A stretch of 64,000 nt of DNA from Caecitellus pseudoparvulus (Eukaryota > Protista > Bigyra: Bicosoecida), in NCBI GenBank assembly GCA_965644315.1, contig CBFFRQ010000006.1, positions 1 through 64,000 on the forward strand. Direction: 5' to 3'. Both the position numbers and the translations under genes were made by a program. Shown in pieces: positions 1 to 64,000 of this stretch (positions are counted from its first letter, which is position 1; each line of letters starts with the position of its first letter). A model generated the notes under the pieces. The model was not told the origin of the DNA and searched no databases. It saw nothing but the letters and a program-made list of their open reading frames with translations.

Positions 1-2
1 CA

Positions 3-905
3 ATTCGCACCAAGGTTCAGACTCCACGGGCAGGATTCTACAACCCAACGCAGACAAAAAACACACCTGGTGGCGTGATGGGGGCCCGGGCACCTGAGCG
101 GTCTGGCGCCTCGGACACGCCAGGGCCAGGGGCGTACAGCGTCGTGTCGCCAGCTGGCAAGGGCGTGAGCATGGGCGCGCGTCTGCCTGAGCGGGCGGCC
201 GAGGCGACGCCTGGCCCCAGCGTCGTGCACGAGTCACGGCATGTGCGCGGTGGCGTGATGGGAAGTCGTTTGTCCTACGGCGGCATCTCCGACGGTGCAA
301 GTGGTGGAGCTCGGTACTTCGCACCTCGGCCTGTTTCGGCTCGTCTTCTTTCAGGGGAGAAGGTTGATGGTAGCATGTGGCAGTCAAGGGTTGGTGGTCC
401 TTTTTCAGCTCGCCCTAGATCTCGTGGTCAGTCTGCCTCTTTGTCTGGTGATGGTGGGGTTGGTAGATATGGGCGAAGGCTTGGCACATCCCCTCGCGCT
501 TCTCGAAGGTTTCGGCATAGAAGTGGACGGTCTATTGTGCTCACTTCCCCCTACCGAAAGCGAAGTGTGAGTGGCGCAAGCTCTGTTCAGTTCAGTGAGG
601 CTGGACCGACATCAGGCACTGGTCCGGAGCAGTCCCTCGCCAGCCCCCCACTATCCCCGGGCGCCAGTCACGGTGCGGAATATTCGTTCGATGCTAGGTC
701 TCTCTCTGGATCAGCTTCATTGGGCCCTCCAAGCAGGCAGCCAACCAAGCCCGGGGAGAGTCTCTCCATTCGAGTACGGTCGAAAGACCGGCCACAGTTC
801 AGCGGTGGGCGTCGGCTGGTGCAGCCTGAACCCAAGCTCGGTGTTGGGTACATTGCACAGAGTAGCACGCTCGCAGGCCCTTCATTCACCATGCGGCCAA
901 GGTAG
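3..905 (+). CDS. Sperm-tail PG-rich (SHIPPO/ODF3-like) repeat protein, 3' part; frame open to the window edge
   Basis: The frame is open from nt 3 (IRTKVQTPRAGFY...). It has recurrent TPGPGAY, TPRAGFY and TPGP motifs, paired 'MGAR' motifs and a terminal GPSFTMRPR, typical of SHIPPO repeats. Confidence 0.65.
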   Translation: MRTKVQTPRAGFYNPTQTKNTPGGVMGARAPERSGASDTPGPGAYSVVSPAGKGVSMGARLPERAAEATPGPSVVHESRHVRGGVMGSRLSYGGISDGASGGARYFAPRPVSARLLSGEKVDGSMWQSRVGGPFSARPRSRGQSASLSGDGGVGRYGRRLGTSPRASRRFRHRSGRSIVLTSPYRKRSVSGASSVQFSEAGPTSGTGPEQSLASPPLSPGASHGAEYSFDARSLSGSASLGPPSRQPTKPGESLSIRVRSKDRPQFSGGRRLVQPEPKLGVGYIAQSSTLAGPSFTMRPR

Positions 906-919
906 TACTCGGATCCGTC

Positions 920-927
920 AATGCATT
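920..927. terminator. AATGCATT palindrome in a convergent intergenic spacer (candidate bidirectional 3'-processing signal)
   Basis: Lies between the stops at 905 (+) and 977 (-). The same 8-mer recurs in three other convergent spacers. Confidence 0.5.
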
Positions 928-976
928 TCAGTTTTGCTTGGGAGTGTTCATCAAGCTTGCACTACGTTTGCCGTGA

Positions 977-1480
977 CTACGCTTGCTTGGCTTTGGCTGC
1001 AGCGGTTGGCGCGGAGGCGGAGAGGAGAAAAGCCATGAAACAGAGGGTAGTAAGCAGAATGTGACCTCGCAGCACGGTCACCAGGTCCTCTGCGCGCTGC
1101 ACACCTTCAGAGGTGCTAGCGCGCTGAGATGCTGGGCCCATAAACAGGACAAAGTACGGCGCGGCGCAGCAGAGCGCCACAAGCTGCACGATGTCCTGCC
1201 AGCTCCGTCGAACTACAAGCTGCAGCACGGAGCAGCAAGCCAGGACCCCGATGCTCCCCATGATGACGGCTCCCATGTGTGGTGTGGTGGTTGTGTTGCC
1301 GTAGTACTCAGCAGCCGCCGCAAATGCGGGCAGTTCGGCCCTGCTGGGCGAAACAGGGGAAAAAATGTCATAGTCAATGGCGGCGAGAACGTGGCGATCG
1401 AAAGCAAGGTCAACAGCAAGGACGCCAAGCAAGACCCCGATGACGAGGGTCGTCAGCAGCTGAGCGGCAGAGTAGGACAT
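977..1480 (-). CDS. Small multi-pass (about 4 TM) membrane protein with C-terminal KxKxx ER-retrieval motif
   Basis: ATG at 1480 (MSYSAAQLL...), four hydrophobic segments, a DLAFD...YY motif, and C-terminus KAKQA*. Confidence 0.7.
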   Translation of the reverse strand: MSYSAAQLLTTLVIGVLLGVLAVDLAFDRHVLAAIDYDIFSPVSPSRAELPAFAAAAEYYGNTTTTPHMGAVIMGSIGVLACCSVLQLVVRRSWQDIVQLVALCCAAPYFVLFMGPASQRASTSEGVQRAEDLVTVLRGHILLTTLCFMAFLLSASAPTAAAKAKQA

Positions 1481-1655
1481 GGTGTTGTGCGGGAATTGAC
1501 ACCACCACGCCAATAAACCAGGCGCTCGCACACAGGCGGTTGAGAGAGGGCCAGTGGTCAAGATCGGGTACTGCACGAATAAGTTGCGCCTAAGTGAATT
1601 GCCCATCTCTTTCTGCTGCAACTTTCGAAACTAGCAATGCTCGACAGCTGCGATT

Positions 1656-4600
1656 TCAACCGCACTCGTCCGAAGGGCGGAGTTCCCCAACGTACATGAA
1701 CTGCAGGCTATTCCCTGAAGCCGCAGCATCCACCGCAACAGCTCTTAACGTTTCACTCAGGTTGAGGTGCGCGCCCTCTCCTCCGTTGAGCTGGGCGCCG
1801 GCCGCACCGGAGGAGGGGCCACCCTCGCTCATGCTGGACAGAGTCGCTGTGCTGTCACTGTCGCTGTCTGCGCCATGCTTGCTCGGCACTTCTCGCAGCA
1901 TCCCAGCACTGGGGAGTGGCATCAATGCGCTGTGTGTGGTGCCGCCCCGTGGCTTCGACTCAGGCAGCCCCAAGTGCGTGGTCTGCACGCCCAGTCGCAG
2001 CAAACGACCCGCAGCAGGCAACTTGGTGAGGAGCGATGCCACAGCAGTGGGGGATGCCACGCCGCCGCATGCCGGAGCGAAGACGGGGTTTGTCCGGGGG
2101 TTGCCGGTGGGTGGCTCTGGCAGGAGAACGCTCTCTGGGACGGGGCCAATGCGCCACACAGCCAGACGTCGCAGGCCTGTCGCCACGGGCAGCAGAGACA
2201 CGCCCAAGCGCTGGACCAAGCTGGACACGACGCTAGGTGCGACGTGGGGGGTGAACGAGAGGGACAGAGTGTGCAGGGCCTTGCACTGGCCCATCGCAGA
2301 GGCAAGCATGGACACATGGTCTGGTGTGAGCGGCGTGGGACCCCGTCGTCTCGAGCGCCCCCCCGCTTCTCCCTGCCGGCCCATCAGCACGGCAGCCGCG
2401 ACATCCCCCAGGGTTTGGGGGGCGGAATCGCTGCCAGCGCCCACGGACACCGCCGCGTCCAGGCGGGTGTGCGTGGAAAACGACGCGAAGGACACCACGG
2501 ACACGGCGTCAGACCCGGAGCGGTCAGGGGAGGCCGGGCCTCGCTTGCCCTTGTACGACTTGGTGCCGGTCCGGCCCCGACTGCCAGGACTGCCGGTGCT
2601 GGAGCCGCTGCCGAAGTTCATGGCACGTGTTCCAGGCCTGAAGGATGTCGAGACGCGCTTCGCCCTGGCCTTCACGCGGGGGGCAGCACCCTTGCTCCCC
2701 GCCTTCCCCTTGGCTGCTCGGGCTGCCTTGCGATCCAGCACCGCCTGGGCTGACGGCGGCAGTCCGTTGGCGCTGAACAGTGCGTCGTCGCCGGCACTTG
2801 CAGTGTCTGGCAAGCTGCTTTCCTCGGGTGCATGACTCGTCGAGTATGAGAGAGCGAATGCGGCTTCTTCTGGGGTCAGGGATGCCAGGTCACGCACACC
2901 AGCCTCGGAGGGTGGTGCTGCCGCATCGCCAGCCTTGGGCGGCGCGCGAGCTGGGCTCTTGCGGCTGCTGGCTGTGCCGCCCACGGCAGATTGCCGCCGC
3001 GATTTGACGCTGCGCTTGACTGCCGAGGCGGTCGGCGCCTTGGAGCGGGCCAGCGTGTCCCGCCGTGCGACAGATGAAGCCAGGCCGCCGCTGTCATCGC
3101 TCCACCCCCCCACGCTGCCTGCGCGTGGCGTCCCCCCGCCGCCACCGCCGCCCTGGCCTTTGCGGAGGAAGGAGGGCGTGCGTCCAGCTCCTTCACTGCG
3201 ACCAGCGGTGACGGCAATGGTGCCTCGTCGCTGCTTTGTGCGGGAAGCCGCTGTTGTGGCCACCGCCACAGATCGCCGGCGGGCCTTGGCACTGCCCTTG
3301 CCAGGCCCCGGACCACCCCATGTGCCGTGGTCAGCGAGTGCGTCCACGAATTCAGCATTCTTGGCGGCTGCGGTGTCTTTGGACGAGCCTGAGGCAGATG
3401 TCGCGCGGGATGTTCGCGTGCGATGTGGGGTCGCACCTTCATCCGCCTCTTGGGGGTGATCGTCGCCCCAACCAGGTGGATACCCGCCCTCCAACTGGCC
3501 ATACCTGTGGGCAAACTTGTACAGCGTGTACGCAGAAGGCGATGCGAGAGTGGCCGCGCAGTACACCAGCGAGTCTTTCCACACGTGCAGAGCAGCTGCC
3601 AGAGCAAGTGCTGCCTGTGCATCGCAGGATGTGCCTGTCAGGTCCAGGCACCGCAAGGTGGGGGAGCTGCGTCGAAGCGCCGAGAGAATGGCCACCATGC
3701 CGTTGCCCGGCACGCCCCAGTGCCGCAGCTCGCATCGGATCAGCGGTGAGACGTGGCGGAGGCCCTTGATGAGGGCCTTCACCCCTGCCCTGGCCATGAG
3801 GGTGTTGGCAGCTGGTGGGTTCATCTCAGGCATGAACACGTTGGCGTCTCTGTCGACGTCCACCTCTGGGCGGGGCGGCACGACGCCCCCCGCCATCTCA
3901 AACCGTGCAGAGCGCTGGCCCTGCCACGTCCACTCCTCAGGCGGCGTGCGTGTGTCGTACCAGTCGGCGGCGTGGGAGCCGCCAGGGTGCCCGTTCAAGG
4001 CCAGGGACTTGAGCAAGGGCCAGGCAGTCAGGCTCTGACCCACCATGGACACTGTTCCCGCCGTGATCTTCAGCTCCGAGAGCGTGAGGGAGTTCAGGCG
4101 CCGACAGTTAAGCAGGCCAGACACGAGGGCCGTGGCGCCGGCATCCGACACCGTCACATCCCGGCTCAACTCAAAGCTGTTCAGGGTCACAGCCGTGCCG
4201 ATGGTGTACCCGAGCGCGGCAGCGCCTGCATCAGTGAGGCAGCAGTTGGTGATGTGCAGGGAGTGCAGGTTCCCTGCCGAGGCCAGGGCGCTGGCCAGGC
4301 CTGCCCCGCCAGCATGCCCGAGCGGGGTGTGCCGCAGGTTAAGCTGGGCCAGAGGCAAGGGCGACGTTTCCAATGTGGCGGCCAGTGCCTGCATGTCGTC
4401 CCCTGGGTTGGCTGAGGAGACGTGGGACAGGGTCAACTCCGTCAACTCCGTGCACCAGGCCAGGGTGGCGGCGAGGGGGCGGAGGTGGAGCTGCCCGCCG
4501 TCGTCCCGCCCTGGCACGAACTCGTCCCCCGTGGCCACGCTGGCGCCGTCGTCGCTGTCGCCGAAAGACACACCGCGACGGGGCGAGGCAGACTCGGCTT

Positions 4601-7600
4601 CGTCTGCGAAGCGCGCCGTCTTCTTCTTGCGGGAGCGGGGCGAAGCTGCGCTGCGGCCCTGGGGCAGGTGCCCCTCGTCCATGCGCACGGCATCGCAAAG
4701 GAGCCAGGAGGGGGAGCTCAGGGCCAGCTGCGTCAGGTGCTTGGCCGTGATCCACTTGGCCAGGCCAGTGGCCACGCCGGCGCCGCCGTCACTCGCCACG
4801 TCTTCATCCGCCACAGCGCCCGCCGAGGCGCCTTCGAACACGGACCCGCCAACTGTGGAGGCCACCTTGGATCCGCGCCGGCTGCCAGCCTTGCTGCCGA
4901 CGACGCTCTTGGCAGCGCCACCGCGAGTGCCGTCTGTGATGATGACGTCACCCCGTGCGACACCCTTGTCGGCATGGCTTGCGACCAGGTGCTGCAAGAC
5001 AGAACGCAGGGGAGCCGGCAAGCCATCCATGCCACAGTCCAGCAGAGGCTCCACTTCCGAGAGGTGCAGGATGAGCGGTGCGGGGGGGGGCGCCTGGCCC
5101 TGCTTTCGGCGCTGACGAGGGGTGCGGGGGCTGGCAGCAGCTGCCTGGGCCAGGGCACCTTCGGCCGAGTCCACTGCACCCGCGACCAACTCCAAGACGT
5201 CCAGGTCGCCGTCGGCGAGCCCGTGCAAGAAGGCCATCTCTGGGCGCATGCTCGTGGCTGTCGTCGGAGGTGGGGTGGAGGAGGGTGACGCGCCCCCCCC
5301 CCTGCCCGCCTGCCACCCCCGCCGAGATGAGCGGAGGGGAGTCGGCGCCTCACCGCTGTACAGCAGCTGCCCCTCCTCGATGTGCATGTCGGAGGGCAGG
5401 CTCATGCCGTCCAGGGCGCGGGAAGGCGTCAGGCCCGATCGCGCCAGGGCTCCCTGCATGCGGCCGGTGTTGCTGCGTGTGGACGCCCACTTGGACGCCA
5501 AGGTGCCCCCCAGGGCGCCGCTCGCAGGCAGGACATCGGCGCCCTGCAGGCCCGCCTGTGCAGGGCCGCGGGTGTCTTCCCCTGCAACTGGGTTCGTGGC
5601 TTCTGTGCTGGTGTCCGCAGTGGGCTCCAGCACGCTGAAGACGAAGGAAGGGATGTGCGGGTCGGCGTCGAAGCCGACCTGGGCAGGCGTGCCGGGGTCG
5701 GCGGCAGGTCGCACAGCGACGCTACTGCGCCGACGCCCCCTCCCGGGGCCGCCTGTCCTGCTGCACACGGAGCTGCTGCGCGCGTCCAGGCGCAGCACGG
5801 CGCCGAGCGCGGCAGAGCCCCTGCGTTTGCGCAAGCTGCGCAGGTCAGCCTCGTCTGCCTCGCTGACGCTGTGGGGGAAGTGGATGTGGGATGGGGCGGA
5901 GATGCGCAGGGAGGTGAGGGTGTCTGCTGACGTGGCCACCACGGCCGCTGCCTGCCCTGCGTCGAACTTGTCAGCTGGCAGGCACAGGTGCAGTTTGGCC
6001 AGGGATGTGGCGGAGCACAGCGCCTCCCACAGGCAGGTGGAGGGGGTGTCCGAGCCACCGCCCAGGCCCCCCGCCTCGTCCAGGCCAGAGATGTCCCCCA
6101 GGCCGTCACGCCCCCCCCGCGCCAGGTCTTGCATGAATGCCACCGCGCTAGCGGCGCGGGCGGGCGCCCACGTCCCCTCCCCATGCAGGGACGCGTAGCG
6201 ATCCGAGTACCAGCCGCGCAGGGACGGGATCCACAGTCCGGTGTCCAGCTCCCGCAGACGTGGGCCCACCGTGCGCAGAAGTGGCGCCAGCAGCTGCCCC
6301 AGCACGTGCGCCTGCTGCACATCGGAGCCTTCCTCACCCACGACGGCGCCCTCCGCCACAGCGGCCATGCCGCCCAGCCCAGCGGCGTCCATGGCGATGT
6401 CTCGGGCGGCGCCACGAGGCAGCAGGGAGGGGGGGGTGTTCCCCGGCAGTGTCAGGCCTGCCCAGACGAATGAGCGCAGGCGCCTGGCGGAGAGGAGGGG
6501 GGGCAGTACCAGGGCCAGGGATGGCGCCGTCAAGCGGGCGGTCATGGTGGGCAGGAACGCCAGGGACTTGAGCTTGGGCGCCAGGCGAGAAAGAAGGCGC
6601 GTCAGGCACGCTACCACCGGCGGCGAGAAGCACTGGACGGTGCTGGAGTGACTGCCCACCACATCCCCAGCTGACGCCGCCTGGGCCTCAGTATGGGCCA
6701 GAGCGGGCAGCTCCACGTGACCGCCCGCCGCCAGAGCCACCACTTGCTGGCACTCGACCAGGCCCTCCAGCAGGTCGCAGCAGTCGGTCGGCGTTGCGAC
6801 CTCCAGCACTTGGCCCAGGCCCAGAGATCGCAGGTTGGGCAGGCACGCCAGCCAGGCAGCGACTGCGGACCCCACGCCCGGCGAACGCAGGAAGCGCACA
6901 CGCAAGGTCAGGCCTGTGATTTCCGCCAGACAGACGTGGCGCAGACTGCGGGCTACCGCCCCTAGGTTCAGCAGCTCGTCGGGGTACAGAAACGCTCGCC
7001 CAGCCACCACCCGCAGCACCTTGCGTGCCCGTGCCGCAACCAAGCGAACCGTCGCAGGATCGCGCTCAAAGCCTGCACTGCGAAGGGCAGACGTGGAGGC
7101 AGCTGGGCCTCGGCTGGACTGCAGCATGAGCTGCATGGCCGCTGTCTCAGCGAAGGGCGTCCCTGCATCTGGCGGCGGCGGGCTGTGTGTCTCCTCCAGC
7201 AGCGTCGCTTCCCGCCGCAGACGCCGCCTGCGTTCCTTGGGAGACTCCTCCTGTCCCGGCGCCGCGCTGCGAGGGGGGGCCCGCAGCGCCATGGGCGACG
7301 CCTGCAGGAGCAGGTTCGAGCCGGCCAGCCTGGCGGGCGAGGGCAGGGCGGTGTGCTGCGTGGCCGTGGCCAGGGCGCGGACAGAGGCCACCTCGTGCGA
7401 GTGGTGGAAGGCGAGAGAGCGCAGGAGGGCTAGGTCTGTGCGGGCGGGGCACGGGGCGTGTGTGTTTGTGTGTGAGAGGAAGTGGGTGGCGCACTTGGCC
7501 AGGCAGGAGCCAAGTAGGGCAAGGCACGCACTCTCAGCCGCATCCACCTCCGCCTCACGCTCCGTCACGTCTAGTTCATACGCCGCCATGCCCAGCTCCG

Positions 7601-8110
7601 CGTTGATGTCCGCCACGGTCGCGATGTCCAGCTCTTGCAGTGAGGAGAGGGAGACGTCCCCCTCTGCCAGCTGCAGCAGGGCCGAAGACGCCGCCTGGCC
7701 GCCATCCACGGCACTGCGCACCATGGGCGAGGCAGCCATGACCTGCATGGGTGTCTGGCTTGCCTTGCTCTCGAAATCTGCCCCGGGCTGCACGTGGAAG
7801 GCGTCTGCGGCGCGCGAAAGTGGCGGCGTGGTGCTGATGCAGTCGCTGTGCAACAGCCTGCAGCGGACGCAAGCACCGACCCCGCACACACACCTGCTCC
7901 CTCGCGGTCGTCTGCATCGCCTGGAGACTCCAGGCCATCGTCGTGCACGCTGCCTGCCTGCTCGGCCAGCGCAGCTGCCTTGCGGAATGCTGCCGGGCTC
8001 ACGTGCACTGCTTCTTCCAGCGGCACTCGACCTGCTGTGACGGCGTACAGGGGGTGGGCCTCTGACGCCAATGGACCGGCCCCGCGAGGAGGAACGGAGT
8101 ACTGTGCCAT
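1656..8110 (-). CDS. Large (~2,100 aa) leucine-rich-repeat protein of RNI/NLRC3-like LRR type with long low-complexity regions
   Basis: Exon 1 (8110-7894) joins the 2077-aa ORF through a phase-compatible GT-AG intron at 7893-7805. Repeated LxxLxLxxxxLxxxGxxxLxxxL units (e.g. LAQLNLRHTPLGHAGGAGLASAL, LHSLHITNCCLTDAGAAALG). A second in-frame intron near 7440-7530 is possible. Confidence 0.75.
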
Positions 8111-8942
8111 GGAGGTGGGAGCTCGTCGATCGGGCGCTTCAAGCGTCGAAGGCAGCTCACACGAGCAAGCTGCAGCACGTCGCTGCGACGAGTGCCGAGC
8201 ACAGCACGGACTCGAGCTTGGCCCAAGCGCTCATCGAAGCACGGTCCGGACTGGTTGCATTTCAGCACAATATGGGGGTGGGCTTTTTAGAATTGATTGA
8301 ACTTGCCATCTTGAATCGAAGGGTTCACAGCGAGATCTCCGAGTTGGCTTGCTCGCTTGCAGTGTGAACATTTGCGCATACCAACGGGAGCAGTGGTGGA
8401 GACCAGTGACAGTGTTGGGAGCTGTGGATATACAGTGTACAATAGTTATAATCCTTCCTGCATCAGCCAAGCTTCCGCTTTCTTGGAGCACAGAAGCCTC
8501 AAACATGGCGTGTCTTCAATTTCCGCAGCTAAAACCTACCACGCCGGTGCCTTTACACGGCAATTCCGTGGAAATGCAGAGCAACAAACAGTAAACCCCG
8601 CACTAACGATGGCATGAACCTTATTTCCTTTCAACATAGTGCCTGAAAGTACCTCTAGCCGCAAAAAAGTGAGTGAACGGCACGAGCCAAACCCCAATCG
8701 GGTTCAGATTCTGCGCCCATAGTTTAGCAAGCTCTGCCTCCCCCTTGAAGCAAAGCGCGAAGAAAGGCCGCTGCGAGGCGTGTTAAGTATTCTGCTGTGA
8801 GCGTAACTGAAGCAGCGGGCCAGCCATATCGTCACTGTTTGTGTCACGAGTCCGTGATAATGACTCTGTCTGTGGCACATCTACTTACCCTAATGAAGAC
8901 CACCCAAGAATGTGAGCTGACTGCATTTCTACATGGGGCACC

Positions 8943-10474
8943 TCAGCGATAGAAGTCATACTCCGTGTCTGCCCGCTTGATGACCTTCTTGTAGGCAATG
9001 TCAAAGTCCTTGGTGAGCACGACGTACCGGTTGTTGCGCACAGCTTGCAGACCAGCCTCGGCGGAGATGGCGGAAATGTCCGCAGCGGAGATTTTCTCGG
9101 GGCGGTTCACGTAGTCCTCCAAGTCCACCTCCTCGGCCAGGTTCATGGAGGAGGTGCAGGCCTGGAAGATGAGGCGCTTCTGGCGCCGGTCGGGGTGCGG
9201 GAACTCCACCTTGCGATCCAGACGCCCAGGCCGCAGCAGAGCCGGGTCCAGCGTGTCGATGCGGTTGGTGGCCATGATGACCTTCACGTTGGTGCTCTGG
9301 TCAAAGCCGTCCATCTGCGTCAGCAGCTCCAGCAGCACGCGCTGCACCTCCCTGTCCGCGCCAGTGCCCGAGTCGAAGCGCTTCTGGCCGATGGCGTCCA
9401 CCTCGTCGATGAAGATGATGGACGGGCTCTTCTGCTTGGCGAGGCGGAACACGTCCCGCACCATGCGAGGGCCCTCGCCCAGGTACTTCTGCACGAACTC
9501 ACTGCCCACCATGGAGATGAAGGTGGCAGTGGTGGCGTGGGCGACTGCCTTGGCCATCATGGTCTTGCCAGTGCCGGGTGGTCCGTACATGAGCACGCCA
9601 GAGGGAGGGTCAATGCCGATCTGCTGGTACAGCTCAGGGCTGGACAGAGGCAGTTCGACGGCCTCCCGCATCTCCTGCTTCTGCACATCCAGGCCGCCAA
9701 TGTCGTCGTAGCTGACGTCAGGCTTCTCCGTCATCTGCATGGCTTGGATGGTGCTGTCAGCCTCAGGAGGCAGCACGTCCACGACCTGCGAGACAAGAAG
9801 CGGCAAGCATGCACATGGAGGGTGGACACAGCCCGCTGAGGTGGCATCAACGCACTGCGTGGGAGTGCCGGTGGGTGGAAACAGTGGCGTTGGTCTTGAG
9901 CAGCTCCCTGTCGATGGTGGACAGGACGCGCACGAGCGAAGTGGAGTTCCCCGACTGGATGACACCATAGTGCTCATCAACCATCTCCACGAACTGCCCG
10001 ATCTGCAGGGGCACGGCCTGGATGCGCTTGATCTCCTGCGCAACGAGCAAGGCCAGCAGGCGTGGCGGGTGTGGTCAGTATGAAACGCAAGCCGCAACGC
10101 CAGCCCGTGAAACGCCAGCGTCCCTGCGGTCCGCACCTCCTTGGCTCGGATGGTCTCGCGCTTCAAGTTCTTGATTTCATCCTTGATGTACTCCTCCTGC
10201 GCCGGCACCGACTTGGGGCGCTTGTGCAGCGCCCGCGCGCACTTGCCTGTCGCTGAAATGCCGCACCTGGATCGTGATGAACTCAAGCTGCTTCTCTGCA
10301 GCCTTCACCCGAAGGTACAAGTCCTGCTCCTCGCCAGACGTAGCCACAGCCTGCAATTTAGAGGGGCGTGCAGTGGGCACACCACCAGCGCCTTGTGCGA
10401 CGCCATTTGCGTACCTTGCCGTCAGTGGTCTCGCCAGCCCCGCTCGGCTGGCTGCCGCCCAAAATGACATCCAT
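8943..10474 (-). CDS. PSMC4: 26S proteasome regulatory AAA-ATPase subunit 6B (RPT3), multi-exon
   Basis: [20 protein letters not shown], Walker A GPPGTGKT, Walker [22 protein letters not shown] and C-terminal YDFYR. Exon 1 (MDVILGG...DGK) splices in phase 0 to [12 protein letters not shown]. Confidence 0.96.
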
Positions 10475-10714
10475 GTTGCCGCAGGAAAACGCAGCAAGTC
10501 GGTCTGATCAACAAGCACAGGCTGCAGGGAGGTGAGCCTTGAGTTCGGACGATTGTATTTGCCGCAGCCAATTGACATCCCTTGGCAGGGGTAGCAAGTC
10601 TTGATGCGCTCTCTGGTTTACAGCAGGAAACCACCTGTCGGCCACAGCATGCCGCACAGGAGGCAGTGGCCACTCCATGAACATGCATTGAAGCCTGGGG
10701 CACTTGATGCGTGA

Positions 10715-11853
10715 CTAATCCTTCTTGGCCTTGGCCGGCTTCAGGTACGCCTGGACGTAGAAGTCCGCAAAGAGCCAGAGGAAGATGGAAGCCTGCACCA
10801 GCAGCTGCCAGGCAGGGACAGAAGGAGCCGCACACCCCCGTGCCGGGTCAGAGAGGAAGAGAATGTCCACGGCCTGGTAAATGTACGTCAAGAACTGCAC
10901 GATCTGGAAGCCGGTCAGCAGGGGCTTGACGGGCAGGCTGATGCCGATGGAGCGGAGGCCGTAGTGACTGCAGGCAGCAGAGGGACATGGGGATGAGCGG
11001 AGCTATCAGCGCCAGGATGACCACGCAACGCGGCAGCACAGGGGCACTCACCTGTACATGAACGTGTGCACGAGGGAGTTCAGGAAGCAGCACCACCAGG
11101 CCTCGCCACCTGGCAGGTATGTCGTGTTGAAGAACCAGGTTGGGAAGATGACGCTTGCGTGGTGGTACACGTGCAAGAAGGAGACCTGTGATGGACAGAG
11201 CAACGGTGCCGAGCGGGTTACAGCGCAACGCAGCAGCAGTTGGCGCGACCCACCTGGTTCCAATTCTGCTTCAGCACCATGATGAACGTGTCTGACAACT
11301 CCAGAACCTTGGCCAGGAAGTGCACATAGATGATGCTCGCCAGGCGCAGTGCCCAGGGGTTGCTCCAAGCCTGGCGCTGCCCGCTCGGCCCCTGGTCAAT
11401 CGGGTGGCACCAACGGTCACGGTTGCTGAGCAGGCTCTCCAGTCCGTACAGGTGGTGGAAGGAAAGCACAGACTCGTACACCATGTAGGCCGACAGAAAA
11501 GCACACACTATGTTGTACACGAATACGAGAGGGGTCAACTTGAGCTTCGGGAACCCAAGCGACTTGACAGCCAGTGACAGCACCACGAGGCCAGTGAGGT
11601 AACCAACCACCACGCCGATGGGGAGCACCGGGGTGCCAACCAGAGGCCATTCTTGAACCCTTGCATCGGCACCGGGCTGAAATACCGCATCAAATTGCGT
11701 GCCTCGCTCAAACCCGGCATACTTGGCGTTCAAGCTGCCAACAAGACCAGAGCTCTCGATTTCCGCAAGCCACCGAAGGCCGGCATGGAACGCCGGCTCC
11801 AGGGCATGCAGGGGGCCGTACAGGCCAGGGAGGGGGCGGGAAAAGTTGGACAT
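10715..11853 (-). CDS. ELO/GNS1-SUR4 family very-long-chain fatty-acid elongase, multi-exon
   Basis: KxxExxDT motif (KVLELSDTF), FLHVYHH histidine box, NSLVHTFMY, TGFQIVQF and C-terminal KAKKD ER-retrieval motif. Confidence 0.93.
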
Positions 11854-12377
11854 ACTAAGTCAATGCTAAGGGGCACGATAAAAGGCTGCTTAGTCTTCTA
11901 CCTGCGGGCAGAGAGTGGTCGGAGTGAACAGGTTTGATCCGTAGTTGGAGCAGCGTGGCCACAAACACATACACCTGCTTCAACTCGAGGAATTTCCGAC
12001 TTCTAGCGAGAAAGATTCAGGCAGGAGAAACAAATGAGGTTTCTAGAGCAAGGCACACCAAAAAATGAGCAGTCAGTAGCTTGTGTTGCCTGGAGCGCGT
12101 TTGCAGGGCGGGCGCCAGAAGCACCCACAGAACCAGCCAGCGACCACAACATCGTCCGCACGGGAGATTGTCAACTGCTCCTCGAACAAAATCATCTGCT
12201 CCGCGTGTGCAAGGGGGGCCAATGATGATTCAATGCGGGTCCAAGCTTGAACCTCAATTGCGTCCACACTCTGTGCAAGGCCGCAAACTCGCAGCGCATT
12301 GCTGCCTCAGCAAGTGCGGAAATTGGGACACGCGCCTCCCCTCCGGCACCTCGCAGCCTTCCAGTTGCGCACACAGG

Positions 12378-12695
12378 ATGGGAAGCTGTTGCAGCAGCAC
12401 TTCTGCATCAAGTGCTGAGGGTGCAGGGGTGTCGGTTGAAGAGAAGCGAGCCCGTGCAGCAGCTGCAGCCGAAGCAAGGCGAGCTGGCAATGAGCACCGG
12501 GAAGGGCACACTGGCATCAGCGCTGATCGCCAGGGCGACCTGCGCCACGACGCACAGCGGCAGCAGCTTATCGGAAAGATTGAGGCGTACTGCCAGGCCA
12601 ATCGCAGAGATCCCCCCTTCGGGATCAGGGCAGCCTCCCTGGAAGCGTTGCGCCGCCAGTGGGACTCCATGCGCGGCGGCGGCGCGCATTCCTGA
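12378..12695 (+). CDS. Small lipid-anchored SVIP-like protein with a putative p97/VCP-interacting motif
   Basis: MGSCCS N-terminus (myristoylation plus palmitoylation pattern). EKRARAAAAAEARR fits the VIM consensus Rx5AAx2R. Confidence 0.6.
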   Translation: MGSCCSSTSASSAEGAGVSVEEKRARAAAAAEARRAGNEHREGHTGISADRQGDLRHDAQRQQLIGKIEAYCQANRRDPPFGIRAASLEALRRQWDSMRGGGAHS

Positions 12696-12841
12696 GCAGC
12701 TGGAGCAGCTGGCTTGCCTTTGCAGGTGAAGGGAGGCAGGCGTGTGAGTGGCAAGTGCCGAGGTGCAGCATGAAAATGCGTGTATTTATTCGCACACAGG
12801 CTCTGGGCCTGCAACGCTGCCGCACGCGGGCGCGGAGCGTT

Positions 12842-15800
12842 TCAGGATTCGCTGGTGGACGTTTGAGTCGTCTCTTGCTCTGCTCTGTGCATAAGTGCCA
12901 CCGTGCGGTGCGAGGCGCGCCGATTCCGCCCTTTCTTGGACGCTTGGGCTGGGGATTTTGCTTCAGCAAGGCTTCGGCGTCTCTGCTTCGCAGTGGCCAA
13001 GAAGTGGTGCAGGACTTGTGGTGGCGCTGCGCTGGTGACGCGCTCGGATGTCGGCGGCGATTTTGAAGAGTCAGGAGATGCAGAGTCAATGGCGGGTGAC
13101 TTGTTAGGCTTTACAAGGCGTCCAGCACGAGCCCCTTGCTCGAAACGTGGAATTGCTCGAGCAAAAGCGGACATGAGAACTGCGGCTGTGTCCAAAGCGA
13201 ATCCCGGCACGGAAATCACCAACAGCAACAGAATTGCCGGCAACCAGAAGCCGAACGTAACGAGGAATGCCGCAGCTGACTCAGACGCGGCGGAGTTTAT
13301 GTTCATGGGGCTCAAATATGGGCTGGAGCGCCCAGCCTCGGCGAGGTAGCTGCCGCTCCTCCAAGCGTACAATGCAAACGTGCAGCCAGCCTGCACCATG
13401 ACCCCGCCTTGCACCAGCACTGACAGGGAATGCAGCAGCATCGACTGTCGGTGCAGGCGTGTGACAGCTGCCAGTCGCAAGCTGTGCCCAGCTCGCTTGT
13501 CCAGCTTGCTGCGCACTGCATGTTGCAACAGCGGCAAGCCCATCCAAGCTGGCGCGTCCCCCGTCATGAGCAGGGGCTGTAACCACAGGTTGGCCGCCAT
13601 GCACACGGCGCACACTGCCCCCGCCATGTAAGCGCGGTTGATGAGGAAGGGCGAGGCTGCCGCGGCCAGGGCGAGTGCAAAGCACTGCCCCAGCCACACG
13701 AGGCTGTACCACCACATGGAGGGGCGGAAGAAGCCCCAGCTCCACCCCAGACTCGTCCACAGCCACGTCGCAGGAGACGTGTTCGTCGCCTCCTCCACGT
13801 GCATCTGGGCGTGACTCAGCAGCGTGCCAGCGGCGTCTGGATACAAAAGAGCAGTGGCTGCTGTGGCCACTGGCCAGGTCGTCGTGCCATCCGCACCACA
13901 CTCCACCTCATCCCGCAGGCTCTCCATGTCTGCATCTTCTTTGTCTGAACCACCATGGCCTCCTGCGCTGGACTCCTGCAGCGCATCTGCAAGTCGGCCA
14001 GCTGCCAACACAGGCCGACCCCGCCACAGCACGACAAGCGGCACCACACCCCACAGCACAGCCAACAGCCCTGCCGTCACTTGCAACTGCACGTGCAGCT
14101 CTGAGCCAGCCAAGTACTTGAAGCCCTGCAGCATGTACTCGGCCTGGGGCGATGCGGGCAGTGTCAAGAACACCGTCACCATGGACAGCAGCGAGCGAGG
14201 CACGGTCATGAACATGGACAGGCCACAAGCAGCACCAATGGCTCCCAGCACCTCCCGGCCCCCACACACTCTACGCTGCTTGCCACACAAGGCGCTGCCT
14301 GCCACAACCACACCAGCTACCATGCACCCAGCCAGCAGCCCCAACACAGGCAGCGAAGCGCCGATGCCGAAGCTTGTCGTGACCAAGTCTCGCGCGCCCA
14401 GTACACAGCTCGTGTACTGCGCGTGCACGGGGAAGATGGGGGCGATGTGGGACAGGGTGGAGACGCCTTCCATGCCCTCCACTGTGCCCAGACGGTACGA
14501 GTCCAGCTGGGACGACCACTGCAGATGCAGCACCAGCAGCCACAGCGCCACGAAGCGCACTTGCAGCAAGGACGAAGCAGGCCCACTGCCTTCACCCGAC
14601 ACTTCAGCTGATCCGCCGTCCACAATCAGCGCAATGGATGCTCCAGCTGAGCGCTGGACCCAGTCCGCTCTGCTCTCGCTCTGCACAAACGGCACCTGCA
14701 GAGCAGGCGGCACTTCCACTGCGCCTTGGGGCTTGCCGCCCATGATGAACAGCACTCCCCGCCAGGCGCACAACAACAGGCCCAACAGCACCAAGCTCAT
14801 CAATGTCGTCGCGGCCAGAAGGGCGCTGGACGACTCGTGACAGGTCACACAGTCCACAGACGCGCCGCCTGCGACGGGCGAGTACGTATACGAGTCTGCA
14901 CACACGCCACACAGGTCGCCTTCGTGCCCATCAGCGCAACCTGTGGGGATGATGCTGTAGTTGCTCCACTGCAGGGACGTCGCCTGCCCCGCCTCACACG
15001 CCAGCGGATTGGGACACAGGAAGATGTTCTCCCCGATGTCGTTCGCTTGTGTGCCTGGGACGAGTCCCGCCCCATCAGCGTCCACAAGCGTGGAGGCCAG
15101 CGCAAAGCCAGGCAACACAGCCAAGATGCCATCGCCACACACAGCGCCCTCAGGGCACGCACTGCAGGTAGTCGAGCCAGGCAGCGAGAAGGTGCCGTCT
15201 CCACACCGCTGGCACACTGCGGGAGACGTCACTCGCCCAGCTGTCGCAACCACGCCCACCTTCCCCGCTCCACAAGGCGCACACACCAGTGACGCAGGCG
15301 ACAGGGCAGCTCCCTGTGGAGCCTGGGGTGCCACGCCATACCCTGCAGCACACTCACACACCAGCCCCGTCTGCACTTGATTCGGGCCACACTCAGCCCG
15401 GGCCACAGTGATTGCTGCGGCTCCTGCTGGGGAGGCCAGGCGTGTGGACAGCTCCCCGCCTGCACTGCCAGCGTCCACGTTCAGCACATCCACTTCGAAG
15501 CGCAGCCCAGCTCCCACTGGCAGCGCCCTCACGGTGGACAGGGACAGGAACACGCCGTACATGAAGGTCTGCGGCGCCTGGCTTGCAGGAACACCAACTT
15601 CAGCGCTGGACACCAGCGCACCGTGCAGTGAGCGCAGCAGGGCCAGCTCTGAGCCAGTCAGCGTTCGTGCCACAGCAGGAATGGAGGAGGAGTTTGCGCC
15701 GCCTCCTGACAGTGATCGCCCAGATGCACCGTTCACGAGCAGGCGGGCCGCGACGACATCTTGCCCAGCTTGGCGTGGTCGGCCCAGCGCATCTCGCAGC

Positions 15801-18800
15801 ACGACCAGAGCAAGCAGCACACCATCTGGAGTCAACAGCTGGTCATCGTCTGAGATGTGCGGCGACGTGATGACAGTGGACGGCTGCAGCGGCAGGTGCT
15901 GTCCGCTGATGGTCGAGGTCAGTGGCAGCAAACTGGACTGGCCAGGCGCAGCTGTGCCTTGCGCCACACGAACACTCACCACTGAGCTTCCGAGAGTCAG
16001 CGCCCCTGTGCGAGTGTCGTTCAGGAGAATGAGCACCGTCCCAGTGTACTGGCCAGGCTCAGGTGTGCTGGCATCAGAAATGCGGACCGACAACGGCGCC
16101 ACAGCATCACCCAAGGGAGGAATGACCACGCCCGCGTCCAACATGGGCGCCACACTGAGCCAGCTGGTGAACGCAGCCTCCAGACTGGCCAGCGCAGCCA
16201 ACGCATCAAACTGCACCTCCATGGCTGCACTCACGTCAGTGCTGTTGCGACTCGCAGCGCAGGCGTCAGCCACAGGGGCTATGGCCACATCTCCATCCAA
16301 CACAGCAGCATCCACGACAGCAACTGGGTCCACCCCGAGGTTTCGCAGGCTCAACGCTGTGACAGGCGTTGACGCGACAGCTCCAGAGCCCAGGGATGCA
16401 GGTGGGGACAAGGGTGGCACCCGCACTCGCCCAGGACATGGTTGCACCGTGGCCACCAAGATGCGCACAGGAATAGTCTGCACAGTGCCATGCACATCTC
16501 CCAGCACCAGCACCAGCTCAGCACGGTGCAAGCCCTGAGGGAGTTGGGACAGGTCCAGCGCAATTCGCACTGTGCTGACACTCCCAGGCTGTGTCGCGCC
16601 GTGCAGAGCGCCCCGAAGTGCAGGGTCGGCTTGCAGGACATCTCGAGTCGGGGCAAGGGCGAGCAGCTCGCCCCGTGTCGGCACGAAGCCGCCCACACTG
16701 GACACTGACAGCCAGCACTGTGAGGGCTGGTCTTGCAGCAAGAACCAGTCCAGGCCTGCCGTCCCACTGCTGTCAATGGTCAGACTCTGCTCCATGCTGC
16801 TGCTGTCTCCATCTGGCACAGCGTAGCCTTCGATGACTTCTGGAGTGGCCGAGCCAGCTGGCAGCTTCACATGCACAAGGAGGGGAATGCTGAGCAGGGT
16901 GTCGAAGGAGGCAGAGGAGTAGGCAGTCACGTTGAACAGGAACAGGCCTTGAAATGACGCCGCGTCTGAGCTGCTCCTCACATCCGTCACAGGAAGCGAC
17001 ACCTGCACGCGAGTGTCCAGCGACGTGAAAGCCGTCAGCGACAGTGGGCCTGCCAAGGATGGAGCCAGAACACGGGCAGAGGGAGGGCTGCCACCCTGTT
17101 CGTCGGCCATGGCCGCAGCAGCTGCAGCTGGATCCGAACTGGCCAAGGCCAGGAGGTCAGGGGCAGGACTGGCCACGTACTTCACTGACGCCACAGCAGC
17201 CCCGATGGAGGTGAGCTCGCCCAGAGCCCGGAAGGTCACGGGCACATCCACGAAGGCTGGGCCAGTGAAAAAAGCTGGAACTTCCAACACTGTCAGAGGC
17301 AAAGATGGAGTTGGTGCATCGATAAAAGTCACTCGTGGAGCTTGTTCGTAAAGCAGGGCGGATCCACCAACGACATCGGAAGGCATCGGAGCTCTGGATG
17401 GCGCAGCGGGAACGGATGGATCAGGGCTGCGGGTCATGGAAGGCGTGGCTGCTGCACTTGAGGATGCTGTGGGCGTCGCAGCACCTGTCGCGGAGGCTGT
17501 GGGTGATGGTGTGGGAGTGGCGCTCTTGACTGTGGCAGAGGCTGAAGCTGTCATGCTGGAGGTCGGCGAGGCGCTGACAGAAGCCGTGACATCGGCGGTC
17601 GCAGATGACGACGGGCTACTGGTGGCCTCTGAAGACACTAAAGGACTTGCAGTGCTGGTGGGGCTGTTCGTGGATGAGGGTGTGTTGCTGGGCGTGCCGC
17701 TGGCCGTGGCAGTTGCCGTGCTGGAAGTTGAAGGAGTGGCTGTAGAGGACGGAGAAGGTGACCACAGCAACGGCACGACACTTGGTCGCACCCAAGGCGA
17801 CACAGGCGCCAGCACATCAGCTGGAGGCGGCATAGAGCTGTCATTCCCCGCTCGCACCACAGACGCCAGCGTGCTCAGGCGGTGTTCCGGCAGCACCACC
17901 GGCTCGTACTGTGTTGGGGGAGCAGGCAATGCCTCCAGCACGTAGAAGTTGGAGGTCTTGGCATAGCCCCAGGTGTTCAGGGAGCCCCGCATCTTCAGGT
18001 CATCCATGTATGCCGCTGCAGTCAAGATGTGCAGCATACCTGACTCTGTCTGGCGCAGCAGGGCCATGCTGGAGCCGATGTTGCTCCAGTTGGGCAGCAT
18101 GCGGTCGTACAGGGGCGATGCCTTGACCACGGGCACGCTCTGCCGCACAGATCCATCTGGGTTGAGGTACACGGCATAGATCTCGGCGTGGCGCTGGATG
18201 CGCTCTCCGAAGTACCGCAGGGCTTGGTTGCCGAACATGCGTGGCCAGAGGATGTCCCGTGGATGCGGTGGGTTGTGCGGGAGGTGGCGAAGATCAGACC
18301 AAATGCTGTCAAGTCCATTTTGTCGATTTGTCTCTTGAAGGTTATTCTTGCAGAAATCTTTGATGTTGTTGACGGCTGTCTGAAATGGGCTTCCAGTCAT
18401 GTACTGCTCACGGGACTCGCCCAGGATGCTTTCCTTCTTCAGGTGGCTGTCCACGTAGCCATTGATTGCGCTCGACCAGGAACTTCGGCTGACAGCAGGA
18501 GCAGATGAAGTTGTGCGGTAGAAGAATTCTGACTGGCTGATGAAGGGGCACAGCACTGCTGTGGATACGGGCATGGAGGTTGGTGCCTTGCCAGCTTGCA
18601 GGGCCGGGAAGCGCTTGGCGTTCGCTATCTGGGAAAAATACATCGATTGGCCTGCGATAGGAACAGTCGCCCCATCAGGAATGCGACTTCCAGCCTCCCA
18701 AAGAACAGTTGAGAAGGGAAATGACTCAGAGGCAAGATCATAGAACGCCTGCAGCCCTGCATCCCTGAAGAAGTCCCTTCCATTGTGCTGCGCTCGGTAC

Positions 18801-21800
18801 CAGTCTGACTGGTCTCGTATCCACTGGTTTCTTGAGCTTGTCGTGGCAAAGTTTCGAAGAGGGGGGTTGCGAGGCACGGGGTTCCTGGATGCTGAATGGC
18901 TCGTGGATCTCAGCACTCCCCCAATGTTCGGACCCCTTGTCACAGTTGACGATGAACCTGTCGTTGCCATTGACTGCTCAAACATTCTCTCAGCAGAAAC
19001 CAAGGTTCCCATCCTTGCTGTACTCTTCTTCGTGCTTGAGCTTGACCCAGGAAAATGGTACCTTCGGTTGAAGGCATTGAATGCAGTCGGCATGACATGC
19101 CCTGACAGACCGTTCATGGTCACGTCAGGAATCCAGCTCGCTGCAGGTTGGAAGTTCCAGTAGCTCGTCGCCAGCGCTCCCCAGTTCACATTGAAGCTCG
19201 AACCAGATGTCCCACTGTTGCTCGTCTGTAGTACTTTCACGTTACCTTGCAGTGGCCACCGATTCCCATTTATCTTCCTTCGATACGTGCCATCCATGTA
19301 CTGACTGGCTGTGAACACCTCCCCACCGTTCCGCCACTTCGGATGCGCTTTCTGCCGCCATGAATCCACCTGCACCAACATGTCTGGAATGGAAGAAGCA
19401 AAGCCGTTCTCTTGACTGAAGCCAAGTGGATTGGGCACCATGTTCGGCCCTCCGAACACGCCCTCACTTCCTGGCTCAGCGCCGTCGTCCATGACTTGCC
19501 CTGCAGATGACGGACCCACATGCCCGTACAGCAGCTCTGGATGCAACCCGGACAACCCGATGCCCACAGTGGTGCCGCCCACATCGATGCCAAAGGGCCG
19601 GATGTCATTCTCCTGCAGCAAACTCGCGTTCAGCGCGGTGCCATTCCTGCCAAGTCGCACAAGCATCAACATGCCCTTGCCTTCTCGAGTCACAGGGTGG
19701 TGGTTCTTAGAATAAAGTCCGGCTGCACTTTGTGACGTCTCGGCCTTCATGTGCTGTGGGCGAATGAGGGTCGTCGCCCCGCTTGTTGATGCTCCGTACG
19801 GTGCTGCTGTGTTAGATGTTGAAGACTTGAACTTGTCCAGAACACGTGGACTGGCTCGCCACAGCGCGATCGCCACCACGCCACGCCCCACATACGTCAT
19901 GCTGTCCCCGAACCCCATCTCAGGCCGTGCACTGTACGCTGTGAAGGATGGCGGCAGGCCAGGGATGGAAGCAGGCGCGATGAGGGAGCTGTGGCTGAAG
20001 GTGCCGTTCGCATCACGGTGCAGCAGCACGATGTACCGCTTGCGTGTCGAGCCGTCGTGGAACACTGCTGCGACGTCCACAGTGCCGTCACCTTCCAAGT
20101 CGCCAGCTGCTGCCAGACTGACCGGGAAGCGGTTCTTCGGATGCACAGGCGGCAAGGCAGCTGAGTGTTCCATGTGCACATCCAGCACATCCACATAGCT
20201 CCAGTCTACCAACAGCCCCGCTTCTGAGAAGTCCAGCAACAGTACAGCACCACGACCGTTCACAGAGCTGCTGTACGTGCCTGTCAGCGCTGCGATGCCT
20301 GAAGCCCCCGTTGCCATGGTCAGTCTGGGCGACCCAGAGTGGTTGTGCCAGCCCACGTTCGCCACTGCACAGCCAAGCTGCGCCCCTTCAGCTCCGATGT
20401 CAAGTGTGCTGGCAGCATCCCCGTCTTCCAGGTGCATGTGACCGCCTGTGCTATGTCGCCCGATGCGATCAAAGTGCCCCACACGGTACATGCCATCTGC
20501 CAGCACCTTCTTCCCAGGCTCCACATTCGCGTGCTGCGATGTCGTGCCTGTGGAGCCATAGAAGTATTCACCGCTGTTCCATTCACGGGGAGTCCTGACA
20601 GCTTGCTTGGTGCCTGCTTCAGACTGGTTCCCTGGCACCATGTGCACCATGAACACTGCGCCAACATTGGATCGACGCAGTTGAGCCGGCTCTCGGCCGA
20701 AAGTGGTTAAGCCATAATTCCGGCCAATCTCACCAGCCAAAGGTGCTCCCACGAGCATTTCAGCCACTCCATCTCCATCGAAGTCGTGCATGGGCGCCAT
20801 GGACATGCCCAGGGAATATGCGCTGGCTTGATGCAAGGCCTTCACATTCGCGGCTGAGTTGCTTGCACTCACTGAAGCCCCTGGGAACATGGAGTTCCCA
20901 GGCCGGTACTTGTCTGTGGCGCCTTGCAGCAGCTGGGTGGTGGTGGAGCTGAACCTGGAGTTCAGATTGGACTCCCAGAAGTTGCACTGCAAACTGTTCA
21001 CAGTTCGCTCATATCGGTACCCAGACACAGGGCCACTACCGAGATAGATGGTGCTGTGGGTAACAGCGGGAGACAACAGTCGTGCAAGGCTTTGGGGCTC
21101 CCTTAACTCTCCACACACAGCAGCGAAGCGGTGCAGACACGCAGCACCGCTCTCCTCACACTCCAACGGCTTGCTCCGGACATGGCAGACTTGAGACCCC
21201 ATCAATGTCTCCTCACCCTCAGCGACAATGCTCACGTTCCGAAACACTGCCTCTCCATCTCGCCATGTGGATGTCCACACCTCACCCTCAACGTCTTCAC
21301 TGCTCGATCCAGAGCTGCTGGAGCTGGAGCTGCTGTCGCCACTTGCGGGCAGCAACACCGAGCCCTCCAGATTCCGTTCCACGTGGAGTCCGCTGCGTTC
21401 CTCAGCGTCATGCAGCAATGCAGCTCCAGCCGTGTCCATGTCTGCGGGCCCTTCCACGGTGCCCACCCAAGACTGCAAAGTCAGAGCCCCATCTTCACTG
21501 GTCCACTCGGCTGATTCCACTTCACCCAGGGCGTTCGCCATCAGACCTCGAAGAACAATGACTGGGAAGGGTAAGTCGGCAAGATGGTCGGCAAATTGAG
21601 CCGAGGTAGTTGGGTAAAACGTTTGAGACCCCGTCTCCCAGCACCCTCGCATGCGCTTGCCCATCGCAGCCAAGTACAGCCGCGCCATATTGTAGTCAGC
21701 CTTGTGCCCCGGTGCCCAAGTCAACGGGTCAATCCGCGTCGCCAGCTCGGCTTGCTCGTCATACGAAACACCAAATCCTCCTCCAGGTGGACCGTATGCA

Positions 21801-24800
21801 CGAGGGATGTAGCCCCACCCAGGCTGCACGATCTCACCCACCATCATCGCGCCTTGGTGTGGCGCCGCAGTGCTGTTCACGGTGCCGTTCGGGAGCAACG
21901 AGAATACGCCCATGCCTGGCAACATCATGAGCACATCCAACGCTCCGTTGCCATCTGGATCACCCAGCGGCAGAGCAGTGGCGAGTCCAGGATGTGGTGC
22001 TGACCCGTTCAAGCCAGTCATCAACACAGCTGAGCTGGAGCCGTTCACGACGGCGTGAGACGGCACAGCGCCCGGCATGCCTTCCTGCACACACGTCACA
22101 GGGCGCGAGAACACAGACGTCGGCACTTTGAACTGGCTGTCCAGGTGCAGCAAGCAGTACTGTGCTGACACTGAGTTTGGAGTGCGAACAGCCTCCTGCA
22201 AGCCACTGCCAGCGTGTGGCAGCGCCGCAGTGCCGCTTGTCGTGATGAGCAAGTCTGGAGTGCCGTCTTGAGCAAAGCTCGGTGCCGCTGCAAGTCGCAA
22301 CATGCGGGCTGGGAAGCCTGCTCCAGGCGAGGGTGCCATGGTTGGGGCGAAGATGCGGTGCCAGGTCTGCACTTGGGCAAGGGAAGAGCTTGTGATGAAG
22401 GACAAGGACAGGATGTAGATTGCCCCCGATCCGATGCCATGTGTGACCCCGGCACAGACTTGCGTCTCATCTGGCGCCAGCACAGCGATGGTGCTGCCTC
22501 CCAGCCACTCCACTGATGCGCCGAAGCGAGTCAAGCCATCTGACGCAGACGAACAGACAGCTGGCGGGCCGTCAGGCCAGTGAAGCCGGAAAAGGTCGCC
22601 TTCAAACGACTCCAAAAAGGCAAGCGCTGCGTGCGGAGTTGAGGTGTTGGAGCTTGGCGAAGAGATGACAGCAATTTCAGACTGCTGCTGATTGTCCAGC
22701 TGTGGGTTGCGGATGACAGTCATTGCGTGAGCAATGGGGCCAACGTTCGGCTCAACGCTCGTGAACATTTGGGGAGAGACCACTAGGGTCCCGCCACTTG
22801 AATCTGATTGTGGCATGGCCTGGTATCCAATCATGCTTATTGACACGATGGCTCCTTGCTGTGTGGAGTTGGCCAGCTGTGTTTCTGGAGCGCCAATCAA
22901 CAAACTGCCAATTCCACGAGGAGCGTTCCAGTCGCGCCCGTCATTCAGGTGGAAGCGAATAAAAGCCATGCAGCGGCCAAAGCCTGTCAAGCTTCCAGCT
23001 ATGCCTTCGTTCGGTGTCTTCGAGTTCACAGCGCTCTGATTCACTGACAGCATGTGAGATGCGATCACTTGGCGTGCAGTTGCATCGTACGCCACTTGCA
23101 ACAGCCCCACAGTGCCAGAACTGGCATTTCCAATATGTTCCACGCCAATCATCAAGATGCGGATGCCCTTTTTGTGCCACTTTCCTGCATGCCCCTCCTC
23201 CCACGGCAGATTGTCGTTGTTGGAGGGACCTCCATCACCCTGAGGCTCCAGCCAAGATGGCCAAGGTGCCTCGGTCAAGAACGGCAGCGCGAGCACACTG
23301 GAGCCAAACACTGCCTCCTCAGCGTACTCCCAGCGATCATGAAGGGACATTGCATCAGAATTGCTGGTATTGGGAAGGAGAGCCTCCTCCACGGCAGGTG
23401 AAATTAATGTGGGGGCTGTGAGCAGCACAGCTGGCCCTTGTACGTCGTCGCCTCCCAGCTGTGACGCTAGTGTTGGTGCAGGAGAAAAGCGCAGGGCTGT
23501 GAAGAGGATGGACTCGGCGTATTCTGGCGCACTGGCGGGATCAACTGTCGACGCAGAAGGACAGTAGACAAGGGTCGACATTGTCCAAGTACTCGAGTAC
23601 GTTGGCAGATAGGAGCCACACTGTCGAGTGGGTTGCTCCTCGCTCCACAGCACACCTGGCAAGCTGATAGCCAGCTGCAGCGCAGCATTCAGCTGCGGCG
23701 GCTCCGCCTCCCGCCCAGCCAGAGCAGGTGCCGCTGCATCCCTCGTCCACGCCGCCACCATGCCAGCTGCCCATGTCTGCCACGCGCCTGGAGTTGAACC
23801 TTCACGCAGCCCCTGCAGTGCAGACGGCACGGTGTCCCCCAGAGTCGCGTTGGGGCGCCACAGCACGCCTTCGTGGCTCAGGCTGAAGTACTCTCCACTG
23901 GGCCGAAAGGCATCATCCAACGGCACCAGCAGCGCAGTGGGCGGCGCGCCAATGAGCAAGTCCATCGTGCCATCGCCGTTGGCAGGCGGCACAGCTGCCA
24001 AGGACATGCCCAGACCATTGCGAATTTGAGGGTTCTCATCCGCCTTGGCCAGCTGCAAGTCATGAAAGGCACCGTTGTCAATCAAGTGCAGCCGTGTCGG
24101 CATGCCAGTGGGACTCAACGTCAGCAACACGACTGTTCCGTCCAGGCTGCGCATGGCGCGGTCCGCGTTGCGGCGGCCTGGAGCACCAATGGCCAGCACG
24201 CCTCGCCCCAAGTACGCCAGACTCAGCCCGAACCAATCATCGTGGTGCTCGTTGTACTGCCGATCGAATGTCGTGCCGTCTGGCCTTCGGGGTGGTGCTT
24301 CGCCCCAGTGTTCGGCCTGGGGGTTGAAGGGGCTGTACTGGTGTCCTCCGCCCTCCACAAGGTTGTGCAGGTGTGTCACGTTGCGGGCGTGGCCGTACTG
24401 GTCCAAGAACACCACCAGCACCTCAGGGCCCCGGGCAAACGGCACCCGCAGCCAAGTATGCCGTGTCGTGCGTGCGCCAATGGCGAGGTCAGGCACGCCG
24501 TCCGAGTTCAGGTCGCGCAGCCCCACGACGCTGTGGCCCAGGCGAGCTTGCCCGATGTACGCGCTGGGCCGCAGACCAGGCACAGTCTTGCGGTCCAGGA
24601 CAGAGTACCGCAGTACACGTGGCCCTGCACTCATGAACAGGATGAGCACCCGCCCGCCACTGGCGTCCTTCCCGAACACGTCCCCTGGCGCGCCCACCGC
24701 CACATCCGGCCACCCGTTGCTGTCCACATCCCCCAACACAGCCACTGACGCGCCGAACGCAGGCTTGTAGCTGGTGCCTCCCAGCTCTGAGATGTTGGCA

Positions 24801-25521
24801 CTGCCAGCTGTGGAGGTCAGGGACACGATACTGACGTTGGACACCGCCAAGTCATCTCCAGCCTGCCACAACCGCTCAGCTGGCACGCCTCGTGGACCGC
24901 CCATTGCCGAGAGGAAGAACACGCCACCCACCTGCCGCCCCCCCACAGCAAGCAAGGGTGCACCCAGGATCCAGTCCCGGGCTCCATCGCCGTCGTAGTC
25001 TGCCCCCAGGTCCATGGCACTGCCCAGTCCTGTGATGGCCATGCTGGCGTTGATGGCAGCAGCAGCCGCCAGCAGCGCAGGGTGCGAGGCGTTGATTGCG
25101 TTGACGTCGTGGTCCAGGATGGCGTCGACGTCTTCAAACGGCAAGTCTGTGCAACAAGAAGTGCAGTGTTTGCGCTGGTGCATCTCTGTGGGCTGGAAAC
25201 GCGGACAGGGTCCAGGTGCGCGGAGCGACCTCGCTCACCTTTGCCCAAGTGCGCAGGCGCTTGAAACAGTGCACGACGCAGTGGTGGAGTGCTCGTGGCA
25301 TGGGTGGGACCGAGCTTCACGCTGAACGCGCGGTGCAGTGTCTGCTGCCGTCCAGGACAGCGCGCAGCAGAGTTCACTGGCGCATTTCTGTCGCAATCAC
25401 TCCCGCCAGCCGACGGAAAGCTCGCACTCTCCCAGCCATGCTGCTCGACATAGAGCGCCCCTGAAGAAACTTGCAGGGCCCAAGATACAAAAAGCAGTGA
25501 AATACACAAGGGGCGGTGCAT
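12842..25521 (-). CDS. Giant (~4,195 aa) surface protein: signal peptide, multiple FG-GAP/integrin-alpha-like propeller repeats, S/T-rich stalk, Cys-rich repeats and a multi-pass TM C-terminus
   Basis: Exon 1 (25521-25239; MHRPLCISLLFVSWALQVSSG) joins the 4113-aa ORF through a phase-1 GT-AG intron at 25238-25147. DxDGDG...D(L/W)xxGAP motifs (DYDGDGARDWILGAP, DVDSNGWPDVAVGAP, DLNSDGVPDLAIGA, DFDGDGVAEMLVGAP), CxxCxxGxF...CxxCPxGAxC repeats and at least 7 hydrophobic segments near the C-terminus. Confidence 0.85.
17400..17760 (-). repeat. Ser/Thr/Pro/Ala-rich mucin-like low-complexity stalk inside the giant protein
   Basis: SPSPSSTATPSTSSTATATASGTPSNTPSST... degenerate TPS/TAS repeats. Confidence 0.7.
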
Positions 25522-26009
25522 GGCGTGCGCTCGCTTCCTCTCTCGCTTTCTGCGTCAGCCAAAGCGGTCGGTGTCGTTTCGTGCAACTCCGACGAAACGG
25601 CAAAGAAGCTATTGCGCTTTGCTGCTCGGGTGACGCGGTTTACATCGATAGTATGGGGGAACATTAAAATCCATGTAGAGATCTGACTCTCACTTGGTCA
25701 TCATTGTGGGGTAGGTGTGCTTGCGCATAGTGTGGAGGAATGGGTGGTCTTCGACGAGCTTCTGCCGAAGTTGAGAGTTGGCACAAGTTCCTCAAAGACA
25801 CAACAACTCGTATACGCCCATCCTGAGTGTTCAATGGGTCGACCCACCTAAGGGGCCTCCTCTGGATCTTTCGAGTCGTCATACAAAGTCGTGAGCAATG
25901 GCTGGGGCTTCCACAGACAGTTCGAGCCATTGCCCACTCCTTCGTGTGGCTTCAGACGTACGTCCACGAGGCGATCGTTCCGGCCACTGCACAGCAATGG
26001 AGAACCCTC

Positions 26010-26522
26010 ATGGCACAGGCTTTAGACGAGCTTTCGTTGCTGTACGAGAGCACGGAGGAAGGGGGCTTGCTGGTGTGCTTCGAGGAGGATGGACGAGCAT
26101 TCTGCGTTGCCGTGTCGGTCGTGAGGGACGCGCTGCTGTCTGTCATGGCCAGTCCGGCAAGCGATGTGCGAGTGCGTCCATCTCGAAGGCAAGACGTTTT
26201 TGATTGGCTGGCTGACTTGAATAGCACTTTGGAGGAAGGCACCGCAGAAGTCAATCCGTACGAAGGGCACTTGCGTTTCCGGTATGCAGTGCCGTTGGCT
26301 CTCGAGAAGGGACTGCCCACGGACGGGTACAAAGGCATTGCGAAGCACTTGATCTTGGCTGCCAAGCACGAGCTGCTTCGGATTTGGGAGGAAGCCGAGG
26401 CCCTCGGGCTGCTCGTGCAAACTTCGCCTGGCGCAAAGGCTGCGCTGCAGACTCCACCCGAAGCCGAAGCGTCCACTGCAGCAGCAGCGGCTGCAGGTCA
26501 CACCCCTTCCAGCCAGGACTGA
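26010..26522 (+). CDS. YbjN-like (T3SS-chaperone-like fold) domain protein; start uncertain, frame open from 25827
   Basis: VRVRPSRRQDVFDWLADLNSTLEEGTAEVNPYEGHLRFRY matches the YbjN pattern P..R..V...L...N..L..G.......G..RFR. Confidence 0.55.
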   Translation: MAQALDELSLLYESTEEGGLLVCFEEDGRAFCVAVSVVRDALLSVMASPASDVRVRPSRRQDVFDWLADLNSTLEEGTAEVNPYEGHLRFRYAVPLALEKGLPTDGYKGIAKHLILAAKHELLRIWEEAEALGLLVQTSPGAKAALQTPPEAEASTAAAAAAGHTPSSQD

Positions 26523-26897
26523 CTGTGAATGGTCTCTGGAGCGCGCAGCAGCACGTTGGCCTTGTTTGAGACAAGCGTCTCAGGACCTACATGACTGGCT
26601 GGCGCTTCAACAGCCTCGGCGCGATTGGCCCAAGGAACGGGGGCAGCACATTCAGAATGTGCGGACGCCTGTAGGCTGCCACTGTCGTGTATGGATGTGT
26701 GCATGGTTGTTGCAAGTCCACATCTTTCGGTCCATGATTTGACCCGGCTATCAGACAAAGCAACTCAGCAGCTCCAGACAACCAATGCACACGACCGGGC
26801 ACATTCCACACACCCCGGCCTCTCCACCACTGACAAACAGCCTCGTTCTGCGTTTGCATTCGAATCCACACACCAGGACCTGCTCTGCAGCTCCCAA

Positions 26898-26921
26898 GGT
26901 GCGTCACGGATTGGTGGATCA
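26898..26921 (+). repeat. Left TIR GGTGCGTCACGGATTGGTGGATCA
   Basis: Exact reverse complement of 31414-31437; extends to 27 bp with one mismatch. Confidence 0.93.
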
Positions 26922-27230
26922 AGGCGAGATACCAACGGCTTGTGTCAATCCTGTGAGATCAACACATCGACTTAGAATCTTTCTATGTTTGCGCTAGTTG
27001 ACTGTCGGGAAAAAGAGAATGTACCATGCCTGAGGAACTGTTTTAGCCATTTTGGCGAGATCAACGAGCCGAACCTTGATTTTTTGCCCCAGGCGTTAGT
27101 GAGAAAGGGGTCGCACGCTGTCGAGACAGGAAATCAACCCTGAGAGAGTCAGCACTGCAAGAGCGGCGATTAGGACTCTGGAAATCAAGCATTGGTACAA
27201 TTATTCGGGTGTTGTGGCATTTTCGAGGCA

Positions 27231-29374
27231 ATGGAGTCCACCCAATCACGCTTGGTGCAGCCGAGCGTTTCTGTCACCCCGACAACGGCAGCATCCGTTG
27301 AGCGACGGGCCTCTGCGCCACATTCTGCATGTTGCGTGATTCAACATGTCGGTCACAAGTTGATCAAAAGGGTATACCATAAAACACAAAAGCTGCGGGG
27401 CACGAAACGTCGCAACATCGACCGCAACGACTCGATGGAGGGGGCCAGGCTGCACCCCAAAATCCGCAAGGGGACACCCACCTACGAATTCCTCACATCG
27501 GGCGAGTGCCTCACCTTCATGCGCATGAGAGCAAGAAATTTAGCCAAAGCCCTCTCTGGCTTGATATCGGACAGCTTCTTGAGGTGGAACGCCCTCAGGG
27601 ACATCCAGAATGGGCGTGAAGCCGACCTCTTGCTCGGGGTGATGATGGTGTGTGCCGGGCGCAACCGCCAAGAGATCACGTCTAGGCTGAGCATTGCCGC
27701 TACTACTCTCCAAGACAGCATTCCTCGGTTGATTCCAGTGCTGAAGACCTTCTTTTACAAAGCGCTGCCCTGGGCAGTGCTTCCAGAGCACCGCAGAGAG
27801 GCGCTTTCCTTCCATGGTGGACTGGCTCCAGGGCTGGTAGGGTTCGTAGACGGCCTGACATGGGAGACGAAAGCAACTTCTTCAGACAAAGAGAACCGCA
27901 TCTGGTACAGCAACCACCAATCGATGTACGGGTACAACTTTCTGTTGTTCTGCAGTGTTTCGGGGAGGGTTATATGGATCGAACCCATGGGCAAGGGCAA
28001 CACAGTGTCTGAGATTGCAGCCGCGCGACGAGCAACCGAGCGCATGCTGCGCTCAGGCGCCATCAAGCAAGGCGAGTACTTTGTCGGTGACGGTGTATTC
28101 CAGGGAGTCAGGCCTGCTGTGCGGCACCTTCCGGGCAACAAGGCGTTGGAGAAGATGGCGGCCCGAGTTCAGTCTCTGTGGGTCTCCTCGCCAGCCCCTG
28201 GCTCTCTGCATTCTCCACGGGACTTGGCAAGAGCAACGGCTTCCGCCCTGGCACACAAAACTGTGCAGCGTGAGATCTTCGTGTCAGGTCGCCAGGTTGT
28301 CGAGAACTGTGTGAAGGAGTTCAAGACGGTGTGTGGTCTCGTCCGATCGTCCAGTGTCAGACCATTGCAAGCGCAAACCAAGGAAAAAGAGATCAGAGAC
28401 ATGGGGTACATTACTGCTGGGATGCTCGCTTTCCAACAAGCAGAGGGGCACCGGGTTCCTCGGTCAGAGCAGTGGCTCCACATCCGCGGTTCGCGTCAGC
28501 CAGCACTCGTCCTGTTTGAGCTGTTTGCATCCTTGGCTGGAGATTGTCCTGCTTCTAATCGCCGTGACAGTGAACTTGACGCAAGCCTTCCGAGCGGCAT
28601 CGCGAAACGAAGGAGCGTATCTTTTCTTCATGACGTCTTACGGCTGCTTCGCGGGGCCGAGTTGGGTACGGCCGGGAGGCCTTCACTGGAACGAAGCGAT
28701 ATTGAGGCTGCTACTCAGCTGCAGCAAGTGCTCGCCTGGTCGGAACAAGGGAACTTGTCTCCTCTTGTAAGTGGCATTTTGTGCGGTGGTCTCACAGAAC
28801 TTGGCAGGCTGAAAAAGCAGCGCAGGCAGGTAGCTGTCTCGCCACGCTCTGGTGTCGCATCCCCTGGGGGGCCTCCTCTCCTGGCATCATGGCATCGCCA
28901 CACTCTCCACCTGGATACTGCCGCCCCGCCAAGACTGACGACGACAAGGTACGCCCACAGGAAGTCATGGATCTTGAAAAGCTGTGGGGTGCTGCAGCAG
29001 ACAAGGCTGCTCTTGCCGGCAAGCCAGTTGTAGTCGGCAAGTACAATCATGATCCTGAGCTGTCCTACCCTCGTGGGATCGTCTACGCTCTTATTGAACC
29101 CACTCGAGACACCGCCACTTTTGAGGAGTCAGAAGAGGCGTATGATGTGTGGTACTATGACAAGTACGGAGATGAACTCCTCGAGACCCTCCCTGATGGG
29201 CAGACCGGAGGGCACTTGCTCACATCCCTCCTTGAAGCAGAGACCCGCGACGTGGCAAAGAAAGACTACACGTGGCTCCCACCAGAGCACTTCAAGGAGG
29301 ACTTTGACGGGAGTCAGCTTGTCGCGTACATGATGGATTGTCAGTCCTACAACTACGGCTACGTGAACGAGTGA
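27231..29374 (+). CDS. DDE transposase (Harbinger/ISL2EU-like DDE_Tnp_4 with HTH), with a probable spliced C-terminal exon
   Basis: HTH-like segment LLLGVMMVCAGRNRQEITSRLSIAATTL. Catalytic-type motifs GFVDG (D at 27849), VGDGVF (D at 28089) and RQVVEN (E at 28302), plus WYSNHQSMYGYNFLLFCSVSGRVIWI. The unspliced ORF ends at 29033. A phase-0 intron from 28830 to 28933 or 28960 joins it to the ORF ending at 29374. Confidence 0.85.
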
Positions 29375-29379
29375 AACAA

Positions 29380-30843
29380 TCACGGGGAGTCAGAGTGCCC
29401 TCGGCGGCGTCTGTTGTATCTCGCTACGTCTTGGAGAAATGCATCTCCTGTGCTTGGCACGTTGTCAGTGAAGTTTGGGCGAGTTCTCTTGTGACCGCCA
29501 ATGGTGGGGCGGTCCGAAGCCTCGGGTGAAGGAGTTGGGGCGGGACCACCTAATCCTTCTTGCCGCATCGCACCAGAAGAGCTCGGTGGGGCACGAGAAG
29601 AAGATGGTGACCTCGAAGCACTTGCAGTGTCAGCGGGAATGTGCCCAGTTTGTGAAGAAGCTATGACACTGAGGAGCTCCACAGCTCTCCTCTGATCTGC
29701 CCGGCCCTGGTCCACTTTGTCCACGAGCAGCACGAGCATCTCTGCCATTTTCTCGAATGGTGCAAGAAGGGCAATCGCATCACGAGCAAAAGCATTTACT
29801 GCCGAAGAAATGCCCATCCCCACCAGCGCCGATTGACGCGCAGCTTCTGCTCGGGCAGCACGTTGCGCATCGGGCTCCACGGGCTCTTCCCCAGGCTGTG
29901 ACTGTCCGGCCAGATCGTGCGAGTCATGAGGCAGATGAGGATTCTCGAGCAACGCGCTGTGGCTTTGGGTGCTACTCGCAAAAGACGAATCCAAGGAGCT
30001 CTCTCCGCTGCCCTCAACTGGACCCAGCCCTCCGGTGGGCGGCGTGGGTTGGGGGGCGGGTGCTTGCCCCAGAGATATCCCGAGGGAGGGGACAGTAGGA
30101 ACGTTGCTGGCACTTCCTTGCGATTCTTGACTTACAGCTGACCCTTGGATTCCGGGTGGCCCCAGTGAACCCTGCTGGGTGTGGAGTGTTTGCATCGGCA
30201 AGCCAACAGCGTGGCTCTGGACCTGCGTGAAGGTTGCCAGGCTCGCACGAGGGGCGTTGTGGAGGTCCAAGAGTCTGCGGACCAACCACATGTCAATGAG
30301 AGCATGAAAGGAAATAGGTACGATGTCCTCGTAAACACGGAACATGGTCTGCACCATGTCCGCGACGGTTGGGTAAACAGTCCGGCTGGTGCTCGGTAGG
30401 CCTCGCATGGCACATGCCTTGTCCCACAGCTCAGTGAACACGTCTTGGAACTCAGCGTGTGCCTTGTTCAGGTTCTTCCTTGTTGCATGGTAAAACATGC
30501 AGTGGGTAGCATGAAACACGGCTGATGCATGTGCCTTGCACTTCGGCCGGGAGCACAGTCCATGACTGTCCAGCTTCTGGAAGGAGAATTCGGGGATGAG
30601 AGCGGGGTCCAATACAAAGACGGGGGCATTTCTGTTCGAAAGGCGCAGGATTGCGTCGCCCAGGATGTGTCCATCCACGGGGATGCCCAATTCAGAGAGC
30701 ATGGTAGCTGGACTTTGTAGGTTGTTTGCACCACTCGGGTCAAAGGGGCGCTCCCGAGACAGACAAGAGAAGGAAAGTGAGCCAGGAGTTGTGCCCAACA
30801 TGCCCCCCGTCACCGGGGCGTCCTTTGTGTTGTAGAGAATCGC
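29380..30843 (-). CDS. Transposon second gene (putative Harbinger-type accessory/DNA-binding protein); 5' exon unresolved
   Basis: 477-aa ORF inside the TIRs, convergent with the transposase. Globular N-terminal half with a Cys/His cluster, disordered linker, amphipathic helix and basic NLS-like tail (HKRTRP, RRRR). A pyrimidine tract plus TAG acceptor precedes 30843. Confidence 0.7.
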   Translation of the reverse strand, partial: AILYNTKDAPVTGGMLGTTPGSLSFSCLSRERPFDPSGANNLQSPATMLSELGIPVDGHILGDAILRLSNRNAPVFVLDPALIPEFSFQKLDSHGLCSRPKCKAHASAVFHATHCMFYHATRKNLNKAHAEFQDVFTELWDKACAMRGLPSTSRTVYPTVADMVQTMFRVYEDIVPISFHALIDMWLVRRLLDLHNAPRASLATFTQVQSHAVGLPMQTLHTQQGSLGPPGIQGSAVSQESQGSASNVPTVPSLGISLGQAPAPQPTPPTGGLGPVEGSGESSLDSSFASSTQSHSALLENPHLPHDSHDLAGQSQPGEEPVEPDAQRAARAEAARQSALVGMGISSAVNAFARDAIALLAPFEKMAEMLVLLVDKVDQGRADQRRAVELLSVIASSQTGHIPADTASASRSPSSSRAPPSSSGAMRQEGLGGPAPTPSPEASDRPTIGGHKRTRPNFTDNVPSTGDAFLQDVARYNRRRRGHSDSP

Positions 30844-31413
30844 CTATTTGGCAAAGGAGGGGGGGAAGTGTGACGGTATGCGTAGCGATTTCCGCACACC
30901 GTTTCAAACCCTCACAGCTGCAAGAATGGTGTGCTCCGGTGGACTCAATGCAGTCCCCCTTTGTGACTTCGCACGCCGATCTAGCCTCCCTTGGGCTTGA
31001 AGTCCCGCCTGCTTTCACGGTAGGGGAGACCTTGACCTGTGAGCAACGCTCAAAATCTTGCCGTTATGCTCACCATTCAAACTGTGCTCGAGACTTGCTG
31101 AGGAAAGTACCAAGACCAAGGCACTGAGTGGCAATTCAGTGCAAAGCGGAGAAACAGATGAGTATCCGTTTTAGGCGAACGAGCGGGCCTACGTTGCGCT
31201 GGGGCAGGGCTGCCGATCGAGACACGAGCACAAACGGCTACAAACACCCGCGTACTGCCGCACCCTCAGTTGCACGAAAAAAAGAACACCCAACAAGGCA
31301 TACATGAGTGGATGGGAGGCGCTGGTAAATTCATATTGCACAACACCTCCTCACTGTGGAAATCGACTCCGCTGGTGACAAATCACAGGGGCCCCTGGAG
31401 TTCAAACCAACCC

Positions 31414-31437
31414 TGATCCACCAATCCGTGACGCACC
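31414..31437 (-). repeat. Right TIR TGATCCACCAATCCGTGACGCACC
   Basis: Exact reverse complement of 26898-26921. Confidence 0.93.
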
Positions 31438-31554
31438 CCAACACGCCGTGAGGTGAAGTGGATCTGACGGCTCTTGCAGCATTGCCGAAGCCATCACTCC
31501 TTGCGGCACGTGGGCAGCCGCACAAGCACCAGCCACACCCAGAAGCTTCTGACA

Positions 31555-33853
31555 ATGCTCGCTGTACCTCGGGGTGGCGTGCTGGAGAGCTTCGGCGAGG
31601 GGCGTTTCTCAGTCCAGACAGGGCTGCTCGCAGCGCCACGATCTTCCGCTGCGGCCCAGCCTGATGTTGACGACGGCCAAGAGGCTGCAGTGGCGCTCAA
31701 GCACACTGCACACCATACCCGTCTCGCTCCAGGTTCGAGCTGTCTAGCATGTCAAAGGGGGAAGCGCAAGTGTGATGGGAAGGTGAGCGTGTTGCGGAAT
31801 TTGCGCGTTGCTGGATGGGCGTGCACCACCGTGCCCTGCTCCCTGCTCCCTACAGCGACCTTGCGCCCGTTGCGAGTCCAAGGGCATAGTGTGCGAGGAC
31901 GGGGATGCCGCGCGGAAGCAGGCCCGTCGCAAGGCGAACTGGAAGGCGCGGGCAGCGCTGGTGCCCAAGCAAGCAGCTGGCTCAGCTGAGCACCCAGTAG
32001 CCACGCCGCATGCTCTCCCTGCACACGACACGCCGAGTTCCCAGCCCTCAGTCACGACATCCGACCCTGAGGAGGGGCTGGGTGACTGGAGCTCTGCTTC
32101 CAGCCTCGCCTCAGGCAGCCCTGGAGCTGGTGGAAACGCTCCAGATCACAAGCTGGTGCGAGCTGCTCGCCGCTGGCGCCACAGTCAGCACTACAAGCCC
32201 CAGCACCGGTTCAACACGGGGTACTTCTTGAAGCAGGCAGCTGAAGCAGGCATTGACCCTGTGCAGCTGGTGCAGCACCTGGACACGCTGCTGCGTTCGG
32301 GGGACGATGCGACTCTGCTGCGTTTCAGTTCCGGCCCCGGACCAGGTCGCTCCCTTCCGGTGCGCCTCGTGGAACCCATAGCTGCGTGGTTAGGGCCGTT
32401 GCAGCTGCAGCGGCAGCTGGGGGCAGTGAATGGGCTGCGTTCGAGTCAAGAGCTGGCTCTGCCGTCCCTGCGGTTTGATGCAGTGCACTTGACGTACGCC
32501 GGCTTCGCAGCGACGCTCTGCGCTTTGCACTGGGATGACGAGGTGGCGGTGTGTCCTGCTGGGTACGCAGCAGTGCAAAGTGTTCCAGGTGGGGCGCAGC
32601 AGAGCGCCAGCGGCGACGATGAGCCTGCAGGAACCGTTGCAGAGTGTGCTGGCATGCAGACTGTGCCGTTGGAGGTGTTGTTTGGTCGCTGGCCACACTT
32701 GCCCAGCGTGCTGTCTTCAGCGGACGCGGAGGTGGTTGCTGACGCAGAGGGCTTTCTCGCAGCTCTGGGGCGTGGCGAGCTGGCGCCTGTGCCGTGGAGC
32801 GTCACGAGTCGGTTTCATGAACATGTGCGATGTTTGCACTTTCCAGTGTTTTCGCACTGCCTGGAGCCGGACGGACTGTCTTCGTACTTTCACTCTGTCA
32901 GCGAAAAGGCGTTGGACCTGTTCGGCGCTCAGCACTGGCCTTCCATGGATGCCAAACGCAGTGTGGCCGAGGAGGCGGCGAGGCAGTTCATGCCGCCCGC
33001 TGTGGCCATGATGCAGGACGGGCAGAAATTTCTCCACCCTGACGCACTGCTACCGCGCTGTCTGGCGCTTCTCGCAGCACAGAACATGGGCCTCTCTGCA
33101 TTTCAGTTTGAGGGCTTGTTCTTGCGTGCCCTGCCACCCACACCTGCCGATTCTGGACACCAACCCTCGGTGTCGTTTTACGGCGTCGAAACGCAGTTCT
33201 TGGAGCGCTACCGCGACGGCTCGCCCCTGGCAGTCACGCACTACTTCTCAGACGTCATGTTTGCCCGACAGCTGCCCCCTGTGCCTTCTTCCCAGCACAT
33301 GGAGCGCGTTGTGGGCGTGCTGGAAGCTCTCTCAGTCCCCTCGTCAGACACGCCCCTGCACATGCACCTTGCCGTGCGCCGGACCGGTAAGCACCCCCTC
33401 CGCGTGTTGAAGGACCTCTCAATTGACAAACATGCGCGTGCGATGTTTGCTGGGCTGTCTACCTTCGTGCTTGAGCCTGCCATGCGGCTGAAGGGCGACT
33501 CCGCGCTCAAGCGGCATTTGGACAGCTCACAGCCGCCGCCCGGCTGCCCAGCCGACCCCACGCGCCGCAACATCGCCCTGCGCTTGATGGGAGTCGTGCA
33601 GGGCGTGCAGGAGTCCCTTCCCCCTTCCGAACTGGAGTGGCTGCAGGCTGACATGCAGGACTGGCGGCGGCGGCCCTCCAAGCCAGCTGTTTTCTGCATG
33701 GGCCCATCCCGCGTGAGGGACGACGCGCCGATCATGGAGGTGTTGCCGGAAGGCAGCGACATCACCATGGGCGCCTGTTGCCCCAGCCTGGAGGCCAGTG
33801 CCCGTCCTGCTCCGGAGTCAGGAGCCAGCAGCCACGCCACTGCGCCTGCCTGA
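31555..33853 (+). CDS. Zn(II)2Cys6 (GAL4-type) binuclear-cluster transcription factor
   Basis: Removing the phase-0 intron 31783-31855 (GTGAGC...CTACAG) gives CLACQRGKRKCDGKRPCARCESKGIVC, the canonical Cx2Cx6Cx5Cx2Cx6C. The start ATG at 31555 is inferred. Confidence 0.85.
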
Positions 33854-33869
33854 GCTGATTTTGCTGTTG

Positions 33870-33877
33870 AATGCATT
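33870..33877. terminator. AATGCATT palindrome in a 41-bp convergent spacer
   Basis: Lies between the stops at 33853 (+) and 33895 (-). Confidence 0.5.
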
Positions 33878-33894
33878 GCATGTTTCGCCGCGTC

Positions 33895-34714
33895 TCATTC
33901 GCGGCTGCGCTTCTTGGACTTCTTCTCCTTCTTCTCCTTCTTCGCTTTCTTTGCCGCCTTCTTGGCTGCCGCTGCCTCAGCTTCGTCCACCTTCGGGGTG
34001 GGTGGTGGCAGCACCAGCTGCGTTGTCGCTGGGCTGGCCATGACGCGGGAATACGCTGACATGCCGGGTGGGAAGGCGGTCACATGCGTCGCCCCACCGG
34101 CAGGGTCTGCTTCCAACGCGCCATCTGCCACCAGCTGCACGATGCCAACGAGGGCAGCGTGCTCCAGTTGCGCTGCCACAGCACTGGCGCTGCTGGCAAT
34201 GAGCGTTTCACTGTCGTCATCGCCGCCTGTGACTGCACTCGTAGCAGCCTTCACGGCCGCCTCGGCGCAGTGCGCGACAGACACCGCATCAGCTCCATCT
34301 GCCTCCTGCACCGCCTTGAGGGCCTCTTGGCGCCAGTCCACCGCCGCGAAACGCTTCGCGGGGGGCATGCTAGCAGCTGCGCTGCCGGCCGACGCAGCAG
34401 GGGCAGGGGGCGTGGAGGGCTCCCCGAACGTGAGCTTCGCGCCCTTGAACTCGTTGCCCTTCATTTCCAGGCCTTTCGTGGATGTGTCAATCTGGGCGCC
34501 TGTGCGGAGGGTGCATGGGACGGGTGGTGGGTGGGCATCGCAGCCACCTCGCAAGCATCGCTGCTGCCTCACCTGCCCGAACGAATCGCCGGTACAGGGC
34601 GTTGCTGCCTGCCCGCACCAGGCGCTTGGCTGGGCCCCCGCCAAGACCACGCCCGTGTTTGGGCGCGGCCTTCTTCAGGGACATGTAGTAGTCGGCGAGT
34701 TTGTCTTCTTCCAT
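33895..34714 (-). CDS. Hypothetical protein with Lys-rich C-terminal tail (possibly nuclear/nucleolar), two exons
   Basis: MEEDKLADYY...LYRRFVRAG joins through a GT-AG intron (34572-34500) to an ORF ending KKAKKEKKEKKSKKRSRE. Confidence 0.65.
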
Positions 34715-35240
34715 CTCTGCTGGGAGTGGCGTGCCAATTTCCGCACTTGGCTGAACAGAGCCCTGCTCGCAGCAGGCAGGCAGAAACGGGTAATGCAGAC
34801 ACGCAAAGGACTGCAAAAAGGGGGTGTTAAGCATGCGGGATCTGATTTGGTTTCGCATGCGGGTTGATGTGCAACGTGTGCCTGGTTCAGGTGAGCGAAG
34901 AGCTGGAGCAGGCTTCGCAGCTGCAGAGAGACCGTTTTGGCGCTTGGAGCTGCTCGATGGTGACACTGGGAGCCAGACCAGCTGCACCATGTGCTGTCTG
35001 TCATCATGCTGCTCGCAGGCTCCCGCGTCCTGGCGCCGCCAAGGCGTCACTTGAGCATGCACTGTTGAGACAAATCATGCTCCAGCTGCGGGTACAGTAC
35101 ATTGCTCGCTGCTCCAAAACGCAACAAAAACCGTCCCTTGCACGGACAAGATCGCGTACCTGCAATATCAGCCAGGCTCAGCACATTGGGCCGCATTGCT
35201 GCAGCCAGCTGCGTGCCAGCAGCCGCCCCACAAACCAGCC

Positions 35241-36385
35241 ATGGCTGCCTCGCGGGCAGTGGCCGTGCTTCGCCGGGCAAACCTGGGGATCACAGCACGC
35301 ACCCAGTGGATGCCTGTAAGTTTTCAACTCCAAGGACGCCCCGAATTCCGCGCGGTGCTCGTCCCTTGTGCCGGGAATCGCGGCGGTTGGCTGGACTGGT
35401 TCGTGCTTCCAATTCCGCAGGTGCGAGGCATCAGCACGTCTCACACCGCCCTGCAAGAGGCAGCGGCGTCAGCTCAGAGCACAGTGGAGCTTCCGCCCAA
35501 CCTCATCTTGGACGACCCCAGTGTTCTGCAGCCGCCTCAGTCTGCGGCAGTGCCTCCGACTCACCTGGCCACGGCTGGTGCGTACGCTGCTGGCGGCGAC
35601 TCTTTCGGACTGCGTACATGACGCCCTGAATCTCACCCGTCCCGGCACAGACCTGCACTTTAGCGAGCGCAGCACAATCCCTGTGAAGCAGTTCCTGGAC
35701 GCCTCTGAAACGGGCCAGACCGTGACGTTGTCTGAGCAGTGCGTGGCGAGGAGGCACTGCCGCGTGGGCCGAAAGCAACTCCCCCTCCCCCCTCTTGCTG
35801 CACAGCGTGTTCAACGCCCCCATGCGATCTGACATCGTGCACCGAGTCGTGCGTTGGAACCTCGCCCAGGCCCGCCCCGACCACCCCGGCGCCAAGAAGC
35901 GAGGGGAAGTGTCGGGATCCACCCGCAAAATGTTCCCTCAAAAAGGCAGGGGCGCGGCACGTGCGGGCATGAACATGGTGCCTGGGCGGTACGGCGGGCC
36001 CAAGGCGCACCCCCCTCGTCCCAAGTCGTGGAAGTTCACCCTGCCACGCAAGGTGCGGCACCTTGGGCTACGGGTGCTGCTGTCGGCCAAGGTGGCCGAG
36101 GGACGACTTCACATCGTGCCCAGCCTGGCGCCGCCCACCCACAAGACCAAGGACCTCCTGGACGCCCTGGCGGCGTGGGGCGTGGAGGGCGACGAGGGTC
36201 GCGCGCTGTTCCTGTGTGAGCAGGAAGTGCACCCCAACCTGCTGCTCGCGTCTCGGGCACAGCCCAAGCTGTCCACGGCGACGTTTCGCGACGTCACGGC
36301 GCTGCAGCTGATCAAGCACAAGCACGTGTTCGTGTCTGAGGAGTCGCTGGCCATGCTGGAGCGCCGGCTCAGTGCGCTGGCGTGA
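35241..36385 (+). CDS. MRPL4: Mitochondrial ribosomal protein uL4m, multi-exon
   Basis: Arg-rich transit-like N-terminus (MAASRAVAVLRR). uL4 motifs VFNAPMRSDIVHRVV, KKRGEVSGSTRKMFPQKGRGAARAG, GGPKAHPPRP and LPRKVRHLGLRVLLSAK. Confidence 0.9.
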
Positions 36386-36394
36386 GGCAGCAGC

Positions 36395-36402
36395 AATGCA
36401 TT
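36395..36402. terminator. AATGCATT palindrome in a 31-bp convergent spacer
   Basis: Lies between the stops at 36385 (+) and 36417 (-). Confidence 0.5.
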
Positions 36403-36416
36403 GACAGAGGGTGGCG

Positions 36417-36922
36417 TTACAACAGCAGGCGTGCGCGTTTGGACAGCGATGACTCGCCTCCACGCACGATGGGCAGGGGCCTGCTTTCAAAGATGACTTT
36501 CTCGTGCACATAGCCCACGATGCTGAATGCAGGCGTGGGCGGCACACCGGCACCCGCGGCGTCAGGCTGCGAAGCTGGAGCGCCAGCCGTGCTGGGTGAG
36601 ACAGGTGTGAACTGTGCTGGCACACTCGAACTGCTGGGCAGCTTCTGCATGACGGCCAACGGGGCCTTCAGCTTCTGAACCTTGCCTTCCAGCTCATGGT
36701 GGCCGATCACGATGAACGGCTTCCCCTGCGGTGTCAACAGGGGCGCAGGGTGCGTGCCACCGCTTTGCACCCCTGCGGATTTTGAGCCCTCACCTCCCGC
36801 ACAGAGATTGTCCCGACGCTCTGCCCGTCGAGTGTGTCTTGGTCAGCAGAGCGCAAGGTGCCTTGCAACTCGATGAGCATGTACTTGAGCTTTTCGCCGT
36901 GGGTATGCACGGGGATGATCAT
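36417..36922 (-). CDS. CTF8: Chromosome transmission fidelity protein 8 (Ctf18-RFC subunit), two exons
   Basis: MLIELQGTL, IVIGHHELEGKVQKLKAPLAVM and KVIFESRPLPIV are Ctf8 hallmark segments. Confidence 0.88.
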
Positions 36923-37218
36923 GGCAGCACGCCGCCTGGTCTCCTCGCGCCAACCTTCGTTTGAGCTGCCAAGGCTCGCCGGCACACAGCACAGACGGGA
37001 GCACAGGTGCAGCACGCTCGACCAGGGACAAGTCCCCAAGCCCCCGCCTAATAATCAGACTACTTGCATTGTATCTTTTCTCCCAAGGTGTGCGGGGAGT
37101 CCCTTCCGTTGCGCAGGTTGCCATGCGTGGCGCTCAGTCGATGGACGACCCAACCCACTTGACACCACCTCCCCGCCGAGATGACCACACCGATGTGACG
37201 CCCTCTCAGCACACCCCC

Positions 37219-40200
37219 TTACCCTAACACTTGCCCACTAACAACCTCGCCGTCATCCGAGTCATCTTCCTGCACTTTGGCCTCTGGCGCTGCTTCAGGG
37301 GCGGAGTCAGCGGGCGCAGCCTGAGCTGCAGCGTCAAAGACACTGTCACTGTCCATGGCCTGCATGTAGTCCAGGCCGTACTTTCGGGGATCAACACTGA
37401 CACTTTGTAGCACCCCCATCAGCTTGCGCTGCTGCTCAATGAGTGTGTTTACCAGCTGTGCTTCCACGTACTTCAGTTCCTCCTCCTTCTCGACGCGCTC
37501 GTCCTCAGCAGCTTCCATCTGTGCTTCTGCAGCAGTAAGCTTGTCCTTCTGCTCAGACACTTTGATGATCATGGCGTCCATGTCGCGGTCCACGCGTTTC
37601 TTCTTGCGGGTCAACGCGACGTTCACCTTGCCATCTTGCAGGATGCTCTGCCGAGATAGCTCTTGCATCTCGATTTCAAGCTGGCGAATCTGCCCTTCCA
37701 TGAGACCCATACCCTTTTGGAGGTTCTCGTGCTTCTCTTGGAGGGCTTGCTTTCGATCGTACACTTCGGCCAGCTCGTTCTGCAGCACCGTGCTCTGCAC
37801 CTTGTGCTCCAGCAGCAGCTCCCGCTTGTGGGCCGTGAGGGTTTCGAACAAGGACTGCTGCATGAGCAGCAACTCGTGCACGCGGTCCTTTTCGTCCTGC
37901 AGTTGCCCTTCGAGGCTCTCCACCTTTGCCGCCCACTCAGCCTCCAGGCGCTCCAACGCCTGGGCACGCTCATTGTCCTTGCGCTGCACCATGTCCCTGA
38001 ACTTCTTCAAGTCATGCGCAACGACGTGCACGAGCTTCAGGCCTTGCAGCACGCCGGCCTTGCGGAGGTTCTCGATCTCCTTCCGGAGCTTGAAGGCCAG
38101 CTCATCCTGGGCCTCCAGCTGCTCCCGCAGCTCTGCGCACTCCTCCTCCGTCAAGTCACGCTCTTCCCGCAGCTTGTTCATGGCGCCCTCAATGCTGCCG
38201 AGTAGCTTCTCGCTTTCCTCCCGGAGCTCCTCCATAGCCTCTTCCTGCTCTTCCGCGGCCTGTCGCCGCACGACCTCCACTGCCTCGGCTCGCTCGATGG
38301 CGGCCTTCTGCAGCGTGTCCTCGATGGAGGCAAGGCGCTCCTCCTCGGCCTGCTGCATGGCGCTCTCCAGGCGCAGCTGGGCAGCTTGCTCCGCTTTGTC
38401 CACAGCTTCGGCGATGCGTCGGTCCATTTCAGCAGCCATCTTGGCCCGCTCGGCCTTGGTTTCCTCCATGAACGCGTTCAGCGCAGCCAGGCGCTGCTGC
38501 TCCATTTCGTTCATGGCGGCTTCCATTTCGTCTGCGTACTGGGACCGGATGGATGCCATGGCTTCTTGGTGCTGCGCCTCCAGCTCCTGCTCGCGCTCCT
38601 GCAGGCGCTTCTCCCACTCTCGGTTGAAGGCGGCCAGCGCTGCAGCCTTCTCCGCCTCGGCAGCCTCCAGCGTTGACTGGATGGCCTGAGCTAGCTCCTT
38701 CGCATGCTGCGTCAGCAGCTTGACGCGGACGTCCTCCCCTTGCATGCTCAGCAGCTCCATGTTTTGGGCGTGCTGCTCCGTGAGTCGCGTCGCTTCAGCC
38801 TTGATGTCCATGACGGCGGCCAGCATCTCCGCTTCCTTCGCCGTGACCACCTCCTCCAGTCGCCGCTGCCAAATCGCCTGCGTCTCTGCCATGGTGTCCT
38901 TGGCAGTGGACTGGGCTTGCTCAATGGCGGCTTCTACAGCTGTTGCCTTCTCTTGGGCCCACGTCGCCTCTGCGTCCTTCAGGCACGTCGCATACTCCTC
39001 CTTCATCTTCTCCAGGATCTCAGTGGCAGCCTCACGGGCGGCGTTCACCTCAGCCCTCGCCCTCGCCTCTGCATCCGCGATGGCCTTCACTTTCTCCTCC
39101 ACGACTGCCTTGAGGGCGTTCTCCCTGTCAGTCAAGGCTTTGGAGAAGGCTGTCTCCATGGCGTCCCGGTGTTTGCTGGCCATCGTGGACACGACTTCGT
39201 CTTGCATGTTCTTGCTTTCCCGCTCGAACTCCTGGAACCGAGCGTCGTACTCTTGCCGCAAGTCAAGAATCTCCTCCTGTTTTGCCTGCTCCCACGCGTC
39301 CTGTGCGGCTTTCAGCTCGGCTGCGGCCTCTTTCTCCTTCTGCGCCGCGATGCGCTGGCCATGAGCCGCCCGGTCTTCCTCTGCCTTCACTCGCGCAGCC
39401 TTCAGCGCTTGTTCCTTGGCGAAGGCAGCGTCGTCAGCGGCTTGAGACATGCGAGCCTCAACACTGCCCAAAGCTGCGGCTCGCTCAGCTTCAGCGTCCC
39501 TTGCCAGCTGCTCCGCCGCGTCGCGGGCTGCCTTGAGCGCCTCTCGCTCGGCAACCCACTCTTCGCGCTGCGATGAGAAGGTGTCCGCTTGGCGTCGACT
39601 GTGCTCCTGCATGTCGGCCGCTCGCTTGTCCAGCTCGGCTTGCATGGCTGCTCGCGCTGACTCCAGCCCATCAGCCAGGAACGCCTCAGCCTGGGCAGCG
39701 GCCTCTGCTATGCGTGCTTGCACTGCAGCAGGGTCCAGGCGCTGGATGACGGCGAGAGCATCTTCCGTTTCCATGCGACTGCGCTCAATGTCCAACTGTG
39801 CGCGCAGCTGACCTTGTTTCGCATCCTTCAGCTGCGATGCAAAGGCGAGCTGGTCGCTTTCCACCCGCTTTTCCAGCCTCGTCGCCTCATCCCGCGCTTC
39901 CTGCAACAGGCGCGCCATTTCCGCGTGCTTTCCCCCGGCTTCCCTCGCTGCTCGCTGCAGTGCATCGGACACAGCTTCACGGACTGCCACAGCCTTCTCG
40001 GCTTCGAGAGACTCCTTCATCTCCTGCTCCGCGACGTGCACCTGCCGAGACACCTCCTCCAGAGCGGCAGCCTGCCGTTGCTTCGCCTCCTCCATGATGG
40101 CGGCAGACGCCTGGGCGGCACGGGCCATGGAGGCTTCATGCTCTGCGGTGAGGTCTTGCAGTTCCTTCTCGTGCCCAGCGCGCACCTTTTGTAGATTCGC

Positions 40201-43200
40201 CTGGTGCTCCTGTTCCAAAGCCTGCAGCGCCGCCTGCTGTGCAGCCTTCGCCGAAGCAGCTGCCTCGTCCATGTCCCTGCGAACGCGTGCCTCCAGTGCC
40301 GCGACGCGGGACTGCTCTGCCTCGCGCATCTCCTGACGTGCGTCTTGCACGGCAGCTTGGACCTCCTCGCTGAGACGTGCCTCGAATTCACGTTTGAGCG
40401 CCTTGCTGGCTGCAGTGTGTTTGTCCATGAGGCCCACAAGCTTGGCGTCGTGCTCGCTCTGCATCTCTCGGATCTGAGCATCGTACCGGTCTCGTAGCTC
40501 GCTGATTCGCTGCTCCGCCTCGCCCACAAGCTGGCTCTGCAGTGCACGGCGCTGGGCCTCATTCATCTTGCCCTCCTCTTGCGCGGATTGCAGCAGCATG
40601 GCTCGATCGCGGGCGTTCGCGTCTTGCAGCCGCCTGCGCTCCTCCTCCCACTCACGCTGCTTTTCAGCCATGGAGTCCTCCAACTGTTGCAGCTGCTGTG
40701 TAGTTTTCTGTTTCTCCTGTCGCCCTGCCTCTGCTCGCGCCCGGGCCGACGCCTTTGCCTCAGCTTGCGCCAGCTCAGCGGCCTGCTGCAAGCGCCCCAC
40801 CTCCGCTTGCAGCGCTTCCATCTGGGCCTTGCACCCCTCCAGAGAAGACCGCGTAGCTGACACCTCTCGCTGAGCCTCTCTGAGACGCTCCGTGGCTTGA
40901 TCAGCCGCTGCACGTGCCTCCTGCAGGCGCTGGCCAAAGCGGCGCTCAGAGGATGCGAGGCGTTCTTCGAGAGACGACCGCACTGCCGCTTCCCGGGCAG
41001 CGATCTCTTCTTTCACAGACTGTTCTGTGTCCCATGCCCCTCTCAGAGCAGCTGCTTCGCGCTCCTTGGCCTCGACAAGGTTGCCCTTCAACCTCGCAAT
41101 TTCACCTCGCAGCGCCTCCGCTTCTGCTGCTGCACGGACCGATGCAGCTGCGGCAGATGGACCCGAGTGCGCGTCCACAGTCTGCAGCAGTCTCTGTCGA
41201 TCCGATGCGGCTGTCTGTCGCGCCACCTCCACGACATTTTCAGCGTCCTCCATGACTCGTGCCGCAGTGCTGTCATATGCAGCCTTCAAGTCTGCCAGTT
41301 GCTGCTGGAACTGCCCTCGCATCGCTTCGATGGACTTGCTCGCGTGTGCACGTGCCTCCTCGAAGGCTTGCTGGCGCGCTTTTGCCGCCTGGGCGCTGTC
41401 TGTGTCGCCAACTGAGGAGCCGCCTGCGCTTCCCTCCGCGCCGGCTAGCGCCTCAGCTTGCCGCAACTGGAGCTGCAATTCTTGCACTGTGGCAGCATGG
41501 TCAGCGCGGGCTGTCGCAAGCTCCTGTCGGAGTTCGGTTCGGGTGCTGCGCAGCTCTTCCCTTGTATGCGCTAGCGTCACCCGAAGCGACGCTTCCCGGG
41601 CCTCTGCCTCAGCAAGAGCTTCCACGGCCGACGGGTTTGAGTCCCCGGTGGGTGCCCCCTTTCCATCTTGGTCAACTGCCGGCTTGGCGGTTTGTGATGC
41701 CTGGTGCAGCTGGTCTTGGTGGCGTGCCTCGAGGGCATCCAGCGCGATTGCGTGAACGGACTTCAGGGTCTCCTCAGCTCGCTGTACGCGTTTGTCTGCT
41801 TCAGCGCGCAGCTGAGCCCTCACTGCAGCTTCCCGTGCCGCTATTCTGTCTTCAAATTCTTGCTCCAGAGCAGCTCTCGCGTCTTCGGCCTCCTGCAACA
41901 CCTTCCGAACGTCGTGTTGAATACGCTCCTCCAGGTGTGCGCGCTCCTCGGCGCGTGCCATGTCCACCGCCTTCTCGCGTTCAACAGCTGCGCTGGCTAC
42001 AGCACTCCTGAGTTCTGCAGACAGCGTGTTTAACGCCTGGGATTTGGCGTCAAGGCTCGTCAGCAGTCGGATGCGCTCCTCCTGCATGGCAGTCAGCTGT
42101 GCTTGCACTCTGGCAGAAGCTCGCTGCTCGGCTTCCGCCCGTGCTGTGGCTACAATGGTTGGAATGTCCGCTTGCCCGCGCTTCGCGTCAATGCTTCGGG
42201 CCATGCGCTGGGTCTCCGCATGCGACTGCGCGAGGGCTTCTGCCACTGCGTCATCCCGGTCTTGCGCGGCGCTCCTGGTCGCGTCGGCCACTGCTTGCCG
42301 CACTTCTCGAGCCACCTCCTCCTTGGCATCAGCAGTGACCCGCTCCACAAGCGCACGAGCTTCCTGTAACTGACTGCTTAAGCTGGCGGCGTGCGTCTCT
42401 GTGCGTTCCTTGTCATGCAGTGCTTGCTGCAGCTCTCGTTCCAGGGCCCGTGCCTTGCGCGCTTCCTCCAGCACACCCTCATACCTGCGCTTCCACAGCG
42501 CGTCAAGCTGGCTCAAGGCGGCCGCTGTGGAGGCTTCAGCGGCTGCTCGTGCGCGTTGCATGTCGCTCCCTGCGTTCACCTGCAGACGGGCAACCTGTCG
42601 GGCAGCTTCCTCCTTTACAGTGGCTTGGGAGGCAAGAGCATGGGCCTTCTCAGCCGCCAGCACACGAACCTGGCGCTCTTGTTCCCGCAGAAGCGACAGC
42701 AGCCGCGCCTTGGAGGATCTCACTGACACGGGCGAGTCTGTGGCTTCTGGGGTGGCTGACGGACTGCTATCGGTGGCTTGCTCTGCTTGCCGCGCCTCCA
42801 CCGCGGCGATTGCTTTCGCGTGTGCCTCCTGCAGCTCCGCGAGTTGGCGCTCAAATGCCACTCTGGCGGCGTCGCTGCTGGCCTGGACACTCTCGAGTTT
42901 GCGTTGGCACTCGGCACGGAAGGCCTCTAGTGACGAAGTGTCAGCGCTGCCGGCCTCTTCAGCCTGGCGCTGTGCAGCAGCAAGGTCCGCTGCGTGCTTC
43001 TGCTCGCTTCTCTGCCGCTCCTCCTCGAAGTCTGCCCTGAGCTTGGCGTTGGCGTCCGTGGCGCGGGTGAGGTTGGCTTTGAATCCCTCCAGTCGCCCCT
43101 CTGTGTCAGCCAGTTGCTCGCGGGCGGCAGAGAGCTCCTTTTCCAGTCGGCGCACAGTGGCCATGGAACTGGCTGACGCAGACGAGTCGCCCCGCGCTGC

Positions 43201-45420
43201 CCCCACGCTTCCAGCCCGCAAGACCTCCATTTCTGCACGCAGGGCCCGGTTCTCTGCTACGAGTGCCTCTTTCACGGGACCAGCAGCCCCTGCACTGTGT
43301 CGGTAGCTCTCAGCTTCACGTTTGGCGTCCTCCAGCCTTGCGTTGGCGATGCGCAGGTCCGCTTGGCCTGCTGCGACTTCCTGCTGCAGCCGCCTCTGCT
43401 CTGATTCCGCCAAACTCAGCTGGGACTGCAGGGACTTGTTTTCAGCCCGGGCCCGACCCAAGTCTGCCTCTGCCCCCTGCAGTCCGCCGCCTGCCACGAG
43501 AACGGCTGGGGCACGTGTGGACGCCAGGGCGTCGTCTTCCCGTTGCAGCAGTTGCCCCTTCAGCCTCCTGCGCTCCTGCCGGAATTCCTCTTCAACACCA
43601 GCAAGGCGCTGGGCGAGTTCTTGCTTGGTGGCGCGCTCCATGTGAAGCAGCTCGTTGACCCGTTCCAGCTCAAGCTGAGCTTTGCGCAGTTCAGGGGAGG
43701 CCCCTTCCTCCCCCCGCTCTCCAGTTTCAGGCAGCCCGGCCGATGATCGCACGCGTGCCTTGACCTCGGCGATGAGGCGGGCGTTCTCCACTTCCAGGCG
43801 GTCTGCATGACTTTTCGCAGCTGCCTCTGCTCGTCTGGCTTGGGCCAGATCCTGTGTAGCGCTGCCGAGGTTCACTCTCAGCGTGGCCATGGTGTCTTCC
43901 AGCTCATCAAAGGCAGCCTTCATCCCCAGTAGCTCTTGTCGATGGGCATGCTGCAGCTCATCTACAGCCCGCTGTTTTGCTTCAGTCGTCTCAAGCCTGG
44001 CCTCTTCCAATCGCTTGGTGAGAGTGCCGACCGACTGCAGCAAGTCCTCGTTCACATTCCCTTGCGATGATGTGAGCGTCGAGATTTGTGCCTCCGCAGC
44101 CACCAGCTCTCGCTTCGCCGCAGCAAGCGAGGCTTGTAGCTGGCGAGCATTGTCCTGCTCGCCGCTCAGCTCTGCCCGGGTCTTCCTCAGCTTGCCTTTC
44201 AGCTTCTCTACCACCACCTCCATCTCCGCGGACTTGCCAGGCTCCGTGTACGAGGCAGCAGGCACAGCCTCCTTGCTCTCATGCGCAGGCCAAGCGGTAT
44301 TATCTCCAGGGTTGGAGAACAACTTTCTGGGCAGGGGGAGGGCGTCAGCACCCTCTGGCACACTGCCAAAGCCTGAGCCTACCTTCAACGACGAGTCATC
44401 CAGGGTGGCTGGGCCTAGGTGCTCCCGGGGCTGCGCGAGGAGGTCAATGTGCCCAGTGGTCTTGGGACCGTCGTGCAGTGTGGGCAAGTCTGTGCGGATG
44501 CCTGGCATGGGGGCAACGTCCTGTTCACCTTCTACTCGCAGCGCCGTGACGCCCAGCAGCCAAGGGCTGCCTGCTGGGTCAACTGCCCACTCGGTGTCAC
44601 AGGACACGATGCGCGCCTTCCACCTGCCCTCCAAGAAGACGATGAGACGCTTTGCTGCAGAGGAAATCGCGGATTGGGCCTTCTGCGTCACGCCTGCCCC
44701 ATGAAGAGGCTGCACCGTGGAGCTCTGCAGGGACCGAGGAACGAGGTGCGGACGGCACCGAGCACAGTCAGGCGGCCAACCCACCTCATTGGATCCAGTG
44801 ATAATCCACTCGTGCTTGAATGGTGTTGAAGACGGTGGTGGCTGGGTGCGTGTCTGCACAGGGTTCGAGGAATGCCTGTGGGAGCGTGGTGGGCAGCGCC
44901 TGCCGGGCGCTTGTCTCACCTGCACTGCCCCAACTCCGCGCAGCGCCCCTGTGTGCAGCTGTTTGAATACTGAATCCAATCCTTGTCCATCCACCGCCAC
45001 CGCATTGCCGTCCGCTAGGAACAGCACCGCCGCCTGTGCGTGGCAGCGGGGCGTGGGCGTGGGCACATGCACGACCTTTCGTTGACTCTGGCAAGCTCAC
45101 CACAGCCGTTCCCGGCGACACCCCTTTCATGAACCGGTGGCGCATCTTTCCAAGTGTGACCTGTTCATCTTTTCGCTTCATGACTGCCCCTGCTTTGTTC
45201 ACGGCCAGCCAGCGCTGCACTCTTGCAGTGCCGTTTGCATCCTGCGTTGGCCAGGAAACGGAGTGCCTTGCGCTCCACTGCAGTGCAAAGCCAGCGCACC
45301 CACAAGCTGCATGAGAATGGTGTCTGGCAGGTGAACCCTGCACCGTGGCTTGTTGCCATCACTCCACAGTGCTTGCAGCACGCGCAGGGCTGGTGCGGCA
45401 GTGGCGCCTGCCGCTGCCAT
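37219..45420 (-). CDS. Very large coiled-coil protein (~2,650 aa) with a small globular N-terminal domain; several 5' introns
   Basis: 2617-aa ORF dominated by E/A/Q/R heptad-like sequence. The upstream exons begin MAAAGATAAPALRVL at 45420 (inferred). Confidence 0.75.
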
Positions 45421-45701
45421 GGCTGGTGCTCCCTCCCCGCGTCGAGACCAGCGAAAGTCCACAAACAGCAAGGAAGGTGAAAGTTGCGGCAGGCACTTGG
45501 AATGTGGGCTCTTTCTATGCGCTACTTGGGCGCCCTTCTTCGAGATTTGGCCATGGTTTTGCATTGCAGCTGTTGTGGTCCTGGCTCGGCGTCTGGCCCG
45601 CACTTGTGGATTCCGGCTACTATATGAAATTCGGTGCTACTCCCCGGCCAGCGAATCACAGCCTGGTTTTTCGACCGCCTCTGTCCTCTCCGTCAGCCGC
45701 G

Positions 45702-46681
45702 ATGTCCCTCTCTGGCCGTGTGGCCCTCATCACCGGCGCGGCCTCTGGCCTCGGCCACGCCGCTGCCAAGCGCATTGTGCAGCAGGGTGGCGCAGCCGTC
45801 ATTGTCGACCTGCCCAGCAGCAATGGAGAAGCAGTGGCCAAGGAGCTGGGATCCCAGGCAGCGTTCGCGCCTGCAGACATCACGAGTGCCGATGACGTGC
45901 GTGGGCTCGAGGCAGGGACGGCGCTCAACTTCCGCACTCTGCTGGCTTGGTTTCGCAGGTCAAGGCCGCCATCCAGACGGCTGTGTCCCAGTATGGCACT
46001 CTGAACACTGTCGTTCAATGTGCCGGGATCGCCCCGCCCGCCAAGATTGTCGGGAAGAAAGGCGCTCATGACCTGGACTTGTTTGCCAAGGTGCGCTGGC
46101 TGGCGCAATACCTGCAGCTGGCCCAGCACCGCCACACCCGGCCTGCCCTCTGAACCTGTGCTCTCCCAGGTGGTGCAAGTGAACTTGATCGGCACCTTCA
46201 ACGTCCTGCGCCTGGCTGCCGAGCAGATGGTGTCGCAGGAGCCCCTGCAGAGCGGGGACCACGAGGAGCGTGGCGTCATCATCAACACGGCCAGGTATGA
46301 GCGCCCGTGTCCACCCCGCACGCCGCACTTGGACATCCTCACCCGCCCTGCATCCACAGCATTGCCGCCTTCGAGGGCCAGGTGGGCCAGAGTGCCTACT
46401 CTGCCTCCAAGGGCGGTGTCGTCGGTCTCATGCTGCCTGCTGCGCGGGAGCTGGCCAAGTCGGGTGTGCGGGTGAACACCATCGCGCCAGGGCTGTTCCG
46501 CACGCCCATGATGGCCGGCCTGCCAGACAAGGTGCAGCACGACCTGGCCGCGACAGTGCCCTTCCCCACCCGCCTAGGCAACCCTGAGTACTACGCCAGC
46601 CTCGTGGAGAGCATCATCTCCAACCCCTACCTGAACGGGGAGGTTATTCGCCTGGACGGCGCTCTGCGCATGTCTGCCTGA
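45702..46681 (+). CDS. HSD17B10: 3-hydroxyacyl-CoA dehydrogenase type 2 (SDR5C1-like), multi-exon
   Basis: [71 protein letters not shown] and [17 protein letters not shown]. Confidence 0.95.
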
Positions 46682-46696
46682 GGGTGCCGTGGGCGG

Positions 46697-46704
46697 AATG
46701 CATT
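46697..46704. terminator. AATGCATT palindrome in a 69-bp convergent spacer
   Basis: Lies between the stops at 46681 (+) and 46751 (-). Confidence 0.5.
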
Positions 46705-46750
46705 GCAACCACAGGTGACTCCGCCCGGGTGGCGTGACCTGCCGCACACG

Positions 46751-48401
46751 TCACTCCCCCTGCACAGTCACCCACCTGTGCCCCGTGCGCTCCACCACCG
46801 TGGGCAGGTGCGCACCCTTCAGCCCCACAGACGCCTCGTTGTTAAAGGGGTGGAACAGAAACGTCTCCTCTGCGCCAGCACCCACGATGGCCTCGTCCAG
46901 GGCCACGTTCACGCGCAGCGCAGTGTCGTTCATGAGGGCGAAGGGCGACACGTGACCCTTGGCGCTGCCCAGCTCCGCCAGCAGCGTCTTGGCGTCCCCG
47001 AAACGCACCACGGTCTTGCCGTACCCCAGCTGAGTCGCCAGCGCCTTCATGTTCAAGTTGGTGTCGTGGCGCAGGATGACTAGCCACATGCGGGAGTCGC
47101 CTTCCCTGAGCAGCCAGGGGGGGGGGGGTGGAATCGTGCGTTGTGGCGCCTGCACGTGAAACGCGCCACGCTGCACTCACGCCTTGGCCTTCTTGGCCTT
47201 CACGAACAAGTTCTTGCAAGGCACCCCTCCGAACTCAGCTGCCACCTCCACATACTTTGCCACCTGTGCGTTGCAAAGGGGGGAAGGGAAGTGTGGCGGG
47301 GGGGGTTGGCGTGCACAGCAAGCTTGGTGTCAGGCGAGCAACTCACATCGTCAGCAGCAGCATGGCTGAAGGGGCCTGTGATGGGCACAGACCACTTCTC
47401 CAGCTCCGTCTGCACCCTGCCGATGCCGTCAGGGGCAGTCGGAACACCCTCGGCGTTCGCTGAGCGCTGTTCCGGCGTGGCCACCACGCCATGAGGGTTG
47501 CCGCCCTCGGCACTGCCCCCTGAGGCGGCAGCAGCGACGGGCGCAGAAGGGGGTGCAGACACCGCCTCCTTCTTGGAGGCGCGCTCCTTCTGCCGCTGAT
47601 TGGCAGCCTTCTTGTACCCGGCGTTCAGGGCGATAGAAGCATCGGCCGCCGCGCCAGTCTTGACGGGGTCTGGGCGCTTGTCCACCTGGCCACCCTCGCG
47701 CACCCAGCCGCCCAGTGAGCAGTCCAGCTGCGCAAAGGCCGCCCCCAGAGCTCCGCACGCAAGGCCGTTCAGCCAGGCGGCAGTGTGGGGCCGCCCTCCT
47801 AGAAACGTCGCAGGGCCAAGCAGGGCCACTGCCTCGTACAGTGCCGCGCCAACTGCAAAGTCAGCCGCAGAGGCGCTGTCGCCCGCCAAGAAAGGCGTGG
47901 CGGCCAGGGCATCCTCAATGGTGGTCAGTGCCGCAGTCAGCTCTGCGCTGGGCGCAAAGGCCTTCTTCACAGCCAGCTGCGTGGCGTTGCCCGACACGCC
48001 CATGTTCGCCAAAGTCCGCAGGAGAGCGGCGTGGCTGCCCACAGCAGCGTGGAAGCTGAGGTCCTCGTTCAGGACGCCCGCAGCAAGGTCAATGAACTCG
48101 GAAACCTGCAAGGGGTCAAGATGTGGGTGTGGCAGTGCAGCTCTCGTGGCGTGGGCGCCGGCAGCTGCGCCGCGGAAATTCGCACCTTCTGTGCATCGCT
48201 GCCGGCGGGGGCAGCTCCCGCACACGCGGCCAGGGCCGCCTTGAGGCCCTCGTGGGAGTTGCCGCCCACCTCCAGCACAAGCTCACCGTCTCCAGCCGTG
48301 GAAGTGGCTGGCGTGCCTGCAGCCGCACACGCGGCCAGCACGGCTGCCTTGGGCCACTGGGCCGGGCCAGTCACCACGGCAGAGGGTTGCTCGGCAGCCA
48401 T
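46751..48401 (-). CDS. GST-like domain fused to a YbaK/ProX (PrdX, ProXp-ala-like) aminoacyl-tRNA deacylase domain, multi-exon
   Basis: GST-C-like LTTIEDALAATPFLAGDSASAADFAV...PHTAAWL. ProX-like KNLFVK, MWLVILRHDTNLNMKAL, LGSAKGHVSPFALMND and FHPFNNEAS. Confidence 0.82.
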
Positions 48402-48679
48402 AGCGGATGGGGGCGGTGCGGTCAGGGGGCACAGAGGTGGGTCAAGGAAGGGCCGACGTTGAGGTGTGGTGAGTGGGTGATTGAATTGTACACGGGTGCC
48501 TGGCAGTGCCGTGGCATGCTGTGCTGCTGTGCTGCGTTTGAGGCATGCGCACCGCAGCCGGCTGCGGCGTCGTCACGGTGCAAGTGCACCCCTGCGAAGG
48601 ACTTCGAATGCATGGTAGGTGCCTATGCAAGGTTTCCCGGCCTCCCAACCGCGCCACCTGCCCCTTGTGGTGCTCAGCC

Positions 48680-50036
48680 TCACCCGGTGGCCTTGGCAAC
48701 CGGCACAGCGGAAGACGGAATGACGTGCACACCAGCGTCCCGCACACGCTGCATCTCAGCATCCACGCCATCCTGCGTGATGCCCCGTGTCGCGTCCTCC
48801 ACGAAGAAAGTGTTGAAGCCTGCTGCCGCCGCGTCACGCGCCGTGAACGCAACGCAGAACTCCTGTGCAAGGCCGACAACAAAGACATCTGTGACGCCAG
48901 CACCCTCCAGCACAGCTTGCAGCTCTGTCTTTTCATGGGTGTGGCCCAGGGCGTCCCCGAAGCCCGAGTAGCTGTCGATCTCCGGCACAGTGCCCTTGCG
49001 CACGACGACGTCGGAATCGGCCACGGCCAGGTCGGGGTGAAATTCCGCTCCAACGCTGCCTTGCACACAGTGGTCTGGCCACATGACCTGCTCCCCCACA
49101 ATGGGCAGCGTCACGACGGAGAAGAGCTCAGCACCGGGGTTGTTGCTGGCGAAGGATTTGTGGTTGGGCGGGTGCCAGTCCTGCGTGGTGACGACCAGCT
49201 CCCACTGGCCCTGAGCTCGCAGGCGGTTGATGACGGGCAGCACTGCGTCGCCATCTGGCACTGCCAGCGACCCCCCCTCGCAGAAGTCGTTCTGCACATC
49301 CACGATGATGAGCGCCCGTGGCCCGCCGCGCAGCAGGGCTGCGGTGTCTGCCCGCGACTGCTCCAGCGCCAAGCTGTCACCTTCAGCAGCAGCCACGGCG
49401 CGAATGTACTCAGGCGTCCAGTCACACGTAATCCCGAACGAAGAGTTCACCTGCGCTCGTGGGAGGCGGGGGGGGGAGGGGTTGCAGGGGCCAGGTGGGA
49501 ATCGTGGCCAGGATGCTGCGCACCTCTTCCACAAAGGCCCACTCGGGACCCACTGCGATCCCCGCCAGAGTGACGATGTACGGCAGGGAGACGGTGTCCC
49601 TCGGCACACTGAGAAGCGAGGGGGTGCGTCGCTGTGCGCGGAACCGCAGCGGGCAAAACGCGAGGGAAACGCGGACCTGTGTCGCTCTGCAACCTCGGCC
49701 AGCACCTCGTCTTCCTTGTCCGCTTCAACTTTCCTGCATAGACAAGGGCATCGCTCAAGTCACTTTCCTTGCTCAGCACTGTGTGCATGTCCCAGCACGT
49801 GACACGGCCGAAGGTGCGCTTCGCAGCACGCACGTGGTGCGGATTTCGGTTTCGGGCAGCACCGTCTGGAGATTCGCTGCCAGCCGTTCCACGTGCACGC
49901 TGGCCGCAGTGGGGCGCGCAGGCAGCCACAAATGATAGCCTGGGGCCTGTACACTCGCAGCACCGGCTGTTGCGGCAGCTTGCACCTGCTGGCCAATATC
50001 CTCCACCACGCTCGCCTCACTGCTTGGAGCAGCCAT
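48680..50036 (-). CDS. PNC1: Nicotinamidase/pyrazinamidase (isochorismatase family) with an N-terminal extra domain, multi-exon
   Basis: ALIIVDVQNDFCEGGSL, TQDWHP, WPDHCVQG, RKG...DSYSGF and GLAQEFCV (D-K-C triad and metal ligands present). Three phase-compatible introns link an upstream exon starting MAAPSS at 50036. Confidence 0.9.
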
Positions 50037-50487
50037 GGCTCAATCAGCGCCTGCGAGCGCCGCGGTGGGGCTCGTCTGGGCGACGCAACGCCTCCAGAAA
50101 GCGTGCTCTGTCAACGGCCTTCCCTCGGGGGCGTGTTGCATTGACTCGGGGGCTGGCAAAGTTGCAGCGCAGGGGGTCTGTGCCGCTCAGTCGCTGAGTC
50201 CAGCCGAGCCCTGGCAGCGCACATGAGAAGCAATTGCGTTTCCAAGTCGCAAGGCTTTGCGTGCGATGCAAAGAAAACAACAAGCACCATCATGCAGTGT
50301 GGTGCAGAGGGCTTCGCAACGCTCCAAGCCTCGGGCTGCTGTGACCGCCACAGCTGAGAAAACCGACTCGACCTTGCAACGCAGCAACGCGGCAATGCAG
50401 CGCGGAGCTGGCCAGCCACACACACCAAACCTACCTTCTTGTAAATCAGCTGCGCCATGGTGTTGGTTTGGAAACCGTACTGTCCGC

Positions 50488-51687
50488 TCACCACCCCCGC
50501 CCCCCACGCTGCATGGCTGCAAGCTTCCTGGCTCGCATGGCTGCCAAGTCAATGTCGCCGCTCTGCAGAAGGGAGGTGAGCCCCCCCATGCTGCGAGCCG
50601 GAGGGGGGGCTGTGCCTCCAGACGGTGCTGGTGACGTTGGCGCGGCAGGTGGTGTGGGGGCGGTGGCGGGGGCCTGAGTGCCACCTGCCGCTGCTGAGGC
50701 TGGTGCCGCCGGCAACGCAGGGCTCAACGCACCAGCGCCAGACTGTGAGCCAGGAGGTAGGGACGCAGGGCTGGCCAGGGCCGGCGTGGCCTCGGCGTCC
50801 TCATCCTCCTCAGCTGCTGCGGTGCTGGAGGGGAGGCTGTGAGGGGTGTGTGAGGCAACTGGCGGTGGGTTCGTGGCGCTTGGCGCTGCCGCGGGTTGCA
50901 GGCCTGGGAACCAGTACACCTCCAGACGCTGCCCCGAGGGCGCTATGGTGAGGTCCAGCCACGCCAACTCTTCCTCCAGCAGTGCCACGAGCGCACTGCG
51001 GGCACGGGCCGCTGTCCAGCCCAACGCCGACGTCACGTTGGCGGTTGTGAGGCGGGCTGGGCAGCTGGTGAGGGAGGGGGTGGGCGGCAGCGTCACGGCG
51101 CCGTCTGCGACCCCGGCGCCGCGCTGGAGCGCCAGGTCCAGCACAGTGGCGGTGTCCTGGGACAGGCCTTGCTGGGTGCCCACCAGGTACCGCTTGCCAG
51201 CCAGGGTGGTGAGGGTGATGCCTTGGCCCAGGGGTGCGAGGGCTTCCAGAGCACGCTGCACGTCGTCCACCGTCACTGGCGACGCGTGGGCGCCGCGCAG
51301 GCGAGTCAGGCGGTGCATAGCCTCTGGCAGGGGCAGCAGCGCTCCGGTTGTCTGCCGCGCAGCCATGCACACATCCACCACCTGCACGCCGAGGGCGAAG
51401 TAGAAGTCGCCCATGCCGAGGAGGCGCCCCCAAGAGGCCTTGTTTGAGGCAAGAGGGTCCACACCTGCAGCCGCACAAGCCACTGCGAAGTGCCGCCTGA
51501 ACTCTGCATCTGCGTTGATCTGCTTGCGGTACTTGGCCGCGAACTTGGACAGGGAGTCCTGCAGCACCTCTGCTTGCTGCTGCAGGTGCGCGAGGTCTGC
51601 CTCGGCGATCTCGGCGCCGAATTGGGACACGCCTTCGTCATGCGCTTGCGCGGACAGCAAGGATGCGGCGCCGCCGTGCTTCCACAT
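50488..51687 (-). CDS. SNF8: ESCRT-II subunit VPS22/SNF8 (EAP30 domain) with a Pro/Ala-rich C-terminal extension
   Basis: FAAKYRKQINADAEFRRHF...GVDPLAS.K..W..LLGMGDFYFALGVQVVDVC, DDVQRAL..L.PLG.G and LGW...RA..AL..L..E.LAWLD...YWFP. Confidence 0.9.
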   Translation of the reverse strand: MWKHGGAASLLSAQAHDEGVSQFGAEIAEADLAHLQQQAEVLQDSLSKFAAKYRKQINADAEFRRHFAVACAAAGVDPLASNKASWGRLLGMGDFYFALGVQVVDVCMAARQTTGALLPLPEAMHRLTRLRGAHASPVTVDDVQRALEALAPLGQGITLTTLAGKRYLVGTQQGLSQDTATVLDLALQRGAGVADGAVTLPPTPSLTSCPARLTTANVTSALGWTAARARSALVALLEEELAWLDLTIAPSGQRLEVYWFPGLQPAAAPSATNPPPVASHTPHSLPSSTAAAEEDEDAEATPALASPASLPPGSQSGAGALSPALPAAPASAAAGGTQAPATAPTPPAAPTSPAPSGGTAPPPARSMGGLTSLLQSGDIDLAAMRARKLAAMQRGGRGW

Positions 51688-52153
51688 GGCGAGTGAGTGA
51701 AGTCGAAACGCTGCTGAAACAGCCGAAGCACGTTGACTTCAGCTAAGCCCCTCAAAGCACTGCGTGACGAGCCGCTTGCCTGGCGCTGGAATGCTGGACT
51801 ATCCTTCACGTTGTAAGTTTGTGAAGGGTTGTGTGGCAGTGTTCATTCTGTGCGTGACAAGGAGAGCGGCTGTGTGGGTTGCTTGGCTCTGGACAGGAGC
51901 CTACGGGCAGCGAAAGTTGCCTGGCAGACTTGGCACATTATTATATTCCTGCTTCTTGCAACTGCTTCATTCCTCTCATCGACAGCAACTCCGCCTTCAA
52001 CGTTCAGGCAGCTGTGAGGCGGTCCAGCTCCAGAGCCACTCGAGCCGTCTGTGTGGAGCAGCGCAGTTTAGCGTCGAGAGGGCGCGAGCACAAGTGGAAG
52101 GGCAGTCTGTCCATTTGTTTCGCTGCTTCAGACTCCATAGGCTCCCTTCTGCG

Positions 52154-55100
52154 ATGGCGCTGCAACGGCTGGCACGCGCCGCTCGGCGGCTGGCGCATTT
52201 TCCGCACTCCAAACAAGTCCGCCCTCACCTTGCGGCAACCATGCAGATCCAAACTGCAGCAACTGTGTCTGAAGACGACCCTCAGTTCTTGGCTGGGCTG
52301 GCACGCGTTGTAGCTGCGCAAGTGTCCAGTTCTGCGGAGCATGGCTCAGGCAGCGTGCCGCTTCCGGCACTCACTGCTGTGCTGGGCAGCCTGGCAGCAG
52401 TGCCACGGCCACGCGCTGCGTCGGGGGTGGAGTCACACCTGCTGCACCCCTTTGCGCTGCTCATGGCGTCCTCCCTGCCCCCCTCCACGCTGCTCGACGT
52501 CGCAGAGCTCCTGCCTGTGCCAGCTGTCCTGAATCTGCTCCGCGCAGCACCCGACCGAACGGCACTGGAGCTGGCCCGAGGCCTGGCGTCCTCCCTGCCC
52601 CCCTCTGCCCTGCACCGCAGCCCTGCCTTGCTCACCTGGGCCGTCCTGCGAGCGGTGGAGGCTGACCAGCTCACCCTGGCACGCGCCTTGCTGAGGCGGT
52701 GGGCCGTGTCCCCCCCCTCACAGCCAGGCGAGACACGGACCGCACCCCCCCTGCCCTGGGATGCTGTGCGAGTGCTGTTCACGGCCCGCGTGGCCAAGGG
52801 GGACATGTCTGCGCGGTGGCTGCTGGGCGACTACGCCGCCTCCCAGCCCCGCGAAGTGCTGCTCAGCCCGTTGAAACTCCTATCCAGTACCGCCCAGGCA
52901 CTGACCACGCAAGTCGTTCGCAGCACAGCTCCACGGGAGCTCCAGGCGCCTGCCGCCGCCGCCCTGCTGCGGTCCATCCCCACGCTGGCCATGGCTGACG
53001 TCTCAGCGCCAGGCCATGCCCCAGGCAGCGTCGGCTGGCTTCAGGCGCTGGGTGCAGGTGCTGCCCACGCCCTGCCTGGGCGTCTGGTGGAGCCGCCGAC
53101 CCTCGTGACGCGAACCCTGACCGCACAAGACGTGACCTGCCCCGCCCAAATCTACACAGCCGTCTGCACGGCCGTGGCAGACGAAGTGTACCGCCTGTCC
53201 ATGCGCCAAAGTGCGGCAGACGCCCGTGTGGCAGACAAACGCTCGCCCCTGCCCGCCACAGCCAGCTTGCCACAGGGCATTCGACGCGACACGGCAGCAC
53301 GAGGGGCAGTGCCGTCGTCAGCCCTGGGCGGGGGTGACGTCTCTCCGCCCTTCCATAAGGCGTACAGTGCGTGGGCCAAGGCACTGGCTTCGCTGCCAGA
53401 CACCGCCACGGCCCAGAAGGCTGTTCTGCGTAACACCGCCCCGGCAGAGTGGCCCGCATCTCGTGATGCGGCGCTGATTGGCAGCATTGCGCCAGGGGAT
53501 GCGTTGTTGGATGAGGTGTGGGGGGGTGCCGCTGGGCTGCGGTGGGGCCGGGAGGGGGCCCCTACCCCCCCCTATGCCGCCCCCCCCCGGCAGTGGAGTG
53601 GACACCACTACTACCCCGTGGACCTGGGTCATGACGGGTGCAAGTGGGCCCGGGCGGGGGGAGTGGACCTGGGGCACGCCTTGCGAGCCATGGTCGCCTT
53701 GTGCGACCTGGGCTTCCACGGCACCGTCGCTGGCATGTGGCGCCTGCTGCGGAGCCGAGCTGTGGGCGGCATTGGCGGGTGGGCCCTGGGCACACCCCCC
53801 ACGCCCCACCTTTCCCAGGCACTCGTGCCGCACCTCCTCACGCTGTGGGTGAGCCAGCTCCGCTCCAGTGCGGCAGAGGTGCAGGGGCTGGGTGGGGGGG
53901 GTGGGTCGGAGCCCCCCTCCACCCCCCTCCACCCCCTCCTCCTGGCTCGCAGCCCTGCCCCTCAAGACGCGTGTCGGGCGGGTCATGTCCGAGGCACGGC
54001 AGCTGGGCCCACTCCTTCGCTCTGCTGTGGCTGCGAACGTCCCCGGCGTGGCCCCCGCCGCAGTGGCCCTCCTGCACACCCTCGTGGCGCTGGGACACGG
54101 CAGTGCTGGGCTGGAGGTGCTGGCAGCCTGTGTGCGCGGTGTGCGCGAGGGGCAGGAGGGGGTGGCTGACGCCTCTGATAGACATGCCCCCCCACCACCT
54201 GTGTCCCTGGTGTCCCTCGTACAGAGCATGGCGGCTGAGGCGCAGCAGAGGGCGGCTGGAGCACGGTCACCGCTCCCAGCGCCCTGCTGTGTGCCTGGTC
54301 GGGGCAAGATGTCGCACTGGGCGCCGTGTGCGCCACAGTGTGCCAGTGCGGCTGCCTTGGCGAGCGACGCGGGGCTCCCACCACCGGGGTGCGTGGCGCC
54401 ACCCGGTTGGGAACGACGAGAAGGCAGTGACTTTGGCCCAGCAGATGCCTGGGCGCCAGGAGGTGAGCGGTGCAGGCGCCTGACTCTGAGTGGGTTCGAG
54501 GGCGGCACGGTGGGCCTGGGCGGTGAGAGCACTGCTCTGGTGCTGTCACGGGCTATGCGGAGTGTCGTGCGCCAACTGGCGCTGCCTGCCGCCACAGACG
54601 TCCGCGCAGCCGCTGCCCACCTGCACCTGCCGCTGCTGCTGCACAGTGGCGCCCATGCGGCCAAGGCAGCAGGTGCAGGGGGGGATGCCTTGGTCGGGTT
54701 CGAGGCTGCTGGCGGCTCAGTGGCCATGGCAGGCTGGCCGCTGCCTCGAGACACGCCCAGCGGCACCGTCGTCGCTGCACTCCTGCAACAAGCCGGCCGC
54801 GGGGAGGGACACCCCTCGCCGCTGACCCTGCCGGTGACTCCTCTCTGGTCCGCTGACTTCAACGCCGCAGTGGCGCCACCCCCCTCCCTGGAGCTGCTGC
54901 CACCTGTGCTGGAGCTGGGGAGCCGTGTCCAGCACCTTCCCGGCATGCGCAGTCCCCTGCACAGCGTGCTCAACAGCGGCATCAAGGCCGCCCTGGGAGC
55001 TGGGCAGACTGACGTCGCCCTGGCCATGTTGCGTGCCGCCTTGGCGCTGGGCAGGGGACGGCCAGGGGGGCAGCACGGCGGCGTCCGCATGACCATTCGC

Positions 55101-55625
55101 CACGTGCCGCCAGTGGAGGCTGCTGTCTGCCACGGGCTGACGTACGCCTGTTTGCGGGAAGGGCGGTGGGTGGACGCCTTCGAGGCGCTAGTGGTAACGC
55201 TCATCCACGCCCTGCCGCACTCCGACACGCGGGTGGATGCGAAGGGCGTGCTGGCGTCCATTGGCAACGTGCATGGACAAGAGGCAGCTGTCGCAGCAGC
55301 AGTGCGGCACGGACCCCTGCCCGGCATGTCGCAGCCCTCTGCAGCGGCAGTAGTGCATTTTGTGGCGGAGCGGGTGCAGGAGTCGCTGGAAGTGTCGGGC
55401 CCCGCAAGTGACGCTGCCCGCAACGCATTCGGAGCGGTGAGGCAGCGCCTGGAGGGAGCATTCGGGTCTGAGCCCCTTGCTGCTGCAGATGCAGTCGTGA
55501 GCTCGCTGGTGGAGCTGCATGAGGCGAACCTGGCTCGGGCATGGGAACGGCATGCGTTTTCCGAGGCCGGCGACAGCCTTGCCGCGGACGAAGCGGCAGC
55601 GTACGCAGATATCCTGGACGAGTAA
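52154..55625 (+). CDS. Large Ala/Leu-rich alpha-helical protein with degenerate PPR-like repeats, probably organelle-targeted
   Basis: Transit-like start MALQRLARAARRLAHF. Two long ORFs can be joined by an intron near 53850-53966. PPR-like helices VLNSGIKAALGAGQTDVALAML and CHGLTYACLREGRWVDAFEAL. Confidence 0.55.
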
Positions 55626-55652
55626 AATGCACGGCATGGCGGTTGATGTGCA

Positions 55653-57794
55653 TTACCCCCTCCCAAGCGTGCTGAGGTGTGCGGTGGACGCAGCTGCCTT
55701 GCGTTGTCGGGCTTGCGCCTCCCACAGCCCTGGCTCCAGGCGGCTTAGCAGCAGTCGCAGCTCAAGCTCAGCGGCAGCTGCTTCGTCCGCCTCCATGTCA
55801 CCGCCTGCTAGACGCGCCTGCACGAGTTCCAGAGCGGCCTTGACGTCGGAGATGTCGGCCGCCAGCGAAGAAATGTCTTGAGCCGCTGCCGCCGCGTCAT
55901 AGGCCGCGTGCTTCGTCAGCGCGTCCTGTTCAAGGCGCGCGAGCGCGGCTGGCGACTGCTGCATGGCACCATCCAAGGCTGCAAGTAGCGTGGGATGGGC
56001 GCTCACCAGTGCAGCCCGGTCACAGGCAGCTGGAGACTTGTACTCTGCCGAGCTTGGTCGACGCGTCGCAGGGTCCGCCACCCACTGCAGCACACCAGCG
56101 GATAGCAGCCCATGCACATAGGGCGCAATGGCAGTCTCGTCACCTGCTGGGTGCACCTTTTTACAGTGTACAAGGAGGCTCATGAGGTGCTGTGGGCCGT
56201 GCGTCGCGGTCCCCGGCCCGCCCAGCATGTCGGTGCGGCTGCCGGCAATTGTCTGCAGCACCAGCAACGCGACATTTGCAGCCAGCAGGGTGTCTGGAGT
56301 GCGGCTGGACGGAGGGGGCAGCGCAGTGCCTGTGAAAATGTCGTGCAGATTTCCTTCTGCCACGTGCAGCACTCCCGCACATGCGTCGTGCAGCGCAGAC
56401 GCTGCTTCTTCCGTCCGTGGCACGTTGGGCTTCTGCTGTTGTGGTTGTTCCGCCTTCTCTGAGGGATGGTCCTGACTGGGCGACTTTTCTCGTGGCTCTG
56501 ATGTGGTCTGGGCTTCCCCTTCATCCTTTGCCTGCTGCAGCAGCAACAAGGCCTGTGCGGCATCCAGAATGCCCCCGACAACGCCAGCCCGACCACCCGC
56601 GACGCGGTTCACCGCAGTGGCCGCAGCTTTGGCTGCCGCTGGCTCAGGCGCCTCTCCTGCGACGTGGGTCATCCATGTCTCTACAGCTTCAGATACCTGC
56701 TCCGCTGTCAAGTCTGTGCAGCGCAGGACTGCTGTGCGGGACCCGCGGGGAGCGTGCACGGCCGGCGGCTGCGTCGACAGTAGGGCGCTGGCCCACTGCA
56801 ATTCATGCAGCAAGTGGGCCCACGCCCACACCATTCGGCCCACCATCTCGCTGTGCGAGAGATGTGCGCGAAGTAGCGCATCTCGCAGGTCTTGGGGTGG
56901 CAGTGGAGGCGCTGAGGCTAGTCCTTCACTGCCAGAGCCCAAAATGCCGATGGACGGCGTGGGGTCAGCTGGATCGCCGTGTGTGGCGGGGCTGGGTTGG
57001 GTCACTGCCACGGTCGCTGGGCCCTGCTCGGGGCGCACGGCATCCTGAAGGACAGCTGCAAGCAGGGCCACCACCAGCGAAGCCACCCCAGCATCTGCCT
57101 CGTCGCTGCACTCTGCAGCGTTCCACAGCTGCAGCGCTTGTGCGGCTACTTTGTTGGCCTTGAAGCCAGAGTTGGGGTCCAGGCAAAGTGGCGGGGAGTC
57201 GGAAAAACACACATGCAGTAAGGTGTACGGAGTATTCGATGCTTCGGAGTCATGCCCTCTTGCGTTGCACAGCGCTGCTGTGCACAGCAGCAGTGACTCC
57301 GCCAAATTCGCCAGCTGCGGCGATGCCGCCTGCACTGCAGCCGCATCCACGCCCCACTCAAGGCCATGGATGTGCATGGCTGTGGCGAGGGCATGCGGAT
57401 CAAGCTCAGGGTGCTGTAAGTCGACTCCCACTTTCTGCAACCAATGCCTCGCGCGGAGTGTTGACGCTGTGGTTTCCTGCTGCCGACGCAAATGAGACAA
57501 ACTGGGCGGCAAGGTACACACCCCACTTGAGTCAACTTGAAGCGAAAGCAGATCCACTGTACGCGCTGTATCAGAGACAGGGGATTCTGAGGGCGGCTCT
57601 TCAGCCTCTGCTGGGCCAGGCAAGGCCGGCAACGACGCGGTGGGCAGCTGGTCTGGGTACGCTGCATGAACCAGCACAGCGTGTGGGGCTTGCAGCACAG
57701 GGGTAAAGAATGCTGCGTCAACGGGGTTGGCGCTGAGACGACCCGCGATAGTAGTTCCGTCCACTTGCTGCACGGCGCTCTGAGATGCGGCCAT
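55653..57794 (-). CDS. Hypothetical protein (713 aa)
   Basis: Long ATG-initiated ORF with host-like Ala/Leu composition, convergent with the neighbouring gene; no family recognised. Confidence 0.65.
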   Translation of the reverse strand: MAASQSAVQQVDGTTIAGRLSANPVDAAFFTPVLQAPHAVLVHAAYPDQLPTASLPALPGPAEAEEPPSESPVSDTARTVDLLSLQVDSSGVCTLPPSLSHLRRQQETTASTLRARHWLQKVGVDLQHPELDPHALATAMHIHGLEWGVDAAAVQAASPQLANLAESLLLCTAALCNARGHDSEASNTPYTLLHVCFSDSPPLCLDPNSGFKANKVAAQALQLWNAAECSDEADAGVASLVVALLAAVLQDAVRPEQGPATVAVTQPSPATHGDPADPTPSIGILGSGSEGLASAPPLPPQDLRDALLRAHLSHSEMVGRMVWAWAHLLHELQWASALLSTQPPAVHAPRGSRTAVLRCTDLTAEQVSEAVETWMTHVAGEAPEPAAAKAAATAVNRVAGGRAGVVGGILDAAQALLLLQQAKDEGEAQTTSEPREKSPSQDHPSEKAEQPQQQKPNVPRTEEAASALHDACAGVLHVAEGNLHDIFTGTALPPPSSRTPDTLLAANVALLVLQTIAGSRTDMLGGPGTATHGPQHLMSLLVHCKKVHPAGDETAIAPYVHGLLSAGVLQWVADPATRRPSSAEYKSPAACDRAALVSAHPTLLAALDGAMQQSPAALARLEQDALTKHAAYDAAAAAQDISSLAADISDVKAALELVQARLAGGDMEADEAAAAELELRLLLSRLEPGLWEAQARQRKAAASTAHLSTLGRG

Positions 57795-58443
57795 GGAGGG
57801 GGCGATGCAGTGCGTGGTTCGCCGCGTTTCATGGCGAAACTCTCACCTGCAGGCTTGGGGCTGAGACGGGGTGAGATGTGAGCCAGTGCAAGCCATAGGC
57901 ACCCACACAAGCAGTGCTGGCCATGCCTATACCAAGAACATGCTTAGTTCCGAAGCGGACAGCCATGTTTCCACGCCCCAGGCGACGCGAAGGAGGAAGG
58001 GTGAGCTTGTGCTTGGATAAACCAGGCGTTCTGCAGGAGGCAACAAAAGTTTGGGCTGGCCTTGCGCACAATTCAACATGAGCGGTTAAAAAACTTGAAA
58101 CAAAGCACAGATAATATCAGGCCATACTTTTCTCTCAGGAGCTTGCTTCCTTTGGATTTGTTCCTTCGCCCGTCTGGTACGTGGTGCCGAAGTTCGGTGG
58201 CCAAACTCCGCACAGCCCTGCGATCCGTGGCCAAGAGAGCACACGGAGCTTCCACATTGATGCCCAAAGCACTCCCTATACAGACATTCGCAACCATGCT
58301 CGCACGTTCAGCTGCAGCTGCTGCGAATGCGGCTGGAACCTTGACGAGGTAGGTGACGTGGCGTGGTGGTCCTTACTTGGCGTTTGACTGGTGCGCCACA
58401 CACCGCGCTTTGTCACAGGTCGATAGCTCACCAAGCTCGGGGC

Positions 58444-59570
58444 ATGGCGACTTTGGGCAGCGGTCTCGGAAAGCCTGGGACTGCATTTGACGAGAGGGAC
58501 CTTACGGACCGTGTTTGCCTCGTTACAGGTGTGTGAAGGCGTGGTGGCGAGTGCTGCATCTTCAAGCTCTTCGTGAGACCTGGACCTGTGCCTTGCCCCA
58601 TTCCAGGCGCCAATCGCGGCATGGGTCTAGAGCTCACCAAAGCCCTGGCTCAACGGGGCGCCCGGGTCATCGCCGTGGGCCGTGACACGGACGCAGTGAA
58701 AGCGGCCGCGGAAGGCATCGTTGGCACACGACACAGGTGCGTGGTGAGAGCGCCACTGGAACAGACAAGGGGGACGAAAGTCCTGGCCTGGGCAGAAGCA
58801 TGTGCTACACAACCCCTTCTCCCTATACTTTCCACCGCAGAGTTGACGGGCGGACAGCAGACTGCAGCAACCGCCACAGCATCAAGGCGCTGATGCGGGG
58901 CGTGGCTGAGGACTACGGCCACATTGAGAGCCTGGTGCTGAACGCCAGCATCATGCCGGGCTTCCACCAACCAATCCTGGACTGCCCCGATGAGCTGGAG
59001 GAGGCCACCTTCCGCACCAACGTGGAGGGCTACTGGTGGTGTGTTAAGTACGGCTTGCCGCTCCTGCTGGCCGCCCCCACTGACTTTGAACGCACCGTTC
59101 TCTTCGTCTCCGGACTGGCTGGCGCACTGGAGAAGCCGCCACCCGGCCTCGGCATGCTCGTGTACAGTGCCACCCTGGCTGCCGAGAACGGCCTCATGGT
59201 GCGCCTGCACCAGGAAATGGTGGACGGGAACAAACCCGCCGCCGACCTGCGAGGAAGCTCCGACGCCAAAGACATGTTGCAGCGCGTCGTCGCAGTGCAC
59301 CCTGGTATTGTTGCCGTGCGTAGTGCCGCCCCTGTGCTTTGTTGCTCAACCGCCAAGTGCGTCGTAGCTCCTTGTCCCCCTCCCCCGCAGACTGGCCTCG
59401 GCCGCGAAACACTGGAGGGCACTCTGCCAGAGCTGGAAGCAAAGAAACGCAGCATGGGCATGATCACCGCAGAGGAGGGCATCGACTCCCTCGTCTGGCT
59501 GCTGGCAGCCCAGGACGGGGTCGTGCAGAGTGGCAAGTTCTACGACCAGCGTGCAGTCATTCCGTTCTGA
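58444..59570 (+). CDS. Short-chain dehydrogenase/reductase (carbonyl-reductase-like) with an atypical active site, multi-exon
   Basis: Spliced VCLVTGANRGMG Rossmann motif, GHIESLVLNAS, FRTNVEG, VVAVHPGIV.T and GKFY. The YxxxK motif reads YSATL. Confidence 0.82.
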
Positions 59571-59818
59571 ATGCAATGCAGACGAGTTGATGATGCGTTT
59601 GAAGCAAGCATTACAATTATCTTGTTTGTACGGCATGCCATGACCAGAGATCGCGGCCAGTCCACCGCATCTGTTCATGAGCGGAGAGAGGCAAGTGTAC
59701 CGCTCATTTGTCGCCATCCGCCTCTGAAGGATAATCGCTTGCATTCACGGACGACCCAAGCTCTGGGCGATGAACCAGGCGCGCTCCGAGAAGTCACTGC
59801 CTGAAAACATGCTGCACC

Positions 59819-62800
59819 TCAGGTGATCTCAGTTGCGCAGCATGCCACCAGGAACGCTGCCCTGCAGCAGTGGTCGCCTCTCTCCTCCAGCAGCGACAGC
59901 ACGTTGCCGAAAGTCACCTTCCACGACTTCAACTCTGGATCTGCAGGGCTTGCTGCAGCACCTCTGGTGTCTGGTGGGACATCGCAAATCCGCTTAAGAA
60001 CTGCGCTCAAGCCCTCTGCTGAAGGAGCAGCGTCAGCGTTGACCCAGACGTGCGACCCTGCTCCAAGGAGCACAGTGCAAGTGCCTTCGCGGAGAGCAGC
60101 CTCCAGCTCAGACACTCCACAGTGAACCAGGCCAGACAACACAAAGCTCTCCAACCCAATATTGTTCAGGCTCATCCCGCATTCCTCAGCAGTCGCACAT
60201 ACGCCGAGAATCTTGACACACAGCTGCTGCTTCAGCTCTTTGTGCAGGTCAGTCCAGTGCGGATCACCCACAAGCACACTCAATGGCACTGCACGATCAC
60301 AGAACACCTGAAGTGTGAGCCCTGACATGGGCCCTAAAGGGTCCTCTTGCCCTGTGCCTCCGCATGTGTGGACACACGAAAAGTAGCGCACCCGCTGCGA
60401 CATGCGGGGAAGTCCCAGGCTTTCCCGCACACGGTTGAACGTGTCACTGGCACCCACGCACTCCTGAACGCGCTTGGCACCCGCCAATAGGCTTGACGTC
60501 CAGGTACACACTTCTTCGCTTGTTGTTATCGAATCAGGTTCCAGGAACTCTTTCACTTGCAGCACTTGCATGTCCTGGCTCTCATACACTGACACTTCAC
60601 CTGACTCGTCAAGCCCGCCCAGAGGTCGCAATCTGGAACTACGAGTTGCTGGGGCAGGGCCCAGGGAAGTATGCAACTTGCTGATTGCATCTGCGACAGC
60701 TTCCAGCTGTTCAGCGGCCTCTACGCTTCCAAGCTCTTCTGGGCTTGATGATCGCAGCCAAAATGCTTGATGCTTCAAGCTTCGGAGAGCGCCGTCAACA
60801 GCTTGTGACTCTTGTGCGTGGGCCGACGCACCGCCCTGTGTTGGTTGTGCTGCTTGTGGGAAGTCTTGCCTGTCAAGCCACCACAGAGTCAAGTCTGCCA
60901 GTGTTCCTTCGAAACTGTTGCGTCCGGGTCGGACGCTGCACCATGCATCCACCACAGGCCCAAGGCTCAAGCGGATGGGCGGCATGCCGACGGCCCCCTC
61001 GCTGTGCCCAGCTTGACGCACAACTTCGATTGATGAAAAACAACGGGATGCCAGGAACTCAAGTGCAGAACGAGCTTCCTTCCTTCCTGGCTGAGAGCGC
61101 AGAGCTTGAGCATGCACACCGAGAGCCATGCCAGCAGCATGGAGCAGGCGCTGCAAGTCCCTTGCAGTCCTCATAGGCTCTACCTTCTCAGTGTGAACAT
61201 CCCAGTGGTGTTCAATGTGCGCGAACTTCTGGAGCGCGAAGGTCAATGCCTCAATTTGACGAGGGCTCAAATCAAGGTTGTTGAGGCAGTTTCCGAAAGA
61301 AGGTAGCATACTGCAGCCCGAACCGGCACTCGGTGTTGTTGTTGAGCAGTCTTGAGAGGTGGTTCGGGAGCCCTCGCGTGGTTCGATCGAGGTGCCGGGA
61401 CTTCCAAGTGTTTGCTCTGCCGCACTGCCACTGAAGGACGTGGCACTGCCAGAGAACAACAAGGCAGGCAGGGGAGCTTCTGACCTGACCAACCAGTCAC
61501 GGAAAAGGCTATTCTTGTGATCAACCAAGTGCTTCAGGTCCAGTGGCGACACATGCGATCGAGCCAGTGTCGCAACTTGAGCCTCAGCCGCCTCAAACCA
61601 TTCCTCGAGGCTTACACTGTCGTCCGGAAGAGGAGCTCGTATGCCGACTTGCCCTTCGCTTGAGCTGAAGGGGTGTCCGTTAGAACACCACACTACCCAG
61701 GATCTCAGAGCCTGGACTTTGGCTCTCACCTGTTCAACCATGAATGTTCCGTCCATTGCTGTTTTGAGAATCTCCTCTGACTTCATGAGCGCGACACACA
61801 TGATACGCTGCAGTTCGGAATCCTCTTCAAGGGTCTGTCGATCGTGCATCGTCATGCTACCTTGGCAAAGGTGCTCGTACATCTTGCTAACAGGCATAAG
61901 CACAGTGCTCCATACTTCAGAAAGCACTTCAGCCAAACTGCAGGTGCTGGTCACTCCGTGCTCTGCTGCCTCTGAAGCAGCTTTCTGTATCGTGAGAACC
62001 GGAACTGGTTCCTGGCCGAATTCGTCAGTAATGGATACATATACTCCTTCACTGGCCGACACGTTGAGCAGCGTGCACAGATCCTCAAACCCAGCCACAC
62101 GGAGCAGCACCCACGGGTTCGACCGTGGCAGCTCAAGCAGGGCAGCCACGCCCAGCATCAAGCGTGGCAGACATGCCGGACGCCGCACACGGCGTCCGCA
62201 GCCATCATGAGTCAGCAACTGGGAGATGGCACGCCCTTGTGATCTTTCGTCATGTGCAGCACACCAATGGCGTGACAGGCGACTAGCAACAGCCGCAGCG
62301 AAGATGATGTACGCCCACGGCAGACTGCCTGCCTCAGACTGCACCTGGACCTGCTCAGCAGTATGCAGATCCCTCATTGCTTCTCCATCCACTCCAGCAT
62401 GCTCGTGCGATCCCGCACACTCGCAGATTGTCTGGCAGCTGGTGTCCAGAACTCTGGCTAGGTCCACTTCGAACGTTTCAGACTGTGCTGCGCCTGTGGA
62501 TGGTGTGAACACCTCCCGTGACAGCTCCACCACACGCTCGGACAGCAGCAGCAAGTGTGTCGCGGTGAGAACGCGGTTGCTGGATCGTGAGCGAGCGGGG
62601 GCGCGCCGTGTGTCGGGAGGGAGGTTGGCCTCAGCACTGGCCAGCCAGGCCTCCAGGCACAAAAGCAAGCACTGCTGCTTGGATGACGGGTCTTGTCCAC
62701 GGGAGCACGTGGCCGCAACGACCAGCCCTGCACCTGCTGCGAAAGCCACCAAGTCCCCTCCAGCACCGGAGCGAGCCTCGCACACACAGCAGTAGCTGTA

Positions 62801-64000
62801 GAAGTGCCACATCCACTGTCCAACGAAGGCACAGCTTTCCTCCAGCGTGGGACAACGACTGGCCACCTGAATGGCCGAAGCAGGCGTCATTCCTACCATG
62901 CTACTGGGCTGCGCGGCAGACTCGCCAACAGCCGTCGCAAGCCTATCATACCAGGCTTCCTGCTGCCAGGCTTTGGCGCTGCCCCCAGCCCCAAGCCAGG
63001 TCTCCATTTCACGAACGAAGTTGGCCACTTGGTCTTCAGGAACACCAAGGTGTGTCCCCTGCAGCATGTCACGAAAGACTCCGTCATAGGCTTCAACCTG
63101 TGGAGCTGCTGACCCTGGACCGACGTCCTCAGCAGCACCTTCAGCTGCAGCATGGCCTCCACCTCGGCTCCGGGCCAGAGATTGCCCTAGCCCTTGCAGA
63201 GCCTCGGCCAAACATACCACATCGTCGCGTGCGAGCACACCCAGTCCAAACACGGATGTGACGAGCTCGTGCATGTTCTCCACGCGTGACTCGGCATCGG
63301 TGTTGAGCAAGATGCCCACGAAGGCGGGTTCTGCCAACAGAGCTCGCAGCTCAGCCCACTGGGCCCGCAAAGTCTGCCCAGCACTCCAGGCAGCTTGGAA
63401 GCGCTGCGCAGTAGCAACAAACATTGGAAGAAGTAGCTCGCCTTCAGGAAGGGAGAGGCTTTGAACACGTGCAAGAGCAAACAGGCAGCCAAGGACCTGT
63501 GCTGGCGCAAGGCCGGAGTGTAGCGACATGAAGTCTACCTGTGGTTGTTGCACCATGTACGATACTGCTTCCTGGTCTGTGATCTGCTCTTCGAGCAAAC
63601 CACACTTCTCCATGGATGCGCGCACACAGAAGAACACCAAAGTCACAGCCAGCAGCTGTCGAGGAGTTCGCAACAGCACACGCAAACAAGCCTTTGCTGT
63701 TTGTTGCGGAAACACTACGCTATACAACGAAGCATGAAGAGTGTTCAGAATGGCAGGATCAAGTCCAACTGCTTCCGCGACAAGCCTCAGCGCTGCTTCA
63801 CAGGAGCTGCCATCTGGACCCAGCACTAGGGTCTCCATGTTCTGCAGCCACAGAGTGTGTGCAGTTGCTCCAGCCACAGCCGCACCTCGCAGCTTGGGCC
63901 CGTGCTGCCTGGCCAAATCAGACATCTGCACTGCAGCAAGCACTGCTGGCATGATGCTGATGTGTAGCAGGAGGTTCTGACTCATGCTTGGTCGTTGCGT
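59819..64000 (-). CDS. Large hypothetical protein (at least 1388 aa, may start beyond the window) with a possible degenerate kinase-like C-terminus
   Basis: Uninterrupted ORF whose frame stays open from the ATG at 63985 to the window edge. Confidence 0.65.
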   Translation of the reverse strand, partial: TQRPSMSQNLLLHISIMPAVLAAVQMSDLARQHGPKLRGAAVAGATAHTLWLQNMETLVLGPDGSSCEAALRLVAEAVGLDPAILNTLHASLYSVVFPQQTAKACLRVLLRTPRQLLAVTLVFFCVRASMEKCGLLEEQITDQEAVSYMVQQPQVDFMSLHSGLAPAQVLGCLFALARVQSLSLPEGELLLPMFVATAQRFQAAWSAGQTLRAQWAELRALLAEPAFVGILLNTDAESRVENMHELVTSVFGLGVLARDDVVCLAEALQGLGQSLARSRGGGHAAAEGAAEDVGPGSAAPQVEAYDGVFRDMLQGTHLGVPEDQVANFVREMETWLGAGGSAKAWQQEAWYDRLATAVGESAAQPSSMVGMTPASAIQVASRCPTLEESCAFVGQWMWHFYSYCCVCEARSGAGGDLVAFAAGAGLVVAATCSRGQDPSSKQQCLLLCLEAWLASAEANLPPDTRRAPARSRSSNRVLTATHLLLLSERVVELSREVFTPSTGAAQSETFEVDLARVLDTSCQTICECAGSHEHAGVDGEAMRDLHTAEQVQVQSEAGSLPWAYIIFAAAVASRLSRHWCAAHDERSQGRAISQLLTHDGCGRRVRRPACLPRLMLGVAALLELPRSNPWVLLRVAGFEDLCTLLNVSASEGVYVSITDEFGQEPVPVLTIQKAASEAAEHGVTSTCSLAEVLSEVWSTVLMPVSKMYEHLCQGSMTMHDRQTLEEDSELQRIMCVALMKSEEILKTAMDGTFMVEQVRAKVQALRSWVVWCSNGHPFSSSEGQVGIRAPLPDDSVSLEEWFEAAEAQVATLARSHVSPLDLKHLVDHKNSLFRDWLVRSEAPLPALLFSGSATSFSGSAAEQTLGSPGTSIEPREGSRTTSQDCSTTTPSAGSGCSMLPSFGNCLNNLDLSPRQIEALTFALQKFAHIEHHWDVHTEKVEPMRTARDLQRLLHAAGMALGVHAQALRSQPGRKEARSALEFLASRCFSSIEVVRQAGHSEGAVGMPPIRLSLGPVVDAWCSVRPGRNSFEGTLADLTLWWLDRQDFPQAAQPTQGGASAHAQESQAVDGALRSLKHQAFWLRSSSPEELGSVEAAEQLEAVADAISKLHTSLGPAPATRSSRLRPLGGLDESGEVSVYESQDMQVLQVKEFLEPDSITTSEEVCTWTSSLLAGAKRVQECVGASDTFNRVRESLGLPRMSQRVRYFSCVHTCGGTGQEDPLGPMSGLTLQVFCDRAVPLSVLVGDPHWTDLHKELKQQLCVKILGVCATAEECGMSLNNIGLESFVLSGLVHCGVSELEAALREGTCTVLLGAGSHVWVNADAAPSAEGLSAVLKRICDVPPDTRGAAASPADPELKSWKVTFGNVLSLLEERGDHCCRAAFLVACCATEIT

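What the first reader, a model, noticed from the sequence alone, without database searches (positions are those of the whole stretch)
26898..31437. Intact two-gene PIF/Harbinger-like transposon, possibly a new divergent lineage
Seen: perfect 24-bp TIRs, flanking direct repeats, an uninterrupted transposase ORF with intact D/D/E motifs, and a second convergent ORF whose stop is 5 bp from the extended transposase stop (29374/29380). Known: PIF/Harbinger elements encode a DDE transposase plus a Myb/SANT-like partner. Inference: a young, probably active element whose TSD length, transposase extension and partner protein all deviate from textbook Harbingers.
Basis: partly seen in the sequence, partly recalled or inferred. 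Interest (0 to 1): 0.82.

Follow-up and report, generated by a model that had tools for sequence, protein, structure and literature searches.

The report
Active two-gene transposon, undescribed Harbinger-related lineage
This is a recently active 4.5-kb jumping gene in a marine protist, distantly related to Harbinger/IS5 transposons, that differs from every described Harbinger-type group in its 4-bp insertion scar, its long transposase and its partner protein.

Summary
Window 26898-31437 is a 4540-bp DNA transposon. Its terminal inverted repeats are 24 bp perfect and 27 bp with one mismatch. A 4-bp target-site duplication (CCAA) flanks it. It carries a DDE transposase gene and a convergent second ORF, with 5 bp between the two stop codons.

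The genome holds at least 9 full and 2 partial copies at about 99.9% identity. Six copies have clean 4-bp duplications of varied sequence. The exact empty site is present in four sequencing runs, including one of the same organism, so this insertion is polymorphic and recent.

One correction: the complete transposase is 714 aa. In the window copy a G6 run (28866-28871) splits it; four sister copies and three runs' contigs, seemingly short-read, read G7, so G6 is probably an assembly error.

An exhaustive search of 1.84 billion proteins found eight real relatives, all metagenomic. All six full-length relatives whose complete contigs I fetched have the same layout: a transposase of about 700 aa plus a convergent ORF. 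Three sister families sit in this genome, and two of them make 5-bp duplications. Described eukaryotic Harbinger-type groups make 0-3 bp. The partner protein has no Myb/SANT domain or any other recognisable domain.

Verdict: a new lineage within a known superfamily. The scan has already noted sister families on other DNA of this genome. A tree with named reference families could not be built.

The parts
26894..26897 (.). Left copy of the 4-bp target-site duplication (CCAA)
   Evidence: The empty site keeps a single CCAA (the joint skips 4544 = 4540 + 4).
26898..26924 (+). Left terminal inverted repeat (starts GGTGCGTCAC; 24 nt perfect, 27 nt with one mismatch)
   Evidence: pair I1. The same terminus occurs 19 times exactly in the genome.
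27231..29374 (+). Transposase gene. It encodes 714 aa when the G run is G7. In this copy it is split into 27231-29033 (600 aa) and a C-terminal part in another frame that ends at 29374.
   Evidence: Pfam DDE_Tnp_4 scores 26.1 bits against a cut-off of 24.8.
27615..27755 (+). Predicted three-helix (HTH-like) DNA-binding region just upstream of the catalytic core (residues about 129-175)
   Evidence: AlphaFold model with helices 129-140, 145-152 and 156-175 at pLDDT about 85. The equivalent region of relative P0009 gives a weak HTH_Tnp_ISL3 hit. The role is inferred.
27831..28330 (+). RNase H-like DDE catalytic core: D207 (27849-27851), D287 (28089-28091), E358 (28302-28304). A roughly 25-residue insert between the second D and E is absent from ordinary DDE_Tnp_4 proteins.
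   Evidence: The triad is invariant in alignments A3 and A5 (their numbering is one residue lower). Secondary structure is, the insert is seen in the core alignment, and codon positions are.
28866..28871 (+). G6 homopolymer that breaks the frame in this copy. It is G7 in 4 of 10 assembled copies, in metagenome contig L014, and in the contigs of runs X1, X12 and X6.
   Evidence: (table 4).
28952..29371 (+). C-terminal domain of the transposase (about 140 aa; conserved EPxR...WxxWxY...G motif), a hallmark of the clade. Its fold is not identified.
   Evidence: Conserved in a 36%-identical relative and across 10 family members. The model has pLDDT 65, and the best PDB match is Z 3.5 to a PWWP domain, which is not significant.
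29380..30801 (-). Second gene (ORF2, 473 aa from the first ATG; 477 aa from the GTG at 30813), convergent with the transposase. No recognisable domain.
   Evidence: No Pfam, NCBIfam or Atlas hit. Among proteins, the word search found only its own cluster. An ORF of 357-531 aa sits in the same position and orientation in all six full-length relatives whose complete contigs I fetched, and one of 363-467 aa in the three sister families of this genome. The cut contig of P0002 shows the start of one. The codon-position GC pattern looks coding.
31411..31437 (-). Right terminal inverted repeat
   Evidence: pair I1.
31438..31441 (.). Right copy of the 4-bp target-site duplication (CCAA)

Best explanation
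This is an autonomous, currently or very recently active cut-and-paste DNA transposon of the PIF/Harbinger-IS5 (PHIS) kind. It belongs to a small clade, not matched to any described group, that so far is found only in this marine protist and in marine metagenomes. The 714-aa transposase has an RNase H-like DDE core (D207, D287, E358). By inference, its N-terminal helix-turn-helix region recognises the 24-27-bp inverted repeats. It excises the element and inserts it at cuts staggered by 4 bp, and repair of those cuts leaves a 4-bp duplication of no fixed sequence. The convergent second gene most likely encodes an accessory factor needed for transposition, by analogy with the second protein of Harbinger elements. 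It is not a Myb/SANT protein and it evolves very fast. Shown here: the ends, the duplications, the copy set, the empty allele, the intact reading frames, the catalytic residues, and conservation of the layout across the clade. Inferred: which protein binds the ends, what ORF2 does, and what the C-terminal domain does.
For: TIRs and TSD. The assembly holds at least 9 full and 2 partial copies at about 99.9% identity with different flanks. Six copies have matching 4-bp TSDs: TTAA, ATCT, CCAA, AAGA, TCTT, CATG. The exact empty site (a skip of 4544 bp) appears in runs X1, X10, X12 and X6. X12 and X6 also carry the element at other sites, about 1.7% diverged in X12. An intact 714-aa ORF is present in four copies and in metagenome contig L014. 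DDE_Tnp_4 hits occur in the query and in 6 of 7 clade relatives scanned. The DDE triad is invariant and the core model is confident (pLDDT 75-90 over residues 70-500). The best PDB matches are DDE transposases, though weak. Only 14 of 1.84 billion representative proteins match at E<=0.001. Nine are this family (the element's own protein plus 8 relatives) and the rest are weak ordinary DDE_Tnp_4 proteins. The same convergent two-gene layout is found in all six full-length relatives whose complete contigs I fetched and in 3 sister families of this genome. The cut contig of P0002 shows the start of a convergent ORF, and P0004 was not looked up. The clade separates from 7 ordinary DDE_Tnp_4 proteins with support 95/97 on full length.
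Against: No RNA run holds the element, so expression is unproven. The window copy as assembled is frameshifted. ORF2 has no significant sequence similarity to most of its positional counterparts: the best is E 0.047 by BLASTP and E 0.011 at 4% probability by hhalign. Its homology and function therefore rest on position and coding-like composition. On the DDE core alone, the split of the clade from ordinary DDE_Tnp_4 proteins has only 51% ultrafast bootstrap (93.8 SH-aLRT). No named Harbinger, ISL2EU, Pangu, Nuwa, Spy or IS5 reference sequences could be included. One copy (contig C159) lacks a TSD.
Confidence: 0.85

Rival explanations
1. It is an ordinary, merely divergent member of a described PHIS group (canonical PIF/Harbinger, Harbinger2/Pangu, HarbingerS, Nuwa or PHISTA), so there is no new lineage.
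For: It matches Pfam DDE_Tnp_4. It has two ORFs and GG-starting TIRs, as in Pangu, Nuwa and ISL2EU (Han et al. 2015, PMC4482050). Pangu partners also lack known motifs. Core-only tree support for a separate clade is weak. No named references were available.
Against: The TSD is 4 bp here and 5 bp in two sister families. Described eukaryotic PHIS groups make 0, 2 or 3 bp (PMC4482050; PMC12730594). Nuwa II alone is ambiguous between TNA and CTNAG, and none of the TSDs here fits either. The transposase is 630-730 aa, with a conserved extension of about 350 aa and an insert between the second D and E. The exhaustive search gives E above 1e-5 to everything outside the clade, although that library should contain annotated Harbinger-type proteins from sequenced eukaryotes. 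A canonical Harbinger with a TTA TSD exists in the same genome and falls outside the clade.
Confidence: 0.12
2. It is a bacterial IS5-type insertion sequence, either contamination or a recent transfer. From my own recollection of ISfinder, the IS5 group makes 4-bp TSDs; this was not checked here.
For: The 4-bp TSD and the intron-less ORFs. DDE_Tnp_4 and DDE_Tnp_1 models also cover IS5 and IS4.
Against: No NCBIfam IS5 model matches at E<=1. tblastn finds nothing in 72,556 plasmids at E<=0.01. The element is 4.5 kb with two long genes. The copies lie in many contigs of a 30.6-Mb assembly that earlier notes of this scan call a marine protist with TTAGGG telomeres (not checked here), and one allele of the source organism is empty.
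Confidence: 0.02
3. ORF2 is not a gene but a chance open frame in GC-rich DNA, so the element is a one-gene transposon.
For: No domain, no significant homologue outside its own element, long low-complexity stretches, and no RNA evidence.
Against: A convergent open frame of 357-531 aa lies directly after the transposase in all six full-length relatives whose complete contigs I fetched, and one of 363-467 aa in the three sister families of this genome, down to 17% transposase identity. Pairs of closer elements do show ORF2 homology: L042/L044 at E 1e-29, C92/C181 at 1e-19, C19/L047 at 1e-7. In most of the ORF2s, GC at the second codon position is the lowest of the three, as in the transposases. 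By my rough estimate, not computed with a tool, a 477-codon stop-free frame in 58% GC DNA has a chance probability near 1e-7.
Confidence: 0.08
4. The family is no longer mobile: the copies are identical because of recent segmental duplication or assembly redundancy, not transposition.
For: Several copies sit at contig ends (C199, C212) and one lacks a TSD.
Against: Every copy has different flanks that start exactly at the TIR, and six have their own 4-bp TSD. The empty allele is precise. Other samples hold the element at other sites (loose ends).
Confidence: 0.04

Closest known systems
Pangu (Harbinger2 in Repbase), a PHIS group (Han et al. 2015, PMC4482050)
   Same: TIR-bounded elements with two ORFs: a DDE transposase and a second protein without any known motif. 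TIRs often start with GG or AG. Reported in algae and a heterokont as well as in animals and fungi.
   Different: Pangu makes 3-bp ANT duplications and averages about 3.5 kb, and its transposase has no extra domain. Here the TSD is 4 bp of varied sequence, the element is 4.5 kb, and the transposase is 714 aa with a conserved C-terminal extension. Sequence relatedness to Pangu could not be tested.
Canonical PIF/Harbinger
   Same: DDE_Tnp_4 catalytic domain preceded by a helix-turn-helix. Two genes. Short TIRs that start with G. Size of about 4 kb.
   Different: Harbinger makes TWA 3-bp TSDs and has a Myb/SANT (MADF) partner. Both features were tested here and not met. A canonical Harbinger with a TTA TSD in the same genome is only distantly related.
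Nuwa I / Nuwa II
   Same: Two ORFs and GG- or GGG-starting TIRs. Nuwa II TSDs could be read as 5 bp, CTNAG.
   Different: Nuwa TSDs are CWG or TNA (C|TNA|G) and the partner is a Myb/SANT protein. The TSDs here (TTAA, ATCT, CCAA, AAGA, TCTT, CATG; in sister families CCTAC, GCAGA, TTTGT, TCCGA) fit neither pattern.
ISL2EU and Spy
   Same: PHIS-type DDE core. ISL2EU TIRs start with GG, and ISL2EU has two ORFs.
   Different: ISL2EU has a 2-bp AT TSD, a THAP domain in the transposase and a YqaJ exonuclease partner. Spy makes no TSD. None of these domains was found here.
Bacterial IS5 family (IS5 group)
   Same: Related DDE fold. A 4-bp TSD in the IS5 group (my own recollection of ISfinder, not tested here).
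   Different: IS5 elements are one-gene elements of about 1-1.5 kb in bacteria. No NCBIfam IS5 model matched and there was no plasmid hit.

Membership tests
PHIS superfamily (PIF/Harbinger-ISL2EU-Spy, IS5-related) | DDE_Tnp_4-type catalytic domain | tested here: met
   Pfam PF13359 scores 26.1 bits against a cut-off of 24.8, covering profile positions 1-95 of 158. Clade relatives score 25.6-33.6 bits. The margin is thin and the match partial.
PHIS superfamily (PIF/Harbinger-ISL2EU-Spy, IS5-related) | Conserved D, D, E, with the first D on a beta strand, the second D after a strand and E inside a helix | tested here: met
   D207, D287 and E358 are invariant in 12 sequences. In the model D207 lies in strand 201-211, D287 follows strand 282-285 and E358 lies in helix 328-366.
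PHIS superfamily (PIF/Harbinger-ISL2EU-Spy, IS5-related) | Groups with PHIS/IS5 transposases in a tree with named references | not testable with these tools
   No Repbase or ISfinder reference sequences are reachable. Only unnamed DDE_Tnp_4 proteins could be used as an outgroup.
Canonical PIF/Harbinger | 3-bp TWA target-site duplication | tested here: not met
   Six copies have 4-bp TSDs of varied sequence. The empty site confirms 4 bp.
Canonical PIF/Harbinger | Second ORF with a Myb/SANT (MADF) DNA-binding domain | tested here: not met
   No Pfam or NCBIfam hit at E<=1 for ORF2 or for the six counterparts from metagenome contigs that were scanned. The three sister-family ORF2s of this genome were not scanned.
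Pangu / Harbinger2 | 3-bp ANT TSD | tested here: not met
   The TSD is 4 bp.
Pangu / Harbinger2 | Two ORFs, with no known motif in the second | tested here: met
Nuwa I/II | CWG or C|TNA|G target and a Myb/SANT partner | tested here: not met
   Definitions are from PMC4482050.
ISL2EU | 2-bp AT TSD, THAP domain in the transposase, YqaJ exonuclease partner | tested here: not met
Spy | No target-site duplication | tested here: not met
Bacterial IS5 family | Matches curated IS5-family transposase models or occurs in bacterial replicons | tested here: not met
   No NCBIfam IS5 model at E<=1. No tblastn hit in plasmids. Bacterial chromosomes were not scanned.

The most novel reading that the evidence does not exclude
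The element and its relatives form a separate PHIS group of the same rank as Harbinger, ISL2EU/Spy, Pangu and Nuwa. So far they comprise 8 metagenomic proteins and 3 sister families in this genome. The group would be confined to marine protists. Its target cut has widened to 4-5 bp, its transposase has gained a conserved C-terminal module, and its Myb-type partner has been replaced by an unrelated, fast-evolving protein. At least two families of the group are active today in a marine protist, which would make them candidate genetic tools for that organism.
Probability: 0.55. Interest if true: 0.6.

Novelty: new variant of a known kind. Interest (0 to 1): 0.5.

Why it matters
Three reasons.

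- It would add a lineage to the Harbinger/IS5 superfamily whose integration stagger (4-5 bp) lies outside the 0-3 bp reported for eukaryotic members. That gives a natural series for asking what sets TSD length in DDE transposases.
- The partner protein is not Myb/SANT, so the 'transposase plus DNA-binding helper' arrangement may have been rebuilt with a different protein.
- The element looks active in a marine protist: identical copies, intact genes, and a heterozygous or polymorphic insertion. It is therefore a plausible starting point for insertional mutagenesis or gene-delivery tools in a group of organisms that has few.

It is not a new kind of mobile element.

Tried and rejected
- **ORF2 function:** Pfam and NCBIfam scans, Atlas feature search, word search, BLASTP among counterparts and hhalign all gave nothing significant.
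- **C-terminal domain:** Pfam and Atlas were blank. The isolated AlphaFold model is mediocre (pLDDT 65), and its best PDB match, a PWWP domain, is at noise level (Z 3.5). I do not claim a chromatin-reader fold.
- **Whole transposase against PDB:** only weak DDE transposase matches by fold (best ISCth4, E 2.6e-3) and nothing by sequence.
- **Intron hypothesis:** I first considered an intron joining the two transposase frames; a GTAAGT...CAG candidate at 28767-28797 has the wrong length. I rejected it once sister copies showed a 1-nt G-run difference.
- **Programmed frameshift at the G run:** rejected because contigs of three runs, seemingly short-read, show only G7.
- **Subterminal repeat motifs:** no motif of 8 nt or more occurs three or more times in the subterminal regions.
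- **RNA evidence:** no RNA run holds the element.
- **Profile word search with A5:** unproductive.
- **TSDs of the metagenomic relatives:** these could not be established. Contigs of the same element carry different flank combinations, so they are probably chimeric across copies. L050 could be read as a CAG TSD, but from a single contig only.
- **dN/dS:** too few differences between the element and its 99.4%-identical metagenomic variant.


Full report
**1. What is in the sequence**

The stretch 26898-31437 is bounded by inverted repeats at 26898-26924 and 31411-31437. They are 27 nt long at 96% complementarity, with the first 24 nt perfect (read directly). The tetranucleotide CCAA flanks both ends, at 26894-26897 and 31438-31441.

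Inside, an open frame runs from the ATG at 27231 to a stop ending at 29033 (600 aa). It carries the motifs FVDGLT, FVGDGV and VVENCV, with D207, D287 and E358. A second frame continues to a stop at 29372-29374.

On the other strand an open frame runs from 30813 (first ATG at 30801) to a stop at 29380-29382. The two stop codons are therefore 5 nt apart.

**2. It is a mobile element, and a recently active one**

The 4540 bp recur in the 30.6-Mb assembly as at least 9 full-length and 2 partial copies at about 99.9% identity. The terminal 24-mer occurs 19 times exactly, and its reversed control occurs 0 times. Each copy has different flanks that begin exactly at the repeat.

Six full copies have matching 4-bp duplications: TTAA, ATCT, CCAA, AAGA, TCTT and CATG. 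The copy on contig C159 has none. That copy has one AT-rich and one GC-rich flank, so it looks like a recombinant or a misjoin.

I laid contigs of four public runs on window 26200-32100. In all four, a joint skips exactly 4544 bp (4540 + 4). One is a run of the same organism that may be the source sample (depth 63.7, against about 40 for the filled haplotype). A run labelled as another organism (X12) and a marine metagenome (X6) bridge the joint with 228 and 255 nt on the shorter side. The empty allele therefore exists with a single CCAA, which independently fixes the TSD at 4 bp.

The same runs carry the element joined to other flanks. In X12 the element is about 1.7% diverged (67 differences over 3841 nt). 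In the joined empty site no long open frame crosses the junction, so the insertion is probably intergenic.

**3. The transposase is longer than the window copy suggests**

The word search found a 727-aa protein from a marine metagenome contig (P0001, 97% identical) that runs through both frames. It also found a 727-aa relative at 36% identity (P0002) that aligns along the whole length, including the C-terminal part.

Aligning the assembled copies shows that four of ten have one more G in the run at 28866-28871. Those four encode an uninterrupted 714-aa protein from the ATG. The contigs of runs X1 (same organism), X12 and X6 all read G7. Run X10, which shows many single-base deletions typical of noisy long reads, mostly reads G6 (table 4).

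I conclude that G6 in the window copy is most likely a homopolymer error of the assembly. A true minority of defective copies cannot be excluded.

A note on numbering: the alignments were made from a reference that lacks the initiator codon, so their numbering is one residue lower than the numbering used here.

**4. What kind of transposase**

Pfam DDE_Tnp_4 matches just above its cut-off: 26.1 against 24.8 bits, covering profile positions 1-95 of 158. DDE_Tnp_1 matches below its cut-off. No NCBIfam model for IS5-type transposases matches, and tblastn against 72,556 plasmids finds nothing.

An AlphaFold model built on nine family members is confident over residues 70-500 (pLDDT 75-90). It shows a three-helix region (129-175) followed by an RNase H-like core, with D207 on a strand, D287 after a strand and E358 in a long helix. 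This is the arrangement Han et al. describe for PHIS transposases (PMC4482050). Foldseek's best PDB matches are DDE transposases (ISCth4, Hermes, Mos1, piggyBac, Tn5) but are weak (best E 2.6e-3). None of the hits was annotated as a Harbinger- or IS5-type transposase.

**5. Relatives: a small clade with one shared design**

An exhaustive HMMER search used a three-sequence profile against 1.84 billion cluster representatives. It returned 14 proteins at E<=0.001:

- the element's own protein;
- P0002 and P0004 (33-36% identity);
- six proteins of 690-712 aa (P0005-P0010, 17-25% identity);
- five weak hits (E 4e-5 to 9e-4) that are ordinary DDE_Tnp_4 proteins.

All eight relatives come from metagenomic or unnamed assemblies.

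For P0005-P0010, every contig I fetched shows the same layout: the roughly 700-aa gene, then within 15-180 nt a convergent ORF of 357-531 aa, on contigs of 4.3-9.7 kb. The 2.8-kb contig of P0002 shows the start of such an ORF 2 nt after the stop.

Searching the window's own genome with the Pfam model revealed further families:

- Contigs C92 and C116 carry a 673-aa transposase with a convergent 467-aa ORF.
- C181:506-3754 carries a 701-aa transposase with a 364-aa ORF.
- A family of at least 9 copies carries a 633-aa transposase with a 363-aa ORF (for example C19:423427-427838).
- Two groups are closer to ordinary DDE_Tnp_4 proteins: one at C78 and one at C53.

In a maximum-likelihood tree of full-length proteins, the twelve 'long' transposases separate from seven ordinary DDE_Tnp_4 proteins with support 95/97. 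On 165 columns of the catalytic core alone, the same split has 93.8 SH-aLRT but only 51% ultrafast bootstrap.

The long proteins also share several features:

- an insert of about 25 residues between the second D and E;
- conserved RxPRS and RRD motifs after the core;
- a C-terminal module of about 140 aa with an EPxR...WxxWxY...G signature.

**6. Target-site duplications in the clade**

For the two sister families with at least two informative copies in hand, the TSD is 5 bp. It reads CCTAC and GCAGA for the family whose ends are TAGG...CCTA, and TTTGT and TCCGA for the C92/C116 family. The C78 element has a TTA TSD, like a canonical Harbinger, and falls outside the clade.

The published groups of eukaryotic PHIS elements make 0 bp (Spy), 2 bp (ISL2EU, PHISTA) or 3 bp (Harbinger TWA, Pangu ANT, Nuwa CWG/TNA). 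Only Nuwa II is ambiguous, between TNA and CTNAG (PMC4482050). A December 2025 paper still summarises the range as 0, 2 or 3 bp (PMC12730594). Two literature searches for Harbinger-type elements with 4- or 5-bp TSDs found no such element; the one phrase match, PMC12730594, does not describe one. These were full-text searches of open papers only.

**7. The second gene**

ORF2 has no Pfam, NCBIfam or Atlas match. Among proteins, the word search found only its own cluster. Its counterparts are barely alignable.

Significant similarity exists only between closer elements: L042/L044 at E 1e-29, C92/C181 at 1e-19, and C19/L047 at 1e-7. Against the L042/L044 pair the window's ORF2 reaches only E 0.047 by BLASTP and 0.011 by hhalign, with a shared G(L/I)PVxG and an xSAxxxAxxxxFxxxTxxNxxK stretch. 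That is suggestive but not significant.

Three things argue that it is a gene:

- its conserved position, orientation and length across twelve elements;
- homology within sub-lineages;
- a coding-like GC pattern by codon position.

It is not a Myb/SANT protein. Its role as a helper of transposition is an inference from the Harbinger precedent.

**8. Derivatives and context**

There is no large MITE family. I found three kinds of remnant:

- a 64-bp element made of the two TIRs and 10 nt between them, at C56:397671-397734, plus a variant with a 13-nt spacer in run X1 (joint 26922 to 31412);
- a 103-bp right-end fragment at 93% identity (C99);
- two or three diverged solo termini.

Several copies lie in very AT-rich DNA, unlike the roughly 60% GC host sequence. 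Earlier notes of this scan mention endogenous virophages and a virus-nested Harbinger in this genome. I did not test whether these flanks are viral.

**9. Verdict**

The element is a young, very probably active, autonomous two-gene DDE transposon. It works like a Harbinger-type element. It fails the defining tests of canonical Harbinger, Pangu, Nuwa, ISL2EU and Spy: TSD length and sequence in every case, and for all but Pangu and Spy also the partner domain. It has almost no relatives in public protein space. I class it as a new variant (lineage) of a known kind.

The main gap is a tree with named reference families, which these tools cannot supply. Expression is also untested.

The scan's first-stage readers have already flagged sister families, and possibly this lineage, on other pieces of the same genome (s1-661177, s1-677921, s1-677837). 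I verified the 5-bp TSD and the TAGG termini of one of them here.

Noticed in passing
G000 contig C19:423427-427838 (L078:1082-5493) and at least 8 further copies; deletion derivative at C114:39259-41195 (L077): A sister family of 4412 bp with TIRs starting TAGGTCTCG, a 633-aa transposase plus a convergent 363-aa ORF, at least 9 copies at about 100% identity, and 5-bp TSDs (CCTAC, GCAGA). One copy is an internal-deletion derivative that joins positions 1-467 to 2932-4412.
   Followed up: partly
G000 C92:127127-131614 (L074:1152-5639) and C116 (L075): Another sister family of 4488 bp, with perfect 26-bp TIRs starting GGGTGCCTACC, a 673-aa transposase and a convergent 467-aa ORF whose end overlaps the transposase end by 4 nt. 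TSDs are 5 bp (TTTGT, TCCGA).
   Followed up: partly
G000 C181:506-3754 (L076), directly upstream of the copy of the studied element at C181:4309-8848: A third sister element (701-aa transposase, 49% identical to the C92 one, plus a convergent 364-aa ORF) lies next to a copy of the studied element. No TIRs were found within the 4.4 kb available.
   Followed up: no
G000 C53:514008-514499 and at least 16 further places; in seven contigs (C3, C45, C76, C79, C88, C90, C178) the match sits about 1557-2058 bases from the contig start: A different DDE_Tnp_4 family (577-aa ORF plus a convergent 598-aa ORF) with many identical copies. A striking number lie at the same distance from contig starts, which suggests a subtelomeric or otherwise fixed context.
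   Followed up: no
G000 C78:426370-430074 (L080:2755-6459): A canonical-looking Harbinger: TIRs starting GGCTTGCC, a TTA duplication inside a palindromic CAGC/GCTG context, a 308-aa DDE protein and a convergent 513-aa ORF. A second, shorter copy is on C13.
   Followed up: partly
Flanks of copies on C96 (L001), C91 (L004), C159 (L007) and C144 (L011): These insertions sit in very AT-rich DNA, unlike the roughly 60% GC of the genome. They may be integrated virus-like or virophage-like elements, which other notes of the scan mention.
   Followed up: no
Flanks of copies on C67 (L002), C212 (L008) and C149 (L010): Three otherwise unrelated insertion flanks carry the octamer CTGCCTCG ending 0-2 nt from the TSD. 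This is unlikely by chance. It could be a target preference or the end of another repeat.
   Followed up: no
G000 C56:397671-397734 (L038:101-164): A 64-bp miniature element that consists only of the two TIRs (the left one with 2 mismatches) and a 10-nt spacer, with no clear TSD. A variant with a 13-nt spacer appears in run X1.
   Followed up: partly
G000 C159:8435-12973 (L007): A full-length copy with an intact 714-aa ORF but no TSD (ATGG against ACAA), and with flanks of very different base composition. It is either a recombinant between two copies or an assembly misjoin.
   Followed up: no
window 26506-26660 and neighbouring flank: Contigs of the source organism's run show two haplotypes that differ at about 8 of 154 positions, at similar depth. 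This indicates a diploid or mixed sample with high heterozygosity. The transposon sits on one of the two haplotypes.
   Followed up: partly
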